From positions 1 to 34,027 of the IMG/VR virus record IMGVR_UViG_3300043394_000085: a stretch of 34,027 nucleotides of DNA. The stretch is one strand, 5' to 3'. The DNA comes from a virus. Lineage: Duplodnaviria; Caudoviricetes. Both the position numbers and the translations under genes were made by a program. A model generated the notes under the pieces. That model searched no databases. It was not told where the DNA came from and saw nothing but the letters and a program-made list of their open reading frames with translations. Below, piece after piece: positions 1-34,027 of the stretch (position 1 is the stretch's first letter; the number at the start of each line of letters is the position of its first letter).

Positions 1-127
1 TTCACCTCCAGGCCATTGACACGAAGAGGCAAGTCGATCAGGCCACGCTCATCCATCACCTCCAGAATCTTGGACACCACGGGGATCATGGTTTCGTTGA
101 TCAGGCGGCCAAACGCAGAGCCCAGGT
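1..127. repeat. Terminal direct repeat, copy 1 (identical to 33901-34027); assembly circularisation overlap
   Basis: Exact 127-nt match between both window ends. It lies inside the portal CDS, and 127 is a common assembler k-mer. Implies a 33,900-bp circular or circularly permuted genome. Confidence 0.95.
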
Positions 128-1301
128 TCTGCGACAGCTCCTTCATGCGCTCCACGATCTCAGTGGCAGAGCGGGCGCTCATGTTCTCTGGGGGCAGCGA
201 TTCGTCCAGCAGGATGCGCTTGACGTTGCCGCGCAGATCGTTGATCACCAGCTGCGACACGTTGAAGTCGCCAGAGCGGGGCAGGGCCATGAGCGACGGG
301 CCTTGCGGGCCACCGTTGCGGGCCACGGGGATGATGCCGCCAGGCACGATCTTCACGGTGTTGGGGTTCAGCACGCCATCGTCGGCAGCCGTATACACGC
401 CAGACACAGCCAGAGAAGCGTTCTTCAGCAGCAGCTCAATGGTCTTGTTGAGCGTCTTGATGTCGGGCAACGCAGTCATGAGCGGGCCGCGGCCGTAGAT
501 TTCACCGGCCACCTTCATGTAGCGCGAGATCACCCAGGGGCTGATCTTGCGGCGGCGGTAGACCAGCTCCTCTTTGCTGACCTTGTCGATGACGTGATAG
601 CAGTAGTCGCCGCGGGTGGCGTCATAGATCGTCGCCTCAAGCAGCTCAATGTCGTCGGTCGGCTTGTCAGCGATGCGCTTTTGCATCTCCTGGGGAATCT
701 CGGCATCAGGCCACTGGCGCTGGATGCTCTCGCCCTTCATGCGGATGCGGCGGTAGACGTTGTCCACCTGGCCGTTCGCGCCTTCCTCATAGCTCACCAG
801 GAAGAGCGGCACAGGGATGAAGTTGATCGGGCTCACGTCATCGCCTGGCTGCACCATCATGCAGGCCGTGCCGACCGCCAGGTCGAGCAGGAACTCACCC
901 ATGGCAATGTCGAAGTTCGACTGGCGCAGGAGCGCGAACATCTTCTCGCCATACAGGTCGAGGATGGCCTGGGCCTGGGCCTTGCGCTCAAACGGGATGT
1001 CCATGCCAGCTTCCAGGCGGCACCACTTGCGCTGGGGTGGGAACACCACCGACTGCAGTCTGTTGGCAAACCGTTGGGTGCTATTGATGGCTGTACTGTC
1101 GAAGACGCGCTGCATCTTCTTGGAGCCGGTGCTGCCACCTTCCCACACGCCATAGAGCTGGCGCTGGGGCAGGGCGAACTCATAGGCGTCCTGGTACAGC
1201 TGCTGGAATTCATCCTTCTTGCTTTGCGCAAGGGACTGGCGCTTGATGATCTGCTCTGGCGTCAATCGCATGCCGCCCTTTTGGTTGTGTCCGTTTTCCA
1301 T
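1..1301 (-). CDS. Portal (head-to-tail connector) protein, N-terminal part; continues across the junction into 33900-33588 (~537 aa total)
   Basis: Hand translation (absent from the ORF track): MENGHNQKGGMRLTPEQIIKR...YEFALPQR...RVFDSTAINSTQRFANRLQS...EIYGRGP...ALPDIKTLN...RSATEIVER. These are T7 gp8/BPP-1-type connector motifs. In frame with the 33588 ORF. Alternative start at 1271. Confidence 0.93.
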   Translation of the reverse strand, partial: MENGHNQKGGMRLTPEQIIKRQSLAQSKKDEFQQLYQDAYEFALPQRQLYGVWEGGSTGSKKMQRVFDSTAINSTQRFANRLQSVVFPPQRKWCRLEAGMDIPFERKAQAQAILDLYGEKMFALLRQSNFDIAMGEFLLDLAVGTACMMVQPGDDVSPINFIPVPLFLVSYEEGANGQVDNVYRRIRMKGESIQRQWPDAEIPQEMQKRIADKPTDDIELLEATIYDATRGDYCYHVIDKVSKEELVYRRRKISPWVISRYMKVAGEIYGRGPLMTALPDIKTLNKTIELLLKNASLAVSGVYTAADDGVLNPNTVKIVPGGIIPVARNGGPQGPSLMALPRSGDFNVSQLVINDLRGNVKRILLDESLPPENMSARSATEIVERMKELSQNLGSAFGRLINETMIPVVSKILEVMDERGLIDLPLRVNGLEV

Positions 1302-1327
1302 GTGTTGTCCGTTCTGTGTTGATTCGT

Positions 1328-2035
1328 TTAGCCGCCCACGCCCAGCGTGCCGCCACCACCCAGGGTGCCGCCACTGATGCCCAAGCCACCGGAGCGGCCA
1401 AGGGTCGGGGCGTTGCCTTCGACTGGGCTGTAGCCAGACAGCAGTGAGCGGTCAGAAGCGCTGCGGCCAGCCTTGCGACTGCCGGCGGCTTTGGCCGCAG
1501 AAGTGCGCTGCATACCTTCCATCTCGGCCTTGCTCTTGGCGGCCATCTCAGCTGCGATTCGCTGTGTCTCAGCGAGCTGCTGCGCGATCTTGGCTTGCGC
1601 TGCCTCGTTGGCTCTTGCTGCTGCAGCTGCCGCCACCTGCGCTGCCGCCTGCTGGGCTTGAAACTCTGCAGTCTGTTCAGCCAATTTCTGCTGTTCAGCC
1701 GCGACCATGGCGGCGATCTCAGCCTGGGCCTTGGCGAATGCGTCGGCATCAGCCTTGGACTGGGCGTCGAGCTGCGCTTGAGCTGCGGCGTCCAGGGCAG
1801 CCTGCTGTTGCTTGAACGCTTCGTCCTCTGCCATCAGTTTGGCCAGGGCCGCATCGTTTTCAGCCTGGAGTTTTGCGGCAGCCGCAGCGTCATCAGCTGC
1901 AATCTGCGCGGCCAGGTCAGCATTGGGGTCAGGTGCCGGTGCCGCCGGTGCTGGCGTGAAACGTCCGACTGGCGACACTAGGTCGCCGCCGATTTCCTCC
2001 AGGGGCGTGCTGCCGTAGAAGCGACTGACTGCCAT
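1328..2035 (-). CDS. Ala/Gln-rich putative virion protein (coiled coil, Gly-rich C-terminus)
   Basis: 235-aa ORF just upstream of portal, ending RSLLSG...GLG..TLGGG. Position matches small virion genes upstream of podovirus portals. Confidence 0.7.
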   Translation of the reverse strand: MAVSRFYGSTPLEEIGGDLVSPVGRFTPAPAAPAPDPNADLAAQIAADDAAAAAKLQAENDAALAKLMAEDEAFKQQQAALDAAAQAQLDAQSKADADAFAKAQAEIAAMVAAEQQKLAEQTAEFQAQQAAAQVAAAAAARANEAAQAKIAQQLAETQRIAAEMAAKSKAEMEGMQRTSAAKAAGSRKAGRSASDRSLLSGYSPVEGNAPTLGRSGGLGISGGTLGGGGTLGVGG

Positions 2036-2036
2036 A

Positions 2037-2735
2037 TCAGGCTCCCAGCAGGGTCTTCACCTGGGTTTCATCAGTCGTCACACCTGGCAGACCCAACTCA
2101 GGGTTAACCCTAGCTGTGGACAACAGCGAGCGGCGACCGGCACGGCGGCGAGCCGTCATCTGTGCGGACTCACGCTCTGCGATCTTGCGGCGCTCGGCGT
2201 CCAGGGACGCAGCCTGGTCTTTGGCCTGCTTCTCCATGCTGGCTTTCTGCTCTTCGTACTGCTTTTGCTGCTGGAAGAGCTGGGCCTTGGCGGCTTCCGC
2301 GGCTGCTGCTTGCTGGGCGGTCAAACCCTTCATCATTTCCGCTTGCTGAGAGGCTGTCAGTTGAGCGGCAGACAAGGCAGAAGCAGCAGCTTCACGCTGG
2401 GCTGCGATCTGGGCTGCGGTCAGCTCACCATTCTTGGCGGCTAGGGCGGCTTGCTGCTCACGGGTGAGCTTTGCCTGGTCGGCAGCGGAAGCACGGGCCT
2501 TCTCGGCTTCGGCAGCAGCAGCGTCGCGGCTCAGTTGAGCCTGGGTTGCAGCGGTTTCGCGGGCGGCTGCGGCTTGCGCTGCGGCTTCCTCACGCGCTTT
2601 TGTGGCGTTTGCAATGGCTGCGGCTGCAGCGTCCGACGCTTGGGCTCGGGCTTTGTCCGCGGCGCTTTGAGAACGGTTCACAGCGTAGGCCGTGGCTCCC
2701 GCTCCGATCAAAGCTGCGACGATTGGTGCTGGCAT
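2037..2735 (-). CDS. Ala/Gln-rich putative virion protein (hydrophobic N-terminus, coiled coil)
   Basis: 232-aa ORF. N-terminus MPAPIVAALIGAGATAYAV; C-terminus RRRAGRRSLLS...TLLGA, similar to the neighbouring gene. Confidence 0.75.
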   Translation of the reverse strand: MPAPIVAALIGAGATAYAVNRSQSAADKARAQASDAAAAAIANATKAREEAAAQAAAARETAATQAQLSRDAAAAEAEKARASAADQAKLTREQQAALAAKNGELTAAQIAAQREAAASALSAAQLTASQQAEMMKGLTAQQAAAAEAAKAQLFQQQKQYEEQKASMEKQAKDQAASLDAERRKIAERESAQMTARRRAGRRSLLSTARVNPELGLPGVTTDETQVKTLLGA

Positions 2736-3214
2736 GGTCTGATCCTTCCATAGAGTGTGTAGTCAGAGCCGTCCATCCCGAACTTTTGCATCACACCCTC
2801 AAGCGTGAAACCCAGGGCCAGTGGCCAGCTCCTTGAATATTCTGCATTCGATTCTATTGCTACTTGTACACGGGTCAAAGCCAGCGATATCTGAGCGATA
2901 TCCAATGCAGTCCTCACACCGACCACCAGCTGGCGCTTGAATTGGCTCTTCACGCTGTCGTCAATGATCGTCCACACCTCTCCGACACCCTTCCACAGCA
3001 CTGCGATGCCGATGATCCCCAGCAGCTTGCCGTTGTAGTAGAGGGCACCGCTCGGGCCGCGCTCCATGTTGAAGTGAATGGTGTCCAGAGGGTCGATTGG
3101 CCAGGGCGTCCTGACGTATTGGGCCAGGCGCTGGATGTGCCAGTCAGTGATTGGCTCAAAGTAGATGCCGGTGCAGGCCAGCTTCTCGTTGACGGTGTCG
3201 ATCAGGTCGGTCAT
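2708..3214 (-). CDS. GNAT-fold putative acetyltransferase (T7 gp13-like family)
   Basis: Start re-set to MTDLID, an ATGA overlap with the terminase stop. Motifs GKLLGIIGI..LWKGVGEVW and LGFTLEGVMQKFGMDGSDY are typical of GNAT C-termini. Confidence 0.75.
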   Translation of the reverse strand: MTDLIDTVNEKLACTGIYFEPITDWHIQRLAQYVRTPWPIDPLDTIHFNMERGPSGALYYNGKLLGIIGIAVLWKGVGEVWTIIDDSVKSQFKRQLVVGVRTALDIAQISLALTRVQVAIESNAEYSRSWPLALGFTLEGVMQKFGMDGSDYTLYGRIRPCQHQSSQL

Positions 3215-4764
3215 GAGAAAATATCGAAGTCGAGTGAGGCCGTAGTCATGCCAGGTGCGCGGCCACCCAGCTGCGGAGTGCGAGTCATGCGGTTGTATTC
3301 GCCACCGCCCAGCATCAGGTACCCGAATGAGTCGCCAATGTGACTGTGTTCGTTCTTGTTGGGGGCGTCTTTGAAGCGTTCGTGGCCAGCACCGACCGCG
3401 ACACGCTTGAAGTGGTAGCCACCGCCAAGCGCTTTGCGCAGCAGCTTGCATTCGCGGTTGACAATGAGCCCTGGCTTGCCCGAAACCAGGCGCTGCATGG
3501 GAGCAGCTGACGCCTCGCGCCGCACCTTGAAGTCATTCGACGCTGTCGGCTGGGCCTTGAGCCCCAATGTCCGCAGAAAGTCGAAGGCAGTGACCTCATA
3601 AATGGCGTCCCTGGCCATACCGGCAGGGTCACCCCAGATCATCACCTGGTGGTTTGGATAGCGAGCGTTTAATTCTGTCAGCAGCTGCAGGCCAAAGCGC
3701 TCCAGGCCCATGTCAAACGTGACGATTTCCTGGTGAATTTGCCACTGGCCGTTGGGCATACGCTGGCCAATGGTGGCCGCCGGTGTCAAACCAAAGTCCA
3801 AACCGATCTGAATGGGCACATTGGGGTGCACTTCAGTGTCGCCGGACATGGTCGCATCGTTATATTCTGGCCAGACTGGTCTGCCTTCCTGGACATAAAC
3901 GTATTCCCCACCCGCATAGCAGCGGATCCAGTCGAGCGTCTTGCCGCCCAGCATCTGTAGGTAGTAACCAGGCGGCAGGTTGTTCAAGTTCTCGGCCTTG
4001 GGATTGATCTTCCACCACTTATTGGCCGCAAAGATGTGGTCATTGGCCTCTGGCATTTCAGGCAGATCTTCAGAGTCGACCGGAACCACGCCACCAGGCT
4101 GCTTGTAGAACTTCCAGGCAAACTGGCCAGTGAGCTTTTCCTTCTCAGCCAGCTTGAACCACCAGTGATCATCATCCATCGGGTTGGTGTCCATCCAGAT
4201 CCCCGACCAAGTAGCCCCGCCATCGCGCTTGGTAGGGTAGCGGCCAACACGGTGAGTCAATCCATCGATCACAGCCTTTGGCAGCTCGCGTGCTTCATTG
4301 ACCCAAGCCCCAGTCAGCTCAAGCGAGAGGAGTTTCCTCACGTCTTTAGGCTGGTCAAGGGCCAGGAAGATGACCTCGCAGTCAATCCCCGCCGCATCAC
4401 CCCGGCTTGGCAGTTTGATGTGATGGGTGATCGGAGGCGTCCACAGCATAGGGCCAAACGTAGACTCAGGAAACAGATCCAGCCACGTCTTAATCGTTGT
4501 GGTCTTCAGCATGGGGTAGCTGTTTCGCACAATGGCAAACCGCGAGTATCGGATGCCGTCAATCGGCGATGGCTTTTGTTTGACAGCACGCATCATGATC
4601 TCTGCTGCGCACGCATATGACTTGCCAGACCCCACCGGCCCCATCATTCCACGCACGAATGCGTTGGACTGCAGAAACTGCCAGACAGCAGGCGACTTGC
4701 TGAAGTCCAGGTTCAAGCCAGTCGAAGGCATTGCCTTCTCAGATTGCTCTTTAGTTCGGCTCAT
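3211..4764 (-). CDS. terL: Terminase large subunit
   Basis: Walker A GPVGSGKS, Walker B AWVNEARE, coupling motif DTNP, nuclease motifs GLDFGLTPAA and HSHIGDSFGY. Confidence 0.95.
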   Translation of the reverse strand: MSRTKEQSEKAMPSTGLNLDFSKSPAVWQFLQSNAFVRGMMGPVGSGKSYACAAEIMMRAVKQKPSPIDGIRYSRFAIVRNSYPMLKTTTIKTWLDLFPESTFGPMLWTPPITHHIKLPSRGDAAGIDCEVIFLALDQPKDVRKLLSLELTGAWVNEARELPKAVIDGLTHRVGRYPTKRDGGATWSGIWMDTNPMDDDHWWFKLAEKEKLTGQFAWKFYKQPGGVVPVDSEDLPEMPEANDHIFAANKWWKINPKAENLNNLPPGYYLQMLGGKTLDWIRCYAGGEYVYVQEGRPVWPEYNDATMSGDTEVHPNVPIQIGLDFGLTPAATIGQRMPNGQWQIHQEIVTFDMGLERFGLQLLTELNARYPNHQVMIWGDPAGMARDAIYEVTAFDFLRTLGLKAQPTASNDFKVRREASAAPMQRLVSGKPGLIVNRECKLLRKALGGGYHFKRVAVGAGHERFKDAPNKNEHSHIGDSFGYLMLGGGEYNRMTRTPQLGGRAPGMTTASLDFDIFS

Positions 4765-4906
4765 GTAATCCTTTTTTGATTTTGCGAAGGTCGATCAACA
4801 ACGTCAGCTTCTTGTCAACAATGACTTCCCATTCAGAGTCGTCCAGGTCAACCTCAAGCTCCAAGTCAAGCACGTCAATGATCCGGTCTAACAGCTTCAG
4901 ATCCAT
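4751..4906 (-). CDS. Small acidic hypothetical protein (51 aa)
   Basis: Hand translation MDLKLLDRIIDVLDLELEVDLDDSEWEVIVDKKLTLLIDLRKIKKGLHEPN. Fills the gap between terS and terL with tight coupling. Confidence 0.7.
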   Translation of the reverse strand: MDLKLLDRIIDVLDLELEVDLDDSEWEVIVDKKLTLLIDLRKIKKGLHEPN

Positions 4907-4907
4907 G

Positions 4908-5342
4908 TCAATCTTCCTTTACATCAACAATATCATTAACCGGCGACTTGATGTTGATCCCGATCACCGATGGCTTGTCAGATTCCTCTGGGTTGTCCAG
5001 CAATCCAGAAGCCTTGGCCAGAATGCGCAGCACCCCGACCTTGTCATACAACTCGATCTCAAGCGTTGAGTTACCGTCACGGTCAACCTTTTGCTTGATG
5101 GACTTGATCGCGGTCAGTGCATGCTCAGGAATCTGGTGTGCAGCCTTAACCGTCACATTGCCAGATTCATCCCAGGTCATGATGTCAGAGATCTTCGTGT
5201 TGGCCATGCACAGCAGCGCATAAGCCACAGCCTCCCGGTTGCCTGCCAAGGTGGTAGACCGCTCAAGCCTGCGCTCAATCGATCTCGTACCACCCCAGCC
5301 CTGCACACTGGGGATCTGCGTCGGTTGCTTTCTGGTGGCCAT
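4908..5342 (-). CDS. terS: Terminase small subunit (putative)
   Basis: 144 aa upstream of terL. Pattern ISDIMTWD..G...IP...TAIKSIK...EIELYDK...L..LAK..GLL is typical of TerS C-terminal halves. Confidence 0.75.
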   Translation of the reverse strand: MATRKQPTQIPSVQGWGGTRSIERRLERSTTLAGNREAVAYALLCMANTKISDIMTWDESGNVTVKAAHQIPEHALTAIKSIKQKVDRDGNSTLEIELYDKVGVLRILAKASGLLDNPEESDKPSVIGINIKSPVNDIVDVKED

Positions 5343-5617
5343 CAGAATGGGATATCGTCGTCAATGTCAACAACAAAAGCGTTGGCTTTAGCCTGGCTGT
5401 GCTCAGACACCGGCGCTCCAGCCTTCGGAGGCTTGGGCTTGCCAATCTTCACCGAGAACCAATGCTCACCAGCCTGGGTCTTGCCAGTCTTGATGTCCAA
5501 AAAGCACAGCGTGCCATCAGGTAGCAACACCTCACCCTTATACGGCGCATGCCAGTCCTCAGTTTTAAATTTGTTCACAAAGGCAGAGCCCTGTCCTGGT
5601 TTTAGTTCGTATGCCAT
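5342..5617 (-). CDS. Small ssDNA-binding-like protein with DDDIPF tail
   Basis: MAYELKPGQGSAFVNK.K...PYKG...; ends DIDDDIPF, matching the bacterial SSB C-terminal interaction tail. RBS GAAAGGA upstream of ATG 5617. Confidence 0.7.
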   Translation of the reverse strand: MAYELKPGQGSAFVNKFKTEDWHAPYKGEVLLPDGTLCFLDIKTGKTQAGEHWFSVKIGKPKPPKAGAPVSEHSQAKANAFVVDIDDDIPF

Positions 5618-5670
5618 AAATGTCCTTTCAGTTGGCAAGTTTACAAATTCCCAAAGAATGCTGGGAAAAA

Positions 5671-6000
5671 TTAAAGCTCTATGCAATCCATCATGTTGCG
5701 CACATCATTGCTGCTTTGAGCCGCCAGGCGCGTCATGATCTCAATCTGTCCAGCCAATGGTGATCCGTGATTTAAGTTCACATCTTTCATCGGGTTCTCA
5801 GGCACAGGCCGCATCACAGGCGATAGACGCTGCTCAAGCATCCGCATCAGCTCACGCAGGCAATGCAGCTCCCTCTCCAGCTGTTCAAGCGCCATAGCAA
5901 TTGGTGGCGGCTGTTGCATAGTCTCCTGACGCTTTGCAATAGGTTCAAGCCTGCCAGATTCTCGGAATTCTCCAGGTCTCATTTCAGAATTTAAGTACAT
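5671..6000 (-). CDS. Hypothetical protein (coiled coil, 109 aa)
   Basis: Open frame in operon direction, flanked by the 11-bp direct repeat TGGGAAAAATT. Confidence 0.6.
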   Translation of the reverse strand: MYLNSEMRPGEFRESGRLEPIAKRQETMQQPPPIAMALEQLERELHCLRELMRMLEQRLSPVMRPVPENPMKDVNLNHGSPLAGQIEIMTRLAAQSSNDVRNMMDCIEL

Positions 6001-6017
6001 AGGTCTTTACCTCTAGG

Positions 6018-6120
6018 TTAAAAAAGTTGGGAAAAATTGTGGGTGACCCCCGTATCGCTACGGTAGGGGGGAGGGGGGAAGGCATCGATTTCTACGCGCT
6101 CGTCAACAGGCGCGTTATCG
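6018..6120. other. Putative packaging (pac)/physical-end region with G-runs and hairpins
   Basis: CCCCCGTATCGCTACGGTAGGGGGGAGGGGGGAAGG (hairpin plus G-tracts), located between the replication and terminase modules. Function is inferred. Confidence 0.4.
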
Positions 6121-6337
6121 CAGGCGTAGCGCTGGCGCATATAGGTTGAATCCGCTTTCCCAGGCACACGTCGCAGCATGCCCTTGGCTTGTACAAAACC
6201 CATACGTTCGTTTGAGCTTTGTACAGAATCGATTAAACGGCCTACAAGCGCCTGAAGCATCGAGTGGCTACCCATGTCTAGGATGGCCTGCGATCGTGGC
6301 GTATGGATTGATCCAGATGCCTTGGTGACGCCTTCGG

Positions 6338-7291
6338 TCATGTGGCATCCCGGTGCATCTGCATCAATCCGTCAACCAGGTGCTGAGGTTTGGGTGTCAG
6401 ACCCTCGGCTTGGTAGATCGGCAGCAGAGTTGCCAGACCGTCATCGATCTCCTGGTTGGTTAGTCCAGCTTTGGCAAGCAGTGTCAATCCATCGTGTCCC
6501 AGAACACATCTTAGATCTTCTCTTTTATTTAAATCTAAGTTTAATTCTTTCTTAGGTTTATCTTTACTAAGTACTTCTCTATATATATTCTCTGTGTTAG
6601 AGGACACTGCTGAGTGTCCATTGATTGCCTCAGAGGACACTGTGGAGTGTCCTGTGTTTTCTTTGTTATTCACAGCTTTTCCACTGCTCTTGGAGCGTTT
6701 GGCAGCTGCCTTGTTGATGTCCTCTTTCATCTTTTTGACCGTCCTGGTCTGTCCTGATGCGGGCATGGTTTTCTCCTTTTGTTTGCTTGGTTGTTTGAGC
6801 GCTTGGCTGATGAGCTTTGCGATCCTTGCTTGACCTGCTCGGTCAATCTCTTGGGCCTGCATGGCTTCTTGCTCGATGAGCCATGGTGGTCGTGTGTCTT
6901 CCTTGTTGCTGGTCATGGTGATGGCGTCCTGTGCTGTGATGCTCTCGTCAAAGATGACGCGCAGCGTATTGGTTCTCTGGGCTGAGTAGCCCTTCCTGAC
7001 GATCTCGACGTACCCGGCAGCTCTGAGCTTGGCCAGCTGGTTGGTGACTGCCTGGCGGGTGGTCTTCAGCTCGGTGGCGATACGGTTCTGGCTGACCCAG
7101 GTGATGCCTGCTCGGTTGCAGTACGCGCACAGAGCGGCCAAGACCTGGAGAGCTCCTGGCGTCAGGCGCTCATCGAAGACAGCCTTGAACGGCAGCACCA
7201 CCACCTTGCGCTGATCGGGCAGGGGTTCCTGCTCTTTGATGCGAGGCTTCTTGGGCAGCTCAAAGCCGATGGGTTCAGCCACAGCGTTCAT
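6338..7291 (-). CDS. Replication initiator, N-terminal winged-helix (lambda O-like organisation)
   Basis: LTPGALQVLAALCAYCNRAGITWVSQNRIATELKTTRQAVTNQLAKLRAAGYV is a typical phage Rep HTH. Internal iterons and an AT-rich tract lie within the gene. Confidence 0.8.
   Translation of the reverse strand: MNAVAEPIGFELPKKPRIKEQEPLPDQRKVVVLPFKAVFDERLTPGALQVLAALCAYCNRAGITWVSQNRIATELKTTRQAVTNQLAKLRAAGYVEIVRKGYSAQRTNTLRVIFDESITAQDAITMTSNKEDTRPPWLIEQEAMQAQEIDRAGQARIAKLISQALKQPSKQKEKTMPASGQTRTVKKMKEDINKAAAKRSKSSGKAVNNKENTGHSTVSSEAINGHSAVSSNTENIYREVLSKDKPKKELNLDLNKREDLRCVLGHDGLTLLAKAGLTNQEIDDGLATLLPIYQAEGLTPKPQHLVDGLMQMHRDAT
6505..6653. promoter_or_regulatory. Putative replication origin: AT-rich tract plus two palindromic iterons
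   Basis: AGAGGACACT-N4-AGTGTCC at 6599-6619 and 6632-6652 (33-bp period), adjacent to a very AT-rich stretch at ~6510-6598. Confidence 0.7.
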
Positions 7292-7508
7292 CTTTTCTGA
7301 TCCGGTGCATGTAGTTCCTCACCAGCTGCTCTGAGCCAGGCCCGTAGGTCTTCTCGACTGCAGCCAAGTGCCGGTCGACGTTGGCCTTGTCTTTGGTCAG
7401 CTCCCAGGTCGTCAGCAGCTCTCTGGCCACTCCCATGAGCAAGATCGTCCTGTCGGGCTCCAGCGGGCCTTTGTGGCGGTAGTAGTGGGGTTTCCATGGC
7501 CGCTTCAC
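7275..7508 (-). CDS. Hypothetical protein (77 aa)
   Basis: GTG start overlapping the upstream stop (GTGA); MKRPWKPHYY...YMHRIRKDERCG. Confidence 0.65.
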   Translation of the reverse strand: MKRPWKPHYYRHKGPLEPDRTILLMGVARELLTTWELTKDKANVDRHLAAVEKTYGPGSEQLVRNYMHRIRKDERCG

Positions 7509-7624
7509 TTCTTGGCCTTGGCATAGCAGGCAGCGCAGACCCAGCGACGCATGCCCAGCACGCGCATGAGCTTGCCGCCGGTCTGTGGGCCTGGCTTGTT
7601 GCACAGTGGGCAGAGCCTGGTCAT
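7505..7624 (-). CDS. Small CxxC...CxxC zinc-ribbon protein (39 aa)
   Basis: Hand translation MTRLCPLCNKPGPQTGGKLMRVLGMRRWVCAACYAKAKK. RBS AGGAG; 4-nt overlaps at both ends. Confidence 0.7.
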   Translation of the reverse strand: MTRLCPLCNKPGPQTGGKLMRVLGMRRWVCAACYAKAKK

Positions 7625-7737
7625 TCCTGTCTCCTGGACATCTCATAGAACGCACGCAGGAACGCCAAGACGTTCTCTGACAGCTTTCCTGTCAGGCCAG
7701 CAGCACGGGCCAGCACAATCAATTGGTCGTCAGTCAT
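7621..7737 (-). CDS. Small hypothetical protein (38 aa)
   Basis: Hand translation MTDDQLIVLARAAGLTGKLSENVLAFLRAFYEMSRRQE; ATGA overlaps at both ends. Confidence 0.65.
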   Translation of the reverse strand: MTDDQLIVLARAAGLTGKLSENVLAFLRAFYEMSRRQE

Positions 7738-8210
7738 GCGGCCACCGTCACGATTGACCGCGCACGGCGGTGCTTGATCTCTTCGTAGACCAGCTTGATG
7801 GCCGACTCCAGCTCACCGATGGTGCAGGTGTCCAGCTGGGCGTCATGCACTTCCATGCCCAGGTTCATGGCCTGCAGCTCTGGGCCGGTGAACAGGAAGC
7901 GTCCTTTGTCCACACCGCGCCTGGCCATGTGGAAGAGGGCGTCTTGAGCTGCCCTGATCTCGGCTGTGTACTGCTTGCCCAAGTCAGCGTTGACCATGTG
8001 CAATGCCTCGGCCATGTTCATGGCTGCGATCAGCAGATCGACGTTCTGCCTGTCACCGTTGCCCTGCGTGACATCGAAGAGCGCCTGGTGGTTCTTGATC
8101 TTCAGCGACATGCACTCGCTGTGTGAGCTCATGGGCTTGAACCCGTTGATCACCCATGCCACTGGGTCAGCAAAGACCTGGCGCGGTCTGTACTTGCTGC
8201 GCTTTCTCAT
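7734..8210 (-). CDS. Hypothetical phage protein (158 aa, basic N-terminus)
   Basis: Coupled ORF MRKRSKYRPR...HDAQLDTCTIGELESAI with ATGA overlaps. Confidence 0.75.
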   Translation of the reverse strand: MRKRSKYRPRQVFADPVAWVINGFKPMSSHSECMSLKIKNHQALFDVTQGNGDRQNVDLLIAAMNMAEALHMVNADLGKQYTAEIRAAQDALFHMARRGVDKGRFLFTGPELQAMNLGMEVHDAQLDTCTIGELESAIKLVYEEIKHRRARSIVTVAA

Positions 8211-8380
8211 CGCTTGCCCTTCATCTTGTCAACCCAGCAGACAGCGCAGTACCAACGCTGCGGACTGGTCTGCACTCCGCCCTCTGGTGGGCGCTTCTCT
8301 TCACAGCGGTGGCACAGCTTAAACGGCTGGCCATTGACTCGGCTGCCGGTCAGACTAACCTGGTGTTTTGCAAAACTCAC
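8207..8380 (-). CDS. Small CxxC...CxxC zinc-ribbon protein (57 aa)
   Basis: Hand translation MSFAKHQVSLTGSRVNGQPFKLCHRCEEKRPPEGGVQTSPQRWYCAVCWVDKMKGKR; GTGA and ATGA overlaps. Confidence 0.7.
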   Translation of the reverse strand: MSFAKHQVSLTGSRVNGQPFKLCHRCEEKRPPEGGVQTSPQRWYCAVCWVDKMKGKR

Positions 8381-8805
8381 TTCAATACCTCATGAACATA
8401 AACCTCAATGCGAGGTTCAAAAGAATAGCTTTTTTCAATGACAAGCCTAATCACTTGCTTGTCGTCCTCATAGACCACGCCATTGAGCGCGTCCAGGACG
8501 GCCTTAGCCACGTTGTCTAAGTCTGGCTTGCCTGGTATCAAATCACCACTGAGCGCCAGCTGCTGCTTGCGCTTTGACCATGATGCTGGGATGCTGTACA
8601 GCGCCACAATGCGCATGCTGATCGGGGTGTAAAGCATTTCAGCCAGGTTGCCCATGGCATACGTTGCCTGCTTGGCGATGAGCTGCTCATACGACAGCGT
8701 CTTGGCGTCGGTGTACATGCGCACAAACCCACCACGGCTGCTTGCCCTTGGCCTGCCCTTGCCGACTGGCTGACCAGGCACAACAAAGAAGATGGCCGCG
8801 CTCAT
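8377..8805 (-). CDS. rusA: RusA-family Holliday junction resolvase
   Basis: PVGKGRPR and the catalytic motif KPDLDNVAKAVLDALNGVVYEDDKQV. Confidence 0.92.
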   Translation of the reverse strand: MSAAIFFVVPGQPVGKGRPRASSRGGFVRMYTDAKTLSYEQLIAKQATYAMGNLAEMLYTPISMRIVALYSIPASWSKRKQQLALSGDLIPGKPDLDNVAKAVLDALNGVVYEDDKQVIRLVIEKSYSFEPRIEVYVHEVLK

Positions 8806-8978
8806 AGCAGGCCAGCCTGGCGCATGTCCTGCACGAATGCCTGGACGTCAGGGCACGGGATGTCGCGCCAGCAGGCAGCATCACCCGTCATGAAGAGCGC
8901 CTCTGTCAGCACGTCCTCCGGGATCGGCTGTCCGTCCTTGGCCATGTCCAAGATCTTTGTGGCTTCCTGGTGGTTCAT
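8802..8978 (-). CDS. Hypothetical protein (58 aa)
   Basis: Hand translation MNHQEATKILDMAKDGQPIPEDVLTEALFMTGD...RQAGLL; ATGA overlaps at both ends. Confidence 0.7.
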   Translation of the reverse strand: MNHQEATKILDMAKDGQPIPEDVLTEALFMTGDAACWRDIPCPDVQAFVQDMRQAGLL

Positions 8979-9166
8979 TGCTTGACTCCAGATAAGAACC
9001 GATCCAGGCGCGGTGTCAGCTGGCCATAGCGAGGCTGCAGCTGGTCACGCACGCACTGGTCGATCAATGATGAAATGCTGCGCCGTTGATCCTCAGCTGC
9101 CTTGTCAAGCAGCAGGCGAGTCTCAGGTCGCAACCTGGTGAGAAATGGTTTGAGTGTGTTTTCCAT
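8975..9166 (-). CDS. Arc/Mnt-like ribbon-helix-helix regulator
   Basis: KPFLTRLRPETRLLLDKAAEDQRRSISSLIDQCVRDQL matches the RHH pattern; first gene of the leftward operon. Confidence 0.8.
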   Translation of the reverse strand: MENTLKPFLTRLRPETRLLLDKAAEDQRRSISSLIDQCVRDQLQPRYGQLTPRLDRFLSGVKQ

Positions 9167-9173
9167 GCGCAAA

Positions 9174-9203
9174 AGTATATCTCTGCAATATCACTTCGCA
9201 CAA
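9174..9203 (-). promoter_or_regulatory. Leftward sigma70-like promoter
   Basis: Minus strand TTGTGC-N18-TATACT; the -10 ends 7 nt before the RHH ATG. Confidence 0.55.
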
Positions 9204-9257
9204 TGGTGTTGCATATTTATTTAAATACTAGGGTAAGTCCTTATGTTTGAGTACTTG

Positions 9258-9285
9258 TTGACCGATATCGGATGTGTGCTAGAAT
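9258..9285 (+). promoter_or_regulatory. Rightward sigma70-like promoter with extended -10
   Basis: TTGACC-N16-TAGAAT with TGn; RBS AAGGAG precedes ATG 9329. Confidence 0.65.
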
Positions 9286-9328
9286 TCTCACATGTTCAAC
9301 GCGCAGATAAAGCGCAAAGGAGTTAAAC

Positions 9329-9523
9329 ATGACACCCACAGCAAAGAAGATTCACGACATTGAGTTGCAGATTGCTCGCATTGAGCACAACTCAGCCAAC
9401 TACATTGGCGGCGACAAAGCCTACTACTCTGGCAACCAGACTTTTTTGAAGCCTGCAGCACAGCGCAAAGTTGACTCTCTCAACAAACAGCTGGACGCAT
9501 TGCTTGACAGCGTGGAGGCTTGA
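9329..9523 (+). CDS. Hypothetical early protein (64 aa)
   Basis: Strong RBS AAGGAG; first ORF after the rightward promoter. Confidence 0.75.
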   Translation: MTPTAKKIHDIELQIARIEHNSANYIGGDKAYYSGNQTFLKPAAQRKVDSLNKQLDALLDSVEA

Positions 9524-9525
9524 TC

Positions 9526-10176
9526 ATGACCAAGTTTGTCGCATACTTCCGAGTCTCTACAGATCGCCAGGGCCAGTCAGGTCTTGGCCTGGATGCACAG
9601 CGCCAAGCTGTTGCGCAGCACGTCGGTGACCAGGAGCTGGTTGCTGAGTTCACAGAGGTCGAGTCTGGTCGCAAGACAGATCGTGTGCAGCTGGCTCAGG
9701 CCATGAGCCTTGCCAAGCGTACAAAGTCTGTCCTGGTGATCGCCAAACTTGATCGCCTGGCACGTAATGTCCACTTTATCTCCGGCCTGCTTGAGTCAGG
9801 CGTTCCATTCGTTTGCGCTGACATGCCAGAAGCTGACCGCACCTTCTTGCAAATGTCTGCTGTGTTTGCTGAGTGGGAAGCACGCAAGATCAGCGAGCGC
9901 ACTAAGGCTGCCCTGGCACAAGCCAAGGCCCGTGGCACACGCCTGGGCTGCCCTACCCCTGCAGCTGGCAGCGCAGCTGGTGTGGCAAGCATCAAGACCA
10001 AGGCAGACGCATACGCTGCACGCATGTTGCCCATGGTGCGCGACATCCAGGCACGCATGGCCACTGCCACACTTCGAGACATTGCTGCCGAGCTCACAGC
10101 TCGCGGCATTGAGACCGCCAGGGGCGGCAATACCTGGCACGCAAGCCAGGTTTCCAACTTGCTCGCAAGAGCTTAA
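9526..10176 (+). CDS. Serine recombinase (resolvase/invertase catalytic domain plus C-terminal helical DNA-binding domain)
   Basis: YFRVSTDRQ (catalytic Ser), ESG, AKLDRLARN, ISERTKAALAQAKARG..LG; C-terminal TLRDIAAELTARGI.T.RGG.W. RBS GGAGG. Confidence 0.93.
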   Translation: MTKFVAYFRVSTDRQGQSGLGLDAQRQAVAQHVGDQELVAEFTEVESGRKTDRVQLAQAMSLAKRTKSVLVIAKLDRLARNVHFISGLLESGVPFVCADMPEADRTFLQMSAVFAEWEARKISERTKAALAQAKARGTRLGCPTPAAGSAAGVASIKTKADAYAARMLPMVRDIQARMATATLRDIAAELTARGIETARGGNTWHASQVSNLLARA

Positions 10177-10190
10177 CCAAGGAGAAAATC

Positions 10191-10283
10191 ATGACGAAAG
10201 AAAAACTGATCGATGCAGCCTATGTGGTTGGCACGTTCCTGGTCTTCGGTGGCTGGGGTGTATTGCTGGCATGGAGGGGCTGA
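10191..10283 (+). CDS. Single-pass membrane peptide (30 aa)
   Basis: Hand translation MTKEKLIDAAYVVGTFLVFGGWGVLLAWRG; RBS AAGGAG. Confidence 0.7.
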   Translation: MTKEKLIDAAYVVGTFLVFGGWGVLLAWRG

Positions 10284-10285
10284 TC

Positions 10286-10444
10286 ATGAACACCAGATTT
10301 TTGAAGCACGTTCGCACCATCTTTGCCACTTACGACGCACCGCCTGCAACGATCCGCTCGTATCAGCGCCAGTGGGTCAAGTCGATCCGTAGGCTTGGCG
10401 ATAACTGGCTGGTGGCCAAACAGATCCAGAGGATCCAATCATGA
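10286..10444 (+). CDS. Small basic hypothetical protein (52 aa)
   Basis: MNTRFLKHVRTIF...YQRQWVKSIRRLGDNWLVAK; RBS GGAGG; ATGA overlap with the next gene. Confidence 0.7.
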   Translation: MNTRFLKHVRTIFATYDAPPATIRSYQRQWVKSIRRLGDNWLVAKQIQRIQS

Positions 10445-10737
10445 AGAGCGCCGGCCGCGACATCAAGCAGCGCCAGCTTGACATCTTTGAGCAGCGAGAC
10501 CACCAGTTCTTGGAGCGCTGCCGTGCTCTGGCTGTGATGCTGTGCAAACAGAATGGCCAAGTGTCAATCAATGACATCAGACAATTCATTGAAGTGCCGT
10601 CAGGCGTTCACCCTTCGGTGCTCGGGGCCGTATTCCGAACCAAACAATTCACGACGGTCGGTTTCACAGAAGCCGTCCATCCTCAAGCACATGCACGGGT
10701 TGTGCGTGTGTATTCACTAGCAGCCACTAAGGAGTAA
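10441..10737 (+). CDS. Hypothetical protein, possibly winged-helix (98 aa)
   Basis: Coupled ORF; VSINDIR...HPSVLGAVF...HARVVRVY. Confidence 0.7.
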   Translation: MKSAGRDIKQRQLDIFEQRDHQFLERCRALAVMLCKQNGQVSINDIRQFIEVPSGVHPSVLGAVFRTKQFTTVGFTEAVHPQAHARVVRVYSLAATKE

Positions 10738-10740
10738 ACC

Positions 10741-11697
10741 ATGGCCGGAAAATTAACAGACGACAAAGCAATGAGCGCCAGCCGCTTGCCAGGACTGATG
10801 GGGTTCAGCAAGTACAGCACGCCCAATGATGAGCTGCAGTTCTCAATCAATGCCATCGATGGCAAAGAGCGACCAGACATTGGCAACGAAGCCATGGGCT
10901 GGGGCAATACCCTGGAGCCGGTGATCTTGGAGCAGGCAGCCAAGCGCCTGGGCATCGAGAAGTTTGACACCCAGATTGACAAAGCATTCACGCATGAGGT
11001 CGTGCCGCTCAGCTGCAGCCTGGATGGCGTTGGCTTTGGTGTTGGCCATGAGATCCACAACGATCCCGACAAGGGCATCTATGTGGTTGGCCAGGACAGC
11101 ATCATCCTAGACGGCCCTGGCGTGCTCGAAGCCAAGCTGACCAAGACCATGCCAGAGGACGTGCCTCACCTGGCGCGTGGCCCGATCCAATTGCAGGGTC
11201 AAATGCTGGTCACTGGCCACAAGTGGGGCGCTGTATGCGTGCTGTACCAGGGCATCGAGCTGCGCGTGTTCCTGTTTGCTCCACACAAAGAGACGCAAGC
11301 AGCCATCGCCCGTGCTGTGCATGACTTCCAGGACAAGCTGGACAAGTACACAAAGACAGCTGAGATCGATTGGTATGCACCGGCCAGCAGCAAAGAGCTC
11401 GACCGCATCTATCCGCAAGCTGCCAACCGTGAAGAGATAGAGCTTGGCCAGACAGTGGCTGAGCTGGCGCGTGGCATCATGGAAAACAAGGCCGCCATCA
11501 GGGCAGCGGAGGCCAGCATCGAGAATGCTGAGAAGTTGATCAAGCAAGAGCTTGGACAATCTGAGCGTGGCCGTGTTGGGCAGTATGTGATCAGCTGGCC
11601 AATGCGCAACTACAAAGCTGCAGCCGAGCGCCTGGTTCCGGCTAAGCCTGCCTACAGCATTCGTCAATCATCACTGACGATCAAGGAGGTCTCTTGA
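10741..11697 (+). CDS. YqaJ/lambda-exonuclease-like recombination exonuclease
   Basis: SASRLPGLMG.S.YSTP, WGNTLEPVI, CSLDG, LEAK, QLQGQM motifs; adjacent to the RecT-like gene. Confidence 0.88.
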   Translation: MAGKLTDDKAMSASRLPGLMGFSKYSTPNDELQFSINAIDGKERPDIGNEAMGWGNTLEPVILEQAAKRLGIEKFDTQIDKAFTHEVVPLSCSLDGVGFGVGHEIHNDPDKGIYVVGQDSIILDGPGVLEAKLTKTMPEDVPHLARGPIQLQGQMLVTGHKWGAVCVLYQGIELRVFLFAPHKETQAAIARAVHDFQDKLDKYTKTAEIDWYAPASSKELDRIYPQAANREEIELGQTVAELARGIMENKAAIRAAEASIENAEKLIKQELGQSERGRVGQYVISWPMRNYKAAAERLVPAKPAYSIRQSSLTIKEVS

Positions 11698-11876
11698 ATT
11701 TACCGAAATATCCAGCCATTTTGCATGCGTATGAGCAGGCCGTCGTCGCTATGCTAAACGCAACAAACGCAACAGAAGATGAAGCCGAAGCGTTTGTCGA
11801 CGCAATGGCCAATTTGATTTTTACCACCATGCAAACTTACGTCGAAGAGGAAAATGATGCAGCTCCAAACCACTAA
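11694..11876 (+). CDS. Small acidic hypothetical protein (60 aa)
   Basis: TTG start with RBS AAGGAGG, overlapping the exonuclease stop. Confidence 0.6.
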   Translation: MNLPKYPAILHAYEQAVVAMLNATNATEDEAEAFVDAMANLIFTTMQTYVEEENDAAPNH

Positions 11877-12876
11877 CCAAAGAGGCTTTGCCCCAACCAC
11901 CATGGGCGAAGCAATGCAGTTCAGCGAAATGCTGGCCAGCTCAAGCATGGTTCCCAAAGCCTACCAGGGCAAGCCCAATGATGTCCTGGTGTGTGTGCAG
12001 TGGGGCTATGAAATGGGCCTGGCACCAATGCAGGCGCTGCAAAACATTGCAGTGATCAATGGCAAGCCGAGTGTGTACGGCGATGCCATGATGGCCCTGG
12101 TGCAGTCCAGCCCAGTGTGCGAGGACATCGAGGAATACTTCGAGGGCGAAGGCACAACCAACCCAGTGGCTGTGTGCGTGGCCAAGCGCAAGGGACGCAA
12201 GCCAGTGATCACCAAGTTCTCTGTCGAAGATGCCAAGCGCGCTGGCCTGTGGGGCAAAGGTGGCCCATGGACTGCGTACCCTAAGCGCATGCTGCAAATG
12301 AGAGCTCGCGGCTTTGCCCTGCGCGACGCATTCCCTGACGTGCTCAAGGGCATGATCACCGCCGAGGAAGCCCAGGACTATCCGGACGAAGCAAAGCCGC
12401 TGCCGGTGGCCAAGCCTGCCAATCCGCTTGACCTGGTGGCTAAGCCAGTCGAGCTGCCAATGGCCGAGCCAGTCGTCATTGAGCCAGAGATTGTCAACGC
12501 TGTGAATGAAGTGCTGCAGACGGTCAACGATCAGATCACCGACGCCGTGACCCAGGTAGAAGCGCCAGCTGTCATCGATGAAGACGACACTGACGTTGAC
12601 TTCGGTATCAGTACGGTCGGCTATGCCCTAATGGTTCCAGGAAAAGACTTGCCACACAGCGTGCACAACACGCTTGACGAATGGGCTGACGCATACGAAG
12701 AGCTGGCTGAGAAAACTGCGAAGGCAGGCAAGCGACCAGCACGCGAGCGCATGACGATCTTGAAGGAGCTCAAGGAGTGCAACCTGGAGACCATTGGCCG
12801 CATTGACACAATGAAACGTGTCAGGCACACGGCCAACTACCAGCGCCGGATCAATGCGCTGGGCGCGGCTCAGTGA
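11857..12876 (+). CDS. RecT/Red-beta-like ssDNA annealing protein
   Basis: VPKAYQGKP...G.EMGL.PMQALQNIAVINGKPS...AKRAGLW...W..YPKRML..RAR.FALRDAFPDVL.G; exo-annealase gene pair. Confidence 0.85.
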   Translation: MQLQTTNQRGFAPTTMGEAMQFSEMLASSSMVPKAYQGKPNDVLVCVQWGYEMGLAPMQALQNIAVINGKPSVYGDAMMALVQSSPVCEDIEEYFEGEGTTNPVAVCVAKRKGRKPVITKFSVEDAKRAGLWGKGGPWTAYPKRMLQMRARGFALRDAFPDVLKGMITAEEAQDYPDEAKPLPVAKPANPLDLVAKPVELPMAEPVVIEPEIVNAVNEVLQTVNDQITDAVTQVEAPAVIDEDDTDVDFGISTVGYALMVPGKDLPHSVHNTLDEWADAYEELAEKTAKAGKRPARERMTILKELKECNLETIGRIDTMKRVRHTANYQRRINALGAAQ

Positions 12877-13491
12877 TCAGGACTTCAAAATCCTGATTGC
12901 CTTTTCAATGTGGTGGATTCGGTCATCCAGGCCGATGAAGCCACCATTGATTTTCTTTGTCAGGGTTTTGTAGTCGCCAGAGTCAGCGTATTGATTGAGT
13001 TTATGTGTCTGCCAAAACCAGCCAGCCGTCATGGATGCATACTTAGGCGTGCGCACCAGCTCAGGCTGCATGACAAAGTCTTCACCGAGCGCTTGGCCAG
13101 CATGGTAGAAGTTGCTGTGACCTGTCAGCTGCAAAAATCCGGATCCCCGGAACCGCCAGCCATCCCCTGATGCCTCGTCCCTGTTGCCCATGCGGTTGCC
13201 GTAGATCCTGTTGGCAATACGCTGTGGCTGCTTCTCATACTCGGCAGCCGACTCAGGCGTGAAACCCCAAGCGCGCTTTGGAGTTAATGGAAACAACTTC
13301 AGCAGCGTGGCAGCGCGGTAGTTCAAGTTCTCTTCCATGATCTTGAAGTTGCCACACTCATGGCCACACTGGCCGATCCAGCATGCCTGCTGCACAACAG
13401 TGACCAGGCCAAAGCGCTCGAAGGTTTCGTTGAATACATCAGCCAGGTTGGGGTTGATATTCAGGCGATTGAGTTGATCACTGTTGACCAT
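12877..13491 (-). CDS. Endolysin, glycoside hydrolase family 19 (chitinase-like)
   Basis: GQCGHECG.F...EENLNY, IANRIYGNRMGN, GDGWRFRG.G.LQLTG..N, TKKINGG..GL.DR. Confidence 0.92.
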   Translation of the reverse strand: MVNSDQLNRLNINPNLADVFNETFERFGLVTVVQQACWIGQCGHECGNFKIMEENLNYRAATLLKLFPLTPKRAWGFTPESAAEYEKQPQRIANRIYGNRMGNRDEASGDGWRFRGSGFLQLTGHSNFYHAGQALGEDFVMQPELVRTPKYASMTAGWFWQTHKLNQYADSGDYKTLTKKINGGFIGLDDRIHHIEKAIRILKS

Positions 13492-13948
13492 TGAGTAGGC
13501 TCCTCACTTCGTTGTAGGCTGCGACGCAGGCGTTGAGCTTGGTGATTGCTTTGTCGCCGTCGGCTGCGATGTCGATAAGAGCTTCAATAGTCTGTCGCTC
13601 AAGTTCGCTTGCATCGGTGTTGCTATTTCCTGGGGCAGGGGTGGGATCTGCGGGGGTTTGTGGACAACTTGGGGCTGGGAGGCGCAGCCGACCAGTCCGA
13701 GCAAGCTCATGCATAGCAGACTGCTTTTTCTTGACTTCATCTTGGGCCTTTCTAAGTTTGGTTTCCTGGTATTGCAGCTTGTCTCCAAGCTCTTGCTCTT
13801 TCTTGCGAGACTCTTCATTCTTTTTGGCGATGGCCAGCTTCATGTCATTGTCGCGCTCAATCCAGCCGTAATGGTGGCCGACTCGGTATGTGCCAAACAA
13901 CGACACCAGGACACCGACGATCAGCCAGGGCAGTGGTATTGGTAGCAT
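13478..13948 (-). CDS. Rz-like inner-membrane spanin
   Basis: N-terminal TM helix, long coiled coil, C-terminal GD.AI.KLNAC..Y; contains a nested lipoprotein gene. Confidence 0.85.
   Translation of the reverse strand: MLPIPLPWLIVGVLVSLFGTYRVGHHYGWIERDNDMKLAIAKKNEESRKKEQELGDKLQYQETKLRKAQDEVKKKQSAMHELARTGRLRLPAPSCPQTPADPTPAPGNSNTDASELERQTIEALIDIAADGDKAITKLNACVAAYNEVRSLLNGQQ
13504..13740 (-). CDS. Rz1-like outer-membrane spanin lipoprotein (nested)
   Basis: MKSRKSSLLCMSLLGLVGC lipobox followed by a Pro-rich segment, entirely within the Rz-like gene in another frame. Confidence 0.82.
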   Translation of the reverse strand: MKSRKSSLLCMSLLGLVGCASQPQVVHKPPQIPPLPQEIATPMQANLSDRLLKLLSTSQPTATKQSPSSTPASQPTTK

Positions 13949-14475
13949 CAGTCAGCCTCCTTGCGCGCAGCTGCGATCTCTTCGCGGTCTTCGTCCGGCT
14001 CCATGTGCTCTGGTGGTGTGGTTGGTGGTGGGCCTGGCGTCCAGGACTCATCGAGCTCTGGGTTTTTCCAGACCGGCATCGCACCAAACGGCTGGCTTGG
14101 CAGGCCATAAGCAGACTGCGGTGGTGCATAGCTTGAGTTGTGCTGCTGGCCATACTGCATGGGCTGACACATAGGCTGCATTGGTGGCTGCGGTGTCTGC
14201 ATGCCAAAAGCCTTGGAGGCCGAGCCAACAGCGCGCTTGGTCATCACGCCACCGATGCCACCAACAATCAGCAAAACAATGTCGTTCAGCATCTTGGTGT
14301 ATGCCTGGTCAATGGGGGCCATTGACTTGATCGGCTGCGTGACAAAGGTCACAGAGTACAGCAGGGCAATGACAATGAAGCAAAGGATCAACGTGACGAC
14401 GACGACAACGAAGCCCCAGATCCTGACTTCAAATTCGTCAGGGGTTAGCTTTGGTTTCTGCTGCTGGTTGGACAT
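13948..14475 (-). CDS. Two-TM membrane protein with Pro/Gln-rich tail (lysis region)
   Basis: Two hydrophobic helices (IWGFVVVVVTLILCFIVIALLY; IVLLIVGGIGGVM). Confidence 0.75.
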   Translation of the reverse strand: MSNQQQKPKLTPDEFEVRIWGFVVVVVTLILCFIVIALLYSVTFVTQPIKSMAPIDQAYTKMLNDIVLLIVGGIGGVMTKRAVGSASKAFGMQTPQPPMQPMCQPMQYGQQHNSSYAPPQSAYGLPSQPFGAMPVWKNPELDESWTPGPPPTTPPEHMEPDEDREEIAAARKEAD

Positions 14476-14647
14476 CGTTCACCTTCTTTTCAAGTATTGG
14501 CGCGACCAGGTATTCTGGGCACTGCTGTGTGAATAAACACTTCGGCTTCTGACACTCTTCGGCATGGAAGTGATCAGGGTTTTGGCACTTGTATCGGTAG
14601 CGATCCTCGCAGCCAGCCAGCAATAAAAGCAAAAGCAAATATTTCAT
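14438..14647 (-). CDS. Cys-rich small lipoprotein
   Basis: MKYLLLLLLLAGC lipobox plus four further Cys. Confidence 0.8.
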   Translation of the reverse strand: MKYLLLLLLLAGCEDRYRYKCQNPDHFHAEECQKPKCLFTQQCPEYLVAPILEKKVNDVQPAAETKANP

Positions 14648-14793
14648 AGTCCAATTTTCCCCAGCAGTAGCGCCACTATCTTGTCGGACAAGGAGTCAGG
14701 AAGGAAGCGAAGGAATCCCAGGAACCACCAGGCAGCGCAGCCATAGCAGAACACCTTGCAAAACAGATTGAATTGTTTTTGATATTCATTCAT
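14644..14793 (-). CDS. Small membrane protein (49 aa)
   Basis: Hand translation MNEYQKQFNLFCKVFCYGCAAWWFLGFLRFLPDSLSDKIVALLLGKIGL; ATGA overlaps at both ends. Confidence 0.7.
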   Translation of the reverse strand: MNEYQKQFNLFCKVFCYGCAAWWFLGFLRFLPDSLSDKIVALLLGKIGL

Positions 14794-15293
14794 CGACCGC
14801 AGCGTTTAGTCGTTGCACAGAATTCCATCAACTCATTGACGCCGATACCAACGAGAAGCAGAACGAACGCTATCCCGCCTATCAACATAGCCATCTCCAA
14901 CTGCTCTTGCTCGGCTTGTTTGGCTTTTTTTTCCTCGGCTTTTAGTGCGCTAATCTCTTTAGCGTCTGCCAAATCCATCTCAGCTTGACGAGCCTTAATC
15001 TTGTTCCAGACGTCAATCTTGCCAGTCTGCATGAAGAGCATCTTGAGTTCCTCTTCAAACGCTCTGGCTTGCTCAAGAGCCATCTCAATCTGAAGTGCAG
15101 TACCCATGTTGCTACCCTTCTTATCACGCTTGGCTTGAAGCATGGCTTTGGTAGCAGCACTCTTGGCATTGAACATCTGGCCTAGCATCGGAGCTAGACC
15201 ACCTAAATCATTGGCTACCTTACTAGCCTTTTTCACCATCCCTATGGCTTTTTGCAAACCATCGAGTGCTGCTATCGGGTCTAATGGAATCAT
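14790..15293 (-). CDS. Coiled-coil protein with C-terminal TM helix
   Basis: 167 aa; C-terminal MAMLIGGIAFVLLLVGIGV. Confidence 0.75.
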   Translation of the reverse strand: MIPLDPIAALDGLQKAIGMVKKASKVANDLGGLAPMLGQMFNAKSAATKAMLQAKRDKKGSNMGTALQIEMALEQARAFEEELKMLFMQTGKIDVWNKIKARQAEMDLADAKEISALKAEEKKAKQAEQEQLEMAMLIGGIAFVLLLVGIGVNELMEFCATTKRCGR

Positions 15294-15409
15294 TTTCTTT
15301 CAACCTTTTTCCATTCAATACAGTAGGTTTTTCTGTTGTACACATCGCCAACCCAAACCCACTTAATACACCTGTATTCAATAGATACAGCCAAAATCAA
15401 GGAAAGCAC
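15290..15409 (-). CDS. Small Trp/Cys protein (39 aa)
   Basis: Hand translation (GTG start) MLSLILAVSIEYRCIKWVWVGDVYNRKTYCIEWKKVERK; ATGA overlap with the next gene. Start uncertain. Confidence 0.55.
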   Translation of the reverse strand: MLSLILAVSIEYRCIKWVWVGDVYNRKTYCIEWKKVERK

Positions 15410-15489
15410 AACAGAATCATGTATGTGCAAAAAATAACAAAGCAAGTGACACAGGCTGCTGCAATAAATGCCTCAGCCCAGTCCATCAT
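15397..15489 (-). CDS. Single-TM peptide (30 aa)
   Basis: Hand translation MMDWAEAFIAAACVTCFVIFCTYMILLCFP; overlaps the holin stop. Confidence 0.55.
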   Translation of the reverse strand: MMDWAEAFIAAACVTCFVIFCTYMILLCFP

Positions 15490-15695
15490 TCCTGTTCATC
15501 AGCTTTAGCCGATGCCCTAGCAATTTTCAAGTGTTGATGCTTGAAGTAGATGTTAACCAACAAGCCACACAAAGCAATGACAACACCAGACACAGCAGCA
15601 AACTCATTAGCTGTTAAACCAAAGATGACTGCTGCACTAGAGCCACCATAAGTAGCTGCTGATGCTATTTTTGTTGATACTGCTTCGTTTGTCAT
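15486..15695 (-). CDS. Holin (HP1/phage 21-like small holin)
   Basis: ASAATYGGS.AAVIFGLT.NEFAA..GVVIAL.GLLVNIYFK, followed by a charged C-terminus. Confidence 0.8.
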   Translation of the reverse strand: MTNEAVSTKIASAATYGGSSAAVIFGLTANEFAAVSGVVIALCGLLVNIYFKHQHLKIARASAKADEQE

Positions 15696-16189
15696 GGCTT
15701 CTCAGGATATGTAATAGTCCAAGGGAAACCTTCTTGCGCTGTAACATCACGCAAGGCTTGACGATATGTAGCCCATACTGTCTTATCAACAGGAGCATCA
15801 TCTACTTGTGTCCAGTCACACTCAGCTAACTTCTCATCACGAGTAGCACGAACACTCTTAGCCTGTTCAGCATCTTTAATAGCTTTGTAAGCGGCTTCTT
15901 GTTCAGCAGCAGTAGTAGTTACACCATCTACCACTTGGTCTAAGAAGACAGGGCCTAAGATGTACTTTGTATACCACTTACCATCTACTTGCTCAACACC
16001 AGAGGCTTGAGAGTATTGGTAAACAGTACCACCTGTAGCTTGTGGGCCTTCAAAGACTACATCAGCACCCAAAGCCTCTAAGACTTCAGTTGTTGTTGTC
16101 TCCCATGATGGGCCACCATTGGCTTTGATGTGTGTACGAAATTCTGCTTCGTACATTACTGCCCCTGTTTCTCTGATTCTGATTTGCAT
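15692..16189 (-). CDS. Tail fibre assembly chaperone-like protein
   Basis: C-terminal R..RD.KLAECDWTQ..DAP....WATYRQALRD.T.Q.GFP....P.KP. Confidence 0.85.
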   Translation of the reverse strand: MQIRIRETGAVMYEAEFRTHIKANGGPSWETTTTEVLEALGADVVFEGPQATGGTVYQYSQASGVEQVDGKWYTKYILGPVFLDQVVDGVTTTAAEQEAAYKAIKDAEQAKSVRATRDEKLAECDWTQVDDAPVDKTVWATYRQALRDVTAQEGFPWTITYPEKP

Positions 16190-16198
16190 GATGTTCCT

Positions 16199-16360
16199 TT
16201 ATGTTTTTACAGCATCAATAATTTTCTGTGTTATTTCTAAGAATAACTTTTGTTCATCTTCTACATCACCAAACTGACCTTCAATTAGATGTGAGTCAAA
16301 GACATCAAACAACGTAGAATTCCCATCTAGTTCCATGTTTAGTAGTTCTTGTGCTGTCAT
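16199..16360 (-). CDS. Small acidic hypothetical protein (53 aa)
   Basis: Hand translation MTAQELLNMELDGNSTLFDVFDSHLIEGQFGDVEDEQKLFLEITQKIIDAVKT; RBS AAGGA. Confidence 0.65.
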   Translation of the reverse strand: MTAQELLNMELDGNSTLFDVFDSHLIEGQFGDVEDEQKLFLEITQKIIDAVKT

Positions 16361-16368
16361 GATTTTCC

Positions 16369-18309
16369 TTACGCTATGGCAAAGAAAATGAATGTTCCAC
16401 CACTTGCATTGATGGCTGCTGGCGCTGTTGAACTAATCTCAAACCCTGCGCTGTATGTGTCAATGTAATCTGTAGTTGTTACTTCAGCGGCTGTGCTGTT
16501 CAAAAGCAAGTAAGGGTCATTGCCACTCACAATGCCTCGTGCTGAATCCCATACATACCAAGCTCCACCTAAATCTGTTCTTTTTATGAGAACAAACCTT
16601 GCGCCACTAGTAAATCCACAATCAACTTGCAGTGTTGTACCTGTGCCTGTATAGCTCCCAACCTTACTTACACCTGCACAAGTGGCAAACAAATAGGCGA
16701 CATAAGTGTTGCCAGAAGCATTTGTCTCAGTAATCGGGCTAAGACCAAAAGTAGTGCTAGTTGGGTCTGTTGTTCCCCAAGAATTTCCAACATCTGATGC
16801 AAAGCTATCGGTTAAATTTAAGAAAGCATAGTAGTTTCGACCATAGGTTGCGCTATAAACAAACCAAACACTAGTTGAGCTTCTACGCTTTACAAAAATT
16901 AGTTCTGGTACTGCTTGTAAACCATGCGTTTGCGTTCTTGTTGTACTTGTTCCGTCATAGCAAACCTCATCAAAGAAGCTAGGGGCACGTCTGAACATAT
17001 ATCCAAGAAGCGATGAAAGGGTGCTTGTCGAGTTATATGCGCCATTCATGTAATCAAATGTGAAATAACCATTTGATGCTTCTGCGGTTGTTGAGTTAGA
17101 TGCTAAATAAACATTTCCTCTGAGGCGGTCACCCCAATTTCTAACTCCACCAGAACCTCTGCCAAGTGCCAAATTTAAGTCAACAGGAAAACTAGACCTA
17201 AATCCTGGTAGTTGACCATCTGCTGTACTACCAAGGGTATCAACAGCAAACACCTTAGTCGCATCCGTAGGCACTTTCATCGGGCCTCTACGAATGGCTA
17301 TGTAGATGTAAGTGTCACCACTTCCTGATGCTGCATCGTTTGCAAATCCAGTAGCAGTTGGATACCAATTACCTCCAGAAGATAATTCAGCACCACTAGT
17401 GTTTGCTCTAAGAAGTGCATCTAAACCAGCTACTGTCATCCCTCGCATTGTGTCTATAAGCCACCAATCTTCTGCAACAGAAGCATTTTTAACCAACAAC
17501 CATTGAGGTTCATAACCAAGATTCACAGCATTTGCGCCTGTAGTCTCAACATAAGACCCACACGAAATCACATTGTCTGTACCAGTCAGACCAAAGCCTC
17601 CTGCGTTGTGGGCGAATAGGTAGGCTACGTAAGTGCCGCCGTTGGTGTTTCCGATGTTGGTATCTTTATCTTGAATCCATTGAGGATAAAAGACAGTATC
17701 AGTTCCAATGTAGCTGTTAGGCAACGTTTGGAAGCTAGCGGCAGTTGAATTCAGCGAGATTGCACCCGCACCTGCTGTTGAGCTTGTGCGAATCCAACCA
17801 CCCCAGTTGCTTGCCGCATCTGTGCGTTTAACAAAAATTGCACCCGGAAAAGACTTAAGGTTGTGCGCAACCGCTTGGCCAGAAGTACCATCACCCGTAT
17901 AAGTCACAACATCAAAGAACTTTGGAGTTTTTGCAAAAGACCAACTTGTGTAGGTTTGACCATTTGCATTTAATTGATTATTACCCGTTAAATCAAATCC
18001 AGTTGTGTTAAATGCTGTTACACCACCAGTCGGGATATTAGTTAATGCGTCAGTAAGATTTGAGATTAAAGAATATGAAGTTCCAGTCGTAGGAGAAGAA
18101 AGCCAATGGTTGTATGCGGCTGACCTTGATTTAATCCAAACCAATCCACCATTTGTAGATAAATCAACACCATTGACGATGGTTTTGTCTGTGCCGTTGC
18201 CTGTGTAGAGGTATGTGCTGAAACATGACTCTATATAGTTTGGCTCAACAGCAACCCCGCCACCGTACGCATCGGCTGTCACATTACCTGATGTTTGCTG
18301 AAGTGGCAT
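16369..18309 (-). CDS. Putative receptor-binding/tail-fibre-associated protein with tandem YTG-type beta modules
   Basis: 646 aa with about five repeats of Y(T/D)G...G..P..(V/I)K.R....W...N.T.A...TY(V/I)AY.F(A); lies between the tail fibre and its chaperone. Confidence 0.75.
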   Translation of the reverse strand: MPLQQTSGNVTADAYGGGVAVEPNYIESCFSTYLYTGNGTDKTIVNGVDLSTNGGLVWIKSRSAAYNHWLSSPTTGTSYSLISNLTDALTNIPTGGVTAFNTTGFDLTGNNQLNANGQTYTSWSFAKTPKFFDVVTYTGDGTSGQAVAHNLKSFPGAIFVKRTDAASNWGGWIRTSSTAGAGAISLNSTAASFQTLPNSYIGTDTVFYPQWIQDKDTNIGNTNGGTYVAYLFAHNAGGFGLTGTDNVISCGSYVETTGANAVNLGYEPQWLLVKNASVAEDWWLIDTMRGMTVAGLDALLRANTSGAELSSGGNWYPTATGFANDAASGSGDTYIYIAIRRGPMKVPTDATKVFAVDTLGSTADGQLPGFRSSFPVDLNLALGRGSGGVRNWGDRLRGNVYLASNSTTAEASNGYFTFDYMNGAYNSTSTLSSLLGYMFRRAPSFFDEVCYDGTSTTRTQTHGLQAVPELIFVKRRSSTSVWFVYSATYGRNYYAFLNLTDSFASDVGNSWGTTDPTSTTFGLSPITETNASGNTYVAYLFATCAGVSKVGSYTGTGTTLQVDCGFTSGARFVLIKRTDLGGAWYVWDSARGIVSGNDPYLLLNSTAAEVTTTDYIDTYSAGFEISSTAPAAINASGGTFIFFAIA

Positions 18310-18311
18310 TA

Positions 18312-18986
18312 TTATTCCTTGTCTTTACAATTATCAAAATGCCAACGCTTTGCAACATTGACAGCGATAGATTTTTGGCAATGAGGGCAATCAACTTTAG
18401 GTTTTGGCAGACCTTTTCGTAACGCACTCATTTTAGCTTTTGCTTCTTCGGTTTGTTTGCGACCCTTCATTGGGCTTGGACGACCTAACAATGCCTCTGA
18501 AGTCTTGCGTTTTGTTTCTTCTGAAGGACGATATGTAGATTCTTTTTGTGCTTTTGCCATGTTTGCTTTTGCAATTTCTGACCTTGGCTTGCGCATCTTT
18601 TGTTTCGTTTCTTCAGAAACAATGCGACCTTTAAACAATTGAGTTACATATTTTTTATGTTCTTCAGTATGTTTGTAGCCTTTAGCACCATCACCACCAT
18701 CTGTCATATTGGTCAATGGTATGCCAATATTACGCATTTCAGCAATTAGCAAACACTCAAAGTCAATGGCTTGAGCGTCAGAAACATTTTCTTCAACTTT
18801 TGTAATAACGGGCTTCATGCCAAGTGCCATCAATTTGCGAATCTTGTTTAGCTTTTTTGATTTGCGCTTGGTGTAATACTTGGCCTCATCCAAATGAAAT
18901 TCGCAACGCTTACCATGCCCTTTACCAACGTAAAAAGGCATCCCATTTCTGGGGTCAGTCAACGTGTAAACGTATGCGTTATCCAT
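18312..18986 (-). CDS. Free-standing GIY-YIG-type homing endonuclease with NUMOD3-like repeats
   Basis: YVYTLTDPRN..PFYVGKG..R, E..LI, LTN.TDGGDG; repeats HTEEHK/SEETKQKM/SEETKRK.S/TEEAKAKMS; C-terminal CPHC...WHFDNC. Confidence 0.88.
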   Translation of the reverse strand: MDNAYVYTLTDPRNGMPFYVGKGHGKRCEFHLDEAKYYTKRKSKKLNKIRKLMALGMKPVITKVEENVSDAQAIDFECLLIAEMRNIGIPLTNMTDGGDGAKGYKHTEEHKKYVTQLFKGRIVSEETKQKMRKPRSEIAKANMAKAQKESTYRPSEETKRKTSEALLGRPSPMKGRKQTEEAKAKMSALRKGLPKPKVDCPHCQKSIAVNVAKRWHFDNCKDKE

Positions 18987-20899
18987 TATTTAAACTGAGT
19001 CAATGAAGCCAATACTGTGTATGTAGCACTACCAGTTTTTACGACCGCCAGACGGTACACGTCAAGTCCAGAAGCATTACCCGCTGTCGGTGCGCCACCA
19101 ATCCACTTTGTAGTCACACCTGATGTAGTTCCATCTACTTGAATGGATGTTGCGTAGTAAGCAGTTGACCCTTGAGTAGTCACCAAAGCCGCAGTCACAG
19201 ATTGACCTGTACTCATCAAAGTATTTAATGATGTACCGCTAGAGCCTCTGAAGTTAACTGTCCAGTTAGCACTTGCGTTGCTTGTGTAGTACAGAACAGA
19301 CTGAGTGGTAATGTCGTAGTTAATCGTGCCTGTAGCTGCTGTTGCAGATACTGTAGCTACCTCTGCTGCATCGTTTAGAACAATGGCTGTAGCAGATGAT
19401 GTTCCTGAGAATGTCTGTGTGGCTGTAAAGGTCTGTGCAGAGTTGGTAACTGCTGTATTAGCGTTATATGCTTGTACGTTAGTACCAATAGCCAAGCCTA
19501 AGTTAGTCCTGGCTGTTGATGCGCTGGCCACGTCAGACAGATTATTGGCTGATGCCAGGTAACCAGAGCCAGACACATAAGCAGCCACCCAGGCGCTGCC
19601 GGTATACAGCTTCATTGCACCGTCAGTGCTGTTGAAATACAAAGCGCCAGCAACCAAAGCATTGCCGTCGTTGTCAACGCTAGGATCACTTGTCTTTGCT
19701 CCCAAGTAGCGATCATCAAAGCTGTCATACGCAGCCAGTGTTGCATCGCGTGCAGCTTCTGCAGCCGTCTGTGCTGATGCTGCGCTTGTTGCGCTACCAG
19801 CTGCAGCCGTCGCTGAGTTGGCTGCATTGGTCGCTTGTGTGGCTGCCGTAGATGCACTGCCAGAAGCAGCTGTGGCCGAGTTAGATGCGTTGGTTGCAGA
19901 CGTGGCTGCATTAGATGCAGACGTGCTGGCAGCTGATGCTGAGCTGCTGGCATTGCTTGCCGATGTGCTGGCAGCGCTGGCGCTGTTGCTCGCGCTTGTT
20001 GCGCTTGTCGCAGCTGCTGTTGCGCTGTTGCCTGCATTGGTCGCAGCTGTGCTGGCCGTGCTGGCTGAGCTCGATGCTGCGCTGGCCGAGCTGGCCGCAC
20101 TGGTGGCCGATGTCGATGCGTTGCTGGCTGATGTACTTGCAGCGCTTGCTGAGCTGGCTGCGTTTGTCGCTGAAGTCGATGCAGCAGACGCACTGCTAGA
20201 TGCAGCCGAAGCAGACGAGGCAGCATTTGTAGCGCTTGTTGATGCCGATGCTGCATCCACCAACAAAGTCCACTTGGCCGAGTCAGTGTTTGTGTTGATC
20301 GGTTGCGAGCCGGTTGATGTGTGCTGAGTAATACACTGCCAAATGTTGCTATTGGTTGTGTCTTTGACAATGTCGCGGACATAGTACAGCGTGCCGCTTG
20401 CCCAGTTGCCACGGTTTGTGCCAAGCGTGTCAGCAATGGCAGGGTTGCCGTCAGCATCAAAGCCAAGCGCTTTGTTGGCACGCAAGCTGGCGCGTGGCAG
20501 CGTCATGTTGATTGTGGTGGGATCAGTCTGTGGCGCGCTCAATGCACGCTGCAAACCCTCGGCATTTTGCTGCGCGAAGATTGTCTGCTGATCCATTTCA
20601 TCGTTGACCGTGTTGGCAAAGAAGTCGCCACCAGTCACAAAGTCTGTCGTGCGTTGAATGGTGCGGTTGCCAACAATGGCGATCTGTGTTGCACCAGTTG
20701 GCGAGGCCACCAGGGTGATCGAGCCAGTGCCGTTTGAGGCAATGCTCACCGAGTAATCGGTGGTCAGCGTCAGCAGCGTGTCGTCACGGTAGACGGCAAT
20801 GTCGGTGTTCGCCAGAATCTCAAAGGTGAACGCATAGGGGCCAGTGCCACTGGCCGCATACACGACGCGACGGGTTACGTTGGAAATTGGGACGCCCAT
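18986..20899 (-). CDS. Tail fibre protein (podovirus N-terminal adaptor, Ala/Ser-rich shaft)
   Basis: N-terminal GPYAFTFEIL...DI.VY...TDYSV...D.QTI..QQ (T7 gp17-like), long AASSASAAST repeats, FDDRYLG.K.SDP..DNDGN.L..GALYFN, NNLSDV....ARTNLGL. Confidence 0.88.
   Translation of the reverse strand: MGVPISNVTRRVVYAASGTGPYAFTFEILANTDIAVYRDDTLLTLTTDYSVSIASNGTGSITLVASPTGATQIAIVGNRTIQRTTDFVTGGDFFANTVNDEMDQQTIFAQQNAEGLQRALSAPQTDPTTINMTLPRASLRANKALGFDADGNPAIADTLGTNRGNWASGTLYYVRDIVKDTTNSNIWQCITQHTSTGSQPINTNTDSAKWTLLVDAASASTSATNAASSASAASSSASAASTSATNAASSASAASTSASNASTSATSAASSASAASSSASTASTAATNAGNSATAAATSATSASNSASAASTSASNASSSASAASTSASNAATSATNASNSATAASGSASTAATQATNAANSATAAAGSATSAASAQTAAEAARDATLAAYDSFDDRYLGAKTSDPSVDNDGNALVAGALYFNSTDGAMKLYTGSAWVAAYVSGSGYLASANNLSDVASASTARTNLGLAIGTNVQAYNANTAVTNSAQTFTATQTFSGTSSATAIVLNDAAEVATVSATAATGTINYDITTQSVLYYTSNASANWTVNFRGSSGTSLNTLMSTGQSVTAALVTTQGSTAYYATSIQVDGTTSGVTTKWIGGAPTAGNASGLDVYRLAVVKTGSATYTVLASLTQFK
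19720..20260 (-). repeat. Degenerate coding tandem repeats (7/14-aa AASSASAASTSASN units)
   Basis: Visible in the translation of the tail fibre shaft; boundaries approximate. Confidence 0.85.
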
Positions 20900-20935
20900 G
20901 ATTCGATCCTTCCTGGTGGAAATTGTACGATTTTC

Positions 20936-23797
20936 TTACGGTTTGTAATAGAGGCCATTGGCCTTGCGAAGCTCTTGCAGCTCAGCGATCCGAGCCTGCA
21001 GCGCAGGGTCTTCTTGCTTGAGCTGGCTTTGTGCTGCCTGCATATATTTGCTGTGCACAGACTGAACGGTCTTTTGCTGGTCATCCAATGACAGCAGGGT
21101 AAACCCTGGCGACAGCATGACATCCATAATGCCCTGCTTTGATGGCAGCTCCTTGCCGTAGATTGTCAACAAGCGGTTGTACTGCTCAGCTGTCATTTCA
21201 ACGCCATCGACCTTTTTGTCTGGCATGCCGACTGGTGAACCAATGCGCACCAGGGCGTCGTCAACCAGGCTGAATTGCGCAGGGCTGACACGGGTTGGCA
21301 GCACCAGCTCCATGGGGTTGCCACGCGAAGTCAGGACTGGGTCGCCCCAAAGGTTGAGCGCCTCTGGCAGATCTGAATTGAAGTATGGCAGGCGTGACTT
21401 GTACTTGTTGAATGCCTCGACAAAGCCGCGCACCCCCATGGGCAGCTCGGGGTCTGCGCGTGTGTCTTTCCTGGTTGGGTCTGACAAGCGAGCAATGCCA
21501 GCCACTAATGAGCTGTAAGCGCCAGCTGGTGAGCCACCAATTGCAAAGCCACCAAACTGCTTGACCAGGCCGTCGACAATCTTCTTGCCGTCAACAGCGC
21601 CCTGCTGGTTTGTGCCAATCAGTTTGGCCACATCAGCCACGCCCTGGAGATAAGGCTGCTCTTTGAGGTACTCATACAAGCCATAGGTAGCGCCCAGGAA
21701 AACCTCTTCAACTTTGCTGGCGTCTGGCTCATGCTTGGCATATTCAGCATAGTCGGCAGCAATGGCCATCAATGCTGAGACCGGCTCCATGCCGTTGTAG
21801 CTGTAGTATGCGTCGCCAACCTTGATTGAGTAAGGCATCCAGCCGTCGCGCATGAGCGCTTCACGGTCTGCCTTGCGTTCTGGGCCACGGCCGGTGATGT
21901 TGCCCTCGGCTGACAGTGCAGCAAACGTGGCCAGCAAGGCTGAACCCAGGGTAACCTTGGCCAAAGCCATGTCGCGGTAGATGCCGCCCTTGGCAACCTC
22001 TTCACGCCACATCGAGGACAGCGGTGCAAACGGTGTGCGCTCGACCAGCTGAATGCCAATGTTGGCAGGCGTCTTGAAAAATGGCACGACAACCTTGAGT
22101 GCAGGGTGATTGAACACCTCTTGCAAATTTTTCAATGCTGGTGGCAGCTCAGAAGTGAACGTGCCTTTTTGGGCATAAGCCATGGCTGCTTCATCCAGGT
22201 CGCGGGGTGGCGACTGAAACAAGCTCTCAATTTCAAGCGAAGCCTTGGCCATTGCGTCAGTCTCTGACAAGCCAGCGTCGACACCTTCACGGTAGACGGT
22301 CTTGCCACGGCGAGTGATCAGAGTATTCAGCTCCATGCGGTAGAGCACACCTTTGAAAAATTCATCCTCGGTCATCAATGCGCGGCCAGGAATAGTGACG
22401 GCCGTGCCGTAGAAGTCCAAAGCCTTGGCCATCCATGTGTCTTGCTCAAGACCAAACGCGCCTGAGCTGATCGATGGAGTCATATTGCCACGCTGCATTT
22501 CGAGCTTGGTTACCAAGTCGCTGGGAGCGTTGTTCTTCCAGGCAGTGCTGGCCAGCTGCATGCCCTCGACAATGCCATTGCGCAGCGACTGCACCATGGT
22601 CAAAGCCTCATCCATGCCGACCTTCTCAGCCTCAGATCCTGGAATCAGCGACTTCCAGCTGCGCACGCCGGTTGGCAGCACGTTGCCGTACATGGCCGCG
22701 ACCATACGCTCTGGGATCTGATACAGGCCAAACAGGCTGTTGGACACCACGTTCTTTGCGTGTGACACAGGCGATGACAGCAGGCCGTTAATGTAGGTTG
22801 TGAACCAGACATCCTTGACACCAGACATCATCGACTTCTCGATCATGGCATTCTGAGCAGCGCGTGACTCCAAGGACAAATAACTGCGCGCCATGTCCTG
22901 CAAAGCAGCATCGCCGCCAAACTCTTCAAGCACCTGGCGAATGACATCAGCGCTGCCGTCGCGTGGAATGCGGAACACTGCCAAGGCTCGGGCTGTCTCA
23001 GTTTGAATGCCCTTCACGCCCTTTTGGATCAAACCATGGAAAGCCACTTGCTGGCGAAGCATGAGCTTGTCAGCATCGGTGGCCATGCCAGAGTTGACCA
23101 GCTTGAACAACTTGTCGAGCTCGTTGGCGCTGGTCTCTAAAACCTCCAGGGCTTTGTAAGTCTCGACAGCGTTGGCCATCATCCGGCCATCGCTACCAAT
23201 CAGGCGCGTCAGGAATGACTCACCAATGCCAGACTCAGCAGCCTTGGCTTTGATCTCATCAAACGTCACAGCCTTGGTCTTGATGTTCAAGGCATCGGCC
23301 ACACCGGCCACAATGCCAGCAGCGTCGTGGTTTTGGTATTGAGACAGATTGAACGGCTCGACCTTGACACCGGCAGCCAGCTCTTCTGTGGTCGGGCTTG
23401 GTTTACCAACCAAAGCGCCCTGAGCCTGGCGACGGCTCACAGCCTGGCCGACAGTTTCTGTCATTGCCGGACTGGCTTCTGGAATGACTTTAAAGCGGCC
23501 AGCTTTTGCCGCATCAGACAGCTCTGTGTCCAGGATCTTGCCAGGCACAAGCTGACGCTCAGCCTTGGCTGCCTGGCGTGTGATCAATTGGCGAATGGCT
23601 GCATCAGCTGGGCCAGCGACCTGGATGCCTTCAGACATGCTAGGCGTGCCAGGCTGGTCTGTGACCGTCTCAGCGACTGGGGCTGCCGCTGCCTCAGCAG
23701 GCATTGGCTCAAGTTTGGTTGGATCTGCTGGCGCTGCAGCTGGTGAAGCTGCTGGCAAGATGCTGTTGAGGCGTTGATCGAGTGGTTGAATGGCCAT
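20936..23797 (-). CDS. Large internal virion (ejection) protein, ~953 aa
   Basis: Position before the tail fibre; motifs VPFFKTPANI, GNITGRGP, GWMPYSIKVGD..YSY...EP resemble large podovirus core proteins. TGATG coupling to the upstream gene. Confidence 0.8.
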   Translation of the reverse strand: MAIQPLDQRLNSILPAASPAAAPADPTKLEPMPAEAAAAPVAETVTDQPGTPSMSEGIQVAGPADAAIRQLITRQAAKAERQLVPGKILDTELSDAAKAGRFKVIPEASPAMTETVGQAVSRRQAQGALVGKPSPTTEELAAGVKVEPFNLSQYQNHDAAGIVAGVADALNIKTKAVTFDEIKAKAAESGIGESFLTRLIGSDGRMMANAVETYKALEVLETSANELDKLFKLVNSGMATDADKLMLRQQVAFHGLIQKGVKGIQTETARALAVFRIPRDGSADVIRQVLEEFGGDAALQDMARSYLSLESRAAQNAMIEKSMMSGVKDVWFTTYINGLLSSPVSHAKNVVSNSLFGLYQIPERMVAAMYGNVLPTGVRSWKSLIPGSEAEKVGMDEALTMVQSLRNGIVEGMQLASTAWKNNAPSDLVTKLEMQRGNMTPSISSGAFGLEQDTWMAKALDFYGTAVTIPGRALMTEDEFFKGVLYRMELNTLITRRGKTVYREGVDAGLSETDAMAKASLEIESLFQSPPRDLDEAAMAYAQKGTFTSELPPALKNLQEVFNHPALKVVVPFFKTPANIGIQLVERTPFAPLSSMWREEVAKGGIYRDMALAKVTLGSALLATFAALSAEGNITGRGPERKADREALMRDGWMPYSIKVGDAYYSYNGMEPVSALMAIAADYAEYAKHEPDASKVEEVFLGATYGLYEYLKEQPYLQGVADVAKLIGTNQQGAVDGKKIVDGLVKQFGGFAIGGSPAGAYSSLVAGIARLSDPTRKDTRADPELPMGVRGFVEAFNKYKSRLPYFNSDLPEALNLWGDPVLTSRGNPMELVLPTRVSPAQFSLVDDALVRIGSPVGMPDKKVDGVEMTAEQYNRLLTIYGKELPSKQGIMDVMLSPGFTLLSLDDQQKTVQSVHSKYMQAAQSQLKQEDPALQARIAELQELRKANGLYYKP

Positions 23798-25818
23798 CAC
23801 TTAGCTCCAGAAGTGCGAGCCTGACGGCCACGCTTTACGCTTGACGAATCTCCTGTGGCAGCTCCACTTCGTTCTCCGCCCCCCATTCCGTTGGCAGACC
23901 CTCCGGGTACGCCAGCCCCAGGTAGTTGTCCCTGGTTAATGGAAGGTTGAACTTCTGGAGCAGCTCCAGGACGTAGTCCGGCCCGCTCCCACTCTGGGGC
24001 GTTGATTCCGCCTGCTGCATTGAAGACTTCATTGCGTGCCTCGTCTTGTGAGAGTTTGCCTTTGCGATATTGTAGCCAAATGTTGTCTACCTTGTCAGCA
24101 TTTGCTGCTGTTTTGAATGTATCAGGGAACAGGCCGCGAACAGCCTCCCAGGTAATGGATTGCATCTCACGGGGTAAGACGCCACGCTCTTGAGCTGCAC
24201 GTCGGTACGCTTCAGCATAGATTCCATATGTGCCTTTTACGCCAGTGACAGAGCTGTTCTTTGGGCCACCTTCACCGGTAATGCCAGAGCCAAAGTTGTG
24301 CAAAACCTCACGGCTATTGCCAGACAGTGGTCGCAGCAAGCCAGCAGCCACCGCATGGGTGTCGATGGTCACAGCGCCAGATGGGTCATTGGGCGCGTAG
24401 ATGTTGTTGTAGAAGTTGCGAACCTTGTGCATGTCGCCCAGGTTCTTGCTGATGTTCGCTTTTGATGGGTCATCCAAAATGACGATGGCTTTGCCGATCT
24501 CATTGAGCGAACCCCAGCCGGTCTTGGTTGGAGTCTTGCCGTCAGCATTCATGCGCAGGCCAGCAAAGTCACCCTCTGGAGTAACGATCTGGTGCTCGCG
24601 TGGCAAGTACGCCTGGTCATATGTGCGCAGCCACATGGCTTTCAAACCTGGATCTGTAATCTCTGCCAGGGTTTTGCCTTTGATCGCGTCAACCATTGGC
24701 GCGTATTGTGGCTTTGACCAAATGACTTTGGCCATTTCGGTCATTGCGTCATCCCATTTGGCGGTCTGTTTTCCCGTCATGATGTCAAGCACTCGCTGGC
24801 CAAGAGACACATTCATGAACCAATCTTTTTGTGGCGATAGAACGGCCAGCACGCCAGACACTGCCTGGTCAGGAACCTGGTACTCATTCGACCATTTGCT
24901 GGTGATGTTGCGCGCACCGTCATACCAAAGTTTGCTGCGCTGGCGCGTAGCTTCCGGAACCTGGTCATGCAAGAACAACAAGTTGTCTTTGACTTCTGTG
25001 ATGAAGTCTTCGGCCTGCTTGTCTGGGCTGCGTGCTTTTGACGCAAAATTTGGATACTGTTTAATCAGTCCGACGTTGTAATTAAATGCTTCTGGATCTG
25101 TCTTTGCCGATTGCAAATCGATCACCAGATTGTTGGCCAATGGGTCTTCTGTGGCTTTGACAGCGGTTGGCAGTCGAGTACTCACCACATTGGGGCCAGA
25201 CTGCACAATGCCTAAACCACGCGCAGGCATGCCGGTTTTTTCCAGCGCGTTGATTGTCATCTCGGCTGCTTTTGGTATCAGAGGCTTAGCAGCTGTGACC
25301 GTGCCTGCCACACCTGGTATTAAGCCTATTGCAGCTCCGCCAGCCTGCAATGCAGCTGTGCCGTAGTTGCCCTGCTGCACTGATGTCACAGCCTCTTCAC
25401 CCATGCGCACAGCTTCTTGCGTCTGCAAACCAGTACCCAGGAAGGGCACAACGTCCGCTAGGCCCATGTTTAAGGGTAGGTTGCTACTAGGGCCACCCAA
25501 AAGCGTTTGAGCGTTTTGACGGGCTTTATAGCGATCCACACCCATGCCCTCAAAGCCAGCTTGTAAAAAACTGGCCAGGCGCTCACGCACAGTCGGGTCA
25601 TAGGCAGTTGCCTGCGCTGGTTTTTGTCCACTGTAAGCAAAGTCGGGTAAACCCCTAGAACCAACTTCGGCAACCAGGATGTCACCAGGTCGTTGACCAG
25701 GAGCCATGGCTTGCTGTGGTTCCGCAGCTGGTGCAGGCGCAGTCTCGACCGGCTCTGTAGGAAACTGGATCGCTGTCAATGCTGACAAGTATTTATTTTC
25801 GACCGGGCTGTAGGCCAT
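23797..25818 (-). CDS. Putative internal virion protein with pre-toxin-like hydrophobic segment and C-terminal HhH-GPD DNA-glycosylase-like domain
   Basis: Within the ejection cluster. LADVVPFLGT...GNYGTAALQAGGAAIGLIPGVAG, then WY..AR...VLAVLSPQ..W..NV, HKVRNFY..I...VTIDTHA, Y...AEAYR.AA...LPREMQSITW. The CDS is secure; the domain call is by motif resemblance. Confidence 0.7.
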   Translation of the reverse strand: MAYSPVENKYLSALTAIQFPTEPVETAPAPAAEPQQAMAPGQRPGDILVAEVGSRGLPDFAYSGQKPAQATAYDPTVRERLASFLQAGFEGMGVDRYKARQNAQTLLGGPSSNLPLNMGLADVVPFLGTGLQTQEAVRMGEEAVTSVQQGNYGTAALQAGGAAIGLIPGVAGTVTAAKPLIPKAAEMTINALEKTGMPARGLGIVQSGPNVVSTRLPTAVKATEDPLANNLVIDLQSAKTDPEAFNYNVGLIKQYPNFASKARSPDKQAEDFITEVKDNLLFLHDQVPEATRQRSKLWYDGARNITSKWSNEYQVPDQAVSGVLAVLSPQKDWFMNVSLGQRVLDIMTGKQTAKWDDAMTEMAKVIWSKPQYAPMVDAIKGKTLAEITDPGLKAMWLRTYDQAYLPREHQIVTPEGDFAGLRMNADGKTPTKTGWGSLNEIGKAIVILDDPSKANISKNLGDMHKVRNFYNNIYAPNDPSGAVTIDTHAVAAGLLRPLSGNSREVLHNFGSGITGEGGPKNSSVTGVKGTYGIYAEAYRRAAQERGVLPREMQSITWEAVRGLFPDTFKTAANADKVDNIWLQYRKGKLSQDEARNEVFNAAGGINAPEWERAGLRPGAAPEVQPSINQGQLPGAGVPGGSANGMGGGERSGAATGDSSSVKRGRQARTSGAK
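23835..24032 (-). CDS. Nested out-of-frame small acidic protein (65 aa)
   Basis: RBS GAGG 6 nt before the ATG. Globular-looking DYVLELLQKFNLPLTRDNYLGLAYPEGLP.EW.AE.E.ELP, while the host frame here becomes Gly/Ala/Pro low complexity. Confidence 0.6.
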   Translation of the reverse strand: MKSSMQQAESTPQSGSGPDYVLELLQKFNLPLTRDNYLGLAYPEGLPTEWGAENEVELPQEIRQA

Positions 25819-27554
25819 TACTGATTCCCTTCTGCCTGGTCGAGCAGGCGCTTGATTTGTGTGATCTCAGCCGGCTTGAGCTTCTTGCTGTTCTCCAAAG
25901 CGGGCAGGGTGTCGCGGGTGATCGGGCCACCGGCCTTCTTCTCCCAGACAGTGGTCAGCGAGGTGCGGGCAGCCTTGGCCTGCTCTGTGTTGCGGGTGGC
26001 TTCCAGGTTCTTGGACACCTGCTCAAGCACCTGGCGGGGCTGGAGAATCTCACCCTTCGCGGTGGCTGCAGACTGCACTGCCAGAGCGTCTGCGCGCAGC
26101 TTCTGCAGGCGCTGGAACTCTGCGCCCTTGGGGTCAAGCACAGTCACTGAGCCAGGCATCGTCGGAATGCCAGCCAGTCTGGCCAGGCCAGTGTCCAGGT
26201 CGCGTTGGTCGCGGCGGTCTTCGCTGGTCAGCAGTCTGAGTGCGGCGACCTTCTGCTTGCCGTTGAGCGAGCCATTCTTGAAAATCTGGTCAGGGTTGGT
26301 GATCGTGCCTTCGTAGATGCCGCGGATCACATTGAACTCAGCGGTGGGGTTGCCCTCTGTGTTGGGCTGCAGCAAGTCCTTGAGGACACTCAGCGGCACA
26401 GCGTCTGGCGTCTTCTGAGCGATGACAGCGATCTGGCTTGTGAGCTGCTTGCGGGCCTGGCTGCCCTCTGGCGCAGCGATGGCCTTCTCATACAGGGGCA
26501 CGAACTCCAGGACGGCTGCACGCTTGTCGGCTTCGCGCTTCTGATTGAGCGCAGTGTTGCGAGCGTTGACGGCCACCATGTAGTTGGCCGACACCTTCTC
26601 AATGGAAGCGTAGTCGGTCATCAGCATGCCTTTGACCAGGTCGGACATTCGGCCCACGTTGCCGGTCTGGATGTTCTTGAGCGTTGCCTCGGGGTCAGCG
26701 ATGGCAGCCTCATCAGTGATCAGGAACTTGGTGACGGCGTTGATCTTGGCTCCCTTCAGAGCCGCCTCAAACTTGTCGCTGTACTGCTTCTGCACCTGGG
26801 CGTCGCCAAGCAGCAGGGCGCTGGTGGTGATCGACTGGCGGTACACGTCGGCCAGCTCTTCGATGCTGCGCTTCTGCTGGGTCTTGGGGTCAACCCAGAA
26901 ACCCTGCGACACCGCGGCTTCAAGCAAGCGGGTGCTGTTGTCAAAGTCAGCATCGAACTTGGCCAGGCGCTGGGCCTTCTCGCGCTTCATCTCAAATTCG
27001 GCAGCCTTGGCCAGCACTGTGTTGCCCATGGTGGCTGTGGTTGCGCGGAACTTGAGCGACGCCTCGGGGTCAACTTGCGCCAGGCTGCGGCTGAAGCCGT
27101 CCATCATCGATGTCAGCTTGCCTTGCACCTGCTCGGTGGTCGCCTTGCCAGACTCGACAGCCGTCAGCATGCCGGTCATCTGTGTGCGAGCCTCGGCCTC
27201 AAAGTTGCTGGACAGCTCAAAGGAGCGAGCCTTGCGCACAGCCTGGTCGAACACATTGAGCGAGCCACCCAGCTTCATCGCCTGGACATCGCCCATCTTT
27301 GCAGCCTGCAGCTGCTCTTCGGTCAGCGGGTTGTCGGCAGCGTACTGGTAGCCGGCATCGGCAGCCGCGGTCTTGGCAATGCCGAAGAGCTGGTTGCTGA
27401 TGCGGTCGAGCGTCTGAGCCACGGTCTGAGCGTTGGCAGCGCCAGCTCGCAGGCCGACATAGTCAACCTGGGGAGCGTTGACGGTTGGCAGCACCGCGCC
27501 AGGAATGCCTGCCGCTTCTACACGGCCAGATTGGAGGAGTGGTAGGTCTGCCAT
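25818..27554 (-). CDS. Internal virion (ejection) protein, 578 aa, helical
   Basis: Second gene after tail tube B; Ala/Gln/Lys-rich helical composition; TAATG coupling to the next gene. Confidence 0.75.
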   Translation of the reverse strand: MADLPLLQSGRVEAAGIPGAVLPTVNAPQVDYVGLRAGAANAQTVAQTLDRISNQLFGIAKTAAADAGYQYAADNPLTEEQLQAAKMGDVQAMKLGGSLNVFDQAVRKARSFELSSNFEAEARTQMTGMLTAVESGKATTEQVQGKLTSMMDGFSRSLAQVDPEASLKFRATTATMGNTVLAKAAEFEMKREKAQRLAKFDADFDNSTRLLEAAVSQGFWVDPKTQQKRSIEELADVYRQSITTSALLLGDAQVQKQYSDKFEAALKGAKINAVTKFLITDEAAIADPEATLKNIQTGNVGRMSDLVKGMLMTDYASIEKVSANYMVAVNARNTALNQKREADKRAAVLEFVPLYEKAIAAPEGSQARKQLTSQIAVIAQKTPDAVPLSVLKDLLQPNTEGNPTAEFNVIRGIYEGTITNPDQIFKNGSLNGKQKVAALRLLTSEDRRDQRDLDTGLARLAGIPTMPGSVTVLDPKGAEFQRLQKLRADALAVQSAATAKGEILQPRQVLEQVSKNLEATRNTEQAKAARTSLTTVWEKKAGGPITRDTLPALENSKKLKPAEITQIKRLLDQAEGNQ

Positions 27555-27557
27555 GTT

Positions 27558-28478
27558 TTAAGGTGTGAATGGGTTGCGAACAGTCTGAGCGAAGTTCAGA
27601 CCTCCCTGCAGTAGCGTGGCGTTCGACAGCAAGCCGCCGCTGTCCACAGCGAACTGACCGGCCAGGCGCATCTGGCTGGCCTGCGCTTCGGCTCCGGCCA
27701 TCGTCAGCTCGGCCTGCTCCTTGGCTGCCAGGATCATCGCGCCTGCGTCTTCAAAGCCCAGGATGCGAGCCGTCAGCGCATTCAGATCGGACATGCCGAC
27801 ATCGCGGTAGGTCGCGCCCACGTTGGCCGCTTGCACGGCAGCAGAAGAGCCTTCGTTGTAGACGATGCCGTTGGCAGCAGCACGGGCACGCACGGCAGCG
27901 TTTGACCGCTCCATGGTGCGCAGCAGGCTGTTGCCTTGAATGGTGTAGTTCAGTGCCTGGCGCTCGGCCGACAGCAGCTTGCGACCGGCCTGGATGGATG
28001 CGTACTTCTGATCCTGGTCAGTGCGAATCTGTGCCAGGCGCAGCGTGTCAAGAGCCTGCACTTCGTACAGACCCTGTTGGTAGATGGCCGCAGTCTTCTG
28101 CGCACCAGCACTGGTGATGGCCGAAGCCAGCTGCAGATACGGGGCCGCAGCATTGATGCCGGTCTGCAACCCGGTGAAGGCAGAGCCTGCAACCTCGCCA
28201 GCCGCAGTCAGGAACTTGCTGCCCGATGCGATGATGCTGGCCCAGTCATAGCCGCCCGACGTGTCAACGCCAGACAGCAGGCTGTAGTCATAGCTGCCGA
28301 TCTGATAGGCAGACGGATTGCTGAACGATGCAACGCTCAGACCCAGGCCATCAGTCGCGCTGAACCCAGTGTTCAAGTTATAGCTGACGTTGCTCGCGTC
28401 GAAGCCAAGGCCCGACGGCGCAGACCAGCCACCAGCAAGACTGAAGTCCACTCCAGAAAAGTTAAGTCCATCTCCCAT
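27558..28478 (-). CDS. Internal virion protein (T7 gp14-like position) with Gly/Ser/aromatic N-terminal extension
   Basis: Follows tail tube B; RARAAANGI..NEGS motif and Ala/Gln-rich C-terminal half. Confidence 0.75.
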   Translation of the reverse strand: MGDGLNFSGVDFSLAGGWSAPSGLGFDASNVSYNLNTGFSATDGLGLSVASFSNPSAYQIGSYDYSLLSGVDTSGGYDWASIIASGSKFLTAAGEVAGSAFTGLQTGINAAAPYLQLASAITSAGAQKTAAIYQQGLYEVQALDTLRLAQIRTDQDQKYASIQAGRKLLSAERQALNYTIQGNSLLRTMERSNAAVRARAAANGIVYNEGSSAAVQAANVGATYRDVGMSDLNALTARILGFEDAGAMILAAKEQAELTMAGAEAQASQMRLAGQFAVDSGGLLSNATLLQGGLNFAQTVRNPFTP

Positions 28479-30454
28479 CAGGTTCCTCCAGTGACCGCGA
28501 TCTTGTACTCAAGACCCAGCAGGGTCATCTTGAGCGGCAGGCTCTGCGATATTTCGATGCTTGCCTCGCGGCTGTAGCCAAGCACGCCATTGACGCGCTT
28601 GCTGCCAGTGAATGTTGGTTCCGGGTCGTCCAGCAACGGGTTGTCGAATGCTCGGAACGGCACGGGGTTGTCGTTCAGCTCCAGGTGCTGCGTGTTGTCC
28701 ACCAGCGCGTTGATCTCAACGATCCGCTTCTTGAAGCCGATGCGAGTGCCGGTCTGCAGTTTGATCTCCACCGGCATGGTCTTGGCAAACACGGTGAACG
28801 GCAGGCCGATCTCATAGCTGGCTGCAGCTGCTTGGTCGAATGTCACCGCGCCGCCGCCGCTCACAGTCTCGTTGCCCTGGGGCACGCCATCGCAGATCAC
28901 ATTGAGTGACTTGCCGATGTGCGGCAGACCAGTCGCGCCGCTCGCGGCACCGCCCACGAACGCGCAGTCAGTGAAGCGGTCGAAGCTGAACAGCTCCACG
29001 AAGTACTTGTTGGTGCTGTTGAATGTGCGCTTGACCACCGCATAGATGTCGGTCACGTCAACGCTCACGTCCTTGAACTGGCCGTCAGTGATGAACTCAG
29101 ACGGAGCCGTGATCTGCTGCGAGCGCATGATGCTGAACGAAGCGATGGTGCCGTCGGTGTCGTTGACCATCATCAGCAGATCGCCTTCGTCGGTGCTGTT
29201 CGCACGGCGCAGTGCCATGCGTGTTGGCGACTTCAGAAGGTGGCCAGACAGCAAAGAGATGCGCTGCGTCACATACGTCAGCTGCGTGTCAGAGAACAAG
29301 AACTCATTGACCGACTTGCCCTGGCGCTGGATGTAGACCGTGCCAGACTCAAGCGACTGCACGCGGGTGCCAGGCTTGGTGCCGTTGCGGCTCACGCCCT
29401 TGAACGTCAGCGTCAATGGGGTGATCGGCTCGGTGCCAGACTGCGGCACGAAGAACTCAGAGCCGGTGGTGAACACCTGCAAGTCGCGGCCAGAGATCAT
29501 GTCAACGATCACGTTGAGCGAGCTGGTGTCCAGCGTCGCCTCGACCGCATCGTCATCGAATGACTCGGTCGGCATAAACTCATCGAAGATGCCGATCTTG
29601 GAGCCCCAGATTGTGGAGGGGCGCGACTTGGAGCCGCCGAAGTACAGGCGACCCTCATGGAAAGTGACAGTGCGTGGCCAGCCCTTGCCGCTGCTCCACA
29701 CGTCCTCATAGCCCGACTCAATCTCCCAGCTGCCTTGCGCGATGTTGCTGGTGTTGAAAAATGGGTACTCAGTGACTGCGTTGACAGTAGTTGCCGTCAG
29801 GTACTGAATGATCCTGGCGCGGCCCTGTGGGTAGGCATTGATGTACTGGCCGACACTGCCCGCACTGAATGCGGAGTTCTGAGAGGTCAACAGCACATTG
29901 CCTGACACCGCGCTTGGCGTTAGGTGTCCAGCTGTTGGCGTCGTCACCGTCATCGTGAATGGGTGCTTGGGGATGCTGGAGAACGTATAGGAGCTGATCG
30001 TCCAGTCCGCATTGGTCGCACCGCGCACCAGCTTCACAGGAGCCAGGTCAGGGTGGACGATGAACATCGTGTCGGCCGACTGCGTCCAGTTCAGCTCAGA
30101 CAGCATCGCGCTGGTGATGCTGGTGGCCAGGTAGGCGTTGGCACCACCGTTGATCGCAGTGATCTGCACGCCGTCCTTGAAGACGTACATGCGCTGGTGA
30201 ACGAAGCACAGCATGTAGCTGTCGTCCACGTTGAACTCAAACGGCACCAGGCGAACGCCATCGGCTGCAGAGCTGGGCAGCTCCGCGATGTGCTTCAGAC
30301 CAGGACGGCGACGAAGGCCACCCTGCGGCTGAATCACCACGTTGGTCGCCTTGGCCAGTGCGTTGTTGTACTGGGCAAGATCGATGCGGGCACGCAGCAG
30401 CGGGTCTAACTCGCCAGAGCTGAAGTTGGTTTGGATGTCAACAAAACGTGGCAT
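28478..30454 (-). CDS. Tail tubular protein B (nozzle; T7 gp12/P22 gp10-like)
   Basis: QTNFSSGELDP.L..R.DL..Y......N....QGG..RRPG; GWPRTVTFHEGRLYFGG; YIQR.GK.V.E. Confidence 0.9.
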   Translation of the reverse strand: MPRFVDIQTNFSSGELDPLLRARIDLAQYNNALAKATNVVIQPQGGLRRRPGLKHIAELPSSAADGVRLVPFEFNVDDSYMLCFVHQRMYVFKDGVQITAINGGANAYLATSITSAMLSELNWTQSADTMFIVHPDLAPVKLVRGATNADWTISSYTFSSIPKHPFTMTVTTPTAGHLTPSAVSGNVLLTSQNSAFSAGSVGQYINAYPQGRARIIQYLTATTVNAVTEYPFFNTSNIAQGSWEIESGYEDVWSSGKGWPRTVTFHEGRLYFGGSKSRPSTIWGSKIGIFDEFMPTESFDDDAVEATLDTSSLNVIVDMISGRDLQVFTTGSEFFVPQSGTEPITPLTLTFKGVSRNGTKPGTRVQSLESGTVYIQRQGKSVNEFLFSDTQLTYVTQRISLLSGHLLKSPTRMALRRANSTDEGDLLMMVNDTDGTIASFSIMRSQQITAPSEFITDGQFKDVSVDVTDIYAVVKRTFNSTNKYFVELFSFDRFTDCAFVGGAASGATGLPHIGKSLNVICDGVPQGNETVSGGGAVTFDQAAAASYEIGLPFTVFAKTMPVEIKLQTGTRIGFKKRIVEINALVDNTQHLELNDNPVPFRAFDNPLLDDPEPTFTGSKRVNGVLGYSREASIEISQSLPLKMTLLGLEYKIAVTGGT

Positions 30455-31068
30455 CAGCCCCTCACTGCGATAAGGCTGAAGTCTTCGATCACACGGGTTG
30501 GAGTGCCCTGGCCATCGATGTTCATCGCAGTGCGCATGAAGCCACCGCGGCCATTCTCACCAGGGCCGCCGACAGCAACGCCTTGCCAGTAGCTGGCGCG
30601 GTCAGACTGCTCGGTGATCGGCATCGCCAGGTGCCAGGCCATCATGTACTTGAGCAGCTGCACGAAGTACTGAGGCATGGCGAACTCGCCAACGCTGTAC
30701 TGGTAGTCCAGGTACACAGCGGGCAGATTGGTCAGGAGCTTGTCGCCTTGAATCTCCCAGTCCTTGTTGACTGGGGCACCTGCATTCGGGCTGGCATAGG
30801 CAGCGCGAACAGTTCCAAGACGGTCGCCTGGCAGCTGATACTCATAGCGCCAGACAGAATTTGGGGTGGTGATCAGCCGTGCGAGCTGAACCTTTTTGGT
30901 GTTGAACGTCCACGGGTAGGTGGTCAACACGGTGTCGCGGATGTCGGGGTACAGACGGTCGCAGACGCTGGCCGCGTCAGTGCCATCGTTGAACGATGTG
31001 ATTGACTTTGCACCCAGCATCAGCAGGGCATCGGAGCAGATAGAAACGCCAGTGTCGCCAGCAGCCAT
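30454..31068 (-). CDS. Tail tubular protein A (adaptor; T7 gp11-like)
   Basis: ICSDAL.MLGA..ITSF.D......C...Y...RD..L..YPW.F...W.Y.YQLP.D. Confidence 0.9.
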   Translation of the reverse strand: MAAGDTGVSICSDALLMLGAKSITSFNDGTDAASVCDRLYPDIRDTVLTTYPWTFNTKKVQLARLITTPNSVWRYEYQLPGDRLGTVRAAYASPNAGAPVNKDWEIQGDKLLTNLPAVYLDYQYSVGEFAMPQYFVQLLKYMMAWHLAMPITEQSDRASYWQGVAVGGPGENGRGGFMRTAMNIDGQGTPTRVIEDFSLIAVRG

Positions 31069-31089
31069 GTGAACCTCTCAATGTGAGAA

Positions 31090-31123
31090 GGGCCGACCTC
31101 CGAGAGTTCCCGAAAGTCGGCCC
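31090..31123 (-). terminator. Strong hairpin after the capsid cistrons (weak U tail; attenuator or processing site)
   Basis: Minus-strand GGGCCGACUUUCGGG-AACU-CUCGGAGGUCGGCCC pairs fully using G-U; followed only by UUCUC. Confidence 0.6.
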
Positions 31124-31144
31124 ACCTAACCGAACAGTGACTGA

Positions 31145-31423
31145 TTAGTCGCCGTCTGTATTGGCCAAAGTGGTGCCGTCGTTCACGTCAACCACGCCAG
31201 AGGCGTTGGACAGAACGTAGACCAAAGTGGCGACTGCGGTGGAGCCAGTGCTGGTCACGCAGTAAATCAAGTCACCAACTTCCAGAACGGAAGCCAACTC
31301 GTTGAAGTAGCCGCTTGTATTGACATCAGCGATTGCATCAGCCGTCTTGTAAGCGTAGATGGAAGGCGCAGAGCCACGCTTGGAAGCGTTGACTGTGGCG
31401 AGGCCGGTCTTAGAAAATGCCAT
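31145..31423 (-). CDS. Small capsid-associated (decoration-like) protein, 92 aa
   Basis: Immediately after the MCP with strong RBS TAAGGAG; Y.TADAIADVNTSGYFN.....L.VGDLI. Confidence 0.7.
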   Translation of the reverse strand: MAFSKTGLATVNASKRGSAPSIYAYKTADAIADVNTSGYFNELASVLEVGDLIYCVTSTGSTAVATLVYVLSNASGVVDVNDGTTLANTDGD

Positions 31424-31443
31424 GATTCTTACTCCTTAGTTGA

Positions 31444-32286
31444 TCAAGATTCGCGGCAAGTGATTTTCACGATACCTTCGGCGTCGATGGCAGTAGAGCC
31501 AGCGCTGAAAATCTCGTTAACCAACCAGCTGGTCTTCTCAGGGATGTAGTTGATCTCGCTGCGCATCGCAATGCCTTCACCGTAGCCGATGGCGGCTTTG
31601 TGGAAAGCGTAGACAACACGGTCGCTAGAGCCGTCGATGGCCAGACCACCTTCATCACGGTCGCCCATGACGTGGAAGTTGAAGCCCAAGAACGTGTTGA
31701 TCTCACCCTGCACCAACGCTTTGACGCTGTTGAAGTCAGAAGAAGTCACAGCAGTCTCAGCCAGCAACGCATCCAAGCTGTTCGCGTGAATGACGATGTG
31801 ACGGTCTTGCGATGGCACGTTCTTCGTGTTCAAGGCTTTGGCAGCAGCGCGGAGCTTGGCCACGTTCAAGTTGGTGTTAGAACCACCAACGCTGTTGGCG
31901 ACGGTGCCAGTGCCAGAAGCAGCAGCGAGTGCGTCGATGATCATCTGGTCTTGACGACGGCCCATGGCTTCGGCAACCAGTTGCACCAACTCTTGACGCT
32001 CGTCAAAGTTGACTTTCGCCTGGCTGAAGATGTCGCTGTACTCAGCTGCATTCCAGTCGGCCAGAGTCAGAGTGACTTGGCTGAAACCGGCGTTCAGAGG
32101 AGTGACATCAGTTTGCGGAATACGGGGGCTTGCGACACCGCGACCGACTTTTGTGAATTTGACAGTGGAGCCTTCGACACCACGACGCGAACGAACCGCA
32201 CCAACCAGCATTGCTTTGCCCTGGTAGGCTTGTTTCACTTCCGCATCGAAGAGCGTCACAAAGGCGTTAGAAAGAGAAACGCTCAT
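31444..32286 (-). CDS. Major capsid protein
   Basis: MSVSLSNAFVTLFDAEVKQAYQ...AMGRR.DQ.II.AL...TSSDF...KALV.GEI..FLGF.F; follows the scaffold gene; RBS GAGGT. Confidence 0.93.
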   Translation of the reverse strand: MSVSLSNAFVTLFDAEVKQAYQGKAMLVGAVRSRRGVEGSTVKFTKVGRGVASPRIPQTDVTPLNAGFSQVTLTLADWNAAEYSDIFSQAKVNFDERQELVQLVAEAMGRRQDQMIIDALAAASGTGTVANSVGGSNTNLNVAKLRAAAKALNTKNVPSQDRHIVIHANSLDALLAETAVTSSDFNSVKALVQGEINTFLGFNFHVMGDRDEGGLAIDGSSDRVVYAFHKAAIGYGEGIAMRSEINYIPEKTSWLVNEIFSAGSTAIDAEGIVKITCRES

Positions 32287-32441
32287 TTGGATTACCTCAA
32301 TGGTTTGTTGAACAGGGTTTAGCGCTCTGGTTAGCCTGTGAAACAGGGCCGTTGCTTGCTGCTTACGTCAGCCACTCGTCTGTATCCACAGCGGTAAGGG
32401 CCGCGACGACCGAGAACTCCCAATCCATGCGGTATGCCTTG
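32287..32441 (-). ncRNA. Putative structured 5' leader RNA of the capsid gene
   Basis: ~155-nt leader foldable by eye into four hairpins, two sharing the internal loop GG-C-CC / GG-CWWA-CC. Confidence 0.5.
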
Positions 32442-32447
32442 GCGGCG

Positions 32448-32475
32448 ATTGTATGACCATTTGTACAAAATGCAA
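32448..32475 (-). promoter_or_regulatory. Sigma70-like promoter for the capsid operon
   Basis: TTGCAT-N16-TACAAT just downstream of the scaffold terminator; the spacer holds the palindrome TTTGTACAAA. Confidence 0.65.
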
Positions 32476-32494
32476 CAGGGTTGCTTGACAACGC

Positions 32495-32522
32495 AAAAAA
32501 AAGACCCAGCCGAAGCTGGGTC
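32495..32522 (-). terminator. Rho-independent terminator after the scaffold gene
   Basis: GACCCAGC-UUCG-GCUGGGUC followed by U8. Confidence 0.92.
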
Positions 32523-32542
32523 AAATGGCTACCTCAGGAGAT

Positions 32543-33334
32543 TCAGTTGATGTGCTGCTGGAAAAGACGCTCCACCTTCTGGCGGTAGGCAGCATCGGTC
32601 TTGTACTTTGGATCGTTGACCATCTGGTACAGCTCTTCCTTGCTCGGCGCACCTTCCATCGGAGCGACCTCAAGCGGGATGCGTCCTTCGTATGCGGAGC
32701 GAACCTTCATCAGAGCGCTGATGCCGCGGGCTGTGCCGCCCATGATCTTGAACTCTTCAAAGTCGTCTTTGCTCCAGACGCCCTTGTTCACCAGGCCGCG
32801 AGCCCAGTCCACCATGCCGTTGACCACAGCGTTGGCGTTGGGGCCGAGAGCTTTCATCTCTGCCTGGGTGTCGATGGGTGGGCCCGCCATCTCGGCTGCC
32901 ATCTGGTTGACGCTCTGCGCCAGCTCATCGAATGCCACCTGGCTGATGCCGTACTTCTGAGCCCAGCCGACGTACTGCTTGGCAAGGGGATCGGCTTCGA
33001 TGTCTTGCACGCCCAGGGCTGCGGTATCGTACTTGCCGCCCTCTGGGGCTTTGTGTTTGCCCTGGCTCACCACCTTGCGCAAGTCTGAGTAAGACTTGGC
33101 CATGGCTTCCATGTTGGCTTCGCCCTTGTCCTGGTTCCAGAAGTTCTCTGGCAGCCATTCGGGGCGCTCTTTGGGCGTGCCAGGCACTTCACCTGGTTTC
33201 GCCTCACCGGCTGGTTGAGCCTTGTGGTCGATCTCAACAGCTTGCGGGTTCTCTGTCTTGGTTTCGTCTGCCACCTGCACGCTGCCGAGTAAGCCAGTAC
33301 TGGGCTCGGCATTGGTTTCGGTTTCTGTCGTCAT
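32543..33334 (-). CDS. Capsid scaffolding protein
   Basis: Acidic N-terminus, RPEWLPE.FW, AKSY..L.K, C-terminal DPKY..D.AYR..VE; lies between portal and MCP. Confidence 0.85.
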   Translation of the reverse strand: MTTETETNAEPSTGLLGSVQVADETKTENPQAVEIDHKAQPAGEAKPGEVPGTPKERPEWLPENFWNQDKGEANMEAMAKSYSDLRKVVSQGKHKAPEGGKYDTAALGVQDIEADPLAKQYVGWAQKYGISQVAFDELAQSVNQMAAEMAGPPIDTQAEMKALGPNANAVVNGMVDWARGLVNKGVWSKDDFEEFKIMGGTARGISALMKVRSAYEGRIPLEVAPMEGAPSKEELYQMVNDPKYKTDAAYRQKVERLFQQHIN

Positions 33335-33591
33335 AGCTTCCTTGCTTGTTTGATCCGCGCCTCAATGTCCCTCACCACGTTCCTCTGCCCTTCGGCAAAG
33401 AATGCGTGAGAAGGGTCTGCGCCCGGCACGGCAATGGGCACATTCACATACATGTCGCGCAACCAGGTCAGCAGCTGCTGGCCGTCCTGGGTGCTGAAGA
33501 CCCGAAGGGTCAACCTGGCCAGGTCATCGCGCTGCTGGTTGGCCTCGCGGATGTCTACCTGGCCGATGGCGTCCAGTTCGTCCCAGCTCAT
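33331..33591 (-). CDS. Small head-module protein (BPP-1 Bbp19-like)
   Basis: RVFST.DG..LL..L......AFFAEGQRNVV..I; between portal and scaffold with ATGA overlaps. Confidence 0.75.
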   Translation of the reverse strand: MSWDELDAIGQVDIREANQQRDDLARLTLRVFSTQDGQQLLTWLRDMYVNVPIAVPGADPSHAFFAEGQRNVVRDIEARIKQARKL

Positions 33592-34027
33592 GCTGGCGCT
33601 CCCTGCGGTGCAGGCAGACCAGGCGGCGGTGCCATGCCCTGCTGCTGCATGGCCATCTGAGCGGCCATCGCTTGAGCCTGCTGGGCCTGCTGCTGATCAA
33701 GGGCAAACGCACGCTCGGCAGCACTGTTGCGAAGCGCAGAAGGCACACCCAGCTTGTCGCCCAGGTAGTCGATCATGTCGCCAAACTTCACAGCGACCTG
33801 GCCCTCGGCACCCATCTGCTGGGTGATCTGAGCGAACTGCAGCGCGGCGTTGACTTCGTCCATGGCCTGGGCGTTGGCCAGCGGAGATGTCGGAGCGACC
33901 TTCACCTCCAGGCCATTGACACGAAGAGGCAAGTCGATCAGGCCACGCTCATCCATCACCTCCAGAATCTTGGACACCACGGGGATCATGGTTTCGTTGA
34001 TCAGGCGGCCAAACGCAGAGCCCAGGT
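33588..34027 (-). CDS. Portal protein, C-terminal part (continuous with 1-1301 through the terminal overlap)
   Basis: ...LGSAFGRLINETMIPVVSKIL...SPLANAQ...LGVP...Gln-rich tail. Confidence 0.93.
   Translation of the reverse strand, partial: LGSAFGRLINETMIPVVSKILEVMDERGLIDLPLRVNGLEVKVAPTSPLANAQAMDEVNAALQFAQITQQMGAEGQVAVKFGDMIDYLGDKLGVPSALRNSAAERAFALDQQQAQQAQAMAAQMAMQQQGMAPPPGLPAPQGAPA
33901..34027. repeat. Terminal direct repeat, copy 2 (identical to 1-127)
   Basis: Exact match to the window start. Confidence 0.95.

Follow-up and report, generated by a model that had tools for sequence, protein, structure and literature searches.

The complete 34-kb podophage genome analyzed here (the window, 34,027 nucleotides) encodes, inside its DNA ejection cluster, a 673-aa protein whose C-terminal tip is exchanged among related phages and is predicted from a structure model to have an HhH fold closest to those of Ogg2 and Qng1. 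The gene, referred to below as the slot gene, lies on the minus strand at 23797..25818 and encodes a leader, a stalk, a linker, the exchangeable DUF7178 tip, and a low-complexity tail. A plus-strand reading of 23797 to 25818 was ruled out, as there is no open frame on that strand. The slot protein had no matches in PADLOC or NCBIfam.

The slot gene shares one base with each of its neighbors at its start and stop codons (TAATG, TGATG), which makes translational coupling plausible. The downstream gene (20936..23797, minus strand), whose start overlaps the slot-gene stop, encodes a 954-aa internal virion protein like T7 gp16 or “D” that belongs to PHROG 6651 (E = 1e−33) and also matches “internal virion protein D.” The upstream gene (25818..27554, minus strand), whose stop overlaps the slot-gene start, encodes a 578-aa probable ejection protein; Pfam, PHROG, and NCBIfam scans gave no convincing family match for it, and this label is therefore by position only. 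Next to it is a gene for a 306-aa probable small internal virion protein (27558..28478, minus strand; weak PHROG 418 match, E = 0.006). The original prediction, made from the DNA letters, was of a gene coupled between two internal virion genes; the overlaps and the virion-type downstream gene agree with it, but the upstream partner is assigned by position. Its placement of the gene in an ejection cluster was borne out by the PHROG 6651 match and by conservation of the neighborhood, as the slot gene adjoins an orthologue of the 578-aa protein, the 954-aa protein, or both in 34 of 34 IMG/VR loci. The nearest cultured phage found, Methylophilales phage MEP301 (MW452941), has the same gene order and a capsid protein that is 74% identical, but its slot is occupied by gp25, a 161-aa protein without cargo. 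Similarity of gp25 to the tested stalks was not significant (E = 0.04 to 0.3), so gp25 is a positional equivalent only.

The acidic, Pro-rich leader (aa 1 to 64; 25627..25818, minus strand) is common even to two relatives, L026 and L028, that have a different stalk and tip. The stalk (aa 65 to 175; 25294..25626, minus strand) contains two D..P..G / G..PG hydrophobic motifs and is one of several alternative stalks. All motifs quoted in the original prediction were found in the protein, including LADVVPFLGT (aa 120 to 129), MQSITW (aa 552 to 557), and the hairpin sequence GNYGTAALQAGGAAIGLIPGVAG (aa 150 to 172). The Gly-rich hydrophobic segment that it described is present, but its hydrophobicity is only moderate (best 19-residue Kyte-Doolittle mean of 1.42). 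The proposed kinship of this hairpin with PT-TG did not hold at the family level: Pfam detected neither PT-TG (PF14449) nor MuF in the slot protein, PT-TG was found in 0 of 5 relatives at E ≤ 10, and the stalk has no family match. The resemblance is one of motifs, with a stalk profile scoring 1.7 bits against one PT-TG protein with the first D..PG motif in register and an Atlas score of 0.84 that is a lead only. DNA similarity to relatives bearing other tips stops within the linker (aa 176 to 209, ending in GLGIV; 25192..25293, minus strand), which is the likely crossover point for tip exchange, judging from sequence comparison. The protein ends in a Gly/Ser-rich tail with a basic end (aa 613 to 673; 23797..23982, minus strand), and similar tails terminate several other tip classes.

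Stalk homologues were collected, and their C termini vary on a conserved N terminus as had been predicted. Ten tip classes occur on one stalk among 205 stalk-bearing sequences, 2 of which were too short to class: five HhH-like classes, PBECR5, ART-PolyVal, two further ART-like classes, and one unnamed class. Among the 120 listed of 430 stalk homologues, 69 carry the DUF7178 tip described here and 51 carry the nine other classes. Family matches identified PBECR5 (E = 1e−23) and ART-PolyVal (E = 2e−24 to 2e−22) tips in relatives. L026 has a PBECR5-class tip, yet its DNA is 95.6% identical from the start codon of the 954-aa gene onward, and the boundaries of exchange fall at aa ∼205 to 209 of the slot protein and at the start of the next gene. 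Tips of classes 1 and 7 are linked by profile (E = 6e−5 and 2e−6, respectively) and the class 5 tip by Atlas features (0.95). Profile comparison gave no link between classes 3 and 5 and class 0.

Polymorphic toxins likewise join a conserved N terminus to a variable C-terminal enzyme, as do the MuF polymorphic toxins of temperate phages, which are also encoded in a virion gene cluster (PMC12226406). In contrast to the MuF toxins, the slot protein has no MuF domain and no downstream immunity gene, and its gene belongs to the ejection cluster of a T7-like core, not to a group of head genes (PMC12226406). In 29 of the 30 loci that hold both genes, the slot gene and the 954-aa gene are separated by −4 to +2 nt; the exception is L020, whose slot ORF stops at 380 aa. 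Because no immunity gene follows it, the slot gene does not encode a classical polymorphic toxin.

The tip (aa 210 to 612; 23983..25191, minus strand), delimited by Pfam and a structure model, matches DUF7178 (PF23802) at 93.2 bits against a gathering cutoff of 27 (E = 2.5e−26), and its model has a pLDDT of 94.7. In a VIA structural comparison of this model, the best 22 matches all belong to the HhH superfamily and the first unrelated one has a Z score of 4.2. The best match is Tm1821 (Ogg2, 3N0U; Z = 9.8, below the caution line of ∼13 for helical folds; rmsd of 3.9, 189 residues aligned), followed by QNG1 (DUF2419; Z = 9.0, with a second value of 8.7; rmsd of 4.7, 225 aligned) and AGOG (Pa-AGOG, 1XQP; Z = 7.6, rmsd of 5.0, 204 aligned). 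The Pfam and structural matches agree with the HhH-GPD/DUF7178 fold that had been anticipated for the C terminus. The accompanying comparison with EndoIII holds as far as the HhH fold, but the guanine-specific enzymes Ogg2, Qng1, and AGOG are nearer in structure. The class 3 tip, folded independently, aligned with Tm1821 over 207 of 209 residues (Z = 14.9, rmsd of 3.2) and preferred Ogg2 by more than 5 Z units; its hairpin, GVGIDNK, is canonical, and its C-terminal domain is weakly PC4/PUR-like.

In a Foldseek search of the tip against the PDB, no match reached E ≤ 0.001 (AGOG ranked fifth), and PDB sequence searches with the slot protein, its profile, and one class 3 protein returned nothing relevant. 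No hhalign comparison was significant (Ogg2, E = 0.76; Ogg1, 0.28; EndoIII, 0.045; weak AGOG-like sets, 0.029; shallow templates of 1 to 6 sequences). The Ogg2 HMM (PF22175) had no match in this genome (positive control detected in 3), and neither did the AGOG HMM (PF09171), whose control was likewise silent everywhere. The AADT protein PaMx11 gp46 aligned with the class 3 tip at a Z of 4.7 (rmsd of 5.3, 206 aligned) and was not among the best 50 structural matches of this tip; general, untargeted family scans of the ORFs found none of the 5hmdU pathway genes that form the AADT context.

The tip domain occurs in 2,734 clusters at 50% identity, and 62 of its best 150 homologues are proteins of >1,500 aa; 14 of 17 giant homologues that were scanned also bear LPD22, LPD38, ART-PolyVal, InPase, or SLT. 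Short DUF7178-like proteins of ∼200 aa, too small to include a stalk, also exist. A literature search found no paper naming DUF7178.

Three conserved elements of the tip, all on the minus strand, were identified: a WY.G ... SPQ.DW..N block in the N-terminal lobe (aa 298 to 336; 24811..24927), a helix, G461 hairpin, K465 helix, loop, and D486-T-H488 (aa 453 to 489; 24352..24462), and a Q-x3-W motif (aa 553 to 557; 24148..24162). K465, D486, and the Q553-x3-W557 motif do not vary across the 151 aligned domains, nor does H488. The stretch HKVRNFYNNIYAPNDPSGAVTIDTHA, which the original prediction had singled out for its Lys and Asp, is confirmed as aa 464 to 489 with a K465-D486 spacing of 21. In the model, K251 (K465) lies at the N-terminal end of the second of two helices (239 to 246 and 250 to 260), and D272 (D486) directly precedes helix 273 to 280. 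The model places both residues at canonical HhH-GPD positions, as proposed earlier, with K465 opening the second HhH helix and D486 at the following N-cap, and from the fold match we infer that they face one cleft. The canonical G-h-G-x-K hairpin is absent; the tip has G461-x-x-H464-K465 with variable positions 462 and 463, and the AGOG hairpin is likewise noncanonical.

Going by motif order, Q553 and W557 are the predicted equivalents of Q315/F319 in hOGG1, D194/W198 in Ogg2, D298/W302 in Qng1, and D184/W188 in Dag1. Like the tip, Ogg2, AGOG, and OGG1 have a two-lobe HhH fold with a Lys opening the second helix, then Asp-x-His, then (D/Q)-x3-(W/F) in the same order. The tip differs from them in being about twice their size, in its G-x-x-H-K hairpin and K-D spacing of 21, and in lacking the terminal-Lys sensor of Ogg2, the A-domain of OGG1, and a PF22175 match. 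Qng1 is a queuosine-nucleotide N-glycosylase that uses K, D, and D-x3-W on a nucleotide (PMC9881137); it ties for best fold, and the tip has its K, D, (D/Q)-x3-W set, which serves to handle a guanine-type ring, but it is 6 to 7% identical to the tip, with no Pfam match, and the tip has a virion context. We consider it rather probable that K465 and D486 are catalytic and that Q553 and W557 read and stack a guanine ring. Since one K/D/(D,Q)xxxW set serves both 8-oxoG and queuosine-nucleotide enzymes, the set does not fix the substrate.

The delivery context resembles that of polyvalent proteins, whose genes are described as lying among virion genes, whose injection is predicted, and whose domains include ART-PolyVal and PBECR5 (Iyer et al. 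2017, PMC5512222). The domain pool is shared, with ART-PolyVal and PBECR5 in the slots of relatives and LPD22, LPD38, InPase, and SLT in the giant homologues of the tip. Whereas polyvalent proteins as described there carry many domains per chain, the slot protein has one cargo per chain, swapped allele by allele, and Pfam recognized one domain in it rather than two or more disparate ones. T4 Alt, according to the same account, is an enzyme that the head carries and that is injected along with the DNA, as proposed here for the slot protein, but it is an R-S-E ADP-ribosyltransferase and not a modular swapped tip (PMC5512222). The word “glycosylase” is absent from the main text of that paper, and a literature search for injected or virion glycosylases or HhH effectors among polyvalent proteins found nothing relevant.

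We favor, tentatively and at somewhat less than even odds for the whole chain of steps, a co-ejected glycosylase/AP-lyase acting against modified guanine in non-self DNA. The slot protein would be an accessory of the ejection cluster that is likely packed in the head and likely ejected with the genome; the leader and stalk probably load it onto the inner core and let it pass along the ejection channel. Within minutes of the start of infection, the tip would excise modified guanines, most likely 7-deazaguanine-type marks, that are missing from the phage's own DNA and present in the chromosome of the host or in an element that is resident or coinfecting. Excision and nicking would disable the marked DNA, much as Dag1, on the side of the host, disables its targets. 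Mark selectivity would account for the lack of an immunity gene, and the divergence of several glycosylase clades would stem from differences between their marks. Dag1 is described as an HhH enzyme (K118/D132/D184/W188) that breaks down 7-deazaguanine DNA but leaves unmodified DNA intact (bioRxiv 10.1101/2025.10.29.685425). By that description, Dag1 and Dag2 are mobile, diversified conflict enzymes selective for modified guanine, and the residues K118, D132, D184, and W188 can be likened to K465, D486, Q553 (Q for D), and W557 of the tip; the Dags are host-encoded antiphage defenses in integrons, whereas the tip is phage encoded and probably virion borne.

No TGT or QueC family genes were found in this complete genome with positive controls; their lack is expected in most phages and says little alone. 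The tip is very common, whereas DNA with 7-deazaguanine is a minority trait, and this contrast speaks for a target of wider occurrence. One candidate is 8-oxoG or FapyG, with the tip a co-ejected glycosylase-lyase that clears oxidative damage of the free virion before replication and the slot a general cargo bay. An 8-oxoG glycosylase is the best fold match for both folded tips, oxidized guanine is universal as a substrate and fits the abundance of the domain, an immunity gene would be unnecessary, and the aligned range ends near the invariant W610 (model residue 396 versus Tm1821 residue 206), close to the C-terminal 8-oxoG sensor of Ogg2. That sensor, however, is the carboxylate of a C-terminal Lys, which is not present here, as the slot chain continues 63 residues beyond W610; 34 of 150 homologues end ≤3 residues from the W610 position and 102 of 150 continue for >10 aa. 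Swaps with ART and RNase-type domains, and a slot that holds five divergent clades, would also suit conflict better than housekeeping, and hosts usually possess their own MutM. We regard repair as the main rival reading, with a rather low probability.

Less likely still is a Qng1-like N-glycosidase acting on RNA or free nucleotides, which would take queuine off host tRNA or Q nucleotides or break down an immune signal that contains guanine. QNG1 nearly equals Ogg2 as a fold match with more residues aligned, its residue set acts on a nucleotide, the second Gly that DNA-binding HhH motifs have in the hairpin is missing from the tip, and the slot also accepts the predicted RNase PBECR5. Against this, the hairpin, Ogg2 preference, and PC4/PUR-like end of the class 3 tip point to DNA, and tRNA damage would presumably harm a phage that depends on host translation. 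Counterdefense on the phage's own DNA, in which the tip excises a host-installed guanine adduct (e.g., ADP-ribosylated or alkylated) and host repair restores the genome, seems quite improbable; early delivery and tip turnover would match varied host defenses (compare Iyer et al. 2017, PMC5512222) and no immunity gene would be needed, but a pocket reading N1/N2 via Q553 would clash with N2-linked adducts, and neither PADLOC nor context supports this role. Equally improbable is that the protein is expressed late and stays in the cytoplasm, or that it is a structural part of the core that binds DNA and whose glycosylase fold is dead: among 150 distant homologues of the tip, the stalk was found fused to only 1 (the 954-aa and 578-aa proteins to 0 of 150 each), but the catalytic-type residues are invariant, the gene overlaps its virion-gene flanks, the domain is fused into LPD38- and SLT-bearing giant proteins, and in cultured phages it is found either two genes past the portal or as part of a giant protein whose gene follows an internal virion gene. 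Cultured carriers include Roseobacter phage CRP-738 (gp40) and Rhodobacteraceae phage LS06-2018-MD07.

A broader version of the injected-enzyme reading is more doubtful than the proposal for this protein but bears on the whole group. MEP301-like podophages may hold an ejectosome “warhead slot” in which at least five deeply diverged OGG/Qng1-fold glycosylases alternate with ADP-ribosyltransferases and RNases, each clade with its own guanine mark, as injected modification-dependent restriction glycosylases against host or rival-phage DNA. With its own DNA unmarked, the phage would require no immunity protein, and such a slot, if real, would be the phage-side mirror of Dag/Brig defense. For the widespread unknown domain DUF7178, these results provide a fold, an active site that is predicted, and a setting for delivery, and base excision is added to the predicted chemistry of phage-injected proteins, where the main text of PMC5512222 does not mention it. 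Near-identical phages that differ only in the tip make the slot a natural allelic series, so that the function of polyvalent or ejected cargo domains becomes directly testable, and the tips may yield new modification-specific enzymes.

The virus record is complete at 34,027 bp with direct terminal repeats, and family matches identify a T7-like portal, scaffold, capsid protein, adaptor, nozzle, terminase, YqaJ/RecT, replication initiator, and GH19 endolysin. The nearest cultured phage found was Methylophilales phage MEP301 (74% capsid identity, same gene order). The slot gene, which carries the exchangeable C-terminal tip, is a minus-strand ORF of 673 aa (23797..25818), and all of the motifs quoted in the original prediction were confirmed in its translation. 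It overlaps its neighbors by one base at each end, TAATG with the upstream 578-aa gene (25818..27554) and TGATG with the downstream 954-aa gene (20936..23797). The predicted position between two internal virion genes held downstream: the 954-aa protein hit PHROG 6651 ("internal virion protein", E = 1e-33), and proteins named "internal virion protein D" in pelagi-, roseo-, and cyanophages also matched it. Upstream, the 578-aa gene had no internal-virion match and is assigned to the ejection cluster by position; the match of the adjacent 306-aa gene (27558..28478) was weak (E = 0.006). In MEP301, two annotated genes, gp24 and gp23, make up the ortholog of the 954-aa gene (L224:5032-8131).

Elsewhere in the window, an AT-rich block at 15692-18986 (GC 0.40 to 0.44 versus about 0.56) encodes a DUF7483 tail protein and a GIY-YIG/NUMOD3 homing-type endonuclease, is flanked by tail genes, and varies among relatives. 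The nozzle occurs in two lengths, about 658 aa and about 734 aa, among otherwise close relatives (L005, L008, L011-L015, L019). A short serine resolvase (9520-10176) gave a Recombinase match below threshold, and its MEP301 equivalent is described in a passage of PMC8024684 as possibly non-functional as an integrase. The ORF following the terminase (2708-3451) belongs to PHROG 4177 (unknown), with a C-terminal part that is GNAT acetyltransferase-like by eye.

DUF7178 matches residues ~210 to 612 of the slot protein (E = 2.5e-26), a region for which HhH-GPD, AGOG, or DUF7178-like matches had been expected. An AlphaFold2 model of this tip (75 sequences) had a pLDDT of 94.7 and a pTM of 0.92. Foldseek found no significant match to it in the PDB, but rows 1 to 22 from a wide structure aligner were all HhH-superfamily enzymes, with the first unrelated row at Z = 4.2. 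The best matches were Ogg2 Tm1821 (Z = 9.8, rmsd 3.9, 189 aligned), QNG1 (Z = 9.0, rmsd 4.7, 225 aligned), Qng1 (Z = 8.7, rmsd 4.5, 222 aligned), and AGOG (Z = 7.6, rmsd 5.0, 204 aligned), followed by MagIII, EndoIII, ROS1, OGG1, and MutY. For a helical fold a Z of 9.8 is modest, so the HhH assignment rests on the unanimous match list and on motif order.

Passages on characterized enzymes attribute catalysis and guanine-ring binding to a set of Lys, Asp(-x-His), and (D/Q)-x3-(W/F) (PMC3397491; PMC9881137; bioRxiv 2025.10.29.685425). The set is K249/D268/H270/Q315/F319 in hOGG1, K140/D172/D218/W222 in AGOG, and includes D194/W198 in Ogg2 (PMC3397491); it is K199/D231/D298/W302 in Qng1 (PMC9881137) and K118/D132/D184/W188 in Dag1 (bioRxiv 2025.10.29.685425). 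The Ogg2 and Ogg1 proteins examined have the same motif order as the tip. In the tip model, the G461 hairpin leads into a helix that starts at K465, and the helix after that is capped by D486. Direct profile alignments of the tip with glycosylase families were not significant; motif order and predicted secondary structure suggest that K465/D486/H488/Q553/W557 would be the equivalent set.

A phmmer search with the tip returned homologs in 2734 clusters at 50% identity, 1635 of them at E <= 1e-30. Invariant or near-invariant residues include W298, Y299, S328-P-Q330, D332, W333, and N336 on the N-terminal side and G461, K465, R467, F469, N472, D486, T487, H488, Q553, W557, E558, R561, and W610 in the rest. 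The best 150 of the 2734 match nearly the full-length module, and 62 of these lie within proteins of >1500 aa; since 14 of the 17 such giants scanned also bear LPD22, LPD38, ART-PolyVal, InPase, or SLT, the tip shares the domain pool of polyvalent proteins. Injection of polyvalent proteins is known as a prediction (PMC5512222), and "glycosylase" has 0 occurrences in the main text of that paper. No paper on DUF7178 or an injected glycosylase was found in the searched literature, which covers few subscription journals. In cultured phages, the domain is found two genes past the portal (CRP-738 gp40) or within a giant protein that comes after an internal virion gene. It is rare in cellular genomes: one scan covering 185,579 species gave 40 loci, mostly on short contigs. 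In Jannaschia seohaensis (L037:4999-9665), a DUF7178 gene lies downstream of one for a 1018-aa protein that matches giant-protein PHROGs, with an integrase nearby.

The predicted variation of C termini on a shared N terminus was borne out. A search with the stalk (aa 65 to 205) returned 430 proteins, of which 120 were listed; the window's tip is present in 69 of these and absent from 51, many of the latter with stalk identities of 85 to 96%. The tips of 205 sequences with this stalk, drawn from database proteins and 34 IMG/VR loci, were clustered; 2 were too short, and the rest fell into ten classes. Class 0, the window's own, is overcounted, since a query with the whole protein also contributed members to it. 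Among the other classes, PBECR5 makes up class 2 and ART-PolyVal class 8, with a weak ART-PolyVal match for class 6; class 9 resembles ART domains by eye alone, and class 4, an unnamed EEVQSDW domain, is also part of giant PHROG 7348. Sequences with EEVQSDWHQ and HIR..DR motifs (P0127, P0146, P0148, P0152) look nuclease-like by eye.

Four further classes (1, 3, 5, and 7) are HhH-like. Profile alignment links class 1 to class 0 (E = 6e-5) and, weakly, to Ogg1 (E = 0.003); class 7 is linked to class 1 in the same way (E = 2e-6). Class 5 has no profile link, but its Atlas features (0.95, 200/256) are close to those of DUF7178 clusters, 22 to 47% of whose members carry the family. No sequence link between class 3 and class 0 was detected (E = 0.16 to 0.45); the class 3 model (pLDDT 91.7) superposes on Tm1821 with Z = 14.9 and rmsd 3.2 over 207/209 residues. 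K, D, and (Q/H)-x3-W are kept in the representatives checked from all five HhH-like classes. The class 3 tip (L006:8520-9800) ends in a small beta domain (model residues 373 to 427) with weak PC4/PUR single-strand-binding matches (Z = 4.1 to 4.2). An extra domain forms the last 300 to 400 aa of class 1 (P0132, P0149) and class 5 (P0122, P0160) tips; it had no convincing Pfam match and, for P0132 and P0122, no PHROG or NCBIfam match.

DNA similarity to relatives with other tips ends at codon ~204 to 209 and restarts at codon 664 to 674. Locus L026 shares aa 1 to 64, aa 175 to 205, and, at 95.6% identity, everything from the 954-aa start on; between these parts it has a different stalk and a PBECR5-class tip. 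Stalks are exchanged as well (4 clusters among 55 N termini). Exchange likely proceeds via homologous recombination through the leader, linker, and next gene, and the phage encodes YqaJ/RecT. The gap between the slot and 954-aa genes is -4 to +2 nt in 29/30 loci with both, which leaves no room for an immunity gene. In contrast, MuF toxins, a known polymorphic virion system, have immunity genes, as a passage of PMC12226406 describes. At L020:4861-6003, a class 1 slot gene ends at 380 aa, 1.6 kb before the 954-aa ortholog, and is broken or split.

The stalk had been described as a PT-TG-like hairpin. Its paired D..P..G and G..PG motifs are conserved, but neither a Pfam search of the protein nor a test of relatives placed it in PT-TG, and its profile scored 1.7 bits against one PT-TG protein with the first motif alone in register. 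PT-TG membership was therefore rejected. The nearest named Atlas clusters, all below 0.9 and thus leads, were the P22 gp16 ejection domain (0.84), PT-TG (0.84), MafB (0.81), and LPD22 (0.78). The hydrophobicity of the stalk reached 1.42 at most. By position, the stalk works like a pre-cargo hairpin.

From the slot, the gene coupling, and the company that the domain keeps, including in cultured phages, we infer that the slot protein would be packed in the virion and ejected with the genome; there is only a slim chance that it is not ejected or that the tip is inactive. The injected tip would attack an altered guanine and spare the phage's own ordinary guanine. An injected enzyme that lacked an immunity partner and hit ordinary guanine would destroy the phage genome, and searches of the window detected no TGT or QueC gene; an altered guanine is therefore the expected substrate. 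We favor, tentatively, a mark on non-self DNA as the target, in part because Dag1, with the same fold and residues, shows that such an enzyme can act selectively on 7-deazaguanines (passage in bioRxiv 2025.10.29.685425). This reading is also favored because the other slot occupants are conflict enzymes and because glycosylases occupy the slot in five clades.

Marks of the 7-deazaguanine type are probably rarer than the tip domain, which keeps rival substrates alive. The first, repair by removal of 8-oxoG, is possible but less probable, since the terminal carboxylate that fixes 8-oxoG specificity in Ogg2 (passage in PMC3397491) is missing: the slot-protein chain runs 63 aa past W610, and only 34/150 tip homologs end <=3 aa from its equivalent. 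Qng1-like action on tRNA or nucleotides seems unlikely, and removal of guanine adducts quite improbable.

The MEP301 slot (L224:8134-8619, gp25) encodes a 161-aa protein that has no cargo and no detectable relatedness to the stalks. This cargo-less slot suggests that the cargo is accessory.

Follow-up and report, generated by a model that had tools for sequence, protein, structure and literature searches.

Ugi is a beta-sheet protein that inhibits the host UDG family. For the bacterial defense system Rpn, an antitoxin with its own translation start lies within the toxin gene and blocks a DNA-damaging enzyme; this antitoxin, RpnS, is in frame and is the toxin's own C-terminus, according to the account in PMC10327210. 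For muf toxin genes, a small ORF was reported directly downstream in 89.4% of cases (PMC5576092). Phage polyvalent proteins form a class predicted to be injected (PMC5512222), and the antiphage glycosylases Dag1 and Dag2 act on guanine-type bases (bioRxiv 2025.10.29.685425).

Here, a locus that shares features with each of these systems was analyzed. The window, i.e., the whole stretch of 34,027 nucleotides under analysis, corresponds to a virus record of 34 kb. Its structural genes form a block of podovirus type (capsid, nozzle, and internal virion proteins), and it also encodes RecE/RecT, a serine recombinase, and an O-like initiator. The host gene (23797..25818, minus strand) sits in the internal-virion gene block and encodes a 673-aa protein with an N-terminal part of ~200 aa, a DUF7178 (PF23802) domain with a predicted HhH glycosylase fold (residues 205 to 613; 23980..25206, minus strand), and a 61-aa low-complexity tail. 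This tail overlies a nested gene (23835..24032, minus strand) that starts with ATG and encodes 65 aa in the +1 frame relative to the host gene, a predicted inhibitor or immunity protein. An earlier note had described a same-strand, out-of-frame ORF of 65 aa with GAGG 6 nt upstream and 10 Asp/Glu versus 4 Lys/Arg residues, and its coordinates, spacing, and charge were all confirmed. The G/A/P/S-rich filler noted in the host frame was also found, at 59% over the overlap versus 29% in the DUF7178 domain. The host stop is coupled through TGATG, as had been claimed, to the next gene, which encodes an internal virion protein (phrog_6651; 20936..23797, minus strand); in most loci this stop lies 38 nt past the nested stop. 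In the natural protein P0287, DUF7178 is fused, on its downstream side, to a homologue of this next gene, so the host-gene tail may be a relic linker. The position between internal-virion genes and the P0287 fusion are indirect signs that the host protein may be carried in the virion and injected. A Pfam scan of the 673-aa protein returned DUF7178 only, and a comparison of its N-terminal 204 residues with 120 polyvalent proteins gave no match; the case for virion loading thus rests on gene position.

The locus is probably best read as encoding a glycosylase effector borne by the virion and, overprinted on the effector gene, its cognate inhibitor. DUF7178, a predicted HhH DNA glycosylase/AP-lyase, would likely be present in the phage particle and be injected with the DNA, and, once in the infected cell, it would excise a guanine-type base from the DNA of either the host or a competing element. 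The separately encoded nested protein would block the DNA-binding cleft of DUF7178 and, being made from its own internal start signals, would keep the enzyme harmless during virion building. Because the domain is usually embedded in a long virion polypeptide, an antidote gene cannot follow the stop codon; it would instead occupy the +1 frame of the linker behind the domain, and enzyme and antidote would then move as one cassette.

Like the MuF toxin-immunity pairs of temperate phages (PMC5576092), the locus places a small ORF next to an enzyme domain that is part of a phage structural protein. Unlike in those pairs, the partner sits within the gene in another frame, often in its middle, and a MuF domain was not detected; the main text of PMC5576092 makes no mention of a glycosylase. 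As in phage polyvalent proteins (PMC5512222), DUF7178 occurs beside ART-PolyVal, LPD22, LPD38, InPase, GNAT, and SLT domains. The passages of that article on polyvalent "immunity" name no cognate partner genes, unlike here, and its main text contains neither "glycosylase" nor "overlap" (0 matches each), while its supplements might list the domain. Dag1 and Dag2 share with DUF7178 the HhH fold, a Lys/Asp pair, and an i/i+4 polar-Trp pair (bioRxiv 2025.10.29.685425). As far as the preprint describes them, they are host-encoded defense proteins without a cognate inhibitor, whereas DUF7178 is phage-encoded in a virion block and has a predicted inhibitor of its own. Like the Rpn intragenic antitoxins (PMC10327210), the predicted inhibitor gene lies inside the enzyme gene with its own start; unlike RpnS, the nested partner is offset by +1, unrelated in sequence, and phage-borne. 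Like Ugi, it is a small acidic phage protein predicted to occupy the DNA-binding cleft of a glycosylase; unlike Ugi, it is modeled as three short helices, and the enzyme that it is predicted to target is an HhH protein of the phage itself. Most likely, the pair works like the MuF pairs and the Rpn genes-within-genes while belonging to neither, and it does not appear to be a Ugi.

The AlphaFold2 model of DUF7178 (pLDDT 94.7) is an all-helical, two-lobe fold, in which helices 249 to 256 and 260 to 270, with G257, form the helix-hairpin-helix. In a wide structure search, the top match was Tm1821 Ogg2 (Z 9.2, rmsd 3.9, 186 aligned), followed by queuine-salvage QNG1 (8.5 and 8.4), AGOG (7.8), and then Endo III, MagIII, ROS1, OGG1, and MutY. 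HhH glycosylases or QNG1 relatives made up 19 of the top 21 rows. Z-scores of 8 to 9 fall in the tool's middling range for helical proteins. Foldseek against the PDB gave no match at an E value of ≤0.001, with weak AGOG rows only, and a PDB sequence search with the domain profile gave 0 matches. The structure comparison supports the glycosylase-like domain that had been suspected from the sequence.

Across 51 sequences, S328-P329-Q330, K465, D486, H488, Q553, and W557 are invariant (K465 and D486 in 51/51 aligned). K465 (24424..24426, minus strand), which follows the helix-hairpin-helix, and D486 of the TIDTH motif (24361..24363, minus strand) are taken by us to be the catalytic Lys and Asp, an assignment by motif position as known from Nth/OGG1 rather than by residue-level superposition. 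The QSITW motif (Q553..W557; 24148..24162, minus strand) would supply the predicted base-recognition/stacking pair. In OGG1, the chemistry relies on Lys/Asp, His, and Gln/Phe. The invariant K, D, H, Q, and W of DUF7178 parallel K118, D132, D184, and W188 of Dag1 (bioRxiv 2025.10.29.685425, section 5). DUF7178 is predicted to be an HhH glycosylase whose OGG/Dag1-like K-D-H-Q-W site is intact, and its residue pattern would suit a bifunctional enzyme that recognizes a guanine-type base. PADLOC gave no match, and the likeness to Dag1 is one of fold and residue layout.

The domain is mobile. It was matched in 1,484 long proteins, the best 120 of which carry ART-PolyVal, LPD22, LPD38, InPase, SLT, or GNAT domains in many combinations, and IMG/VR holds about 1,000 stored DUF7178 stretches as estimated by one motif. 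Shorter stand-alone forms occur in cultured Synechococcus, Mycobacterium, and Streptomyces phages (L473 and L494; BFVD G8EYE9, B5LJA6, and A0A291LIQ2). In the literature searched, which did not extend to subscription papers, neither DUF7178 nor the pair with its partner was described.

When modeled alone, the nested protein was helical, with three short helices (pLDDT 74.6); the core helices span residues 20 to 27, 34 to 41, and 52 to 56. Together with DUF7178, ESMFold2 gave an ipSAE of 0.88, compared with 0.00 for the best of three controls. Of 157 solved complexes, 116 reach the ipSAE mark, as do 2 of 215 mismatched pairs; these calibration counts hold roughly because the prediction ran on alignments of our own. 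The runs agreed in at least 95% of contacts, with a partner pLDDT of at least 85. On the domain side, the predicted interface comprises residues 329 to 330, 434 to 439, 458 to 465, 486 to 487, and 499 to 512 and thus includes the SPQ loop, the hairpin, K465, and D486; on the partner side, it comprises residues 15 to 24, 39 to 44, and the acidic residues 49 to 57. The best-defined contacts are hydrophobic, with partner helices predicted to pack on domain segments 434 to 446, 366 to 375, and 389 to 398, and the acidic stretch would take the place of DNA phosphates. The small protein is therefore predicted to bind and plug the active site and DNA-binding cleft of DUF7178, and this predicted cover over the catalytic residues favors the effector-inhibitor pair proposed in the earlier note. 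Its suggestion of a Ugi-like DNA mimic does not appear to hold for the modeled fold; at most, the acidic C-terminal half may act in such a way. No comparable complex was found by sequence or by fold search. The best Z for the small protein was 2.6 in a type of search that unlisted families may escape, and the best match in the ESM Atlas (0.78) was a hypothetical viral cluster.

The two genes are closely linked in viruses. Among 80 loci retrieved with the long protein, the nested ORF was present in 78: 70 nested in +1 (one cut by the contig end) and 8 that overlap the host gene only briefly and extend beyond its stop; the 2 other contigs stop before the ORF position. Conversely, DUF7178 was directly upstream in 99 of 100 viral loci, a redundant set, retrieved by the small gene alone, and the remaining locus is at a contig edge, with 86 nt of upstream sequence. 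Co-occurrence directly 3' of the glycosylase-like domain, as had been anticipated, was thus observed from both sides. The placements among the 99 were 71 nested near the end, 6 following, and 22 nested with a host frame that runs 400 nt or more further or off the locus. In such mid-gene cases, the host ORFs reach 1,400 to 2,500 codons and encode polyvalent proteins. A remote unannotated copy was found at the same spot in a 3,100-aa protein of Rhodobacteraceae phage LS06-2018-MD07 (E 0.003).

For a reverse sample, DUF7178 loci were picked by the catalytic motif alone, and the 80 with flanks out of 120 loci were used (L454 and L457, being too short, were left out of the tree). A partner of the type described above (type I) was found in 45 of the 80 at an E value of <1e-3 and weakly in 2, with 33 loci without one. 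In 15 of the 45, the gene was nested with 400 or more host codons remaining, and in 21 it lay past or after the host stop. Three of the 33 partner-negative loci looked type I-like by eye. In 23 of the 80 (~30%), including CRP-738-like marine clades, nothing recognizable was present while the catalytic motifs were kept, and these loci weigh most against immunity being strictly required. Roseobacter phage CRP-738 and phage zth2-2, whose complete genomes were searched, yielded no partner match. In CRP-738, gp40 (L153:6873-9380) combines a methyltransferase-like region with DUF7178 and adjoins the portal gene; with no detectable partner, this phage is a ready comparator for partner-bearing phages.

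Seven of the 33 partner-negative loci (L439, L441, L452, L456, L487, L499, and L510) form one clade (FastTree 0.997) with a different acidic ORF, also in the +1 frame, located just after the QSITW motif. These type II ORFs encode ~60 to 100 aa with an "LEEVY"-like motif, are mostly mid-gene, and replace the type I partner. A type II profile matched 19 further loci among L560 to L635 at an E value of ≤7e-8, several of them near-identical to the training loci and none with a type I match. No homology between the two types was detected (HHalign probability, <2%). L506 was dropped as a type II candidate, as it lies outside the clade.

Copies of the small gene also occur apart from DUF7178. A metagenome scan gave 119 loci, of which 33 were paired, 32 were unpaired on contigs offering 600 nt or more of upstream sequence, 41 were unpaired on short fragments, and 13 were pattern matches outside the family at an E value of <1e-4. 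In a genome scan, 63 loci comprised 4 paired, 18 unpaired, and 41 outside the family at the same threshold. The 19 orphan loci inspected had cellular or island neighbors (kinases, PEP-CTERM, TctC, TonB plug, integrases, and RadC), and in L304 a remnant of the last residues of DUF7178 precedes the orphan. Five metagenome-assembled genomes (MAGs) contained one to four copies each and no DUF7178, and two further MAGs were DUF7178-negative as well, in a search that found 3/3 positive controls and in MAGs that may be incomplete. Orphans are rare: in the order of G003, they occur in 2 of 401 genomes, the centre genome being one of the two. The bacterial orphans and, in one clade, the exchange of the partner for an unrelated acidic ORF in the same position suggest immunity-like genetics.

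A different explanation, which we regard as unlikely, is that the small protein is an assembly cap or chaperone for a nontoxic enzyme that repairs oxidized guanine in phage DNA or removes host adducts. The nearest folds are indeed the repair and salvage enzymes Ogg2, AGOG, and QNG1, and several clades lack a partner. However, the predicted cover over the catalytic Lys and Asp fits immunity better, as do the unrelated acidic replacement and the orphans in genomes without the enzyme, and the companion domains in DUF7178 proteins are conflict enzymes. The acidic core (net charge, -2 to -11) and the orphan copies would also suit a counterdefense DNA mimic directed at host HhH glycosylases of the Dag type, which exist as host defenses (bioRxiv 2025.10.29.685425), with the link to DUF7178 being only historical. 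This is improbable: in viruses the small gene is essentially never without DUF7178 (the 99 of 100 loci above), the orphans sit in cellular or island contexts, and the scanned window proteins included no products of DNA-modification genes.

The preferred reading, an inhibitor translated separately from the effector, is consistent with the start signals. The Shine-Dalgarno GAGG (24039..24042, minus strand) lies inside host Glu-Ala codons. The Glu codon behind it is GAG in 56 of 57 sequences versus a background of 59%, and the host codon that gives the nested ATG is T-ending in 57 of 57 versus 35 to 37% (0.07 to 0.82 at other conserved Asn/Asp columns). Among remote loci, ATG and Shine-Dalgarno were both present in 34 of 45, compared with 4 of 173 control windows. 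A sigma-70-like site spans 24098-24069: a promoter-like -10 hexamer, TACAAT (24069..24074, minus strand), inside host Leu-Gln-Tyr codons, and a loosely conserved -35 hexamer, CTGACA (24093..24098, minus strand), separated by an 18-nt spacer. In the close clade, the -10 hexamer reads TACAAT, TAAAAT, TAGAAT, or TAAGAT (TA..AT) in 51 of 51 unique upstream sequences, which demands the rare codons CTA, TTA, or GTA (NTA, 1.0 versus ≤0.30 at 32 other Leu/Val columns). Outside this clade, there was no enrichment (10/45 versus 48/216), and a family-wide internal promoter was dropped. The nested ATG, the Shine-Dalgarno, and, in the close clade only, the -10 box are kept by synonymous-codon bias. These signals also argue against programmed frameshifting into the +1 ORF, which would yield a self-inhibited enzyme-inhibitor fusion and which we consider very improbable. 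Overlaps are always +1 (39 of 45 loci), and P0169, a database protein, joins the two parts in this way. However, the ATG, Shine-Dalgarno, and -10 are conserved, and in the 21 of 45 loci where the gene lies past or after the host stop, 6 are in other frames. P0169 is 97 to 98% identical to both frames of L309 and was ruled out as Rosetta-stone evidence, being a one-base indel of an L309-type locus.

In the nested protein, residues 1 to 18 are shaped by the host frame, and residues 19 to 65 form the conserved core. Among 57 unique sequences, dN/dS for codons 19 to 65 was 0.26 in the nested frame and 2.28 in the host frame, and for codons 1 to 18 it was 1.0 and 0.27, respectively (pooled pairwise NG86, with nonindependent pairs). 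Selection therefore changes frame near codon ~18 of the nested ORF and acts on the nested frame beyond it, as had been expected. The nested frame stays open in 61% of synonymous host-frame recodings, so that its openness by itself is weak evidence for a gene; conversely, the host frame would stay open in 11% of synonymous recodings of the small protein, yet it is open, in loci ascertained with the long protein. The small protein has 83 close homologues, is also found as a free-standing gene, and reached 603 clusters at 50% identity in a profile search. That the nested ORF is a mere shadow of the host-gene sequence, for which the frequent survival of an open +1 frame could speak, has next to no chance, being refuted by the selection on the nested frame, the free-standing homologues, and the 603 clusters. 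The nested ORF is a real gene, bound to the DUF7178 domain at a fixed place. The claim that gene callers miss it stood where the gene is fully nested, as in phage record OP947163, in which it is unannotated, and failed for many metagenome fragments, on which homologues were called as genes. The small protein had no Pfam, PHROG, NCBIfam, or PADLOC match, and tblastn against GenBank phages gave no match. In RNA run X1, of which contigs only were available, contigs span the whole phage at similar depth; a contig gap at 23854-23926 carries no meaning, and the small-share runs X2 to X7 add no evidence.

If the effector-inhibitor reading holds, the pair would comprise a glycosylase effector delivered by a phage and a protein that inhibits an HhH-superfamily glycosylase; the searches run turned up neither. 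It also gives a testable function to a large unannotated family and to DUF7178, and it offers an answer to how the producer is spared by multidomain injected proteins that leave no 3' end free for an immunity gene. A wider pattern beyond the earlier note comprises nesting in the middle of genes, an unrelated second family of nested ORFs, and bacterial orphans, and acidic +1-frame ORFs behind each domain may serve as a recipe for spotting toxic domains in polyvalent genes. A bolder proposal, which we put forward tentatively, is that podovirus-type phages inject a guanine-targeting glycosylase weapon whose antidote was overprinted at least two times, by two unrelated families, and that bacteria steal the antidote, alone or in tandem arrays with small modules, as antiphage defense. 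Polyvalent virion genes would then generally carry an unannotated layer of immunity genes hidden in other frames.

On bacterial-looking contigs, orphans are fused to or arrayed with two small modules of about 48 and 30 aa (L260:1258-2060, L332:384-1345, L304:693-1203, L257:936-1304, L347, and L369). These modules may be immunity proteins for other effectors; no effector partners were found among the fetched loci, and the orphan-fused module had no detectable homology to type I or type II (HHalign probability, <2%). In Acidobacteriota MAGs (G004:C13:88092-93730 and G005:C3:82517-116731), two to four orphan copies occur, several within 35 kb, near Ser/Thr kinase, Fic, RHS, IS66, and integrase genes. 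In L014, L018, and L019, the host frame extends ~100 aa beyond the nested gene, adding a domain-like segment. Within the window, a GIY-YIG/NUMOD3 homing endonuclease gene (18312-18986, minus strand) lies between two tail-fiber genes. The serine recombinase, RecE-like, and RecT genes (9520-12876, plus strand) of this podovirus-type genome suggest a temperate lifestyle, in which the promoter-like site of the nested gene could confer superinfection immunity.
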